A stretch of 64,000 bases of DNA from Carcharhinus longimanus. Lineage: Eukaryota. Positions 1 to 64,000 of the stretch are shown here, one piece after another. A model generated the notes under the pieces. The model ran no database searches and was not told the origin of the DNA. It was given only the letters and a program-made list of their open reading frames with translations. A program made the position numbers and the translations under genes. The first letter of the stretch is position 1. Every line of letters starts with the position of its first letter. Location of the stretch: positions 10,742,249-10,806,248 of the forward strand of contig JASCQW010000119.1 in assembly GCA_030264375.1 (NCBI GenBank), given 5' to 3'.

Positions 1-1400
1 CAAACTCTCCTCATGACCAACGCCCTTGAAAGCACGCAACATCCTGGGTGATCCTTTGTTGCACTCTCATCAAACCTTCCACGTGCTTCTGGTAGGATGG
101 AGAACAGAAACGAGTAAAATACAACAAATGCGGTCTAAACACAGTTCGAAATGGCCGCAACATCATTTGCCAACCCTTGTACTCAAAGCCCCAGTCGATG
201 AAGGAATTCATGTCACATGTCACATCAACTTGGCCACATGTGTTGACACTATTAGGAAACTGTGGATATGCACGCTAAGATTCCTCTGCATTTTAGCATT
301 CTAAGTATTGACATGAAAATATAGAAGCATGGATAATAAAAGCAGAAAGAGGCAATTCGGCCCTTCGAGTCCACTCCGCCTTTTACCACTTCCATGTTTG
401 ATCGTCCAACTGAATAGCCTAATCCTGCTTTCTGTCATTTGCAGTGTAATTCACACCTAAATTTGATCCTCTGAATTGCATTACCTCGCACTTGGCCAGA
501 TTAAACTGCATCTGTCATTTCTGTGCTGAATTCTAAAATCTATCTGCATCCTATTTTATCCTCTGACAATCAGTGGCATTTCGATGAATTCCAGCAATCT
601 TTGTGTCATTCACAAACTTACCAATAATACTACTCATATTTTTCTGTAGATAATTTATATATGCTACAAGCAACAAAAGCCCAACCAGTGATCCCTGCAG
701 AACACCATTAGCTACAGATCTCCATTCCGAAAATAAACCTTCCGCTTCTCTTCTCTGTTTTCTATGACCAAGCTAGTTCTGTGTACATCTTGGAAGCCCA
801 TCACGAATTTCATGTCTTCTGTGTCAGTCTGCCAAATGGGACCCTGTCAATCACTTACTAAAGTACATATAAACTACAACCACACCATAACTCTGCCCCC
901 TCTTCAAAACGAAAATGGCCTTCCCCGTGCAAAATCATGCTGCCTGTCACTAACTAGTCAATTTTTTTTCCAAATGTGCATATGTTTTGTCCATCAGAAT
1001 CTTCTCCGAATAGTTCACTACTATTGATGTCATTCTCACCGACCCACAATATCCTGCGTACCCCTTCTTCCAATCTGAAACGGAGAAATAGAATTGGCTA
1101 TTTGCCCATCCTCTGGAACTCCGCCTATTGTCAAGAATGATGTGAATTCATCTGTTAAGTCTCCAAATATTTCTTCCCTTGGCTCCTGCAGTAACATGGA
1201 ATCGATCCCATCCGGACACATGGAGTTATCTACTCCATTGCAATTTAAGATATCCAAAATTCCTCTGTCGAGAGACTGACCTTCTCAAGACTTTTCACAT
1301 ATTTATCCATCACATCAACATTCGCCATTCTCTTGTCCTTGGTGAATACCCATTCAAAGCAGTCATTAAGAATTTTACCCATTTCAAATCATCGTCCTAG
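1..1400 (-). mobile_element. CR1 LINE ORF2 (RT) fragment, decayed, with a short CR1 3' tail inserted at ~318-435
   Basis: Minus-strand translations FRTVFRPHLLYFTRFCSPSYQKHVEGLMRVQQRIT (11-223) and VDNSMCPDGIDSMLLQEPREEIFGDLTDEFTSFLTIGGVPEDGQIANS (1036-1257) match CR1 ORF2 motifs (LVRPHLEYCVQFWSP; KSPGPDGI..GEVPEDWRIANV). Confidence 0.9.
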
Positions 1401-1499
1401 AGTGGTCTTGGTATTCATATTGCTAACCCTTTGCTCCTAATGTATCCTGTTTGCCCTGAGGCACAGGTTTTGGCTGTACAGGATAATGCCAGAGAAAAG

Positions 1500-2910
1500 C
1501 GGTCCCATAAGTTAGCAATTTTCTCAGCCCATCTTCACAGCATCAGTATTCGTACGCGTTAGTCAATATAATTAGCGCGCGTTGATTGCATTTCCGCGGG
1601 CAAGCTCCCCGCTGGCACTCTCTCAACCGTTACAGCTTTTGCTGCATTTGCGCATATTGTGCCAGCAGAAACAGAGCTGCAGCGATGGAAGATTAGGTTT
1701 GGAGACAGACCTCTGCCCTACAAACGGCGACAGGAACTCTAGAAAATTACTTTTCTATTCACATCGTCACGCAGCCTGTTGCCTAAACTCACCGACCTGT
1801 CAACCAATCTCCAAAATTATCCACAGCTACATTCACAAACATAGACCCCACATTTAATCTGCCCAGTTGTCAAAAAAGGATAAGGAATGCTAAATCTCGG
1901 TGGAACCTAGCTATGTGGAGGCAGATGAATCTTGTATCATCTGTTCATAGATACACACTACAATAAGAGAAACACGCCTGTCAATCAGAGTGTATCGAGG
2001 AGATTCTGCTTGAGATGTTGAACGTACCTTATCTCATTAACTGAATGCTATTTCAATTGCCTTCATCATAGTGGCATTACTGACGTTTCAGACCCATGGA
2101 TTTTCATTTCCTTTATAATCTGTTTTATTATTCTTGCATTCAGCAGTTTGAAGCATTAGCTTTGTTTCCTCAAAATAATGATACCTAGTGTTATCTATAA
2201 TTGACACCTTGGAATTTAGATCCTTTGTCGTAAATCTAATCATGTTGTTTTATGTCAACTCCGTGAGTTTAAACCATAGTAAGGTGTGGTTTATTTAACA
2301 ATGATGTCTTCAAACAAACAGTGATTTGCACATCATTTTCAGATAAATTACTGCAAGAAAAAAATATAGGTATTCCTTTTAAATTAAATTATATATTCAA
2401 AAGTTGTTCTCAAAATTGCTGTTAAAGATGTTGATTCCGATTTAGTTATTTCTTAATGTGTCTTTGAGACGTGATGTAGCCCTAATGGCTGTTGGAAGTG
2501 TTGCATTGACCGAGGGGCATTTTTTGCACGACATGATACGTCAATGTTCCATCTTCACACTGAAAAAGCAAAACATCAAGTTGCAAAAATTTGCGGAAGT
2601 TACGGGCACATTGCATCTCTGCTTTTTACGCCCAACTTGTGAAATTTGGCTGAATATTTGCCGCAACGCAAATGAAAATACACTTTGGAACATTTAATGG
2701 CTTTAACATATGCAGCGATAAACTGATTGACACCACGTGTTGGTCCACTTGCGCTTTGCCGATTAATATCTATGAACGACGTCATGTTTTACCTCGCTTT
2801 AGAGTGAAAGAGCTGGACTGCAATTGATTTACCTGCAACTTGACTTTCTATGCGGTTAAGCATCAACAACATTGACGTCATGATCGGAATGTGAAATGAA
2901 ACATAAGTAA
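1500..2910 (+). pseudogene. Possible decayed LRR (TLR-like) ectodomain fragment
   Basis: Frameshifted LRR-like peptides LSQPLQLLLHLRIL, LPKLTDLSTN, LNLGGT, IHFGTFNGF, and an LRRCT-like ELDCN*FTCNLTFY near 2810-2850. Many stops. Confidence 0.3.
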
Positions 2911-3089
2911 GATCAGATATATTCCCTTATTATGGCGTCATGGACTTTTTTTTGTTTGCCAATATCCAACACTTTTTTTTAATGTTGTTACCCAATGGCT
3001 GTTTTTTCGACGTGTTTGTAAACTGATATTTTTTCTTTGAAAGCCAATGGCAGAAACTAAACTGAAGTTGGAGATATATTTGTTGATCG

Positions 3090-3265
3090 CACTAAGAACA
3101 AAAGAGTAAAGAACAGGAACAGGTCCCGAGGCACTCCAAGCCTGGGCCGGTCATTATGCCTGCCCAAACGAAAACTCTATGCACTTGCGGATTCCGTATC
3201 CTTCCATTTCCATCTTTTCCATGTGTTTACCCAGATGCCTCATAAATCCCGCTATCGTATATGCA
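3090..3265 (-). mobile_element. CR1 3' end fragment
   Basis: AAGAACAAAAGAGTAAAGAAC tail followed by the reverse complement of the CR1 3' UTR/ORF2 end seen elsewhere in the window (e.g. 6370-6600). Confidence 0.7.
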
Positions 3266-3899
3266 GTAGCTATTTAATTAGAATAACACCAATATCACTG
3301 CTGAGATTTTGTTTTTGTATAGGCGACAGGCTTTCTTCACCGGAGAGATCATATAACCGATCTTTGACTTGCTTGCTTAATGCACGAATCCCTGTTGCCC
3401 ATTTTCGTGAAAAAAAAATCTACACATACTGTGTTGGAACATGTTCACATGAATAACTCACAAAGGAAAGCAGCAGCAGTAAAATTCCTTGCACTACGTT
3501 TGATTTTTCTGGGGATGGGAGGAGAATGCTGCTTTAGAATCATTTTTTACATGTGATTCGATAATAAGGTGAATAAATATTTCTTTGTCAAACAAGAGGA
3601 CTCGTAGATTTCAAGGTTACTTCATTAGGTTGAGGGCGATTGCATGACATTCTGAAGTAGAAGGGTGAACGATATTGGCAGTGTTGCACGTCTGTGTCAA
3701 TGAAATCGGGTGGGGGGGTGGGGATGAGTGCCAAAGACAGAAAAAAAAATCGCTCTCGAAGAGTTTTGTCAATTGGGACCTCAATAGTAGTCATTTCGGG
3801 ATTACTAACAGTTTCATCTGTTACTGAGTGCAAAAATAATAGAATATTTCAAATGAATACGTGGCTGAATTTATGGTGCGAGGGAGGGAAGGTGTTTTG

Positions 3900-6370
3900 G
3901 TAAAGGGAGAGGACGTAATTCGGATTCTTAAGGCTTTGGGACAGATTCAGAGGCGGATGGAACAAATGGAAACCATACGTGAATAGGGCAGGGGCTGACG
4001 TCTTAAGGGTTGTGTTTTGCAAAAAGTTGTTGCAGAGGATTTAACTTAAATGGGAGGAGCATTAGAGAATATGCAAGATTTCGGGCTGGGTGGGGATGCG
4101 CTGGGAGGTGATTAAGTACGTGACTCATATACAGAAGGACGAATAAGATAGTCAGAGAAACAAAGTGCCAGATTTAACTGGGATCCCAGTGGAAAATACA
4201 CTGAACACGAACAGTAATGTTAACATTTTGAGACGAAATTCTTTTTGTCCAAACACACGGGGAAATAACAAAAGACAAATATGAAGTCCGAAAAACAGCA
4301 TATTAGGAGTTACAAAGAAAGTTGGAATTGATTTGTAATATATCTTTAAATTAATCGTCCAGTTAAGTCAACGGATATGATGTGGTGATTTTGACAATTA
4401 CCTTAAATGCAAAATTAGACATGCATGCGATTAATGCCCGTCTCCAAATATGATTAATTGTAATCAGCATATAGACTAGGAAAATGAAATCAGTTAAAGG
4501 ACCGTTGAGGAAGAATTCGTGAAGAATTCCAACTAGACAGTCTGCAATCATGAAGGAACTATTGGCAACCTCATTGCTTGACACTGCCCTTGGGGATGAA
4601 TGTCAATAACATGATTCAATCGTTCTTCGAGCTGAAGAGTTACTTAACTGGTACTGAGACCCGGGTCCCGAATCTAAACAAAATGCTCTATGATGCCATA
4701 AGGCATGAGCTAGCAATAATAGATGAGCAAACTTAGCTTGAAGGGTTGACGTTTATGGAAAATGGCAGGCGTTGTAGGAATGCATGGACGAAGTCCAAAT
4801 ATCATTTCTTCGTGTTTGACACAAAAGTCAAATAGGAACGGTGGCCAAACCATGGATTACAGGGAAAATTGGAAATATTATGAGATCCAAGTGAGAGGCA
4901 TAGAACTTGGCCAGGTAAAGCAACAGATTTTAAGATTAACAGGAGTTTAGAATTCGGAAAATAAGAACCCAGGAACTGCTCAAGAAGGGAAAATGGAATA
5001 TGAGAGGAAGCCCATGGGGAATTGAAAAAGCAAAGACTGAAAATTGATATGCAGTTATATGACGATAAACAATTACTGAAGTTAAATGTAGGTCCCTTAC
5101 ATTCAGGAATAAGGAGCAACAAAATTCCTGACCATCTGACAACATGCCATCTTCACAAAGTTGGAAGAAAATGTAAGCACAATTTTTTTTTTTAAATTAC
5201 AAGTATACAAAGAGGAAGAGCATAACGAAAGTAAATGTTGGCCATTTTGAGGGGGATACTAGTGAAGTGTTAAAGGGAAACAAAGAGACGGCAGCTGTAC
5301 GAAAACAACATTTTACTTCTATGCCCACGGAAGAAGATATAACAATTTTCCAATAGCAAACTATCGTTAATTTAGAGCAACTTGATGGAATTAGCATCAG
5401 TAGTGAGAGGGTATTGAACATACTAATGATATGAAAGGCAGATAAGAATCTTGGAATTTACGACCTGCACCCGAGAGTATTAAAGGAGTTCGCAGCAGTG
5501 GCGATGCAGGCAATGGTTGTGAGAGTACAAAATTCCTTGGACACTGATAAGGTTCCCGTGGAATGGAACAGACAAATCTAAAACCACTACTCAAAAAGTG
5601 AGTGGGGTTAAAAGTAGGTAACTATAGGGCAGTTAGCTTGAAATTTCTGGCCGGCACGTTGCTGGAATCTATGATTAAGGAGGAGGTGAATAAACATTTG
5701 GAAAAACAAAGCACAACCACAATTGCTGAGCATGATCTTATGTAGGGAAAAATGCCTGACAAGCGTTCTTGAGTTATTTGGTGACGTTGCCATCGAGGTG
5801 GATAGTCAACTGCCTATGGATGCCGTAAAACTAGGCTTCCAGAAGGCGTTTGCTAAAGTGCCACGTAGAAGACTAATTCAGGAGTTGAGATCGCAGAGAA
5901 TTGGGGTGAAGTGTCAAATTGGATTGAGGATTGGCTGACTGACAAAAATCCGAACATCAGGATAAAGTGGCATTTCCCTGTCTGGTGAAATGTAAAGAGC
6001 TAATGTGATAAGTATGAGAATATCATCTTTTACAGAAAAAAAACTAATTCAAAGACAAATTATTACCTAAATGGTAAGCATATTCAAAATGAGGCACGCA
6101 GGGGGATCAGGGTGCCTTTCTCCATGAATCACACGCGTCAGTGTGCACATGCAGAATATACTTTTTAAAGGCAAATAATATGTTGGCATTTGCTACAAAA
6201 GGACTGGAGTATAAAGAATTGAGCTGTTGTTGTATTTGTCTAGGGTGTTGCTGAGATCAGATCTGATGTATTGTGTTCACTTTTGATCTCGTTACTTGAG
6301 GGGGTTGTGCTGACATTGGAGAACGTTCAGAGTGGTTCAACAGAATAGTTCAGGATGAAGGCGTTAAATC
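3900..6370 (+). mobile_element. Long decayed CR1 LINE (end of ORF1, endonuclease, RT)
   Basis: ORF 5723-5938 KCLTSVLELFGDVAIEVDSQLPMDAVKLGFQKAFAKVPRRRLI matches CR1 SCLTNLLEFFE..VDVVYLDFQKAFDKVPH. NYRAVSL-type motif at ~5620. The probable 3' tail resumes at 7575-7710. Confidence 0.85.
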
Positions 6371-7565
6371 GAAGAACAAAGAACAAAAAAAAGGAACAGG
6401 CCTTTCCGCCCTCTCAACCTGCGCCGACCATGCTGCCCGACTGTACTAAAAATCCCCACCCTTCCGGGGACCATATCTCTCCATTCCCATCCTATTCATG
6501 CATTTGTCCAGAAACCCTTTTGAAGTCACAATCATATCTGCTTCCATTACGCCCCACGGTAGCGAGTTCCATACACCCGCCAACCTCTGTCGAAAAAAAA
6601 CAGGAAGAAGTCCCACAGCACTAGGTTATAGTCCAACAGGTTTATTTGGTAGCGCAAACCACAAGCTTTCAGGGCACTGTGAAGGGGCAGTGCTCCGAAA
6701 GTTGTGGTTTGTGCTACCGCATGAACTGTTGGACTTTAACCTGGTGATGTCAGACTTCTTACTGTGCTTACCCCAGTCCAACGCCTGCCCCCACCACCCC
6801 CCCCCCCCACGCCCCCACATCACAAATACAAACGCATGTCTCGTACATCTCTTATAAATCTTATCGTACCAGCAGCAGTTTAGGGAGTTAATAGTAAGTT
6901 TTAAAAAAAACAGGATCTCTCACTACCCAGTCTTTTTACCTGGCACTTTAGCGCCTTAAACGTATGCCCCATAGTAATTGGCACTTCTACAACTGGGAAA
7001 AGGCTTCTGACTAACCATTCTGTCCATGCCACTGATAACCCTATACACTTCCATCTGGTCACCGTCAATCTCAGTCGTTACAGTGAGGCCAAACCAAGTT
7101 TCTCCCAATTCTCCTTATAGCTCATACCGTGCATACCAGGTAACGTCCTGCTAAATCTTTTCTCTACTCTCTCTAGGCCACATCCTTCTGGGAGTGTGGA
7201 GACTAGAATTGTTCACTACATTGCAAGTGTGGCCCAACTACTTTTCTATAAAGCTGCAACACGACTTGCCATTAAAAAAAACTCGAAGTCTTAGCCGTTG
7301 AAGGCTTGCATGCCAAACACCTTCTCAGCCAAATTTCCCACCTTTGTTGCCACTTTCAGTGACCTGAGTGTACACTCAGATCGATCTGCCTGCCAATACT
7401 CTTAAGACTTCTGTCATTTACTCTTTATTAGATCTTCCAAAATGCATAACCTCAAATTTATCCGGATAAAACTCCACCTGACATTTCTCTGCCCAAGTAT
7501 CCAACCGATATACATCTGGCTGTATCCTCTGCCATTCCTCATCACTATCTGCAAGTTTGCCAACC
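6371..7565 (-). mobile_element. CR1 LINE 3' portion nested in the preceding CR1, itself interrupted by a Penelope-derived element
   Basis: GAACAAAGAACAAA tail at 6371. Minus ORF KVGKLADSDEEWQRIQPDVYRLDTWAEKCQVEFYPDKFEVMHFGRSN (7418-7639) is typical CR1 RT C-terminal sequence. Confidence 0.88.
6601..6825. mobile_element. Penelope-terminus-derived fold-back (palindromic) element
   Basis: 6605-6679 is an imperfect reverse complement of 6688-6760. Both arms match the terminal sequence of the Penelope-like element at 42955-43390. Confidence 0.8.
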
Positions 7566-7574
7566 TTGAAAAAC

Positions 7575-7712
7575 TTGAGGTGAAAAGGATCAAAGGATAT
7601 TGGGGAAGATGGGATTGAGCTATTGCGTGGGAGCATCATCCATGATCATATAGAACTGCGGAGAAGTTTAGAATGGCTGAAGGTACTGCATTTGTTCTAT
7701 GTTCTATATGCC
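7575..7712 (+). mobile_element. CR1 3' UTR/tail
   Basis: GGATCAAAGGATATTGGGG...CATGATCATATAGAA...GTTCTATGTTCTATATG, the CR1 3' end with its short tandem tail. Confidence 0.7.
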
Positions 7713-7869
7713 TCAGTCTCAATTTTGGTTTTTGGCGTGCATTGTCCCTGGGCATTGCAGCGTGACTGAGCTAACTCCAATGGCTTCTTGTAAAACGTGT
7801 GTTCTGCAGCCCGAATAATAATCTTCTAATTCAGAAAATAATTCTGTCCCTGACTGCAATACATGACTT

Positions 7870-9170
7870 TTAAATCACACAAACACAGGAAATGTTGAAA
7901 AATATTCGCAAGTCTGAATACATTTGTAAAGAGAGAATACGGCCAAAGATTCAGGTCGGTCTGAACTGAGTGGGAGATGAATCCAAAGAAATTTGGATAA
8001 GATTTGTGTTATGAAAGTCAGGAGAGTGGCACGGGTGGTAACAGTTGACAGGAATAACATCGAGAGAAAAAAAGGCCAAGAGAATGCAAATGGTGAGGAT
8101 AACGATAGAATATTTCTAAGAGTGTCCATTAAATAACGGATGATACAAATGGCAGAACAAATGAGCGAAGTGCAGGGATATATGTGCAAGTGATAGAGGG
8201 CTGGAAAACGAAGGCTGTGAAGCAAGGTGGTAAACTTTAGAAGTGGAAGAACAAAAATAAGAATATAAAGCAATCTAATTTTGGAATGACAAGAAAAAGA
8301 AGATATCAAGCACAATAGCGCGCACAGCTGTGAAGTGCCTAATCGGAAGCCGTACCACTGTTTGTTCAGTTTACCTTAGACTTCAAAGCAACTTTGCAAA
8401 ATGCCAAGGATAGACATCTGGGCAGGAAAGTACCGTGTGTTGTTGACATATCAAGCAACAGGAAGGCCTCCATCCGGCTTGTGAATGGAGCAATGTGTAC
8501 TGCAAAGCGATCATTCACTTTCCGTTTAGCTTCATTGATGTAGGAGCAGCGAATGCAATAGGCTAGATTAAAAGATGTATGCGCGAAGTGCAGCTTCACG
8601 GCAAAATACTTTTCGGGCCCTGGGATTGTGAGCAGGGAGGAGATGAAAATGTAGGTGATGCATTTATAACAATAGAATGACAAGGTGTTAGTGGTGATGG
8701 GTAAAATGTTCGGTGAGATGGGGGAAGGCGCCATGACATCTCAGAGGAACTGGACCCAACAGAGAATGGACAAGATTGGTGAGGAGATAAGAGGAACATA
8801 TGTTGTGTGGTATCTTCATGTTCGAACTCCCGGAAATTACGGAGAATGATCACTTGAACTTGGAGGAGAAAAGCATGGAGAATACAGACTATTTCTGTTT
8901 CTAGAAGGGAGTGGAGCAGTGTGAGCAGCAAATCGGGTGATGGATCGTTCACGGCTGAGAACTCTGACAACCACAGTGGGTGAAGAAACATGATTTTGGA
9001 ATAATAAGTTAATGCCACCAGCTTTTTTTTAATGTTCAATCATCAGGTCAGATATGACAGAAGCAAAGGAAGTGAGAAAATGAGATGGAATTCTTACACA
9101 ATGTAACGTGTAAGCAGCTGTAGACAGATGAAATGTGGGAGTCTCTGAGCTTGCTGTTCTCCACAGAACA
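7870..9170 (-). mobile_element. Penelope-like element, RT C-terminus/linker and GIY-YIG endonuclease, decayed
   Basis: TIPGPEKYFAVKLHFAHTSFNLAYCIRCSYINEAKRKVNDRFAVH (8366-8734) matches the Penelope GIY-YIG region (FTCTSSNLVYCIRC..YIGETKRRLGDRFAEH). QVIILRNFREFEHEDTTQHMF matches the linker. Confidence 0.85.
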
Positions 9171-9199
9171 AGAATGTGATTGTTTTGCAGTGGTACCGA

Positions 9200-9672
9200 A
9201 CTGGTTAAACAGGATGTTGCCTGCTCTGGAGCATATTAGCTCTGAAGAGAGGTTGGGTAACTTGGTCTGTTCTTACTGGAATGACCTAGGTTGAGGGGTG
9301 ACCTGACAGATAATTACAAAGATTATGAGTTGCATGGACAAAGTTGACAGTCAGATTTTTTTTTTTCTTGGATAGAAGAGTCAAGTACGAGGAGACATAG
9401 GATTAAGTTGTGTGGGGGAAACTTTAGAGGAGATGGGAAAGGCAAAGTTTTTGATACAAAGGTGGTGAATGTCTGAAACGACCTGCTCGAGGTGGTGGAG
9501 CAGGTGCAATACCTTCATTTCAGGGGCAGCTAGACAAAAAAAAATGATAGGTTGGAAATGGAAGGATGGAGACTCCGTAAGAGCATGCAGTTTTAGTATA
9601 GGCAGATATCGTGATCTGCATTGCCTTGGAAGGCCGAGGCGTCTGGCCCTGTGCTGTGCTTTTCTTTGTCAT
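9200..9672 (+). mobile_element. CR1 3' fragment
   Basis: RMLPALEHISSEERLGNLV..RLRGDL motif followed by CR1 3' UTR ending CTGTGCTGTGCTTTTCTTTGT. Confidence 0.85.
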
Positions 9673-9739
9673 GGATGCTGGTGTGCAGTCCATTACTAGA
9701 AGTAGAGAAGCAAAGGTCAAGGGAAGGAACTAAAGATTC

Positions 9740-10260
9740 AGTGATGAAACATCTGAAGGTGATATTCCGTGGCAACCTTTTTGAAACTTATTCAGAAGAG
9801 CATATGATGTAAAGACGCCATAGATGTAAACAGATATCTCAAAATTGAAGCAGGACTATGCAAAGGATGAGGATCCAGATTTGTTGCGATTCTCCTGAAG
9901 ATTCCCTTACCCTCGGTGAAAAGGCGATCTTTCATGATTAACTTCCTCCAAACACGATTTGAACCAACACAAAAATCATGGGATCAGCATTTTGCTTTCA
10001 TTGTAAGTGGACTTCAGTCTCTTTGATCTGGTGGATTTGCCCTCCAAGGAATAAGCTTGATGGAAAAATGGTGAAAGCCATTCAACGCATTTTCATGCTT
10101 AGTTTATTGTTTTTGTAACCCTCACCAATACAACATCAGAAAGCCATCCAGCTAACCCCACTAACCAACGCCAAATATGGTTATTTTAGATTGTGAATGG
10201 TTTCCATGAGGAGTACTACAAGGAAAATAACACCTCATTAGCTATGCAAATGTATGGATA
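9740..10260 (+). pseudogene. Possible decayed TLR-like LRRCT-TM-TIR-start fragment
   Basis: HLKVIFRGNLF, CCDSPEDSL, KLDG(K)W and LISYANVWI appear in the order expected for last LRR, LRRCT, juxtamembrane and TIR box 1. Very degenerate. Confidence 0.25.
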
Positions 10261-12576
10261 AATTGTGTCATATCACAAATCTGTTGCAACTGTATATTGC
10301 CAAATGTTCAATTGTTCTGAGTATAGATAGATAGATAGACCACAATTTCAAAGAATGATGTGTTTACGTCTAAAAGAAAGATCCTGGCTAAAGTCAAATA
10401 TGGTTTTATTCAGTATTTTCCAAATACTAAGGACTAAACCATATTTTCGAACTAAATTTATGAATTGATTTACTCAACACAACGCGGTGTCCCCAAACCC
10501 CAATGCGAGGTTGGAGATGCAGGAAATTTATATTGGTAGTTTCAGATAATTGGCGATGTCTTCACGAACTTCACATTTTCCACGAGCATTTAAACAGGCA
10601 ATACGTAACTCAAATGTAATCTGAACGAGGATAGGGCTCTAATACATGGCATCTATTGCATTGTCCATTTTTGAAAACACTACCTACCGCTTCCAAAAAT
10701 GCAGCGATAATTGCAACACCAAAACAATGTGTCACAAGGCAAAGCTTTAAAATAGTTGACAGATGAATGCAAGTCATCATGTTATTTTATTAACAGCTGC
10801 TGTAGTAACAACCAGTTACGGAAATATATCTTCCAAGCTTACCTGGGCTGGCCTACGTTTCACTCCAAACTGACACCAATGCTTTTAACTCTTCGATGCC
10901 CTGCCAGTTGACCAATCAGTCCAAGGGCATCTTGCCAGCGGCATTCATGTCACATGAAATAATACAACAACTAATAACAACTTTCAATACAGGAATAGGT
11001 TAACATGGCAAAAATGTCTCCAGGAGCACCTCAGGTTCTGTTCCAATTCAGTTACAAAACATCTTGACACGTACCAACAGAGACTAGTACCGTGCAGGCG
11101 GAGATATGTATGTGATTAATTAGCACAGCATGAAGGTTTGTTTTCAGCTGCAGACAAGAATAGAATTGGTCTATCCTGCAATCAATAGGAGAGGAAATTA
11201 CATGAGAACTCCTATCCAAATGTACCGTCAGGTCCGTGAGCATATTGAACGGCACAAGAGTTATGTGTTTGTAGCATATGCATTTAGGATTGCCGAGTGA
11301 GCTGTCCACTTTGAACTTTTATTGGGAGTCACCAACACAATAGTTATTACTGCTAATTGCAATATATACATCGCCGTCAACAAATGTCTTGCCCATCGAC
11401 GCAAGTAGGCAATCTGTCATTAAATCTTGTTGGTTGACTAGTTACAAAGTATGAACTAGCAACAAATTAAACATTTATTCGAGCCAGGTTCCAACCACCC
11501 CATTCAGAAATTCGCACGAATTGCCTCAATGTAGGCAACAATCTGGCTACTTACGACCCCCTGAGAAACTTGAAGGAATGCAGTGATTACAATGCACATA
11601 GGTGACACTCACTCACCAGGATGCCAGTTGCTGGCAGGCAGTCCATCTTCCACATGTCCCACGCAGCCTGACCACACTTCAGGAATTGAATCCATGATGG
11701 ACAGAAGGGCTGAGTTGCAGCCCAAAGATGAAAATGCTTGCTTCTGAAAGTACAGATATGTTTTATACCTTCTGGTATTAAGACATTTTTGTAAGTTTTA
11801 GGTCAATGACAACTGTGCACATTATCCAACAAGCCAAATGCATGCATGGTGTAAAGTAAAATTATTGATGGTAACCAAGCATATTGATTGGCCTCAGGAC
11901 TTAGTATCATTCCAGTAATGATGGCCTATCTACAAGAACAGCAGAAGTGATGATGCTTACAGTTAACTAAAGGTTGTTCCATTCCACCACCGAAAGCGAA
12001 TCAATCCCTGATAGCACATAAAGAAAGTTTTGGCAATGTTAAATCTCAGACTAATGCATGACACGTGACATGTAGATGAAACTCAGTATCATTGACTCTG
12101 ACAAGTGGGAATGTTGCCATCACGTCCGTCAATATCAGCAGCATCATAAGCATCATCATTAATGTCCTAATCGACCTCATGTGAATTTGCAATCAGTTGC
12201 TTATACAATTAAAGTACAACTGTATTCAGCAAAAAAAACCCAACACACTCAGTGATTGATATGCTTCTTTCATCACTTGGCTCCATCCCCAGTTTTTCTC
12301 TGGCGCTTTTTGCCTTGATTCAGTACACATCAAGAATCTGAGGATCATAACCACCATCATAGAACGAAAATGTTATGTGGCAGTTTTACCGAACGGCAGC
12401 AGCTTACCAAACATAAAAATATAGAGGTCAGAAATTGCGAATTCAGATGCCTCTGAGAGAACAGACGCGTCAACGATACCCTGGGACAATCATAGTTGAT
12501 CGGTGGTTCCTGCCCTGAACGTGTAATTTGATTGGAAATATACAGATGCATTTAGTTATATTTATTTGTATTTCAG

Positions 12577-13560
12577 AACTGGACAATTTGAGACAAGCTC
12601 TGCAACAAACAGGTGTGCAATCTTACTTCAGTAATACCTTTCCACGTCTCTTGGGTGTTATTGACTCTACTCAGTCATAGCAGGTATGGTGCCGTAACTT
12701 ATTGTTGCGTATATTTGTCGGTGATGGGAGGTTGATAATGGGAATGGCCGACTATTTGGCAGTTTTTTGTTAATGTTAGCAAATTTTCATCATGCCAGCG
12801 GCGATTCAATGCTTAAAAAGGACTCACGTTTGATTCAAACCCGTTGTGGTTCATAATGGACATCCGAATTTGAATTTGCAGTTTGTCATATACCTCATGA
12901 CTGCAACATTCCGAATAAGTCAACCTTCACAAGGAAAAATAAGATTCCCGTAACAGAGCGACTTAACACACTAACGTCGGGAGCTCAATGATCAGTTGAA
13001 TTTATCGCACTGAACGCATGGATACTAAATTACCGTTCTGCATTATTGAAAGGAAAGCAGCAGCTGCATAAAACTGTTATTTTTTCTCTCCATTTCTCCT
13101 TGCACTTATTTAAGGTAATTCTGCAGCTTGAAGACAACAAAACGAATCCTTCAATGTTGGCTTTATATATAGATGTTTCTATTTTGTTCTATTTCCCATA
13201 AATTATGTCATTGATGCCGAAGGCTTTCGATAATCGCGACGTATTATTTGGACTATCGAGATGTCTAATCCTACTAAGGAATGTTCAAAGAAATACGTGT
13301 CTTACTACCGGTTTGTAAATTTTTAGTCGTTTTATTTTGTCCATGGACGTATTATTCCACGATAGCACCATAACGTTGCAGGCCGATGTTCTGTTCACTG
13401 TACCAATAGTTTATTTTCACAGAGCAAAAACTGCGCCAGTGTCAGCAAGGTAAACGAGGGCAATGGACTTTATCTTCTTATCTTCTATTCACATAATTGA
13501 ATACTTAACATCGTTACTTCTTGCTGTGACAATTAAAGCAACTTTATTAAACATATCTGC
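12577..13560 (+). pseudogene. Decayed TLR-like gene, N-terminal LRR part
   Basis: Follows the acceptor-like TTTGTATTTCAG (AG at 12575-76). Peptides CNLTSVIPFHVSWVLLTLLSHS (LRRNT/first LRR), LTFDSNPL, IMSLMPKAFDN and PTKGMFKEIRVL in shifting frames. Confidence 0.45.
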
Positions 13561-13699
13561 AGAATTTGATCAGAAATGTAAAGGTTTCGGTGAGTAATAT
13601 CAACGAATGTACTAGTGGAAAATGTTCATAATGGAAGAAGGAGGGGGTATGCTGCATTGAAATGTGTCGCTGGTAAAGCTACATTATGGCAGCCGTGGT

Positions 13700-14043
13700 T
13701 ATCTTCAAAATGTCATGCAGGAACATACGAGTTTCTTTCAGCAGCATGTGCCAATCTATGACTACTACCGTCTGTAAGGACAATAACAGCAGATAACTGC
13801 AATAAACAGAACCTGGAGATCTCCCCATAACCAGTCGCAATACTGACTTGAAAATAATTCACCACACCGCCATTGTCACTGTGTCAAATTCCTGGTTTTT
13901 GGCTCTCTAACAGCACTGTAGGTGTAAATAAAACTCAGAAATTCCATTGAATCAATAATGAGGCTCACCACCGTTTACTCAAGGAGAATTACTATTGGCC
14001 AGTTTAGCTACCGACGCCACATCACATGCATGATAAAAAAAAA
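13700..14043 (+). mobile_element. Non-LTR (CR1/L2 group) LINE 3' fragment
   Basis: Homologous to 21420-21950, 23170-23390 and 32065-32350 (AAGGACAAGGGCA...GTCAAAATCCTGGAA...GCCAGCGACGCC...A-rich tail). Confidence 0.7.
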
Positions 14044-14619
14044 CACTCAGGAGTGATATTGTCCCCTATGAAAAAGCAGCTCAATTGGAAAGGGTCATTG
14101 CAACCAATATGGAATATGAAGGAGAATACAACAGCAATGGAAAATGAAAATTGCCATTGTAGACAAGGTAAATTGTGGGGTGTAAATTCTACATAAGTAT
14201 GAGTAGTAAAATGTATTCGAACAGTTTAAAGAAACTGCATTTAAACCTAAGAGTACATGGCGGAATCAGAACTAGTAACGTAGTGGAAGTTATTGATGAC
14301 TCGTCAAAGCCTATGAAAAAAAGGCTTAAGCATGAAGTACATGAGTACATTTTATTCAAAATGAGTTAAATATATTTGCAGCTTCAGACAAAATGCAGGT
14401 GTTAGCGGGAGTGACTCTCAGAGAAATCACTCAAAGCTCAGGGTTGGTCCATGCATGAAATGGTTTATTATTGCCAGCGGGGAGATGGCTTATGTTAAAC
14501 TTAGTGCCACTCTCCGACGAACAAAGGAAAAAAAATCCATTCTGATACATTTTTCACGGCTCGACGTTGATTACAAATGACATGCATGTACATTAAAAAA
14601 AACAATACTTAAGGTGAGC

Positions 14620-15145
14620 TTGTGCATGATCTGCTCGTGGTCTCATGGACACGACTCATGGTACCTCCGTCAATATTATCTTTCTTTCTCCTATCTGGAG
14701 CCCTTCAGTGTACAATACTCCTTGTCCAGTGGGCCTCCTTATCAGCCCCCATGATTGTCTTCCCTAACCCTCCATGTCTGATTTTCATCCGAAGCCTCAG
14801 ATCATAGACTAGTGCCAGTCACCAGTATCTGCGGTGCATTGTGCGCACGCTTATGCTGAAGCCAGCGATTGGTGTTCAGGAATGTAGCTGAAAGCTAGCA
14901 TCCATCTTGTGTCGTTTTACTATCCTGAGTTCCTGTATGTTCAATATGTTGAAGTTTTCATGCATGCCCGTCATGATCGTGCAACGGTAAGTTCACATAT
15001 ATTCATTATATGCGATTTATTCCTTCTATTATAAATTGCTATACACGTACCTTTGAATATAAATTGTTATGCTGGTATCTTTCAATATAATTTGTTATAA
15101 GGCACCTAAGCCGAGGATATTGTTCCCTCTAAAACTAGTCTTTCA
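14620..15145 (-). mobile_element. Candidate 3' LTR of the ERV (distal boundary unknown)
   Basis: On the minus strand a purine-rich GAAGGGAGAT (15155-15146) is followed immediately by TGAAAGAC at 15145, about 150 nt after the env stop. No matching second LTR found. Confidence 0.35.
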
Positions 15146-15300
15146 ATCTCCCTTCAACAATGCCCTGCTTTGTAAGTGGCTGCCCTCACCAGCCCCCGAA
15201 GCCGACGTTTCTATAATATATTAAAACGTTTTGGATCGCCCACTATTCCCTGCCTCATTGTGCTGCAGTCACATGATTTCAGGAATAATAGTCGGTTATA

Positions 15301-16970
15301 TCAAATTGAATTTCTCCGAATTACCCTGCCCGCCATGTCTCTTAAGACATTAGCAGTGACCTTCATGCTTTTGTGTTGCTGGTATTTCTTGCTGGACCAG
15401 CAAACGATATTGCATCATGCAAGGACTACTAGTAGTTGTAGGCCTGCTATCATGTGTGAAATGATTCAAATCCACGGGTGTATATTAATATTATTTCCCC
15501 AATCCAACACTCTGCCACCAAATCTCTTCCTGCAATAAAATTTCGGTGTCTTTTCCCAAAGTCTGAATTTTTGTTTGTAGCTGGTGGTATAGCTAAACTG
15601 AGTTTCCGATAAAATCTTAGCTCTCGCAGAGTTTCTGCCAGGTGTGGGATAGGGGAGAGTTCCGGTTCTTTATTGTCCTGTAAGGTATCATGGACTTTGC
15701 GACATTGATAGCCTGTATGCTTCGGCACCAAACTTGAATGATCCTAGCTACGCCTATTCTAACGAGGCCAAAACGCTCTGAAAAAGTACTTGACTTGGGG
15801 GATCATGCACAGCAAGCCATTATAACGATAGGACGTGGCTGAGACAAAGTATCTGCCCTTGATCGTTTATTCAGTGTGGGCAAAATGCCTATAGGTTGGC
15901 TCAATCTCCAGGACTCATCCTTCAGTACGGTTGAAGCCACATGTGCTCATGTCTCCCCATTCAACAGCGTGGGGGCAACAATGATGTCACCTCTCTGCTT
16001 AGACCCCAAAAGGGAGATTCCTTAGAATGAATTGTCCCTACCTATGGCTGCTGCCGAGGATAGGTGATAACAGAGGGAGGCATTTCCTCGCACTACCTCG
16101 ATATTTTCCAATTGGTATAGGGGAAATGGTCCAGAGCCCAGTGTGACTTTAGCGAACATCAGAAACACCCCCAGCCCGGTAGCTTCGCTCATCCCAACAA
16201 CCTGGAACTACTGGGTGTACTCTGCTGAGGCCTTTGAGAATGCATTTTTCCAATGCTCCTGTCCGTGTGGCTGTCTATGCCAGGCGGAAGCTGTCAATCC
16301 AATTGGGTATCTCCCCCCTTTTGATCTGACCGAGATTCTGTCACAACTGTCCCACCATCCATAGGCCGTATGTATGACAAAGTTGTTCCAGTCCTAATCG
16401 TACAGTGTTCTATCAGGTGTTTAATCGTGCGAGCATGGTCCTCCAGCATGTTATTGCATTTAACTGGATATCCATACCCACATCGCCCAAAGCTGCTTGT
16501 CTCTCTTGAGTTTCCTCTGATCGTTTTGGGAAATCCCTCATGACCAATTTAAGTTGTTCCACCTTTCCATTTAACCTCTGGATATCCAAAGGATTTAGCA
16601 GGGAGGTTCCCGTGTTTACCGCTGTGAGCACGTCACTAACTGTCCCTCTGTTTCTCCCCTGTCTCCGAACTCTAGAGGTCCCCATGGCGTCGGCAGCCTG
16701 TCTCATATCAAATTTACTGAAAACAAAACATACAAGTTTTTAGATTTTCTGAACAGTATTCCGGTATGTGAATTGCAGAAATGTTGACCAGAACAGGTCC
16801 AATCTCATGTTTCACATTATCATATCAAATTTCTCCTTCGTTTAAAAGTACAATCCCGTTCTCGGGTCCCTTAAAAAACCATGGGGCATGACAATATTTC
16901 TGGGGAGGGAATAGGAGAGAGCTTTGAATAGAAGGGAAAAACAAACATACAGGAAAAATGCCACTGCATC
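15301..16970 (-). pseudogene. env: Endogenous retroviral envelope pseudogene with class I fusion (paramyxo/pneumovirus F-like) architecture
   Basis: In order, across frameshifts: hydrophobic leader AVAFFLYVCFSLLFKALS; KGPENGIVLLNEGEI*YDNVKHEIGPVLVNISAIHIPEYC; basic site RVRRQGRNR (16673-16647); fusion-peptide-like GTVSDVLTAVNTGTSLLN; heptad LDIQRLNGKVEQLKLVMRD; CHTYGLWMVGQL*QNLGQIKRGEIPNWI; LGVFLMFAKVTLGSGPFPLYQLENIEVVRGN; HR2 YHQLQTKIQTLGKDTEILLQEEIWWQ; Trp-rich LDWGNNINIHPWI; TM IISHMIAGLQLLVVLA; short basic tail to TGA at 15301. Confidence 0.8.
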
Positions 16971-17717
16971 CGTCTCCTCATACTATCAGCATACTCTGAC
17001 TCTCTTTTTGGGCAGTTGGGATGGGCCCAACCTCGGTGCAAGTATAATTCCAAAGATACATCCAACCTTTTTGCGCACTTCCCTGTGGTCCAGACAACCG
17101 GTTGTCCAATCCGAAGTCCATTTGAGAAACACGTCATCCTTGCCCGGATAACTTGTAACCAAGCATTAAAATAAGTCCTATCTTTAGCCCAGTCTTTACC
17201 TGACATAATGCAGATTCAGTCGGTGAAATTGTGCAACGCTCCTCAGCCCATGGGATTTCGACCCGCCAAGGTCGGTTGCATTTGAAGAATCGGGTTGACA
17301 TCATTCTGGGGTTGGGGGGATGGTAGTGAGGGGGCGGGGGGGAGGGGGGCTGTCTTATGAACAGTCTCTCAGGACGATCAGTCCGCAAAGGTTAAGTACC
17401 CATTTGTATTCCATGACTTATGGGTTAAAAAAAAGGAGCCTGCGGTACGAGGTTTTAGAAATCGGTACTCTTCATGTAACTCCTTATGTGCAAGCTGACA
17501 TCCTGGGGATAAAAGGAGAAAATTCGATTTTGGGTTACCTTGGTCGAATTCATGATATTGCCCATTTAAAAATGACATACACCCCATATAAACGAAAAAT
17601 AACCGTGAACGCCCAAATACAATGGGTTGTAGATCGTTAACCCATGCCTGGTACGTTCAGCATACCAGTCGGTTTCCTATATTGGGATTTTGGTAGATTC
17701 AGCCATTACCCTTTGGA

Positions 17718-18200
17718 TTATAACTCCTCAGTTTTCTTTTCAATACAAGCACAAGTGTCACTAGTCATAATGATGTCGTAGGGTCTCGTCCATTTGGCTG
17801 CAAACGTCACTTGTTCAGGGGCCACTTTCACTAATACTTTGTCCCGTGCTGCTGAGCAACTGCAGCTGCCTGCATTCCATCATTTTCGTCACAGAAAATG
17901 TGGAATGGTTTGGTGATGTCAGGAAATCCCCAAACTGGTGTTCTCAAAAAGCCTGCTTCAAATCTGAAAAAGCCTCTACTTCTGCATCTCCACCCCCGCC
18001 CCCANNNNNNNNNNNNNNNNNNNNNNNNNNNNNNNNNNNNNNNNNNNNNNNNNNNNNNNNNNNNNNNNNNNNNNNNNNNNNNNNNNNNNNNNNNNNNNNN
18101 NNNNGCTCTATCTTCCCCTGACTAGACCTTCCTCCATTTATCAAATGCTATGAGGGTTTTACCACTAGGGCATCATCTTCCAAAAAACTTCTGACAACAG
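17718..18200 (-). pseudogene. pol: Retroviral pol remnant: RT thumb/connection fused to the integrase C-terminus
   Basis: RSFLEDDALVVKPS*HLINGG..[gap]..GDAEVEAFSDLKQAF/RTPVWGFPDITKPFHIFCDENDGMQAAAVAQQHG, then DKVLVKVAPEQVTFAAKWTRPYDIIMTSDTCACI. These resemble retroviral AFxxLKxAL..PALGLPDxTKPFxLFVDE and GDxVLVK..PRWxGPYxVILTT. Confidence 0.8.
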
Positions 18201-18639
18201 CTAAAAAGTTTTCAATACTTGTTTTACCTGTTTTTTCTGATGGAAAGCCTTGAAACTGTTTTTTTTTCAAATACTACAAGCTAAGAACATCTTTGAAATA
18301 AAAATCAAATCTGTCAATTTGATTCCATGCCATAACTTACTTCAATTGTTTGTTCTTGTCCTAAATAACATCATTTTATTAAGGTAACTTCCTAACAACA
18401 CATTTTCTTACCTCAGAATCATCCCAAATTCAGGAAACAGTGTTGTCAGCTTTCAAATGCTCATTTGTGCCTATCTTATTTTCTTTTTCTTTGAAGAAAA
18501 CTTTGTTTCTTTATTTATAGCTATCACCTAAACAGCATTCTACTTCCTAGAATCCCATTGCATGTCTCTCTTGTATCCAGTGAATACCACTTTTGATTTT
18601 ATCCTCTTCCGTTTACTGTCAGCTCCTCTCTAACAGAAT

Positions 18640-19233
18640 CGAGACATTAAGTTTACGAGTCGGGAGGAAATCCTGCAACTTTATAAGACCCTTGTCAGAC
18701 CCCACTTGAAGTACTGTGCACAGTTCTGGTCGCCTCACTACAGGAAAGATGTGGAAGCTATTGAGAGGGTGCAGAAGAGATTTACAAGGATGTTGCCTGG
18801 ATTGTGAGGCATGCCTTATGGAGATAGGTTGAGGGAGCTTGGTCTCTTCTCCCTGGGGAGACGTAGGTTGAGAGGCGACCTGATTGAGGTTTATAAAATG
18901 TTGATAGGAATAGATAGAGTGGATTCTCAAAGGCTAATTCCCAGGGCTGAAATGGTCGCTACGAGAGGACACAGGTTTAAGGTGCTGGGAAGCAAGTACA
19001 GAGGACATGTTAGGGGTAAGTTTTTCACTCAGAGGGTGGTGAGTGAGTGGAATCGGCTACCGTCGGTGGTGGTAGAGGCGAATTCTCTGGGGTCTTTTGA
19101 AAGACTTCTGGATGAGTACATGGGATTTAATGGGATTGGGAGTTACAGATAATTCTATGGCCTGGTAGGTATGGATATGATCAGCGCAACTTGTGGCAGC
19201 AACTGTTTGTGCTGTAGTGTTCTATGTTCTATA
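18640..19233 (+). mobile_element. Young 5'-truncated CR1 LINE
   Basis: LQLYKTLVRPHLKYCAQFWSPHYRKDVEAIERVQKRFTRMLPG and ORF 18811-19152 (RLRELGLFSLGRRRLRGDLIEVYKM..FFTQRVVSEWNRLP). Tail TTCTATGTTCTAT. Confidence 0.95.
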
Positions 19234-20065
19234 TCTTTTATTATCCTGTTCATTTTCTTTTCTCATTTATTCCACTGAAGTATTTTCCTCATCTCTAATT
19301 ATATGCATCTGTCAATTTGTTGTTATAGGTGGGCTCTCCCTTTTAGTCCGTCTGGCATCTAATACAGTTTTCAATCTTCCCATATTCATAATTTACAACA
19401 GATCTACTACTCAAATTTTCTAGATGATTCACTGACTTTGCATATCCATGTAACATACTTTAATTACAATGCATTATGACAGTATAGTAGTTCCCATCGT
19501 TAATCACAAAGTCGCATTCTACCGAATGTAAGTCCCTTTTCAGATTTTTTTTATTTTATGTCTTAAAATTACTGCAAGTCTTATAATACAAAGTTCCGTC
19601 CTGTCTGGAAGAGGATGTATTAATTCTCTGTGTGTTTCAGTACGGCGGAGTAAATTCATTCAGATTGACATAATCACTTCAAACGTTCTGGAATACTCTT
19701 TCCATTTATGTTTTCATTGTCAATTCAACCAAGAATACATTTTCAAATTTAATAAAAAGCCTGATCCAGATTAATCCAAAACAAGATTTATTTTCATCAC
19801 TTTTAAACACGTCTACGAAATTAAGACGTTTACAGTTCATCACAATCTTTCCAGTTTAAGCAGAAAATGTGCATGATTAATTATTTCTACAGCTGTCTTT
19901 GCAACCAATACAAGCAGACACAAAATAAAATCAACTATGCGCTGAAATGGTTAACTCTCCTTAAAACTTTTCAGATGTAATGTAGTGCCATCTTTCCCAC
20001 ATGGCAGAACTCAAATTTCTGTCCGATTCCTATTTTTGAAAATGGCCATGGCCTCCACGACTAAG

Positions 20066-20505
20066 GAACCCTGTCCCTGCGCCAATTGCACTACGAAAGA
20101 TTTCAACTGGTGAACGGAATTTATTAAACTTGCACATAGAGGAGCAATTCACTTTGACCTGCGAGTCCCTATTCCACCATATGATGGTCGAGGTCGCACA
20201 ATTACATCCTCTCTCTTCCCATGCCACACGCGGAGAGTCAGTGCCTGCTTGTATATTTTAACCCTTTACTCCCCTCTTTGGTCTTTGACGTTTCAGACCA
20301 ACCTATTTTAACCTGATTTGAGTCACTTTTGCCTTTGCAACGGCACTGGCGTTGATGTCTGTTCTACTCATCGGTGCAACGAAGGTTACCTTAGATTTCT
20401 GGTGGTTGCCTAAAGCCGTTCCTCAACTTTACAAATGATCAACATTATCAAAAGATACTAGCCCTGTCTTTAGTATCGTCTACTGCGCAAGACTCGGGCC
20501 GTAAC
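20066..20505 (-). mobile_element. Candidate 5' LTR plus tRNA-Ser-like primer-binding site
   Basis: Minus strand reads AATAAA (~20125), ..TGCA end at 20087, a 2-nt spacer, then TGGCGCAGGGACAGGGTTC (20084-20066). This is close to the complement of vertebrate tRNA-Ser(UGA) 3' end TGGCGCAGCGAGCAGGGTTC as I recall it. Confidence 0.45.
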
Positions 20506-21419
20506 GTTATAATGGGAAAAAGATCGGGATCTGACGATTAGCAGTGCCTTCAATTCCATTAATGTGGTGCATTAAATTATGGAAACTGATTTAAATACTA
20601 CGAAGCCCCTGTGCGCTTTTGGACGATTTCTACATGCACAAAGCGTAAACAAATCAATAAAAATAAGGAGCAGACAATAGACGTTATTTTTACAATTACT
20701 TAAATGAAACGTTAGAAGTTTGGCAAAATGTATGTCAAACTTTGTAAAGTCAGCATTGAGATTTTGACATGTAATTCTTATCGCAATATGTTGTGAACAA
20801 ATTTAGTTATATGAATTACAAATAGGATATACAAAACGGGAACAGTCGAAAGCCTGGGAGTCTTTTGTTTCAGCATGACACGCTAAAATGTGACATTGCA
20901 GATTTAATTAAAAACGTGACATATTGTCTTCCTTTAAACACTGAACAAATGCATTATTATATGCTGAAGAGCACTATTAGAAACGAAAAACATAGCACAG
21001 TGACCAAGTGACCCAGTAGTGAATTCAGATGCAAAGTCTTCTGAAAAGAGTTGGCAATATCGTGAATTAGGCACCATAGTACATGGTTGAACATTCCTGC
21101 ATAGATTATTTTAAGGGAGAACCACCCAAGCATACGAGGCAGTCACATAGTAATGGATGTAGATTGGATGCGAGAAGTTGAACGCATTTCCAGAGTCTCC
21201 TAAACACCAGCTTTAACTTATTAGGACTAACGGCTGTTTGGAACGTCACGTAGCCTAGTATGGAAGTGGGAAAAAAAATCACTGAAACGAAGAAATGGCA
21301 ATGTCTGTAAGTTGTCAAATGGAGACAAAGAGTGGCCATTTTTACATGATGTGGCTCTGACTGTGGCCAAAGTGCGAGAAGAAAATTAATTAACCTAAGA
21401 AAATTTTAAAATAGTAAAA

Positions 21420-21950
21420 TGATGTTGAATGCCAGGAGTATGTTGGCATGTTGCTCATTTGCGTGGATAAATGCAGTTCACAAAACACGCAAGAAACTTC
21501 ACACCATTCAGGACAAAGCAGCCCGCTTGCTTGCTGTCTCTTTCACAAACTTTCAATACCTCCCATATCGATGCTCAATTCCAATGATTTGGAGCACCTA
21601 CAAGAGAGAATGCAGGAACTAATAGAGGATTCTGAGGATGCACCATCCAAACCCTACTGGACTACTATCTAGAAGGACAAGTGCAGCAGATACCGGAAAC
21701 GACCATAACGTGTCGGGTAGTCTCCACCTTGCTCATCTGACTTTGAAACCTACCGCTCACCGGTCCATCACTGTTCCTGGACAAATATCCTGGAATTCGC
21801 TCCCTATAAGGGCTGTGGGTGCAACAATACGGCTAGGGAATGCAGAGTTAAATCAGGGAGCTCACAAACACCTTATACTGAAAAATTATTTTGGATTATA
21901 ATTGCTGGCATAGCCGACAACACCAATAATCCATAAACGAAGTTCTTAAG
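21420..21950 (+). mobile_element. Non-LTR (CR1/L2 group) LINE 3' fragment
   Basis: ARSMLACCSFAWINAVHKTRKKLHTIQDKAARLL resembles the LINE ORF2 C-terminal RSVMEYSPLAW..KKLDTIQDKAARLI, followed by the shared 3' UTR. Confidence 0.8.
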
Positions 21951-22344
21951 AAATTAATTAATCTTATGGTGCGTTATTGGCATTGAACTAGCATGCATTA
22001 TTTTAAGTTTTGGAGAGTTTGATTGATTTTGAAGGAAGCCATGTTTCGGAAAGAATTAAGTTTTGCTAGAAATATTGAAACAATAGTACATGTTGGGGAA
22101 AGCGGTCAGCCACACGACTGTTGACCTGCTCAAAGCAGTGTTTATAAATTTGAATTTAAACTGGCATTCAATTAGAACAAGTTACTCGGGATACATTAAC
22201 ACAAATTAATGTTTTGTACCTTTGCATGCCTTCCGCAAAAATGGGAAACTGTTTTGATACTTAATGAGCAAAGGTCATTTCGGGGAAATTGAAACATTAG
22301 ATTTGTGTGTGTGTGTGAGATAGAGAGAGAGATAGCTAAGACAA

Positions 22345-22735
22345 ATTGTTGTTCATCCATCGTGGACCTCGACACCATTAGTCATTTTGAGGCTGATTGC
22401 AGTGTGTCCGAAGATGACTGATCAGGCCAACTCGGGCACGAAATGTCCTAGCACACAGTGGACAGACTTGTGTAGACACTGTAGAGGCACGAAATGTCCT
22501 GGCACATATTGGACAGACTTGTGTAGACACTGGTGGTTCTGGATTTGCGCAGCTCGCGCTTAAGTTGTGCTTCAGCATTGCACCTTGCTTCGTGAGCTTG
22601 ACAGCCTGTGTGGATGAGACAGCGCCAGGTAGGGCGGTTTTGTGCCAGCGTTTCCTAGGTGGTCGTGTCAATGTCAAGCGACTTCAGGGAGGCCTTGAGT
22701 GTGTCTTTGAAACGAAAGACAAGTTACAGACAACG
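22345..22735 (-). mobile_element. RTE-clade LINE 3' end
   Basis: RFKDTLKASLKSLDIDTTT*ETLAQNRPTWR and C-terminal zinc finger CPLCARTFRARVGLISHLRTH. Short 3' UTR ending GAACAACAA. Confidence 0.88.
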
Positions 22736-23169
22736 TCAATCGTTCTTAGACTGTTCCATACATCTTCTGGCGAGGGATTGCGACATTTTGATTAGTGCTG
22801 GATTGATGCAGCTATTTTGCGCAGTGCATTGTGATTTCACGCAACGGTTAAATAAAAGTTTGGATATATTGTGAATTTGCTCGGGAACCTGGAATCAAAT
22901 GCTTCAGGCAGCTGTTGTAGGGTTAGGTATCAGCAGTGGTGTTGACCAGAGACTGAAGAAAACCACAGGAATAAAACAATGTGAGTGAATATGTTGATTC
23001 AGGATGCTCGAAGTGCACAATTATGCAGGCCTTGTGTTGCATGAAAATGTAGCCTTGGATTGAGCAAGACAGCAGAATGAATATTAGTTTTCCAAAATAT
23101 GATGGGCCAAGAGGATCGTCGGACAGCATCACCCTTAACTCCATAATTTTTAACCATCATAAAGGGCAT

Positions 23170-23392
23170 GAACAGCAGGCACATGAGAACAAATACACCC
23201 ATGGAACACAACCACCAACGCATCCACTCACCTAATTGGCAATATTTTCTGTCGCTTGTCCAAATCTTGAAATGGTCCTTCCAAGGACTTTGAGTATGTC
23301 AGCAACACACTGACTGCAGCACTTCAGGGACAGGCAATAAATGCACCATTGTCAGTGACGTTAAGGCCACAGAAAATATGTTTATATTTTAA
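23170..23392 (+). mobile_element. LINE 3' UTR fragment (same family as 21420-21950)
   Basis: Internal similarity (GCAGGCACATGAGAACA...GTCCAAATCTTGAA...GGCAATAAATG). Confidence 0.6.
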
Positions 23393-24029
23393 AAAATCCC
23401 TATGCACATTTGCACGCAATAAGCAGAACCGTGGTATTAAATGTGGACATTAAATAAGATGTCAGGATCAATGAACAACTAACCGAGTTTGCGACTTATT
23501 GATATATGTCTCTCATAAAGGACTTGGCGCCAAATTTGTGATAATTTGGGAAAGTAAGGTTATTGCATTATTGCTAGGTTGGTATATTGCTTCCACATTA
23601 ATTCATTTCATCTGGGCCTCAGGGAGGCAATACGTTTACTTGTTTTCTTATTTGTACTTTACGGAGACACAGAATGGCTCGCAGAACTATATTAATTTGA
23701 TACTGAAATGCAGTATCAACGCTATTGAGTCAGTTGTATCCGGGTGCTAAAATTAGTATTGCACCTGGAAAGAGGATTGGGTAGGTCAAGACATTTAGAT
23801 GTATATCGAAAAGTTAATGACATTTTGTAGTTATTTCTAATAGTTTATGAATTCCCTTTGCAGAATCCTGAGTTCACAAACTGACCACTTGGAGGGGGGG
23901 GGGGGGGTGGTTTGGGGGGAGGGGCTATCACGTGTAGATGCTTGCAGACAACTCGTTGAAATGACACCTGACATGGATCCAAGGTGTACGTAAAATAACC
24001 TATCTAAAACATACCGTCTAAGATACAGA

Positions 24030-25260
24030 AACGGGGAGCAGTGCATTTGTTGCAAATTGGTATCCAAATATGCATTTGACACAGTGTTAAATCATAGATT
24101 GCTGCATGTTTGAAGAATAAATGAGTTAAGGGCAACATATCAGCATAGCAAAAGTGTTGTGCAGCGAACAATCATGGGCGGGTTGGATTTTGTTTTCATA
24201 TAATAGAAAACTGCAAGTAATGGAGCACTATGTGGAAGACTGAATAGGCTTTACCTGTTACGGAAGCATGTGGAGGACTTTGATGGATGGACCAATTCTA
24301 GGGCAGCTACATTTACCGATCCTGTCAAGATAGGTAGAAAGCATGACGTAAAGATGAGATACAGAACATTCCACGCTCAGGTCAATTGACATAAATGGAG
24401 CACGTCACGTGGAAGAATGTGAAACTGTCAATCCTGGTAGGAAAATGTAAAAATAACTTACTAATTGAGCGGANNNNNNNNNNNNNNNNNNNNNNNNNNN
24501 NNNNNNNNNNNNNNNNNNNNNNNNNNNNNNNNNNNNNNNNNNNNNNNNNNNNNNNNNNNNNNNNNNNNNNNNNNNNNNNNNNNNNNNNNNNNNNNNNNNN
24601 NNNNNNNATTACTGAAAGTTTACATTGCAGTTCAGAAAACAATTACTGATGAAAATGATACCTTGACGTTCATTGCAAGGCCATTTGAAAATAGCAAAAT
24701 GTGTTTCTATAGCAGTAAAGGACCGGGGTGAAACAATACCTGGATTGTTATCTGCAGTTTTCGTTCTTACCCATAGAAGGATACATCTGTCAAAGGGGGA
24801 AATAAATAATTTGAACACGATCTATTTTGGAAATGGCAACATTGTCGTTAATGGAAGGAGTAATTCCATTAGATCTTTATTTACTGGAGTGTAGGCAGGT
24901 GAGAAGCGCTCGAATTGAACCATACCCAATAATGACTGTCCTGGACATAATACATGAAGACATAATGATTTGTTTGGTGGATGGTGGGAATGTAGAACAC
25001 GGGGCAACTGTTTCAAAAGAGGGAGAAAACCAGTTAGAACTGAAAGGAGAAGAGATCTCTTAACTTAGTTTGTTGTGAAAAATTGTGGATCTCTATTAGA
25101 AATAAACAGTAGAGGTCTAGTCACTGCATAGAAAGAAAATAAAAAAGTGAGATCACTGGACGTTAAAGACACAGGAGGCATGATGAGAACGCAGACATAT
25201 CGTTTATTAATAGAGTAAGAGTTATTACCATGCTCAATGGAGGACCAGGATCGCAGGTCA
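24030..25260 (+). mobile_element. Old CR1 LINE RT-to-3' fragment (contains an N gap)
   Basis: AFDTVLNHRLL motif at ~24070 and degraded downstream CR1 ORF2/3' UTR. Confidence 0.65.
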
Positions 25261-25459
25261 TTTCAAGCAGTTAAAGCCACCAGAAAAAATGCTTTTATTC
25301 ATGCATCTGTAAAAGTAGTTCAGAACCGTAGCTGACATGGCAGATTTCCTCAGTCTTCTGAGAAGGAAAAGGCAATTGTGGCGTTCATAAAATTTATGTC
25401 AGAATTGGGGAGGGGGGGGGGTGTTGGGGGGAGGCCAGATTGTTTGCGATCTGGACATC

Positions 25460-26135
25460 TTAAAACGTTAAGGTTTCTACTTCATTTATACTTCATCCCC
25501 ATTGATGTTGATGGGCGTGTACTCCATTATGCTTCCTAAAGTTGATGACAATCTCCATCACTTTGTTCACAATGAGAGTGAGATTAGTTTGTCGCACTAG
25601 TTCCCCAGATTATCTAACTCATTCCTGTCCGCTGTCTCACTACGGCGGCGTCATCAGCAAACTTGAAAATAGAATTGGAGATGAATTTGGCCACACATTT
25701 GTTGGTATTTAAGAAGGACATTAGGGGTCGAGACAGACTTTTTTTTGGGGGGGGGGGTTGGAGTGCGGTGTCGGGGATGATCGTGGAGGAGGTGCTGTTT
25801 CCTATCCTTGCTGATTGCGGTCTGTTGAGGATCCAGTCACAGAAGAAGAGCCGAGGCCCAGGCCACAGGGGTGGAGATGAGTTTTGTCGAAATAATAGTG
25901 TTGAAGGCTGAAATGTAGTCAATAAGTCGAAACCTGGCATAGGTGTCTTTGTTGTCTAGATGTTCCAGGGCTGAATGCAGGGCCAGGGGTGTGGCGTCTT
26001 CTGTGGAACTGTTGTTGTGGTCGACAAACTTTTGTGGATCCAGCAATCTGGACGACTGGAATTGGCTTACGATGACTAACCTTTTGAAGCACTTCATAAT
26101 GATGGATGCCAGAGCCACCGGACGATAGTAATTAG
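25460..26135 (-). mobile_element. Rex1/Babar-clade LINE RT fragment
   Basis: YRPVALASIIMKCFKRLV..STEDATPLALHSALEHLDNKDTYARFRLIDYISAFNTII and WILNRPQSARIGNSTSSTI..IFKFADD. Confidence 0.9.
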
Positions 26136-26300
26136 GGCCTGCTGGATTCACGTAGGAGCATGCGGGTGGAAGTCCCTGTAGTTTGCTAAACATTGCAGCA
26201 TTATGAAAACAGACAAAGCACAGAGTTGTATTTCAAAGTTGAGTAACCACATTTTCATATATTAGTAGTATCGGTCATTTCATGTAAGTACTACTATTAA

Positions 26301-26646
26301 GGGCGGCACGGTACCACAGTCGTTGGGCGGCACGGCAGCATAGTGGTTAGCACTGTTGCTTCACAGCTCCTCGGTTCGATTCCCGGCTCGGATTATTGTC
26401 TGTGTGCAGTTTGCACACTCTCCTCGTGTCTGCGTGTGTTTCTTCCGGGTACTCCGGTTTCCTCCCACAGTCCAAAGATGTGTGGGTGAGGTTGATTGGC
26501 CATGCTAAGAAATTGTCCCTTAGTGTTCAGGGATGTGCAGCTTAGAGGGATCAGTGGGTATAATATGTAGGGTGGAATTGTGTTCAGTGCAGACTCGATG
26601 AGCCCAAGGGCCTTTTTCTGCACTGAAGGATTCTATGAATGTATGA
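26301..26646 (+). mobile_element. tRNA-derived SINE (HE1/V-SINE-like) with CR1-type tail and duplicated head
   Basis: GGGCGGCACGG..AGTGGTTAGCAC (A box), GGTTCGATTCCC (B box), core CCGGTTTCCTCCCACAGTCCAAAGATGTG, tail GATTCTATGA. Confidence 0.92.
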
Positions 26647-26689
26647 AAGAATTTCGCTGAGAGATGTCGTAGTTCCGGGAAGTTTCAAG

Positions 26690-27715
26690 TGTTCCACATA
26701 ACTACATGCACAAGTTTAACCCAATTATAGCTCCTTATAGTCACATGGATCGTTGGGAGCAGCAGTTGGATTCACTTAGGAGCATGCCGGTGGAGGAAAG
26801 CGTCGTAGACAGGAGCTTGAAATATGTTGTCAGACCCAAAGTGCATGTACATAAATGAGTGAACACTCGAAAGGGAAGGCGCACTGTGCAGGTATCCCCT
26901 TTAGCTGTTCTCTTCTCTTNNNNNNNNNNNNNNNNNNNNNNNNNNNNNNNNNNNNNNNNNNNNNNNNNNNNNNNNNNNNNNNNNNNNNNNNNNNNNNNNN
27001 NNNNNNNNNNNNNNNNNNNCTCGAAAGGGAAGGCGCACTGTGCAGATATCCCCTTTAGCTGTTCTCTTCTCTTAGAGGCATGAAGTTCTGAATATTGCTG
27101 TGGTGGCAGGCCTATCAGGGGAACACCGTAGCAGACAGGGTAGTGACACTACGACTGGCATTTTCGTTCAGCAGAGAGTTTCATGAAGCAGAAGAACGAC
27201 GTTTGTAGGGGACTCTCCCCTCATGGGCGAAGACAGGCCTTTCTGTGGCCGGGAAAGAGACTCCAGGATGGTGTAATGCGTCGCCAGGACCAGGGTAAAT
27301 GATGTCTCTGCACGCGCATGAAATATTCTGAAAAGGGCGGGCGAACAACCATGGATTATTGTACTCATTGCAACTAACGGAATTGACAGCGAGAGTGACA
27401 AGGTCCTGCAAGCAGAGTTCAGGGCGTGAGGTAGTAAGTTAAAAGAAAGGACATTTATGGTTGTAATCACACGATTACTTCATGTGCCATGTTCCGGATA
27501 GGCTAGGAGTAGGAAGACAGTACAGCGAAGCACATGGCTAACGATCTGGTGTAGGAGGAAGGGGCCCAGTATTCTTCTTCATTGGGATTTCTTCCGGGGC
27601 AAGTAGGGTCTGTACTAGAAGGCTGGGTTATTCCTAAACTGGAATGGAAACAAATCCTGGCAGGATGATTTGCTAGAGTCAGTCGGGAGAGTTTAATCTA
27701 GTACGGCAAGGTTTG
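26690..27715 (+). mobile_element. CR1 ORF1 (zipper + SGNH esterase-like) fragment
   Basis: HMDRWEQQLDSLRSM and FVGDSPLMGEDRPFCGRERDSRMV*CVARTRVNDVS, matching CR1 ORF1 VIGDSIVRGTDRRFCGRERDSRMVCCLPGARV. Confidence 0.85.
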
Positions 27716-28199
27716 GTCATGATACAGCCCCAGATGTAGTCAGGAATTACAGTCCAGCTGGCAGCTGCAGTCATGACACAGTCTCCAATCCGTTCACAAT
27801 TCAAAACCCTTCTGCAGCATTACTGGCATCCCTGCCTTTGGAGTTACTTGTGCGATCGCGGCTGTCCCAACGGGACACTTCCTGTTAAAAGCCGGTATCG
27901 CGAACCGCCATCAGCAGCTGTTAAAAGCCGGTATCGTAAAGTACCATCTGTGTAACAATGTCCAACTAACTCAAATAGGTAAGATTTGCTAAATATACAA
28001 AATAACAGTCACACTAAAGTATCTGTCTTTATAAAAATGAAAGTTGAAGCACGCAAGACGTGAACAAATAACTGCCAGGAGCAGTATAAGCTTGAGAAGA
28101 TCAGTCATGATGAATGGTTATGCTTGTGACATGTTCTAAGCGCAAAATCTATTAACCCTTTCCCTCAGGTACAAAATGCAGTCACCATTTCCCTACTTC

Positions 28200-29980
28200 A
28201 GAATTGTAGGGCCTTGATCTTTGTATCAGTATTGATTACAGGTAAAGTTCTAGAGGATTGGAATACATCCAATGTTGTCCCATTGTTTCAGAAGGGCAGC
28301 AGCGATAGTCCAAGATATTATATATATATATAAGTTTATTTATTAGAAACAAATTGGCTACATTAACACTGCAATGATTTTTGTTTTGAACACCGCCTCC
28401 TCGCCATACTACAACGCCTGTTTGGGTACAGCGAGAGAGAATTTAACACGGCCAATACACCTAACCCAGCACGTAGTTCGCACTGTGGGAGGAAACTGGA
28501 GAAACCTGGAGGAAATCCACTCAGACGTGTGGAGAACGTGCAACTCGACCTAGATAGCGACTCAACTGGAAATCGAACTCGGGAACTTGGCGCCATGAGA
28601 CCTCATTGCTAATCATTGTGCCACCATGTGTGCCCGGTGAACCTTACAGTGGCAGAAGGGATTTTTTTTATTCTAATTTACTCATTTCGATACAAATAGG
28701 TTTATTAGTGATAGATGGCGTTCTTTTATGAAGGTGAGGTCGTGCCTCACTAATTTGATAGAGGTTTTCGAGGAAGTGACAAAGATGATAGAAGAGGGAA
28801 CGACAACGGACTTCATATACATGGACTTCGGTAAAGCCTTTGACAAGGTATTTTGTGGTAGACCGGTATGAAAAATGAAGTCACCCGTGATCAGAAGAGA
28901 GCTGGTAAGATGCATACAACAGTGGATTGGACATAGAAGACAGAGGGTAGCAAAGAGGTGCATTGTTCTAGATGGAGGGCTATGATAGTGGCTTTCCACA
29001 GTGATCAGTCCGGGACGTTTGATCTTCGTGGTTTATTTAAATAACTTGGGGGAAAAAAAAGAGCTGTTCTGATTAGTAACTTTCAAAACGGCCCGAACAT
29101 TGGTGCAAGCGTGGATAGAGATGCGGATTGTCAAAGGACACAACAATGACTCGTTGGAAAATTGGATTGAGAAATGGAAAATTGTGTTTATTCTGGACAA
29201 ATTACAGGTAATATTTTCAGAAGGTCAAATGTATGTTGGAATGATGCATTAAATGGTAGAACACTTAGGATTAACGACAGTGAGTGAGATTAAAGTGTGC
29301 ATGTCCAACAATCACTGAAAGTAGCAACGCTGGTTGCATACGGCATGTTTGCCTAATCTGTCAGGGCATTGGGTATATAAAAAAAAGGAAGATCATGCTG
29401 CAACTGTACAGAACATTAGTGAGACATCATTTGAAATATTATGTAGAATTCTGGTCACCATACTGCCAGAAGGATGAGGATGCTCTCTAGAAGGTGTAGA
29501 TGACGTTTACTGGAAAGTTGCTGGCGTGGAGCGTATTATCTAATGTGGGGGGAGGGGTGTTGGATTAACTCAATTTGTTCAAACTGGAAGGGCGGAGGTT
29601 ATGGGCCGACCTGATAGATGTTTACAAGATTATGATCGGCATTGATAGAGTGGATACTCAGATCCTCACTCCTACATTAGAAAATCCAATTACTTGAGGG
29701 CATAGGTTTAAGGTGTTTGGGGAAATGTCGAATGGAGTTGTGTGAGACAAGTTTTATTGCACAGAGAGTGATAAATATCTGGAACGCACCACTGAAGGAG
29801 GTGGTGGGAGTGTCATTACGGCATTTAAAGGGCATCCAAGCGAATACATGAATAAGATGGGAATGGAAGGATACAGACTCCGTTAATGCAAACGGTTTTA
29901 TTTCAGCCAGACATCATGAATGGTCCAGTCTTGGAGGGCTGAAGGATTTGTTCCCTTTCTGTACTGTTCTTTGTTCTTTG
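28200..29980 (+). mobile_element. CR1 ORF2 RT to 3' end, interrupted by a SINE
   Basis: SCLTNLIEVFEEVTKMIEEG..IYMDFGKAFDKV (~28740-28850) and MLQLYRTLVRHHLKYYVEFWSPY (29284-29490). Tail TTCTTTGTTCTTTGT. Confidence 0.92.
28330..28636 (-). mobile_element. tRNA-derived V-type SINE
   Basis: Reverse complement shows tRNA head (GGTGGCACAATGATTAGCA; GAGTTCGATTTCC), core GTTTCCTCCCACAGT and tail CATTGCAGTGTTAATGTAGCC..AATAAATAAAC. Confidence 0.88.
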
Positions 29981-30410
29981 TATTTTATTTTTTTTCGTAC
30001 ACCTTACTTACAATTCAATTCGCCAGTTAACGGAATTTCTCCGAAAATTGTTACTGTTGTGTGACAATTAACTTGTTCCAAATCCACCAAGAAAACACTC
30101 CTTGTCAATATCCCTTGAAAACACCAGACATATTCTTCAGTAAAGCTGTGCTACAATTTCGGATAACTTGAGACACAATCACACCGCGTTGGCCACTCAG
30201 ATCCAATTGGGTCCCAAATAACCTGAAGGCAACACTCATTCCCACGTGAAGTCGTGTGATCTTAAGGCGACTGAACTACTTTCATATGCAGCATTACTGA
30301 CATTTGTAAAACAAAGAAACGTTGAAAATTAAGCTATTAAATTTCCAGCTGTCACATGAGATTTATATTCTGGACTCCACAATTTCTGCTTTTTTTGTGT
30401 GTGTTTATAG

Positions 30411-32050
30411 CGCAGTAACATAACTATAATGCTGATGTACCGCAATAACACGTTTATGTTCGGCCCTCCTACTGGAGACGGACTATCGTTACTTACCCGA
30501 ACAAGTGTTCAAGAAGTTGACTATGTTGACATGTTAACTCTTGTTTTTGTGGCAATAACATATGGCCGATTTACGTATTCGAGCGGACGTTGGCACCGAA
30601 GTTTCACTTCCTGTTTTGAATCATGGTGCAAAATTGGGATCCTTTGAACTTGCCCGCGAATCAGGACATGAATTATTTGAGCTCAAAACGTTTGATTTGT
30701 TCTTGTCCATATAGATGAAAGGCTGAGCGAAAGAGAAATAGGTAACATCCTTTGAAGTGTCTCATTGCCGTCATTGCATAAAAAATAACCTATAATTGCC
30801 CTTACAGTTCAAATTTGAGCCATGGAATTATTAAATGGCATAATATTAAATATGTCATATTTAGTCCACCAGCTCCTTCTGACTGTTGCCCTCCATTCTT
30901 CACACGTAACAAATATATTCATCTATGATGTTGTCTGTTAAATATGATCCTTTTCACATAGAATTATTATGTAAATTGAGTAATATGCATTATTATTCAT
31001 GTGGTAATTGTGTTTGAATGTCGTATTTTTCATTTCTGTCATCAGTACATGTTTGTTTTGTTCTCCTTAAACAAATTAGATGAACATTTTGGGAGTGGAG
31101 TACCAGCATTTATAGCGACAAAATATGGTACAAACGAAATATCTAGCCATGCAAGATGTGTTTTAAACGTCAAAGTCAGTTTTGTGTCAGTAAAATGTCT
31201 CGTCCGACCTCCAAACTATAGTCAGTAGATTTCCACACTATCCAAGGTGTATTCATTTGAAAAATGAAGTATTCGTTGAAGTATAAAATAAATGGATTTT
31301 GAACAATTGCAAAGCAAAGAATATTATATCAACTGTTTGTTTTGCATTTGGTGTTCCAGATATTCCGCTAATTGAAGCGCAATATTAAGCACAATTTAAC
31401 ACTAACCAATCACGATCCAAATACGTTGTTCAACTCTCGACCATCTATCTAAAAAGTAATTTAGAACACTCAAATCTTGCATGAGTGAAACAGAAGGCCA
31501 CATTCATATCCAACTTCATACTGACGCAGTCAACAGATTTTAACGATGATTAATGTCAGCAAGTCAGTAGACTTTTTATCCGAACAATTCATTTGCAACG
31601 GACAAGATGTTTTTTCACACCGTCCAAGCCTGTAGCAATGATGCGGTTCATTTATTCACCGGGCTCTCCTGGAGACTTAGCAGAACCATTCAAATACTCG
31701 TAATCCCTGTCATTTTCCAAAAGATGAGAAAAATAATTGAATTAATTGTCCATTTCGAAATAACAGTTTGCAATCCAAATTTAACTCTGCAGCCAACAAG
31801 TTGCGATTTTGTTTTCAATCAATCAGTTGATGTTAAAACAAAACTCAATATCATCCATTCAGTTGATATTCTCATCTGCAACCCAGTAAAAAAAAACAGC
31901 GGACAGTCATCCGCTCTCACTTTGAACGCCAACCACGAACCCCATGGTACTGTACACAATGTACTAGAAAACACAGCAATATTATAATTTTGTCAAAAAC
32001 ATCTGATAATTTGTAACGTCTCCGTTAATGCCCCGATGAACAATATTTCA
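30411..32050 (+). pseudogene. Decayed LRR (TLR-like) ectodomain fragment
   Basis: Follows acceptor-like TTTTTTGTGTGTGTTTATAG. Peptides YLPEQVFKKLTMLT, CGNNI, LNLPANQ, SNLEHSNLA, HLFTGLS and IFQKMRKIIEL in shifting frames. Confidence 0.4.
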
Positions 32051-32064
32051 TCCTTTGCGTCAGG

Positions 32065-32360
32065 GACAGCAACCTTCTAAACGCACGACCACTTCCAACT
32101 TGAAGGACAAGGGCAACAGGTACATGGGAACACCACGAACTGCGTTATCCTCCAAAGCACTCGCCATTCTGACCTAGAAATATATCGCCCTTCCTTCACA
32201 GTCAGTGGGTCAAAATATTGGAATTTCCTTCCAACTGGCATTGTGAGCCAACCTACAGATTATGGGTTACAGAGATTCAAAGCCGCACCTTCTCAAGGAC
32301 AACTAGAAATGGGTAATAAATGCTGGCGTAGCCAGCGACGCCCAAGTTTGACTTTTTTTT
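32065..32360 (+). mobile_element. LINE 3' UTR fragment (family of 21420-21950)
   Basis: AAGGACAAGGGCAACAGGTACATGGGAACACCAC...GGGTCAAAATATTGGAA...GCCAGCGACGCCCA. Confidence 0.75.
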
Positions 32361-32924
32361 AATGGATCCCTTCAGAAGCACGATTTCAGGTAACGTTCGT
32401 AGTATTTAATCACTTGAAGCGTAGAACTCCTCGATTTGCACTGTAAACATAAAAGATAGCAGGCGCTCAATGTTCAAAACACACGCCCATTTGCCAGCTG
32501 ATACTCTACGTCTCTGGCAATGAAGAATAATCGTGAGAAGAATTAAATTATATTGCACATTATTGTTAAAAGGTAGGACAATGCTGAATGGTATCACAAG
32601 GTTCTGTTTCTACACCTCGTCCCCCACTCCTCATGTTCTGTCCCAGTCTTTTTAAAAGTATTAAACATAAATCGTCTTAAACCGAGCAACTTCTGAACGA
32701 TGCAATACCAACTGTTCACCTGTTCTATACGACAGATGTTTACAAAACAGATGATGCGTTCTATGATTTGATTTCAGAGGTTGAAAGATTGAAGATGATT
32801 ATTAATGCAGGTGGGAAAGAAATCACATGAACTATATATATATAATATTTACAGAAATTCGATGTTGGCAATTCTGTCATATGTTGGACAAACGTGGCCA
32901 ATGAAATACAGAAGCCAAGAAGTG

Positions 32925-33450
32925 TAGATACTGGAATTTGAAACGACAACAAAAAATGTTGGAAAATATCAGCAGGCCTGGCAACATCTGTAGCGAAAGA
33001 ATAGTGAACGTTTTGAGCCAGGAAGCGATTTCGTCATGTTTTTTTTGTTATTCGTTTCTCTGTAGAAAACTAAAATGGAATCTTTGTGTGATCATTGATC
33101 CCACATCCCAATAATATGTAAATTCAATTTGACCCAGTAATGACCATCGGCAATAATACCCGGGAACTTTTTTTTCCCCCATTTGAGTTTATAATCTGCC
33201 CCCAGTAGCGAAACCAGCAAATTGTTTGTGCGTCGTCATTTCGCTCAACATTTTTTTAACCTCGTTATTTTCTCAGTTACAACGTCTGAATACGGACGTT
33301 TCCACAAATAGTTGTGGCAGCATCTGTGAAGAGAAATTACGGAGCACAATTTAAGTGATAACTTGGATTCGAAACGTTAACTCAGTTTCCTCCATGGACA
33401 CTGCAAGTACTGTTGAATTGAAACACAATTTTCTGTCATTATTTCAGTGT
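32925..33450. mobile_element. Two short degraded Penelope-terminus-like fragments (32925-33040, 33310-33450)
   Basis: AAATGTTGGAAAATATCAGCAGGCCTGGCAACATCTGT resembles the end of the Penelope element at 7870-7960. CGAAACGTTAAC motif at 33370. Confidence 0.45.
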
Positions 33451-34238
33451 TGCCTTTATATATCTGCTTTCGAACGTTCCAAGCCAGTTTCAACAAACAT
33501 GCAAAACGTTAAAGTTGAAATTAATCAGGAACGATTGCGAGTCATGAAATAATCAAAATAGAATATTTCGAATGACGACGGAAATCGCTCTGCGGTTCGA
33601 TTAATTGTGTCAATTCTAGTTGAAAGAAACACATTGACATCAATGTGAATCCTTTATTTTTGTTCTTGTTCTATTGTTTGATAGTTCCTTATAATTTAAA
33701 TACTTCAACTGTTTGTTTTCTTCTGTGATGAAACTCAAAGAAAACTACATTCACAACTTCTGAAGTTAAGCTATGTGCTGAGATAGACTTTTTTTGCACG
33801 GGCAGGGGAGAATTTCACACAAGACTTTCATGCATGGACATTGTAATTTCTAGTTGGCAACAAAATTAACTTCGTGTTTAATGACAATTATTCGTTCGGC
33901 TTTCTTTTTTTTAAATCTAATCCAGCATGTTAAAAAAATGCAAACTGAATTTGTAATCGCAGTGTCAACATTGTGGTGAAGGCTCTTTATGGAGAGTTGT
34001 TAGAACATCGAACTCCCAGCCTGCAAAATATTTCACGAAGATCAATTTATGTAGGTTTTGATAAGTGTACGAGGGTGAAATGATTTTTGTTTTATATTAA
34101 CGATTCGTGCCAGATGAATGATATTGTGAGTGTTCTCGTTTCATTTGGTGTACATATACTGGAATGGGATAGGCCAGCATCAGTGCCATAGCTTTTGTGT
34201 ATCTGTGCGCAAACTTTATATTTTATCTTTCTTGATAG

Positions 34239-37050
34239 GAGAGTGTGATGAAGCATACAATGCAGGTGACTTTAATATATGCGTGTATAATTACAGTACT
34301 GCAATATATGTTCAAACAATGCCGAGTCACTCGGCCGTATATAGTTTGGCAAATATTGGCGATGATGGCGAATTGGTAGTGTCATGGCAATATAATCTAC
34401 GCATTGCCACAGATAGACTGAAAATGTTATCTGAAACTCTAGAAGTGTGGAGGTGAAAATCGTTTTAACTAACTGATCTGGAATGAAAGTAACGTTTCGA
34501 ACGACCATGAATGTATCACATATTATCTATAAATCTTATCTGCAATCCCGTTCAGGTTCAGACTATTTGCAATACCAGATTCACACAAATGTGGTTGGAT
34601 CTTGATTGCTCCCGTAAATTGCAAAGCAAGCCACTTATTACAAAAAAAAGAGATATGCTGTAAATAGAATCTCGAGCATAACCAGCAATGCCAATATAAC
34701 AGGAATTAAAACATACAAGATGCTCAGCAGTCAATGCAATGAGCAGCCATGTGACACTTGCGACGGTCGATTAGCTTGATTTAAAATGGCACAAACAATT
34801 ATCTTCACCAACCCACTATTCTTCAAAAAAACGTACCCGCTTTAAGTTCCAACGGTAACAGTAAACAAGGTCAAATGTCTCTATAGTAACCGTGCCCTGC
34901 CCGAAATGATCCGGTGTCAATACAAATAACTGAGGAATTATTGCATTGCAAAGTTGAATTTTCACGCCATGACGAATGCAATTACTTTATTCATTTGTTT
35001 CGCGTACGAGAATCAGATTTTGCTGATGTAATCCAATAACGTAGACTTTATAGGTACACTTCAACATCGGACGATCAAGGACGTTTCCATCAATCAGTGA
35101 AATTGGAATATCTGTCTTGATGGTCGTAGACAACTGACGGTAAAATGGGTTGAGGGAAAGAAAAATATGATGGAAGCTGAAGTAAACTAACGTCAAGTTA
35201 CCATTTTGTGTGGCTTAAGAGGCAATATATCTTAATTGTTACAGTTAATTGTAGGTCAATGCGGTTGCACGCTACAGATTGTCAAAATTAATTCAAATTA
35301 AACGTGATTGCAAGAAATTCAACTTTCTGCAGCAAATGTCCTTCAAACGGAGCTCATTCATATTTAGATTGATTAATTGACAGCTGTACATCAATCACGG
35401 TGGACTTGAGGAATCAGATGCTTCATGCACACTTGCAATGTGACCGCATGTAAAGGGGAAAAAATTGACGTTAATTTTCTATTTTTTGTGAGAATTACTT
35501 TGTCGTCACGTTTTTTTTTAATTTGCAGAGCTCGCAGCACTAACTCAGGACTTGAGTAAGAAAAAAAAACATACATTTTGGGAAGCATTAATCGTAAATG
35601 AATTCCCTGTGTTTTGAAGCAATGGCAAACACGCAGCCAAAAAAGCACAATAATTCCTCCATGATTTTGCGAAAAACGTGCAGCAGGTGCTGATATTATC
35701 TCACTGCCAGTGTAATGAGTAAGCATTCTTACCCCCTCTGTTGAATCCTCAGTTCTCCGGAATTTCCACTTCAACGCAAAGCAATACCTACTGTTTTCGC
35801 CCAGGGGGTTTCTAAAGACGACACAATTCCAATTTCATTATGTTCCTCGACAACAGAAATTAAACTGGATTTATGTTCATTCCTAAGGTAAATAATTAAA
35901 ACAAATTCTTGAAGTAGAACGAGGTAGATTACATTTGCAAAACAATCAAATTCTGTGTTCCCGAAACAAGTCTAATAAGTAAACAGAACCTTTGGGGAAG
36001 GCGACATGTGTGCTGTTGTGCAAAGATCGATACACCCCAATTGAGCTTGGCGACACAATAATGTCATTATTTTCAGAAACACGTAATAATACAGCAGAGA
36101 ACTAATTCATTTGTCCCTCGCATACTGAGAGCACTGTGGAGAATGAAGTATCTCATCACACAGCCACTGAAAGCTGTGTTCTCACATTGTACAATGATTA
36201 CTGCCTGTTAAAATTGCAGCAATAATTATCTGTATTATTGTGTTGCCATTATTAAGTGCCAAAGTGCGATAGTACAGTCATATAGTCAAGTTGTTTCTGC
36301 AGGTGAACCATCAGCGATCATGCTTGACAATATTACAGCTTTGAAAATAGGCAGCTATAGAAATAGCGCGTTTCTCGGCGTCAATAATGACACGAAGCTT
36401 ACGTACTCCGTTAGTAATTCTAACGATTTTTCCGAGGTAAATCGAGAATTTGCTAGAAAGAGATCAAACAGAATTTCTGTCAGGCAAGGGAAACAGCAAT
36501 TTCGATCTTTTAATTTACTTATTGTTGCCAAAGCACTCTCAGAATTTAGGAGTTTTCAAGGGTTAGGTATTGTTTCATCTGCAAACGTCTGGAAAAGTAC
36601 GCTGCATTTAACATATTGACAAAAGGTGAAATAATATGCATGAGAAACAGGCTTAAGGCAATGTACAACCTTGGATGACAACACCGTTCTCTGTGTGGTA
36701 CTCAAATATGAAACATTTCTAGTAAATCTATAACCAGAACTGGGTATTAAATATTTCAACAGTGAAACCTCACTTGGAAAATCGTTCGACCTTCATCCGA
36801 GAACGATGGTGAAATTAACCACGACAACGGTGTCAGTGGTTCCGAATAGACGGGGAAGGATAGTCTGTTTGCCACAGAAAATCAAACAGCTCGGTGTAGC
36901 TTTGATGAGGGTTGTTCCTGTTTGATGCGTGACATCCTTATTGGAGAGATATAAACATCAACGTCCTGGAAATATGGAACCGGAAAATATACGTTAAAAG
37001 ACGACCCCAGGACTTTTGAGACAAAACAAATTTTGAAATGAGGTCAAGGT
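34239..37050 (+). pseudogene. Decayed TLR-like gene: LRR segment (34239-35450) and LRRCT-TM-TIR segment (36303-37050)
   Basis: Acceptor-like sites at 34237-38 and 36301-02. In-frame consecutive LRRs FRVRESDFADVIQ*RRLY..FHQSVKLEYLS (34998-35117), plus LRGNI and LQEIQLS. Then FRGKS..IKQNFC, hydrophobic stretch, VRYCFICKRLEKYAAF, SKSIT, FIRERW*N and GKDSL in TIR order. Confidence 0.45.
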
Positions 37051-38139
37051 TGTTTTTGTTTTTAAGGGGTGTGAGAGGGAGAGCTGTTCGTGACATATTG
37101 TAATTAGAATTGGGATAAGGGAACCATAGAATGTGAAAAAATACCAAGTAAGTTTGCAGTTCGAAATTTAGTTCCGATGCTCGGAGGCCCAATCAGAATT
37201 GTGTGAAGGGAAAACGAGAAGCATATGTCGGAGGCATAAAGCACAAAGGCATTTGAAGAGAGAGGGAAAAATGAAATAGACGACATTAAAAACGAAAAAG
37301 TCAACATCATGGGATATACTCACGGTAGACAACAAGAACGGAAAAATGTTTTCGTAATCTCCCATTGTAGTAATGGTTAAAGTCAGTTATTTGTCTCAGT
37401 TGACAGCAGACGGGCGAGTACACAGAATCATGGTGTGTAATTTAGACTTAGAATTGGCCAAAAAAAACTGACGATTCCCTCACGATTCTGAACTGATGGT
37501 GAAGGAGTGAAACCACTTAACATATGGCAGCAGCTTCTGCTTGCGTTTTCGTGATAGGACAGTGATGATCACAAACTCGTGTCCCTTAAATGCCTATTTT
37601 CGCATCTTGAATGTCAAGCAGTGGGAATACGTATTACACGAAAGAAAACACGCATGTCGTTCACAAACACTTGTTCTTTTACAAATTTTGAGGCAAAAAA
37701 AATTCTTTTGACTTTTTTCCTTGTTTAACAGGATGTACGAATTTAATTTATCTCGGAATTTACAATGTAATCCACTCATTTGTATTGAATTATGTAAATA
37801 AGAAAACTCGCATATTTTAGGTAAATAAAGCAACACGATGGCGTATCCCCAGTATAATATACAGTATTAAAAAGACCAAAACATAAAGACTGATGAAAAG
37901 GTAAATTGACAAATGTTTGTAACAGCGAAAATCAGTGCCATTAACTGATTATTTCTCCCTAGGCAAATCAATTCTTGTGAAAGAAGGAGGTAAATCTTTA
38001 TTGACAAATTATTTGCATATACTATCTGTATCGCAATTTGTAATAAAATGCAAAGTAACGGTATTATGCATGCAAATATTTTCCAACAAAAGCGGCTTCG
38101 TTTTCAATGAAATTTATTTTTTTTTCCTTGAAGTGAGCG

Positions 38140-39125
38140 AAGGGCCAACTAAAACAAAAGTAACAGACTCACGGTATTAGAATCTAAGAGTAGATGGGCA
38201 TGTTGTAGTTGAATGTCATACCGAGTAGAGAGTGATTATATCGAGAAATGGATAAAGTGTTCACTGAATCCAAGGAATAATAATGCAGAGATAGAGGAAT
38301 GATTTGTTTGGGTCAATAGTCTAGAAGCAAGATGATAATGTTTCTTTTGGCATAAAAACTGAATAGTGACACCAGAGCTACCAACTTTGCATCAAAGGAA
38401 CAGAATATTTAAATTGGAGTAGTATAGAAAATAAAAATGCTGAAGGGAGGTCAATTGACATTAATATGATGACGTTCTTGACCAGTTGCATTCAGCAGGG
38501 GACAATATTAATATTTAGGAGTTGCAGGGAAAGTGCTGAGATCCTAAGTGATTGAAAAAGCAACAGATACAGATGATACAAGTAACTAATTTTGAAGCGA
38601 TGGTATTGAGTGTTAAACATCCTTAAATCCATGACGTTCCTAAATCATACTAATATTTCCATTAGAGTCCAAAATCAATGTGGGATTGCAGGATCAACCA
38701 TGGTAAATATTCAGTGTTAGGGGAGCAGGGCAGGGGGAAGGGCCTGGGTGGAATGATTCTTAGGAATGTTGGTACAGAGTTGATGGATCAGTTCACTCTT
38801 TATGTGCTGCAGGGAACCTATGGTTCTGCAGGTATAGGGTGGAATTGAGAGAGGTACTTTAATCATGACAGACTACCAAACGTCAAACAGTGGTGAGTAT
38901 GGTTCGGGCATGTGTTTGCATCAAGGACCAACAATCTCCAGAATTTAGTGAAGTGCAAATGTCATGGATATTACATATCTGAAGGATATATGCTAGGCAA
39001 CATGTATAATGAAGCACAAAATATAATGAGAGAACTTCGAACATTATGGTGAATGTGGGTTGTGGGCTTGCGGAAGCACAGGTAACAGATACCCTATTTT
39101 GTGGAATGAAGAATTAAATCTCTGT
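38140..39125 (+). mobile_element. Old CR1 endonuclease-region fragment with SINE tail insertion (~38705-38830)
   Basis: Degenerate similarity to the endonuclease region of other CR1 copies. GGGCCTGGGTGGAATGATTCT..GGTACAGAGTTGATGG..CTATGGTTCT SINE tail. Confidence 0.5.
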
Positions 39126-39129
39126 CCCC

Positions 39130-39362
39130 ATATGCATTAACATTTGCCTTTGGGAATTAATCTAAACTGCACTAAATGACAATTTAGTATGGCCAACACA
39201 CCAAACGTGCAACACATTGGACTTTTTGGCGGAACTGGCGTACTCAGAATAAGGAGAGTTGTGAACAGCAAATTTGCTTCATTCAGATGAGATCAGAATC
39301 GAACCGGGGTCCCTGGTCCTGGGAGACAACGATTCTAACATTTTGTTTCACGTTGCTGCCAT
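39130..39362 (-). mobile_element. Degraded tRNA-derived SINE
   Basis: AATTTAGTATGGCCAACACACC..GGAACTGG..AATCGAACCGGGGTCCCTGG is the reverse complement of the SINE at 26301. Confidence 0.65.
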
Positions 39363-39989
39363 GTGGGAACTTCCGTGCACTTCACAGGTCTTCATGAAAT
39401 ACGATATGGATTGTCTCCAGTGGTGAGATCTGAAGTTTCACGTTGTCGCGATTGTGAAGGAATATAAAGCAATATTGTGTTTCGGTGGATGAAGATTTTC
39501 GGAAATGCATGTTCCAAGTCTTTGTCAGTTGACATACAGTAAAAACGTAGGAGGGTGATCCTCCAGAAGGGTGAAGCGAGCTGGTAGTAAGAAGCCTACT
39601 GTGTGTACGGGACAATGCTCGGACAGTTAACAGATTTAATGAAATGCATTTGAACCTATAGCAAGAAAGGGCAAGAGCCGTACAACACCAAAAGTGGGAA
39701 AAAAGGGTTTGACACGTAACCCATGGAGGCACTTCTGTATATCTGCATGTTCATAATCAATCCACTACATCAAGGCAACGTTCGCATTTTTATTTGCTCA
39801 TGTATTTTTCCGTAATATAGCGCCAATATGCGTTTTGACCACACTCAATGTGTGTGTATTCCTCGCTCTGGGATGCAGAACACAACTGGGCACTTCCAAT
39901 TGAGTGAAAAAAAAACTTACCCGATTCGCAGCCCAAAATCTTTAAAGGCTTATTTTGAGACTGTGCCCTCGGTTTGGTCCGTCGGAAAT

Positions 39990-42480
39990 TAAAGAATGCA
40001 CTCCATTTATTGGAGTTGTGCTGCAGGCCTCCTAATAGCCAGTGGGTGATAGAGAATTAGATATGCAGACAGAAGAAAAAAATGCTAAAACAATATTATT
40101 CATGTTTGATGATTGTAACTTGCACATTCTTGAATGAGATTCCATAAGCGCCAGAGGCTTGGTTGGGGAATGACGTGTTATGTACGCCCAGGCGAGTTCC
40201 TTAAAGCAATACGTAAATATTCCAATAAGGGAAGGGGCAATACTAGATCTGACGTTGGATAATGATCCCTAATCAGGTGACCGAGGTTTAACTGGGAAAG
40301 CATATTGGCAAGAGATGTCATAATTCCATAATTACTGTTAATTAGTGGTCAGGATGATAATAGTGCTTGGGTGAAAGAATTACATTGGCGAGGCCAACTA
40401 TGAGATTATTACACATGGACTGCGGAACTTAGGTTGGAGATGCATGTTTGAGGGTAAATCTTTATCTGTCTTGAAGGAATATTTTGAAGCCCAGCTGATT
40501 AGAGTTCAGGTACGTTCAGGATTAGTAGTTCAGGACTATTACATTTTACTGTGAAAACGTACGAAAGGAATGGAAGAAATCGAGGAGGCGTAGACGACAA
40601 TAGAATTTGTGAATCTATTTTAAAAAGGATAAGTGAAAGTCTTATGTATTTCTTAAGAAACTGAAGATAGACAAAGCCTTGGGAGAATATGAAAAAAACA
40701 ATAATGGCAGTGAGGACGGGCCATTCATGATACTTGGCAAATAGCAGTTACGAAAATCCGAAGTCATTAAATACATATGTAGTGAACAAGAAGGCAGCTA
40801 GGGACAGGGTAGGAACACACAAGGACAAAGGAGGGATTTTATTCATGCAGCCACAGAATGTGGGCGTGGTCCTTAGCAAATACATTGCATCGTTATTTGA
40901 CAAAGGCGACGGTGCTGGCGAGTATAGAGAGGGCTATTTTGATATTCCAAGATAAGCCAATGCAGGAAAGGAGAAGGATTGATGCTTTGAAATTAATTCA
41001 AGTAGGAAAGCCGTACAGACATGATGAGATTTATCCCAGAATAGGAGTGGAGGTAATGGGGGAAACTGTCCGTGTGTTGTAAGAAATTGTTGTATCCTCT
41101 TTAGTCAGAGGAGAGATCCCAGATTACTGGAGAATAAACAAGGTCGTCCTTTTGTTTAAGGTGAACAACAGGTATAAGCCAGGGAATTGCAGGCTGATGA
41201 GCCTTATATCAGCAGTGGAAAAATTATTGGTGAAGATTATGAAAGACAAGAAAACATATTTGCGTATATTATCAATAGGCAGCATGGCTTTGCCCTGTGG
41301 AGTTCTTGTCTCATACACCTGATTGAGATTGTTTTTTTTCGAGGTACTGACAGCGATGGTTGATGTGAACTGGGCAATTGTTCTTGTCTACGTTTACTTC
41401 AGCAAGATATTTCACAAGAGTCGTCATGACATGCTGATATGCAAGATAAAGTCGCATGGGATCCCCCACGAGCTAGTCATAGGATGGACATTTATCTAGC
41501 TGAAACATAAAAGGCTGAGAATAGCGGTAGAATTGTGTGTTTCTGACTCAAGATTTGTGACCAGCTATGTTACGCAGGGATCAGTGCTGTGACGACTGTT
41601 TTCAACAATATTTCTAAATGATTTCGACATGAAAGTACTTTGTCTGATTAGTAAGTTTGCACAGACACAAACATTGTAGTAACTGTGGAGATTGAGGAGG
41701 ATTGCTAGCGTTTTTGGCAGGATGTAAATAAGTTGGAGACTTCGGGGGAGAAATGGAAGGATGAATTTAACCTAGAGAAATGTGAGGTGATGTGTTTTGG
41801 AACGTCTGTTGTTGGAGTGAAGTACGCCGTAAGTGGCAGAACTCTTCGAAGAATTCATGCACAGAGAGTCTAGGTGCACAGATCCATATGCCACTGAAAA
41901 CTGAATGCAAGTGGATAAACTGGTCAAGAAGACCTGTGAAATTTGTGACTTCAATGTTCGGGAAAGAACAAATAAATTGGCAGGTCATGTTGCAGCGGTG
42001 CGAACTTTAATTTGGCCACATTTCGAATATTGTATACAGTTCCGATAGCCAGACAGTGTGTGGAGTCTTTGGTGAGGGTACAGAAAATGTGTACCAGGAT
42101 TTTGCCTTGTTTGGAGTGTATAAGCTACATGGAAATGTTGGAGAAACGCACTTGAAATTCAATGGCTTAGGGCGGACCTGATAGAAGGTAACGAACAAAA
42201 ACATTTAAGCCGCATTTAGAATAGACAAGCAGATAATTTACCCAGGGTAAAAATCTCAATTACAAAGGGACAGAAATTTAAGTAAAAGGGGGGGGGGGAG
42301 TATGAAGGAGTTAGGGGAGACATGATTTTTCTTTACAGAGAGTGTGCTGAATGTCATACATGTGGTGTCAAATGAAATTGTAGAAGCAGAGGCAAACAAA
42401 ATTTGGGATCAATTTTGACATAGAAAATGAATACTGCGAGTGAAACCCCATAGAAGCAAAATAGTTACTTGGAAGAGACA
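39990..42480 (+). mobile_element. Near-complete decayed CR1 ORF2
   Basis: ENPKSLNTYVVNKKAARDRVGTHKDKGG (40734-40955), GEIPDYWRI..PGNCRLMSLIS, V.QGSVL and SKFA.DT motifs, then 3' region. Confidence 0.88.
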
Positions 42481-42526
42481 ACTGAAAACGTTTTCTCCAA
42501 ATTTCTGAATGGTAAATATAATTTCT

Positions 42527-42700
42527 GATGTGGATATGCCGGCGTTGGACTGGGGTAAACACAGTAAAAAGTCCGACAACACCAGGTTTAAGTCCAACCG
42601 ATNNNNNNNNNNNNNNNNNNNNNNNNNNNNNNNNNNNNNNNNNNNNNNNNNNNNNNNNNNNNNNNNNNNNNNNNNNNNNNNNNNNNNNNCTGGTGTAGTC
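42527..42700 (-). mobile_element. Penelope-like terminal fragment (mostly gap)
   Basis: GATGTGGATATGCCGGCGTTGGACTGGGGTAAACACAGTAA..CACCAGGTTTAAGTCCAAC, matching 42955-43025. Confidence 0.75.
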
Positions 42701-42954
42701 AATCCAGTTGTGACATATTCGGACAAAAACTGTTGGAAGTGTTAAAAATGTTGTTGTCGTTTGCAATGGTGAATTGTTTGCACCTGAAAATTCTAACAGT
42801 TTGAATTGGAAAGGAAAAACAAGTAAAGAATTGATGCAATCTTCAAACATTTTCTAGATAATTGAAGTGCCGGACAAATTTTACAGTAACATAAATGAAA
42901 TCTTTACTCAACCAACAATTTATAGTCACAATATGTGGCCAGCTGGTTCATGGT

Positions 42955-43390
42955 GATCTGGAGAAGCCGGCGTTGGACTGGGATAAACACAGTAAGAAGT
43001 CTCACAACACCAGGTTGAAGTCCTGGTTTATTTGATAGCAAAAGCCACTAGCTTTCGAAGCACTGCTCCTTCGTCAGGTGAGTGTGATTTCAGTTCACAA
43101 ACAAGGCATATGAAGACACAAACTCAATTTACAAACTAATGGTTGGAATACGAGTCTTTACACGTAATCAAGTCTAAAAGGCACAGACAAGGTGAGTGGA
43201 GAGAGGGTTTAGCACAGGTTAAGGAGATATGAATTGTCTCCAGTCAGGACAGTAAGTAAGATTTTGCAAGCCCAGGCAAGTCGTGGGGGATCACAGACAG
43301 TGTGACATGAACCCAAGATCCCGATTGATGCCGTCCTCATGTGTGCGGAACTTGACTGTCAGCCTCTGCTCAGCGACTTGAAGCTGTTGT
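42955..43390 (-). mobile_element. Penelope-like element 3' end (GIY-YIG C-terminus + terminal repeat)
   Basis: Minus translation VAEQRLTVKFRTHEDGINRDLGFMSH is the typical Penelope ORF end (GLNRD), followed by a 3' region with a hammerhead motif. Confidence 0.88.
43045..43081 (-). ncRNA. Minimal type I hammerhead ribozyme
   Basis: Minus strand UCAC CUGACGA A GGAGC AGU GCUUC GAA A GC U A GUGG: stem I UCAC/GUGG, core CUGANGA, stem II GGAGC/GCUUC, GAAA, palindromic AGCU stem III, UH cleavage site. Confidence 0.75.
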
Positions 43391-43399
43391 TAAGGCTTG

Positions 43400-46170
43400 T
43401 GCAATAAGATACCCAAGGGGGTAGAAACGATGAGAAAGAACTCAGATGCTTTCACTTTGATGAATTGGAAATTAAAAATCATATTGCAGTTATTGGTAAA
43501 AACACTAATACAGTGAATGAAATCTCGAAAGGAATCGAGGAGCTGAAGTAGAATGCATAACCTAGGGATAGGCTGAATAGCAAGATGATGCCCATCGTTA
43601 CAAGGACTTCACCTGTGTAAGTACAGTTTACTCAGGTAGAGCAGGGGAAGCAGGCCAAGAAATTAAAATATTGAGAGTACGTGAGCTACTCTATCTCTAA
43701 TATTAAGAGATGAAAATGTTTGTGATCTTTCTGAAATGTCGCCGAAGAAGAAGGAAGGAATAGAAGTGGTGACAGAAATGTTCTCCGGTGTAAAATAAAG
43801 CTGGGAATTCCAATCAATACTGGGAAAATGATGGTGTGAGTAACGGAAAACTAGCTATTGCAGGAATATGGTTAAACGTTGGAAACAGGATAGTTGGATT
43901 ACAGTTGGGAGTGATGTCCATTGTAATAGGAAAGCCAGAAGAAAACCAAATAACTGAAGATATAAAGGAAAAGAAACACATCCTGGACTTGTTCTGGGCT
44001 ATTTGGTGAAACGATTCCACAGCCAAAAGTTAAAGGAGGAAAGGATAGCATAAGGCAAAGCTGAAGGAACTGAGGTCTGCTTAGGTTTGCACTCTGACGA
44101 GTTGGTAAAGGAACAATGTAAGCAGGAAGGGGATCAGACAGAGGTGATTAGTTCTGAAAGATGAATGGTTTTGCAACAGAAATATGAGGCAATAAAGGAT
44201 CCACATCTTTAAGCCTATAAGCAAAAGAAATCAGAGTGTATTCCAGAATACTATTAATTTAAGGGAAACAAAAATCTTAAGGCAGAAATGGAAAAAGTAA
44301 CAGTTTAAAAAAGATGAAAAAATGATGGAATTTCACCAGATTGTGCTACCGGTAGAATACAGGCAGGCAGTATTGCGGATGGCACACGAATTCCCTGCAG
44401 CAGGTCACCTAGGATCCATTAAGACTCAAAGAACAAAGAACAAAAACAGCCCGGGCTAAGATACAAAAGCATTTTTTTTTGGCCGAATTAAAGAGATGGT
44501 GGTGAATTTTGCAATACATGTCATATGCTTGTCACATGGTAGGAAAGCCACAGTCTGTTAATTCCCGGGCCTTTTATGCCAATTCCGGCACTTGAAGGAT
44601 CTTTTACACTGGTTACCACTGATTGTGTCGATCCCTCACTAAAACCAAAAGTGGAAACCAATATTTTATAACCTTAAAGGATATGTCAATATGGTTTCCA
44701 GAAGCAATTCATTACGGCATATCAAGGCAAAAAAAGATTGTGGGGGAGTTATTTGTTTTCTTCAAACGTATGGAGTGCCAGGGAGATTCAGTCAGACCAC
44801 GGGTCCTATTTACTGCCAACTTATTTTAGGAGGGCATGGATATTTTACGTATCAGGCTCATTGCATCAATCACTTGTCACCCTGAATCCCAGGGTTCATT
44901 GGAAAGATTGTATCAGACCAAAATAAGACTACATTGAAGTCTTATTGCCAGGCTTCCCAATTGAATAGGACAGATGTAGCCCCTTTATATTATTTGCTCT
45001 GACAGATGTTCCAAATGAATCGAATCACTTTACACCGTTTGAACTGATATTCGGGCACGAAGTAAAATAACCTTTCAAATTAGCCGTAGTCAGAGTTCTC
45101 ACAGTTGGATTATGTATCTGAGGTGAGAGAACGAGAGTGGTGAATTAGCTGTCAAAATTTGAAGGTGATCCATCAGATGAGAGAATTAAACTTCGTATGT
45201 TTACCCGTGGGGATTAAACAGTTGTGATATTAGTAGAGTCAAGTGATTACTTCGAAGCAAAATTTAGTAGTCCATATCAGATTGAGAAAAAGTTAAGGCG
45301 ACTGAGTTACCTGGCAAAGATGTCAGATATGCCAACATTTTATCGTGTATGTGAAGTGAACATGGTAGAAAAAAAGTCAATGTCTGATAAAAGGGAACCA
45401 GCAAAACAGTAATTACTTTTTGCCGCTCAGATTTAGGAATGAAATCCTAAATGGATGTGGATTTTAATGTGCCTGAGAATAAATTGAATCATGAAGAGTC
45501 ATTCAAGAATAGAAAGTGTACTGAGCTATTCGCCTCAGGAACAGAGAACTGAATTAAAACGTTTGTTGAAGTGCTGGAAGGATCTATGTCGGAATAGAAT
45601 GTGGAGGACTAATGATATAGTATATGAGATTGGCGTAAGGAATGCACATCCAATAAAAGAATACTCCTGCCGGCTTGATCCTCTCAATGCAGCGCAGGTT
45701 CAGAATGAATTGGTTGCGGTGCTACAAAACAACATCATAGAGCCAGAGAAAAAGCGAGTGAAGTTCGCCAATCCTGTAGGTTCGCAAACCTGATGTTACT
45801 GAACGATTATCAGAAGGTTAACCATGTGATTATGTCTGATTCATACCCAATTCCAAGGCTGAATGATTTCGTGGAAAATGTGGGACAAGCTACTTACATC
45901 ACAAAGTTCGACTTACTTCATGGTTGTTGGCAAGCACCTTTATCAGAGAGAACAAACTAAGATTGTGGTTTTGTTACTCCAGATGGGCGACATCAATTTT
46001 AAATAATGCCCTTTGGGGTGACAAAACAAACCGGCTACTTTCCAAAGGCTTATGAACTGAATTTTCCAGGGTTGACTAATTGAGCTGTCTGGATAGATGA
46101 CTTACTGATCTTTCGCCATTCGTGGAAAGATCTCAAAGAACATTTAGCAGAGCTTTTTCAGAGAGGGAAC
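43400..46170 (+). mobile_element. Gmr1-like Ty3/Gypsy LTR retrotransposon internal region (gag knuckle-PR-IN-RT order), decayed
   Basis: Protease IKILR(D.G)ATLSLI ~43665; integrase HQIVLPVEYRQAVLRMAHEFPAAGHLG (44335-44415), FCNTCH, KTKSGNQYFIT..FPEAI, EIQSDHG, HPESQGSLER, FTPFELIFGHEV, FEAKFSSPYQI (to ~45370); then RT HPIKEYSCRLDP..LQNNIIEP, SDSYPIPRLND, ITKFDLLHG, MPFG, WIDDLLIF (45600-46160). Confidence 0.92.
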
Positions 46171-46791
46171 GGACTTCCCCCTTCATAACAAGATATTCTA
46201 AGAAAGATTCCGTTAAACAAATCAAAGCGCGTGTTTGACAGAATTAAGACTGAACTAAAAGGGGGTCATTTCAGTTTTAATGAGCAGAAACCGCCTTCAA
46301 AAAAGAGGTTAGGCGACATCCAAGATGATTTTTTTCGGACGAGAATATAGAAGGTGCTGGTGTTCCTGAACGTTGCAAGGACTACATCCATGTCCGCTGG
46401 TAAAAATCAGCAGACTCTACTAAGATAACATGCACAAAATTGAGGCGTTTATCACTTAAATCCATCTGCAGCCGCCAGTATATCTCTCATATGTTTGATA
46501 AAATAGTCCCGAACGTTGTCCTATGAATAGCAATGTCAGGAGACCGCAGAAGGACAAAAAAAACGGTGTTGGTGTGTTCACTAATCTGTGACTAGATCTG
46601 GCTTACAGCAGGTCAAAATGAAGTCAATCAGTTGGAAAGGACGCGCGAAACTTTGAACAGATCATGTACTCGACAATAGTCATGTGCCCCGCATTTGCCA
46701 GGGAGAGATCATCAACAAACAGCGTATCAAGCTCTCTCAACGCAGCAATTCAGCGTGCAACCTGAGAGATTACTTAAGAGGACGATTGCAT

Positions 46792-46792
<1 letters not shown>

Positions 46793-46865
<73 letters not shown>

Positions 46866-46992
46866 NNNNNNNNNNNNNNNNNNNNNNNNNNNNNNNNNNN
46901 NNNNNNNNNNNNNNNNNNNNNNNNNNNNNNNNNNNNNNNNNNNNNNNNNNNNNNNNNNNNNNNNNAGAGATTACTTAAGAGGACGATTGCAT

Positions 46993-47040
<48 letters not shown>
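46793..47040. repeat. (GT)n microsatellite spanning a gap
   Basis: Direct observation. Confidence 0.98.
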
Positions 47041-47041
<1 letters not shown>

Positions 47042-47130
47042 CATTGTATGTCTTTTTTTGTGTTTTGCGTGTGTGTCTGTTATACGAATCGAAACAGGGC
47101 ACGAGTTGTCAGTAGAACATTTATGCAAGT

Positions 47131-48528
47131 GAAATCAGAATTATTATGGAAGTTGAGTTGTGGATAATAATGAGATTAAAAACAGGTATATCACCAGCGT
47201 CTGATTATGTGAATGCTAGAGTACTTAAAGAGGTGTTCTTCTAAACAGTGAATGCATTTGTTGTCAGCTTCCAAGATTCTATGAAGTCTGGATCATTTAA
47301 TATTAGCTTAGATTGCAAACTTGCGAATGTTAAACAACTATTTTAAAGTCAGATGGAGAGGAACCCACATTATAGATCAATCACCCTGACAGTGCTCTGC
47401 ATTTAATTAATTTATTTAATTCATTACCTCAAGGTTCTCTACATTAATTAAACATTGGCAGAAATTGGCATTGTATGATATGGTAAATTAAGGGGAATAT
47501 TTTGAATGACTATTTTCCTGAATATTTAGGCTCCGTGGTGTGCTGCATGTGCTTAGAACTTTGAAGGTGGAAGCATTCTTTAACTTAGCCAATCATGTGT
47601 GATCTTGCGATCATAACTGGATATATGGGCACAAGAGCTACAATATCAGATGTACATAGAAATATGACATACGAACAAACATGCGCCATTCTACACTTCC
47701 ATCACGCACCGGCACACATTATGACAGTTAGCCTCTTCCTACCTCCACAAACGTAAATCCTTGTTTTGCTTTCACTCCAAGAATTCTATTTCATTTTTCT
47801 TGAAGGCAAACTACGTTCTGTGGTCGTGAATTTCACAGGTTCTCCACTCGCTAACTGAAGTGTTTTTTTTCATTATTCTCAGAATGTGATGCCTAAATCT
47901 GGATTCTCCCCTCCCACCGACGTAAACATCCCCCCTGCATTACCGTTGCGAAGCCCTGTTAAATCCGTCCTCATTCTTCTGAACATCAGCAAATATAATC
48001 CTAACCAACCGCTCTTTTTTCATACACAAGTCCTGCCATCCCATTTATCAGTCTGTATTCAACGCACTGCCTCTATAGACATATCATCCTTCCTCAAACA
48101 GGAACACCAAAACTAGACATAGTATTTCAGGTGTGCCTTCATCAAGGACCTATATAATTGAATCAATTAGATATGCCAAGCACCAATTTTCTAGATTTTG
48201 TCACTGTTTACATGTGTTCTGCTATCAAATCCTTTATGATAGTCTGCAGACTTTCCCATACTACCGACGTCAGCGTGATTGATCTATAATGCGGGTTCCT
48301 CTCCATCTGCCTTTAAAATAGTTGTTTAACATTCGCAAGTTTGCAATCTAAGCTAATATCAAACAATCCAGATTTCATAGAATCTTGGAAGCTGACAACA
48401 AATGCATTCACTGTTTAGAAGAATACCTCTTTAAGTACTCTAGCATTCACATAATCAGACGCTGGTGTTATACCTGTTTTTAATCTAATTGTTATCCACA
48501 ACTCAACTTCCATAATAATTCTGATTTC
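47131..48528. repeat. ~260-bp inverted repeat (47131-47390 / 48269-48528) of CR1 RT sequence
   Basis: Manual alignment gives about 11 mismatches over about 260 bp between the first arm and the reverse complement of the second. Confidence 0.92.
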
Positions 48529-50570
48529 CTTGAGTTCTTCACACTCACTAAACATTGTGTTCCCAAATATATGAAACACATTTCCTCAATTTATGAAGGC
48601 AGAATCAAAGTATGTATTTAGTGCTCCCGCAATAGACTTGCTCCCCATTATAAATCCACCTGTTTCTGACTTTAAGACATCTGCATTTTTCCCTGATTTT
48701 TTTTTCTCTTTACATGCCCATACAGTCTCCTACAGTCAGACTTTATACCGTCAAAATTAATCTCTTACTTGATGTCTCCAGCCCTTTACTCTCTCATGCT
48801 GAATGTTGCATTGCACCCAATCCTCACGTCTATTGCTCATTTTGATTATTTTTTGACTGAATAATTTGTATGTCCTTTTTTGGATGCATGACTATGGCCA
48901 ATGTTCCTCATAACCCATGGATTAACCACTTTTCCAGCTTGCCTTTGCACGAGATTACAATTCAACATTGTTACAATTCAGCCATGCACGCTTTGAATAT
49001 TTACCATTGTCAAACTACCAGCTTCCCTGAACATCTCCCAATTCATCATCGCCAACTGGGACCTCATACAGTACTAATTTACGTTCTTTAGATTCAGGAC
49101 ACTGGTCTCCGAATCAATCATGTAACTCTCCATCTTGAAGAATTCTACCATCACCTCGTTAGCAAGCATATGCACAAGCATATTGTCAATTTCTTAATTT
49201 CCTATTGCACAATACCTGCAGTACTGCAATATTCCATTGATCCCACAACATATTGGTCGAGAAAGCCATTCTGTATCCACTCCAGGAATTCATGCTCTAT
49301 GGTATTGTCACTAATTTGATTTGCCATTTTTTTTGCCAGATTATACCCAGCCATCATTACAGAGATTCAATCATTCATTGCATAGCGACATTTTTGTGCA
49401 CTGTCATTCTCAACATCACGACTACAGTTTGGGGTTATAAATTTCTACCTTTTAATTTATGTTGCCTCTGTGTTTCTCAGTTCAACCCACTGCAATTCCT
49501 CATCATGGCATCTGACTAATTTTATCACTATAGCATTAATTTCACTTGATCTAACAACGGAGCTCTACCACCTTTATGGATATACTGAATTTGGATAATC
49601 AGTGAGCATCCCTGTTCAGTCGAGTGGCATGCCTCCATAATAAGAACATAAGAACATAAGAAATAGGAGCAGGAGTGGGCCATCTGGCCCTTCGAGCCTG
49701 CCCCGCCATTCAATAANNNNNNNNNNNNNNNNNNNNNNNNNNNNNNNNNNNNNNNNNNNNNNNNNNNNNNNNNNNNNNNNNNNNNNNNNNNNNNNNNNNN
49801 NNNNNNNNNNNNNNNNCTCTGTTCTAAAACGCCCCCCCTTTATCTTGAGGCTGTGCCCCCTAGTCCTACTGTCTTTTTCACAACTTTATCACGTGAGTTT
49901 ACATCTATTAGTGATTTATTCAGCTACTTCGTCGTGAATGCTCTACTGATTAAGGCAAAAAAAATTTTAAGGCTTGTGTTGCAACTTTTTTAATACGATT
50001 CACAGTATTTTACAGAGTGGCAATTTTGGTTTTGCTTCTCCATTTATCTGCCTGTCACTTTTCTGTTTCCCTTACTGTACATTGTTCTTTCCAAGACTCG
50101 TCCTCTCCTCACGAACTGCATTGGACTGCCTGACATGCAATTTCTATTAAGCACTTCCCAACGAATTTAGCAAATACACACCATAGGGCATCAGTTCCGG
50201 TAATGTACAGGTGAAAGTTGTTAAGCTTGCAATGATCCTGCCTCCTCCTGAATCGCTTACACGGGTCCTGCATTTCCTTCTAGTTCAGGCATTCGTCCAG
50301 TATAATCCACTGGTCCACGCTGATTAGTACTTGGCATTGATGGTGATCTTAACATTAGTACTGTGGAGTTCTACTTTTCAACATTTTTGATAATGCAGAA
50401 CGAAATGCCTTTCGGGCGCTATTCATTTGCAACAATGTCAGTTCTAATAATGTGCATCAGGAGTATTTCTTCTTCCCCCTTCAGAAGCTCTTGGAGCCGT
50501 CCATTGGCATCCTCAGATACTAGGCATCATGACATCCTGGAGCCTCCTTTGCAGCTATAAAAAATGCCTA
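47655..50570 (-). mobile_element. Long, internally deleted old CR1 LINE with a young CR1 tail inserted at ~49640-49870
   Basis: 3' UTR-like end at ~47655, RT region 48250-48700, endonuclease region 49150-49630, ORF1-like 50150-50560. Insert begins ATAAGAACATAAGAACATAAGAAATAGGAGCAGGAG. Confidence 0.75.
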
Positions 50571-50934
50571 TCTATCCCCCTTACGCGTGAATCCTCTATT
50601 CTTCCTTCCTTTCTTCACTCCCCCCTTCTNNNNNNNNNNNNNNNNNNNNNNNNNNNNNNNNNNNNNNNNNNNNNNNNNNNNNNNNNNNNNNNNNNNNNNN
50701 NNNNNNNNNNNNNNNNNNNNNNNNNNNNNNNNNNNNNNNNNNNNNNNNNNNNNNNNNNNNNNNNNNNNNNNNNNNNNTCTCCTTTCTTTCTTNNNNNNNN
50801 NNNNNNNNNNNNNNNNNNNNNNNNNNNNNNNNNNNNNNNNNNNNNNNNNNNNNNNNNNNNNNNNNNNNNNNNNNNNNNNNNNNNNNNNNNNNNNNNNNNN
50901 NNNNNNNNNNNNNNNNNNNNNNNNNNNNNNTCGT

Positions 50935-51232
50935 GGATGGCACGGCGGCACATTGGTAGATATTGCTGTGTCATGGCGCCAGGGACCTGGGTTCGAACCC
51001 AGCTTGGGTAGAGTCTATGTGAAGTTTGCACATTCTCTCCATGTCATTGTGGCTTTCTTGCGGCTACTCCAGTTTCGTCCTATAGCTATAAAGATGTACC
51101 AGTTAAGTGCACTGGCTATGCTAGATTCTGCCTCAGCGCACCCAAACAAGCTTCTAAGCATGACAACTAGGAGAGTTTCACAACGGCATCGTTGCAGTAT
51201 TAATGAAGACCTATTACCGAAACAAATACAAT
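50935..51232 (+). mobile_element. tRNA-derived V-type SINE flanked by TC-rich simple repeats
   Basis: GGCACGGCGGCACATTGGTAG..GGGTTCGAACCC, core GTTTGCACATTCTCTCC, tail TTGCAGTATTAATG. Confidence 0.8.
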
Positions 51233-51419
51233 TTAAACAATCCTTCCTCCCCTCAATCCTTCCTCCTTTCTTCCATTTACCCTACATCTCTTCAAATCTT
51301 TCCTTATCTCCCTATGTTCTCACGTATTGTTTTGTTTTGTCGATTGTTTCCTGATCGGTGCATAATTATGTGCCTTACAGAACTGACAAAATTGAAAGGA
51401 GTTATTAGTGATATGGGTA

Positions 51420-52452
51420 AGTAAGTAAATTTTGTTTGGTTTCATTACCCAGCAAGGGATATATTCATTTAACTAAACGTTTGACGATGATATTGGAAGT
51501 ATTAGCGTGAATGGATTCTAAGTAATCATCCACACTCGGGCCTGTTCAAATCATCAGTGTATTGAACTCCCACGCCAGTAAGGGGAAGTCATAAGGCAAG
51601 GCCAAATGCCACTCCATTGAGGCAAAGAAAATACATCAGCTTTTATACAGTTACTCGGCCCATCTCGGCCGTAAACAATCCGATCCAAAAAGCTATTGAT
51701 TACTGCACCATCCCCTCGATCCAACTAGAGTGACTATTCATCACAGTGGAGGTGTCTTGGTGATCAGCAGTTATACTCTTGGCACCCTGGTAATGAATAC
51801 CCGATTTATCACTTAGAGATTTGGTTGGGATCCATGGGTATCTCTGCTAAGCATGCCATTATCTCCTCTTGTTCCAGTCCCTGACTTGATGATTAGCATA
51901 TAAGCATGGATTATTTCCTTTCCGTCAACATGGGCGTCATCCCTTCACAAAACCACCTAACTTTTTTTTCTCTCAGAATGAAATCCTCTCTCCTTTTTTT
52001 TTTTAAGTATTGTTCCCAGTTGGAATTCGAATTGGGTGAACAATGCCATCCTGTTCCCCCGTAGATTGACACAACAAACTCGTATTATCTTCTCTGCCCC
52101 TATCATGCTATGTCCTCCAGCTTGGGCACGCATGCTTTGTTGGGAAATTTTGGCGTAAGCTGCAGGTCTTTCTTCCTTTGTGATTTGGGAAATTCGCCAG
52201 GGACTCATGCTGACCACGTAATCAGATCCTAGTCTGACGGTTCAGCCACTCGATATGGTATTGGGCTGCTGATGACTGCAACTGTCATGGTTTAAGGCAC
52301 GGATATTGTTTGATAAAGCGGCTAGTCATCCTCCAATGTTACACACTAGCATTCTGGAGATTTTAAAAAAAATTACTCATTCAACATACTTATGCTTAAA
52401 ACATCTGAATTTTCTCTACGTACACATACATATATGCAGGTGCTCTGCCACA
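51420..52452 (-). mobile_element. Candidate 3' region/LTR of the second ERV
   Basis: Lies downstream of the env fragment. TG start at 52452 is positionally equivalent to 15145. GTATAAAAGC TATA-like motif at ~51648-51639. Boundaries uncertain. Confidence 0.3.
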
Positions 52453-52679
52453 TTTCCGTACTAACACGCCATTTTGGTAATGGACTATCCCTAGTCCTAT
52501 TTAACCGAATAATCCTGTAACCTTCCCAAACTTATTTTAAACAATGCCTTTTCGCCTGGGTATTTCCCGCCTGATCATGCTGGCCAATCACGTATTTCCT
52601 TTAATTCCGATCACATTTTCATCATCTCAATGTGTCTGTTGCCAATCCAAGTCTGCGCTATAATTGCCCTTTGATATTC

Positions 52680-53130
52680 CCTCACTTAAACTGACGTCCT
52701 TTTCCACAAAATGCATCCTTGGCAGGATCGACAGATCATTTCTCCTCATGTCTAACCTAACAATCGGGCTCCTACCAATATATGCGCAATCATTTGCATC
52801 CAACCATGGATATCAACATTCGTTCCGCAATCCAATTTGTTCCACCTTTAGCTCCAGCTAGGCGTCTATTTCCAGAACTCCGATCTCATTTTCTAACTGG
52901 TGGTAAGGTTTAACGGACTGCGCAATTCGGAGTCTTCATTGTCTGAGCATTTTCACAAGATGAATAGGGACTGATTTTGCCTTTTCGTATTCCTGTAGAT
53001 TGTCACGGAGAGGATTAGGAACGTGGATGGACTCCTTCCTTCTCTGTATATGTGGAACATTCAAACATTCCCTTTGAGGAATGGTCACTAGAGTTGAACA
53101 AAACAAAAATGAGCATAGTGTGGGGGAATG
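52680..53130 (-). pseudogene. env: Second, diverged ERV env fragment (HR2-MPER-TM) homologous to 15301-15800
   Basis: LRDNLQEYEKAKSVPIHLVKMLRQ*RLRIAQSVKPYHQLENEIGVLEIDA and LDCGTNVDIHGWMQMIAHILVGARLL align with VHDTLQDNKEPELSPIPHLAETLRELR..YHQLQTKIQTLGKDT and LDWGNNINIHPWI*IISHMIAGLQLL. Confidence 0.75.
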
Positions 53131-53149
53131 TGGACATGAAGTTTCAGTG

Positions 53150-53739
53150 GTTAAGACAACTCACTTTCCACTCCTCTGCTGAGGGGTTCGTGGTGCAAAA
53201 ACAATTTCCGCTTCAAGTCGCGAAGTATTACGAGAATGAAGGCATAAAACGATAGGGCTTTTTTATCCAACAAAAAGAGCACGGCAACTTTGATATACAT
53301 TTGGAATATCTGACTGCTATGAAAGAAGATGCACAAACAGTTTGAATTCACACGTCCAGCCCACAAACATGACGGTCGGAAAGTACTTCACATACACTCA
53401 TACATTTCTGAGATGCACACAGTCAACCGCGTAGGGCAGTTGTTTCATAACATTCACGTAGCGACTATCCGCATAAATTGATGGGTTTCGTCCGATGAAA
53501 CTCTGCATTTGTTCTCTTTTAGAAAAGTCTGGAAAGTTGCTGCCAGATGGTGAGTTGTAACAATGGCCATTCTACATCGTAAGTTCAGTTACATCGTCAG
53601 TCAATTTAGCCAAGGGATCAATTATTTTTAAAAACTCATCAGGCATTAATTGCTAGATAGTATAGGTGGTTTCTCTGGTTGGTATTATAAAAATACTAAT
53701 GTCACGTTAGATTACTAGTGTGATTTTAATTTTGTTTGG
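53150..53739 (-). pseudogene. Ambiguous decayed coding segment: LRR-like exon or upstream env
   Basis: Follows acceptor-like TTTTCTGTTGCAG. IPTRETTY, LKIIDPLAKLTDDVTELTM, FPDFSKREQMQSFIGRNP and ISKLPCSF look LRR-like, but DCVHLRNV*VCEVLSDRHVCG could also be env. Confidence 0.25.
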
Positions 53740-54089
53740 CTGCAACAGAAAACCAAAATTTGTAGAATGTACTTCAAATTGCGGCACCATCAATTTTAAT
53801 CTGTACATTTCTTTCGTATTCAACACAAAAATGTGTGACTGTTCTTGAAGAATTGCATGACGATTTCAAAAGTATTGCCGAATATTAAGCAGAAGTTTCT
53901 GTTTAAACAGCGATACACAAGCGTCAACTGAGTATCTATGTTTACTCTTCGCTTTACAGATAAAACGCTCCTTGACAAAACCATCGGTAAGTTAGTTTGC
54001 GACAAGCATATTAACTTATTTACCAAATCACGAAAGTTGCTGAGGAATCAGCGTCGAATCAAGTTCATGTGATTCCACTTTAAACATTT

Positions 54090-56240
54090 CGCCCCAAGCA
54101 AAGTACCCATTGATTCTCTTCCTGTTTGTTTGACTTCATTCTTTGAATTGCTGATCTCCGAAAACAGAATGTTTGTCTGCCGATCTCAAATAATCTATCC
54201 CTATTCCTATCAATTGAGCCCGCTTAATACCTTTCCTTATATCATCCTTGCTTCTTTTCTCAATCACCTTCAATCGGTGTACTCCTGTTCTCAAAGCGTC
54301 TGCCAATTGCAGCACTTACCCACCAACCAATCCTTATGAGACCCGTCATAATATCGTATGCCTCTTTAAACGATTCTAGTTAACCGTCCTTCTCCGATTT
54401 GGACATCCAGCACTTCTGCAACCTATCCATATACCCAAAGTCACTGGGTCAATGAACTTGTTCCCATACATTTTTGCTGCATATTTACCAGTGGCATCAG
54501 CGCATGCTTAACATGCACAGAATTGGTCAGGTCACGGCAAACCTGTTTTTTTTTCTTTCTTGCAGTATTGTGAGTAGCAGCGACAATAATATTGCAATTT
54601 GCATTATTATTATCGCCATATTAAACCAAATGTGTGTATTATGATGTGATTATTGTTAATATCTGAATGGGCCTTGCACCTCGCCTCATGCACTTACACA
54701 AATTATTCTCTAGAAGCAGAGTCAGTATTGCCCAAGACACACAAAGAAATAACATAAATTTTAAAGAGACGCCAGGAATTTTTCCCCTTATAACCTTTAT
54801 CAACCCATGCACTTACGATGATAACTGAGGCTTTCCCAGTTTCATTTCGTGTTCTGTGCCACTCTATTGTTTTTTTTAACCCTGCTGTATCCTTCTCAGC
54901 AGTTAACATTCTATCAGAACTAACATGGCCCCACGATTTTTATCTTGATTTCCACCAAATGGAACCTTGACCATTTTTACGGCAATGTATCATCCCAACG
55001 CCCTCTCTTACTCTCGCGATTTCATAGTGCATCTCTCTCTCCATCCAATTCCGTTATGATACTCCCAGTCCTACAGCCATTCGTTCTTGAACGGCTTTTA
55101 TTCTGGAACACCTAGCATCCATTACCCATATTCTAATCGCGTTATTTACTATCCAGGACATATTATACGTAAGACCACAAGACCCTAGAAATTCTGGTCA
55201 GTTCGGCCCCTCTAACCTGCTCCTCAATTCAATAGGATTATAGCTGGTCCGACATTTTTTGCATCCATTTTCCTGTCTGGGACTTTTAAAGATGACGATA
55301 TTACTGAGCAAAAAATTGTGTAGTTCAATCCCTCAGTATACTGAAGGACAATATTTCCTTTGAAAGGGAATAGGAAGTCGCACAACCGTGGAAAGATAAA
55401 CTGCACTTCTTAGTGTTTTACTTATGATCTTGGCCTATCCCAAGGAAGAATCCATCATTTCAGAATTTACACCGGCAGCTCCATTATGGATCACATATAT
55501 ATCAATGAGATTACCTATCACTCTTGACAATTTCAATGGGTAGACTCCCAGCCTGTTTACAATTTCCTCGTGAGGCCATCACTCTAGACCGAGCATTATC
55601 CTTTTGAAAGTGTTCTGAACTGTCTGCAATTACGTAATATTGTCATTCCTTAAGTAAGAGTACCACAGTGTTCACAGCCCTTCAGAGGATGTCTGATCAG
55701 AGCCTTGTATAGCTAAAACTAGATTTGTCTCTTCTTATAACCCAGCTCCCATTAATAAAGGCCACATTCCATTTGCCTTCTTGGTTACCTGTTGTGCCTA
55801 TGTGCTAACGTTCTGTGTTTCCTGCACATTGGCACTTTTTTTTAGTAGATTCTCTCCGTTGAATCAATACTTCTTCGTTTGTTCTCCATTGTGAATGAAC
55901 AATTTCTTTTCTCCCACATACATGCAATTCGTCAGTGTTCTGTCCAATGACGTAACCTAGAAATATGTAAAAATTTGGTATCACATTCGTAAATTGTGTT
56001 TTCGTCTATGTTTGTTTCGTCTGCAAAGTTGGCTACAGCACATTTATTTCCAACCTTCTAGTTCATAAATAGGTATTGTAAACAGATATGAGTCCAGGAC
56101 TGATTCGTATGGAATCCCGGTTGCTATATGTTGTCAATCTGAGAATGAACGACTTATCTCCACTCGTTGTTTCATGTCCATCACCCAATTATGTATCCAT
56201 GTCAAATTAGGACTTCCAAACATGGGTTTTCACTTAATGT
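54090..56240 (-). mobile_element. Several CR1 fragments (3' part 54090-54540; endonuclease 54690-55165; RT-to-3' 55170-56240)
   Basis: Reverse complement shows NFADET (~56040-56015), the LIRHPL..CEHCGTLT degenerate motif and a CR1 tail TAAGACCACAAGAC at 55170. Confidence 0.75.
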
Positions 56241-56449
56241 CCCAGTCTCCATCTATTTTGTGACTTGCACGATTATCGATGTACACTACGAACCATGTGG
56301 ACCTATTGTACAAATTGTTCCTTAATGTCTCCTCAGCCATTATTCACACTTTTTGCATTTTCCCAATATTTATATTTCTTCACCACTTTAACATACGTTT
56401 TCATTGTTGCTGTTACACTATCGTTCTGAAATCCTGAAATTGCTCTAAA

Positions 56450-57590
56450 ATCGTAGTTGCACTTGCAAACCAGTTTTATATTCCTTTCTAAGGACAGTTT
56501 AAAAAAGGCTATTCATGAACCAACAGTATTTTTAGCAAGACATTTACCAGTCCGAAGCCTCTAAGCGATTTTGTACCGTCAAGAGGCACTAGATGTAAAC
56601 TCCGGGTTAATTCCTTATGGATCACGACCATATCTATTAGGTCAAATAAAATATTAATGACAATTACAAGATACCACCGTATTGCCTTGAAATAAAGAAT
56701 AGTTCAGATTCAGCATGACACCCCATTGACGGTAACAAAACATATTTTTTTCTTGTCCCAGAACTAGAAAATACGAAGGATAAACTTAAAGAAGCAGGTG
56801 AGAAATCATTCCATTGGCTTCTATTGAGTAGTTTATAGTTTTCCACGCCAAAGTACGAAATTAATTATAAATTGACCAGGCCAGTGTTTGTGTCTTGCAC
56901 AAGTCTTGTCTTGTTCTACTTAACTTAATCCTATCCAAGTGTCCTTACATATATTTCGTGGCAGAAATTCACTGTGATTTTGCGTCCAAGCTCTTTACAT
57001 CAACTGATTCACCTGGGAGGAATGAATGTTCTGAACACACTCAGAGCAATTAGGTTGTGATCAATGGATTTTTGATGTCATTCATTTGTGACCATTTTCC
57101 ACAATTTCTTCCATATTTAAGGTGCAAAATGGGGACATCTTATTGGAATGCACTCAAAGTGATATTTTGTGGTTTCTTAATATCTCATTACGTTGCTTCC
57201 TGGTATTTTTTTTTGGGCAGCAAATGATAATAATAATAACAGTTCCTTCTTTTTTTTCGACAGTTATAGAAACTCGATTCTGATGTCATTGCAACAAATC
57301 ATTTCTAGATCATCCTTCGCAATTTCTTTGGCAATACAGATTGGAAATATTGAACATTGATGGTTTATAATATATAGCCTGTATTCACTGAAGCAAGTGT
57401 GTTGCTTCAATGATTTTGGACTGACATGTTCGCATTTTTTTGTATCCGCTGTAACATAATGATTTACCACAACTTAACCGCAGCAAAGATGTCACATGAT
57501 TTCCATTAATCGAGATTGCAAAACTATGCTTAAAACTGAAGCTATTATTCAATGGTTTAAACAAATAATTGTGCAAATTTCCCTAGGCAC
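56450..57590 (-). pseudogene. Decayed TLR-like LRR/LRRCT fragment, truncated by CR1
   Basis: NYLFKPLNN..ISINGNHVTSL, SIDHNLIAL, TGLVNL and MLNLNYSLFQGNTVVSCNCH (~56716-56657; last LRR + CxC of LRRCT), then DGTKSLRGF. Confidence 0.4.
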
Positions 57591-57651
57591 TTAACCAATC
57601 AGCTGATGGCCTATATCACAGTTGTACGTCAGGCCAATGCGGAACTACAGA

Positions 57652-57871
57652 TGTAACAACGGAACACACGAAATGCCTGGAAAGGTTCAACTGTGAAAGT
57701 TCAATTTCAGGCTGCTCGGACGCTGGGAAGTTACGTTTAATTCGAAGAAGGCGCCAGTGACTTAAATCCATGCAAATGGACTTTATTTATCCAGAATGTT
57801 CCGCGTTACAAAATCTAAACAATTACGCCTGATGTAAGCTCACAGCAGGCGCTCTTACACTCCCCCCTATT
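57652..57871 (-). mobile_element. Candidate short LTR with adjacent polypurine tract
   Basis: Minus strand AATAGGGGGGAG then TGTAAG (57859) ... AATAAA (~57785) ... GTTACA (57652), giving TGTAA/TTACA termini. Confidence 0.35.
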
Positions 57872-58039
57872 CATATGACTGTACACATAAATCACCAGAG
57901 CACTCGACAGATAAGAGCCCTAGATTTCTTCTGACGTTCCCCGACACCAGAGATTTGTGTGCCCAATCTGATGGCCCCCTCTAGCCTAAAAATATTCCCG
58001 AACCTATTATTCGAACCAAACTACCACCTCAAACCTGCA

Positions 58040-58925
58040 GGTGATACCAATATTGAAGGCATAGTGGGCAGTCAAGAAGGTTATCGAGGATTGCAGCAGG
58101 ATCCTGATCAATTGGGCCAGGAGGTTGACGAATGGCCGATGGAGTTAATTCTGCACATATGCGAGGTTATACATTCTGGTAAAACGAACCAGGGCAGGAT
58201 TGGCTGGTAGGGCATTGGGACACTTATAAAACAAAGGGATCTAGGGGTGAAGTTTCTTAGCTCCTCGAAAATGTAGTCAGAGATAAGCAGAGTGATGAAG
58301 AAGGCATTCAACGTGTTTGGTTTCATTGGTCAGAACATTGAATACAAGAGTTGGGACCTCTTGTTGAAGTTGTACAAGACATTGGTAAAGCCACACTTGG
58401 AATACTGTATACAGTTCTGGTCACCCTATTATACAAATGATTTTATTAAACAAAAGAGTGCAGAAAAAAAATTACTAGGGTGCTACTGAGAATTGATGGT
58501 TTGAGAAATGAGGAGATAGTCTGGGACATCTTTCTCGGGAGCATAGGAGGTTGAGAGATGATTTCATAGAGGCCTACAAAATAATGAGGGGCATAGATCA
58601 GCTAGACAATCAATGTCATTTCCCAAAGGTAAGGGAATCTGGGAGTAGATGGCATAGATTTAAAATGAGAGGTGAGAAATACAAAAGGGCCCAGAGGAAC
58701 ATTTTTTCTTCACGCAGAGGATGGTGATTGTCTGCCAACTTTTAGTAGGAGAGACAGGTGCAATTTTGACTTTCAAAAAGCGTTCAGACAGCTACATGGG
58801 TAAGATGGCTTCAGAGGGGTATGGAACAAACGGGGGCAATTAGGACAAGCTTCGTGAATAAAAAAGGCGGCATGCGCAAGTTAGCCCAAAGTCCTATTTG
58901 CATGCTGTAAACATCTATGACTCAA
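58040..58925 (+). mobile_element. CR1 RT C-terminus to 3' end
   Basis: GDTNIEGIVGSQEGYRGLQQD..CEVIHSGKTNQGR and LKLYKTLVKPHLEYCIQFWSPYY. Confidence 0.93.
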
Positions 58926-59094
58926 ACCGATTGCATGCACCCCCGCCAATGAAGTTGGAGTCAATCATACCCAACTACAGATTTCCTCAGGGCAGTCACG
59001 CCACTGGCGGAGTCTGGTTGCTCGCCGAGAACATGAATACACTCACAGATGCATTGTAATGTTATTTTTTGCAACTCAACTATCCTGCAATGAG

Positions 59095-59425
59095 AAACAC
59101 TCACACATCTAGCAAACAGTCCCTTTTGCGACGATAATCGACTCACTCAGGAATGCTTCCAATTATTTCACCTTCATCAATTATTCATCAAACTCAGTCA
59201 TATCGCTCATACCATCCATCTACTAAACTCACGCATTTATCTGGCAAATCAAATAAACAACACAGCAGATTATCCAGCCACATACGGACCGAAGCAAATA
59301 CACATCTACCGGTGATCATGACCATCCATCCAGTCATCAATCTGCTAGTCCATTCGCTCCACCATTCACCCAGTCAAGCATTTACCCATGCATTTAATAA
59401 TACTCACAACCACACAGATTCGTCA
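59095..59425. repeat. Degenerate CATT/CATC/CACT-rich low-complexity tract
   Basis: Repeated ACTCA/CATCCA/CATTCA units. Confidence 0.5.
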
Positions 59426-59563
59426 GACGACTGCATCTTGAAATACATTCCCGAATCCGAAAGCAAAAAAAAATGCATGTAACCGCTCTTTTCACCGACT
59501 CTTCTCAGCTTGATGGAGTTTTCCAGAGGCGCAGCATTTCACAGTTTTTTTTTTATTATTCAG

Positions 59564-60860
59564 TTAGAATGGAAACATCTCTGACGAAATAGTCACAGAT
59601 TTCGTGTCCAGAGTTTTATTGAGCCACGATATTGCCACTGACTGAATGATTAAAATCGACGATCGCGGGTGGGGGCAAGGCAGGGGGAGAGGTGTAGGAA
59701 GATGATGGAGGCGAGTCAGGTTTAGAATGTTAGAAAAGGAAGAGATTGATTCCATGCAACGTTTAATTTAGTGTGCTTTGTTATTCAAATAACANNNNNN
59801 NNNNNNNNNNNNNNNNNNNNNNNNNNNNNNNNNNNNNNNNNNNNNNNNNNNNNNNNNNNNNNNNNNNNNNNNNNNNNNNNNNNNNNNNNNNNNNGCTTTG
59901 TTATTCAAATAGCAATGTCTTATTCTTGTCATTATTTAGAAGATAAGCTGGACAAGGTAGAGAAAGGTAAAGAGAACAACAGCAAATACCCTTTCCATTT
60001 TTTATTTGTCTGAACTGCATCCTTGGATACATTAAATATTGCGGGTCATTCGGAACTAATTGTAAATTTAAAATAAGTTGACTATTATCCAAAATTGACA
60101 TCCATCCACTTTCTGTAACATGATTACAAATTGTCTAAAGTTAGTGGTGGGAATAGTTACAGGAAGTAACTTTGAGTGACAGAGTGGGCAGTGTAGTGGT
60201 TAGCACTGCTGTTTCACAGCGCAGGGACCCGGCTTGGATCACTGTCTGTGTGGTGCGTGCCCGTTCTACCCGTGTGTGCGTGGGTTTCCTCTGTCTCCTC
60301 CGGTTTTCGCCCACATTCTGAAAGGTGTGCAGGTTGTGTGTATTGACCCACACACGCGCGGGTCTGAGGCGACGACGGGAATTTCACAGTAACTTCATTG
60401 CAGCCTTACTTGTGACTAATAAATACATTAAAAAAAAGAATGCATCGGCAATTTTGGGAACAAAGACTAGTGATGAATATCAATATAGATCTGATCGCAT
60501 TTCGGAACCAAAAGTATATTTTTTACAACATAAATATATTCTATATTTAAAATACATTTGACGCTGAAACACGTCATTGAATCCAACTTTCAGTATTTGA
60601 TCACAGATGATGTTTTAACTTTCTTGATAGTACATTTCTGATCTGTGTCCACAGTAATAGAACAGTTTATTACTCAATGATGCCTCTGTTGCAAACACTC
60701 GAGGAATGCGCGTGAACGCAACATCGACTATGAAGTGAAACGTGGAAGAACGTCCCCAGTGATAAACAGGCGTTTGGCTATCCAGGAGAGGCGGCAAAGT
60801 GGCTTCACTGGTGCATTCAGGGAAAGGTGGGCCCAGCAACATCTACGAAGAAATGGGAAG
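59564..60860 (+). pseudogene. Possible decayed LRR (TLR-like) ectodomain fragment interrupted by a gap and a SINE
   Basis: LSHDIATD*MIKIDDR, FRMLEKEEIDSMQRLI, LDTLNIAGH, PKLTSIHF and MPLLQTLE. Confidence 0.33.
60185..60438 (+). mobile_element. tRNA-derived V-type SINE
   Basis: GTAGTGGTTAGCACTGCTGTTTCACAGCGCAGGGACCCGG, core GCGTGGGTTTCCTC, tail AACTTCATTGCAG..TTGTGACTAATAAA. Confidence 0.88.
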
Positions 60861-60920
60861 CGGATGATCCGCTTTCAAGGACCGGGCCAGTAAGACTCAG
60901 GCAAAGAGCAGGCAGAGTGT

Positions 60921-61101
60921 ATCATAGAATCATAGATACCCTACACTGCGGAAAAAGGTCATTTGGCCCATCAATCTGCACCGAGCACAGTCCCACCCAG
61001 GTCCTACCCCCTTAACCCTACATATTTACCCGCTAATACTTCTAACCTAAGCATCTCAAGACACAAGTGCGCAATTTTAGCATGGCCAATCAACCTAACC
61101 T
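60921..61101 (-). mobile_element. HE1-like SINE 3' part (runs into gap)
   Basis: ATCATAGAATCATAGA tail and GCAATTTTAGCATGGCCAATCAACCTAACC. Confidence 0.8.
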
Positions 61102-61577
61102 NNNNNNNNNNNNNNNNNNNNNNNNNNNNNNNNNNNNNNNNNNNNNNNNNNNNNNNNNNNNNNNNNNNNNNNNNNNNNNNNNNNNNNNNNNNNNNNNNNN
61201 NNNNNNNNNNNNNNNNNNNNNNNNNNNNNNNNNNNNNNNNNNNNNNNNNNNNNNNNNNNNNNNNNNNNNNNNNNNNNNNNNNNNNNNNNNNNNNNNNNNN
61301 NNNNNNNNNNNNNNNNNNNNNNNNNNNNNNNNNNNNNNNNNNNNNNNNNNNNNNNNNNNNNNNNNNNNNNNNNNNNNNNNNNNNNNNNNNNNNNNNNNNN
61401 NNNNNNNNNNNNNNNNNNNNNNNNNNNNNNNNNNNNNNNNNNNNNNNNNNNNNNNNNNNNNNNNNNNNNNNNNNNNNNNNNNNNNNNNNNNNNNNNNNNN
61501 NNNNNNNNNNNNNNNNNNNNNNNNNNNNNNNNNNNNNNNNNNNNNNNNNNNNNNNNNNNNNNNNNNNNNNNNNNNNN

Positions 61578-62045
61578 TTCAACCGTTTCACAACCCTTTG
61601 TGTGAATAACTTCCTCCTCAACTCAGTCCTAAATTTGATTTCCCTTATTTTGAGGCTATGTCCCCTAGATTTAGTTTCAACGCCAGTGAAAACAACTTTC
61701 CTGCTTCTTTCTTATCTATTTCCTTCATAATCTCATTTTTTTTCTGTAAGATCTCCCCTCATGCTTCTGAATTCCAGTGAGTAGAGCCCCAGTCTAGTCA
61801 GTCATTGTTTATAAGACAACCCTCTTAACTCCCGAATCAATCCAGTAAATCTCTTCACACTCTTCAGTGTCATTATGTCCGTTCTCAAGTAAGAAGGCCA
61901 AGACTGTATACTGGATTCCAGTTGTGTCCTCACCAGCAACTTAGACAGCTGCAACACAACCTCGCAGTTTTTAAACTCTATCCATTTAGCAATGAAGGAC
62001 AAAATTCCATATGTCTTCTTAATTACATGCTGCACCTGCAAACCA
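61578..62045 (-). mobile_element. CR1 ORF2 C-terminal fragment
   Basis: QVQHVIKKTYGILSFIAKWIEFKNCEVVLQLSKLLVRTQLES and RRKLFTQRVV. Confidence 0.9.
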
Positions 62046-62089
62046 ACTCCTTGATTGGATTCGTGCTTGACACAGTGATATTGTTGCTA

Positions 62090-64000
62090 TTACAGAGAAT
62101 TGTTTAAGGGAAGGGCAGATTGGCAGCTTACGTCCATGGATACAAATGTTTCAGGCAGGATACAGGGGGATGAAAAAGGAATGGGGGAGTTACACTACTG
62201 GTTAAGGAGAATATCGCAGCTCTACTGCGAGAGGACACATCGGATGGCTCGTACAGTGAGGCAATATGGGTAGAGTTCAAGAATAGAAAGGGTGTACTCA
62301 CAATGTTGTTGGTTTAATTTAGGCTGCCAAACTTCCAACGGGAGGTAGAGGAACAGATATGTAGGCAGACTTAGGCAAGATATATCTGTGCTGGGTTTAT
62401 TGTGGTGAGAGAATTTAACACCCTGATATTGATTTAGACTCACTTAGTTAGTGCTAGGAGCATGGGGGTGGGGGTGTGGGGAGGGGGGGGGCAGAGATCG
62501 TAAGGAGCATCCAGGAGGGCTTCTTGAAAAAATATGTAGATAGCCCCAACGAAGGAAGGGGCCATACTTGTGATTCTGGAATGGGCTCGGCCGGGTGATT
62601 CAATAGGGGAGTAATTTGGGAACAGTGGTCACAATTCAGTAAGCTTTAAAGTAAGAATGGGAAAAAAAAGATAAGTGTTGTTCGCAAGTTAAGGTATTGA
62701 ATTGGGTGGAGGCTAATTACAAAAATATTAAGCAGAAAGTGAAGAATGTAGATTGGGGCTGATGTTTGAGGGAAAATCAACTTTGGCCCCGAAGTCTTCA
62801 AGAGCAAGTTAATAGGGACTTGGGACTGTTACACTTCTGTAAGAATGAAGATAAGTATGGCAAGTTTCAGGAACCTTGGATACCGAGTGTTGTTGTGAGT
62901 CTAGTCAAGGAAAGAGAAAAGGGTAATGCCATGGGTCGGAGCATGGAAGCACATGAAGCAAGTGTGGAATACAAGGACAGAAGAAAGAAAATTACTGAAG
63001 GAATAAGCAGGGCTAAAATGTTTCACAAAAAACATTGACCAACAGGATTGAGGAGAACCTCAAGGCTTTTAGCAAAATATGATGAACAAATGGTTAGCCA
63101 GGGAGCCGCTTGGCCAACTCAAGGACAGGGGATGGAATCTATGCGTGGAGCCAGAGTCAATGGGCGACGCATTAAATGAGAACTTTGCATCAGTATTCAC
63201 CAAAGAGCAGGATTGGTGGATGATAAGTCTGTGGAAGGGTTGTACATTACTTGAATCATGTTGAGATCAAAAAGGAGGTGTTACTAGGAATCCTGAGAAA
63301 CATTAATTTATGCAAGGCCCCAGGGCCTAACAATTCATACCCCAGAATACCGAGAGAGACAAAAGAGGAAATTGCTGAAAGAAATCTCTTCACCAGATAC
63401 AGGAGAGGTCACAGAAAACTGGAGAATAGCAATGTTGTTCCTGTGTTTAAGAACGGTAGCAAGAATAATCGAGGTAATTACAGGCCAGTGAGTGTTACCT
63501 CAGTGGAATGGAAATTATTGGAGAGGATTCTTCGAGAGGGGATTTACTCCCATTTGAAATGAAATGGGCGTATCGACAAGAGGTAACATGGTTTTATGAA
63601 GTGGAGGTCGTGTCTCACTAACTTCATCGAGTTTTTCGAGGAAGTGAGGAATCTGCTTAAAGAAGGTAGGGCAGTAGATGATGTATTCATGGATTTAATT
63701 AAGGCCTTTGACGATGTTCCTCAAGGCAGACTAGTGCAGAAAGTGAAGTCGCATGGAATCAGAGATGAGCTCGTAATTTGGATACAGAGCTGGCTCGCTC
63801 ACAGAACACAGAGGGCAGAAGTGGAAGTGTGCGTTCTGAATGGAGGGCTCTGAGAAGTGGCGTTCCTCAGGGATCAGTGATTGGACCTTTTCTGTTTGTA
63901 CTATATATAAATGATTTGGAGGAAAATGTAACTGGATTCGTTCGTATATTTGCAGACGACACACAAGTTGGTGGATTTGCGGATAGTGATAAGGACCATC
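62090..64000 (+). mobile_element. CR1 ORF2 (endonuclease to RT FADD), runs off the window
   Basis: [74 protein letters not shown] and FADDTQVGG. Confidence 0.95.

Follow-up and report, generated by a model that had tools for sequence, protein, structure and literature searches.

The window, which is the whole stretch of 64,000 nt of DNA that was analysed, contains on its minus strand the remains of an endogenous retrovirus (ERV) extending from 20329 to 14400, and the element is thus larger than the span 15145..18200 first reported in the earlier note. This copy, assigned to family A, is decayed and non-autonomous and consists of a scrap of the RT tether, a scrap of the integrase tail, a broken env gene and a 3′ LTR. 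It is dead and likely without function. Its parts are listed below.

14400..15159, minus strand: 3′ LTR of family A (TG...CA, ~760 bp), matching both LTRs of the copy at C27 and the ends of other copies
15300..17360, minus strand: decayed F-like env with ~14 stops and five frame changes, its putative start near 17350
~15470-15390, minus strand: membrane anchor of env
~16647, minus strand: basic cleavage site of env, ~395 codons before the membrane anchor
17733..17845, minus strand: scrap of the integrase C-terminal tail, family-B-like, with nt and aa matches to family B
17843..17850, minus strand: recombination/deletion junction between tether and integrase tail
17850..18234, minus strand: scrap of the RT end and tether (connection), family-D1-like, 82-86% nt identity to L091, L094 and L095
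18250..20329, minus strand: internal block common with the gamma-Env sister element A′, 72-85% nt identity to most of L092, L093 and L096-L108
18635..19231, plus strand: later LINE-type insertion interrupting the internal block, in this copy only (repeat family D2)

The two pol scraps share the minus strand, as the earlier note had recognized, and lie in different frames. Positions 18006-18105 inside the tether scrap are N, and the scrap gives a weak match to Pfam RT_RNaseH_2 (E 0.036). The 18250..20329 block is possibly a decayed gag region, and it gave no protein match and no tblastn match to the pol-bearing loci. Sister copies run uninterrupted across the span 18635..19231, where the LINE-type insertion is presumably CR1-like. 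A second LTR copy that could serve as the 5′ partner was sought within the window and none was found, nor was a tRNA gene.

The element is present at 22 or more places in the genome, probably a shark's to judge by the named relatives, 17 of which were found by an env probe and a further five by an upstream probe, a lower bound from DNA searches of its own genome in which copies are mostly 68-85% identical. The C27 copy retains an LTR pair, a 4-bp target duplication and a primer site that is taken to be His-type. Its two LTRs have diverged by a K2P distance of 0.194, which corresponds to ~44 My if the mammalian rate of PMC7947760 is applied and to an implausible ~440 My with the shark rate assumed in PMC4422223. 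Since both rates give at least tens of My, family A is old.

The envelope and its family

The earlier note placed a decayed glycoprotein downstream of the pol scraps in the same orientation, and this is borne out by a profile built without any rows from family A, which matches six stretches from 16884 to 15364 in three minus frames (best iE 7e-40). The layout is that of a Cys-rich N-terminal domain, an F2-like strand region, a basic site, a fusion peptide, heptads, Cys-rich beta domains and an anchor, and the ~395 codons counted from the basic site at ~16647 to the TM agree with the ~400 estimated earlier. Neither ISD nor CX6CC occurs in the three minus frames of 15300-17400, in accord with the earlier report that CX6CC is absent, and the window copy thus lacks the signature of a gamma-type Env. 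Both motifs are also absent from an intact relative at C98, discussed below, and from seven of eight full-length relatives, the single pattern match, in P0050, being located inside the membrane anchor.

The N-terminal subunit had been misjudged. In open relatives the distance from the initial Met to the cleavage site is 238 aa (L071), 217 aa (L086), 239 aa (P0002) or 245 aa (P0004), and since residues 48-90 of P0004 match window positions 17278-17150, the start of env is placed near 17350. What had been read as a leader ~85 codons before the cleavage site is an internal hydrophobic stretch, and the supposedly short subunit is estimated at ~235-245 aa, comprising a Cys-rich tip of ~150 aa, a Pro/Thr hinge and, at the cleavage site, an F2-like part that accounts for only the last 66-76 aa.

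A profile search with the Env family against 1.84 billion representative proteins yielded 67 matches at E≤1e-3. Ten of these were looked up, including proteins from Mustelus, Chiloscyllium, Heterodontus, Pristiophorus, Rhinoraja, Pelodytes, Mantella (16 members) and Bombina (3), and a separate search added a member from Lithobates, such that the hosts are sharks, one skate and frogs. Word-index protein searches with env returned just one and two matches. The tip domain is variable, being Cys-rich in families A and B, Ig-like in some members (based on the UniRef name of P0017 and on a Pfam V-set match to P0037 at E 0.045) and absent in P0047. The window Env groups with that of family B (SH-aLRT 100), and the Env of family C is 30-35% identical and belongs to the same Env family. 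Within one genome, this Env family occurs with the pols of B and C, which are distant clades. ERV-Epsilon-Lpi (PMC12690878) was weighed as a possible earlier account of the frog members and rejected, as its env is described there as alpharetrovirus-like and gamma-type. In the literature searched, a body that takes in few subscription journals or bioRxiv supplements, neither the Env family nor the C98 gene was found to be described, and the Env family is not described in the available text of PMC11089739, PMC12583693, PMC12690878, PMC13524379 or bioRxiv 2023.10.26.564176.

Predicted fold and an intact relative

The fold was modelled on the core of the intact C98 relative rather than on the window Env itself, to which it is ~25% identical, using 84 aligned natural sequences. 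The AF2 model (pLDDT 71, pTM 0.56) matched RSV F in a Foldseek search of the PDB (E 5e-12), as well as hPIV3 F and NDV F, with 267 matches at E≤1e-3, and all 45 of the matches listed were paramyxo/pneumovirus F proteins. VIA ranks 1-9 were likewise F proteins (Z 10.0-11.2, rmsd 5.4-20.7, 279-329 residues aligned), among them 8w3p_F (Z 10.8, rmsd 5.8, 292 aligned), while ranks 10-11 were foamy Env with Z 8.3 (8rm0_A: rmsd 5.3, 273 aligned). In BFVD baculovirus F and lispivirus glycoproteins came out on top, and below them were matches to the Env proteins of WEHV-1 (1.8e-8), feline foamy virus (7.5e-8) and WDSV (1.3e-6), and in the ESM Atlas PF00523 clusters were matched at 0.92. The TM-scores are modest, 0.25-0.45 in both Foldseek PDB and BFVD. 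The model contains F2 strands, a cleavage site, a fusion peptide, long heptads, Cys-rich beta domains, a C-terminal heptad and a TM, all of which are features of F-type proteins. The Env family is therefore predicted to be a class I fusion protein of the paramyxo/pneumovirus-F type, as the earlier note had proposed from layout, and would work like paramyxo/pneumovirus F, lokiretrovirus Env and foamy Env.

Sequence-based searches returned little. Pfam gave nothing on the window and family B env pieces, Fusion_gly had no match in the 32 proteins scanned (not all of them env), the lone F-type match was Baculo_F in one protein (E 0.0011), and PDB searches with env, whether by sequence or by profile, gave no match below E 0.2. 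A model of the family C Env, built from 65 fragments, reached a pLDDT of 46 and had no Foldseek match at E≤1e-3.

The matches to other retroviral envelopes bear on the pairing of pol and Env. The foamy virus Env (PMC11468914; PDB 8RM0/8RM1) has a similar F-like core but differs in its long leader peptide and large inserted RBD (PMC11468914), both absent here, and the pol here is not foamy by motif. The earlier note assumed that epsilon Env is of the short-TM, CX6CC type, and this premise fails, as the Env models of WEHV-1 and WDSV match the F fold; epsilon Env is described as neither gamma- nor beta-type (bioRxiv 2021.11.23.469661). Because WDSV, WEHV-1 and foamy Env match the same predicted fold, the combination of this pol with an F-like Env appears less singular than first proposed.

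The intact relative lies outside the window, at C98:82.07 Mb, and is a distant member of the Env family encoded by a stop-free gene of 753 codons. It is 86% identical to Chiloscyllium punctatum GCC29952.1, of which it is probably the ortholog, and the next match of similar length is at 26%. The protein has a hydrophobic N-terminus and an RKRR site and lacks CX6CC. A splice-acceptor-like sequence was noted by eye just before the ATG, and no gag or pol match was found at E<0.01 in 80 kb around the gene. In runs X2-X4 (three organism codes) the gene and the sequence on either side of it are present at single-copy depth, and its frame has no listed indels, while run X1, guessed to be RNA, covers it in short pieces only. 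Among the 40 of 45 differences in X4 that are listed, 31 are synonymous, nine are non-synonymous and none is a stop, giving a pN/pS of 0.08-0.13 with an upper bound of 0.20 if the five unlisted differences were all non-synonymous (p≤1e-7), and divergence in the frame is roughly half that of the flanking sequence (p 4e-5). By these sequence comparisons the gene is under purifying selection. Being intact, single-copy, orthologous, selected and free of gag and pol, it is a candidate domesticated envelope, likely kept by the host for its own use. A study on foamy viruses co-opted in geckos may offer a precedent for the capture of an env with an F fold. Chondrichthyan syncytin-like Env proteins resemble the C98 gene in being captured, intact and syntenic in sharks, and were found by a screen that started from syncytin queries and made ISD plus CX6-7C a requirement (bioRxiv 10.64898/2026.05.06.723177). 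Given that requirement, the screen as described would miss an F-like gene such as the one at C98.

The pol lineage

The window lacks an RT, and RT placement rests on relatives in families B and D. In a PDB search the family B RT scored 145 bits with MLV, 141 with foamy virus and 86 with Ty3. Both families have the RT motif LPQGFHNSP and lack the class I motifs QDLR and DL..AFF. The identities over 131 columns of L146 are 64 to SnRV, 52 to WDSV and 45 to Loki-Pma, a ranking counted by hand from the alignments in the PMC7947760 supplement. SnRV is the closest by this count, and the SnRV/CmiERV lineage I has RT motifs in common with those found here, namely WPV.KPD.S.RLTIDY, LDI.NGFWS and LPQGFH.SP (PMC4422223; PMC7947760). 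The Env of SnRV turned up in none of the searches. Family C, which carries the same Env family, is SnRV-like in pol by motif, while families B and D differ from it in forming a separate clade and in having an RNase H that, by eye, shows the Y.D..YA.GVVHD motif of WDSV. An epsilon-like appearance is confined to the RNase H and the integrase tail. The neighbours of two close RT relatives carry Pfam MLVIN_C (P0090 and P0092).

Two trees were built, one of RT with 34 rows and one of a longer Pol with 28 rows, P0108 being omitted as its RT is identical to that of P0107. Both are unrooted and contain no named reference virus, because an IMG/VR scan for reference RTs gave 22 pattern matches of which none was confirmed. 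Families B and D form one clade (88/88, RT tree) with minnow and other relatives, apart from family C, and in the two unrooted trees they fall off the side that holds P0109 and P0111 (90/89 in the RT tree, 0.994 in the Pol tree), both assigned to class I from their motifs by comparison with the PMC7947760 supplement. The 'class I-like pol' of the earlier note cannot be kept as worded, as the RT is nearer to SnRV (64/131) than to WDSV (52/131) and lies outside the gamma/epsilon side of the unrooted trees, while its view that the pol is unlike that of lokiretroviruses holds for both the RT motifs and the hand count. The pol is thus not lokiretroviral and not clearly class I and may be SnRV-adjacent, and the helper pol lineage would be a fish/shark clade between the SnRV-like and the gamma/epsilon retroviruses rather than a loki one.

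The lokiretroviruses nevertheless share with relatives of the element an F-like Env and a dual tether plus RNase H (PMC7947760). Their Env is related to the F protein of the Mononegavirales, with a signal, an RXKR site, a fusion peptide, a coiled coil and a TM (PMC7947760), and the GP-x-x-G-I-V-L motif of Loki-Bsp Env, as printed in the supplement, resembles the start of the core here. That the element is a chondrichthyan lokiretrovirus is still highly improbable and has been largely refuted, given that two loki RTs have PFGY-x-NSP (PMC7947760) in place of LPQGFHNSP, that the identity to Loki-Pma is well below that to SnRV (45 versus 64 of 131) and that the RNase H motif is WDSV-like. Moreover, in Loki-Bsp Env the signal is followed directly by the F2-like part, with ~100 aa to the cleavage site compared with the 217-245 aa of the relatives here, and the ~150-aa N-terminal tip domain of families A and B is not seen in loki Env (PMC7947760). 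The lokiretrovirus host list in PMC7947760 contains no cartilaginous fish.

An ordinary epsilon-like (class I) ERV with a native epsilon-type Env, in which neither pol nor env would represent a new lineage, has more to recommend it. The Env proteins of both WEHV-1 and WDSV match the C98 model, the RNase H is WDSV-like, MLVIN_C is carried by the neighbours of two close RT relatives, and the primer site of WDSV is His-type, as that of the C27 copy is assumed to be. This explanation is also improbable, because the RT motifs and both unrooted trees set families B and D off the gamma/epsilon side (0.994; 90/89), and because the Env here, at ~680-750 aa, is about half the length of the 1159-1317 aa of WDSV and WEHV-1 Env, both of which rank below paramyxovirus, baculovirus and lispivirus proteins. 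Among the 67 profile matches, the length of WDSV Env is reached by one repeat protein only.

Mosaic structure and a probable envelope exchange

The preferred reading is one of recombination, an origin that the earlier note had raised as a possibility, and it is built on the switch of match partner at ~17845, from D1-like upstream to family-B-like downstream. One alignment crosses this junction in seven loci, the window included, while 18 further loci (L091-L108), which comprise pol-bearing copies (D1: L091, L094 and L095) and the deleted sister A′, match upstream of it only and family B matches downstream of it only. The tether, so close to D1, has no nt match to family B, and the integrase tail is 68-71% identical in nt to family B (aa mostly 51-65%, range 41-65%) compared with 28-50% in aa and no nt match for the D clade. 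Gamma-type Env was matched in nine of the 18 tether-only loci and F-like Env in none; L094 carries both ISD and CX6CC and matches Pfam TLV_coat (E 4e-4). Another 20 loci chosen by RT similarity gave gamma-type Env in 12 (one marginal) and again no F-like Env. D1 and A′ have one LTR in common, and the family A LTR matches family A only and not that of D1/A′. On the other side, the family B locus L133 has gag, pro, RT, tether, RNase H, IN and an F-family Env on one contig, all broken. Two parents are thus seen, D1/A′ with a gamma-type Env and its own LTR, and family B with gag-pro-pol and an F-like Env, the F-side parent being represented only by family B at 49-58% aa identity to family A. The family A LTR was not found on any autonomous provirus.

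These data could in principle reflect a simple internal deletion, with no swap, in a single autonomous virus combining a D1-like pol with an F-like Env, since the B and D pols form one clade (88/88) and A′ itself kept its env after an internal deletion. Such an origin is unlikely, however, as the partner changes exactly at the junction (tether D1 and not B, tail B and not D1), the LTR of A gives no match to that of D1/A′, and none of the 38 D-type loci examined has an F-like Env. The element is instead probably a decayed non-autonomous ERV with a predicted F-type Env that arose when an F-Env virus took up a block of its gamma-Env sister. The simplest reading of the sequences is that the A′ block was put into the F-Env virus by a double crossover. 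The genomes of an F-Env virus and an A′ element would have been co-packaged and joined by template switching, giving a product with the LTR and leader of the F virus, the A′ block, and then the integrase tail, env and LTR of the F virus. The recombinant would have been copied thereafter with Gag-Pol supplied by a helper, and its Env would have been cleaved by furin into a ~240-aa subunit, made up of the swappable tip and the F2-like strands, and an F1-like subunit of ~400 aa for fusion.

Frequent recombination between pol and env is known from anamniote ERVs, including the class III, SnRV-related ERV-SA with a gamma-type Env (bioRxiv 2021.11.23.469661), and the D/A′ elements fit in with the gamma-type-Env ERVs described there. 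That survey reports gamma- and beta-type Env only, whereas the probable exchange here is between gamma-type and F-like Env.

The origin of the retroviral Env is considered open, with four scenarios set out in PMC7947760. In the genome analysed here, F-like Env is found on families B and C, gamma-type Env on D, the sister clade of B, and a fossil recombinant at the boundary. Because both Env types and their recombinant coexist, and because the epsilon and foamy models share the fold, which Env came first becomes a question that can be addressed with trees. A broader reading, given slightly less than an even chance, is that an undescribed F-type Env family of aquatic vertebrates with a swappable tip (Cys-rich, Ig-like or absent) moves between SnRV-like and epsilon-adjacent pols and is exchanged for gamma-type Env at a junction that can be mapped, that the F type would be old and the gamma type its replacement, and that in sharks one member may have become a domesticated, conserved single-copy host fusogen or restriction factor unseen by syncytin screens. 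For a captured shark envelope that is not gamma-type, the C98 gene offers a concrete candidate. The window copy itself is dead, and the main value of the finding lies in the mapped swap between gamma-type and F-type envelopes and in the intact gene under selection.

An intact envelope gene and its viral relatives

Outside the window, the shark's own genome (G000) holds an intact gene for an envelope of the F-like family, whose members are predicted to fold like the F proteins of paramyxoviruses and pneumoviruses:

L151:1456-3717 (G000 C98:82.07 Mb): F-like env gene, 753 codons, intact

The gene is single-copy with orthologues in three organism codes, has no gag or pol near it, shows a pN/pS of 0.08-0.20, and is a candidate domesticated envelope. 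Five loci (L182-L186) hold decayed pieces that are 30-70% identical to it, with no pol match within 10 kb, and these are leftovers of the viral family from which the gene arose. F-like Env pieces also lie inside shark gene models, an fbxo15 isoform in Heterodontus (P0036) and a Niban1-like model in Pristiophorus (P0033), and these may be annotation artefacts or exonised ERVs.

Related elements outside the window, and features within it

L092, L093, L096-L108: sister element A', non-autonomous, abundant
L078, L084, L086, L140-L142, L147: family C, with numerous decayed copies
Window 47131-47390 and 48269-48528: inverted repeat of 260 nt, arms 96% complementary, spacing 878 nt
Window 46765-47063: N stretch, flanked on either side by a duplicated sequence and TG microsatellite

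The A' copies have lost most of pol and retain a gamma-type env, and one internal block is common to A' and the window's family A, two defective families that both still carry env. The pol of family C is like that of snakehead retrovirus, its closest named matches being 'NYNRIN-like' amphibian proteins, and its Env also belongs to the F-like family but is a more distant member. Adjoining an ERV remnant is an open frame of 315 codons (L118:3179-4123), which we take to resemble an intronless G-protein-coupled receptor. The window's inverted repeat, possibly a DNA transposon or an assembly fold-back, lies near a GC skew switch. The duplication is likely an assembly overlap.

Frog members of the F-like family

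P0050 cluster: Mantella, 16 members
P0067: Bombina, 3 members
P0086: Lithobates, 14 members
P0025: Pelodytes

Some of these frog Envs have an Ig-like tip. Several are intact and near-identical, which suggests that the Env family was recently active in frogs.
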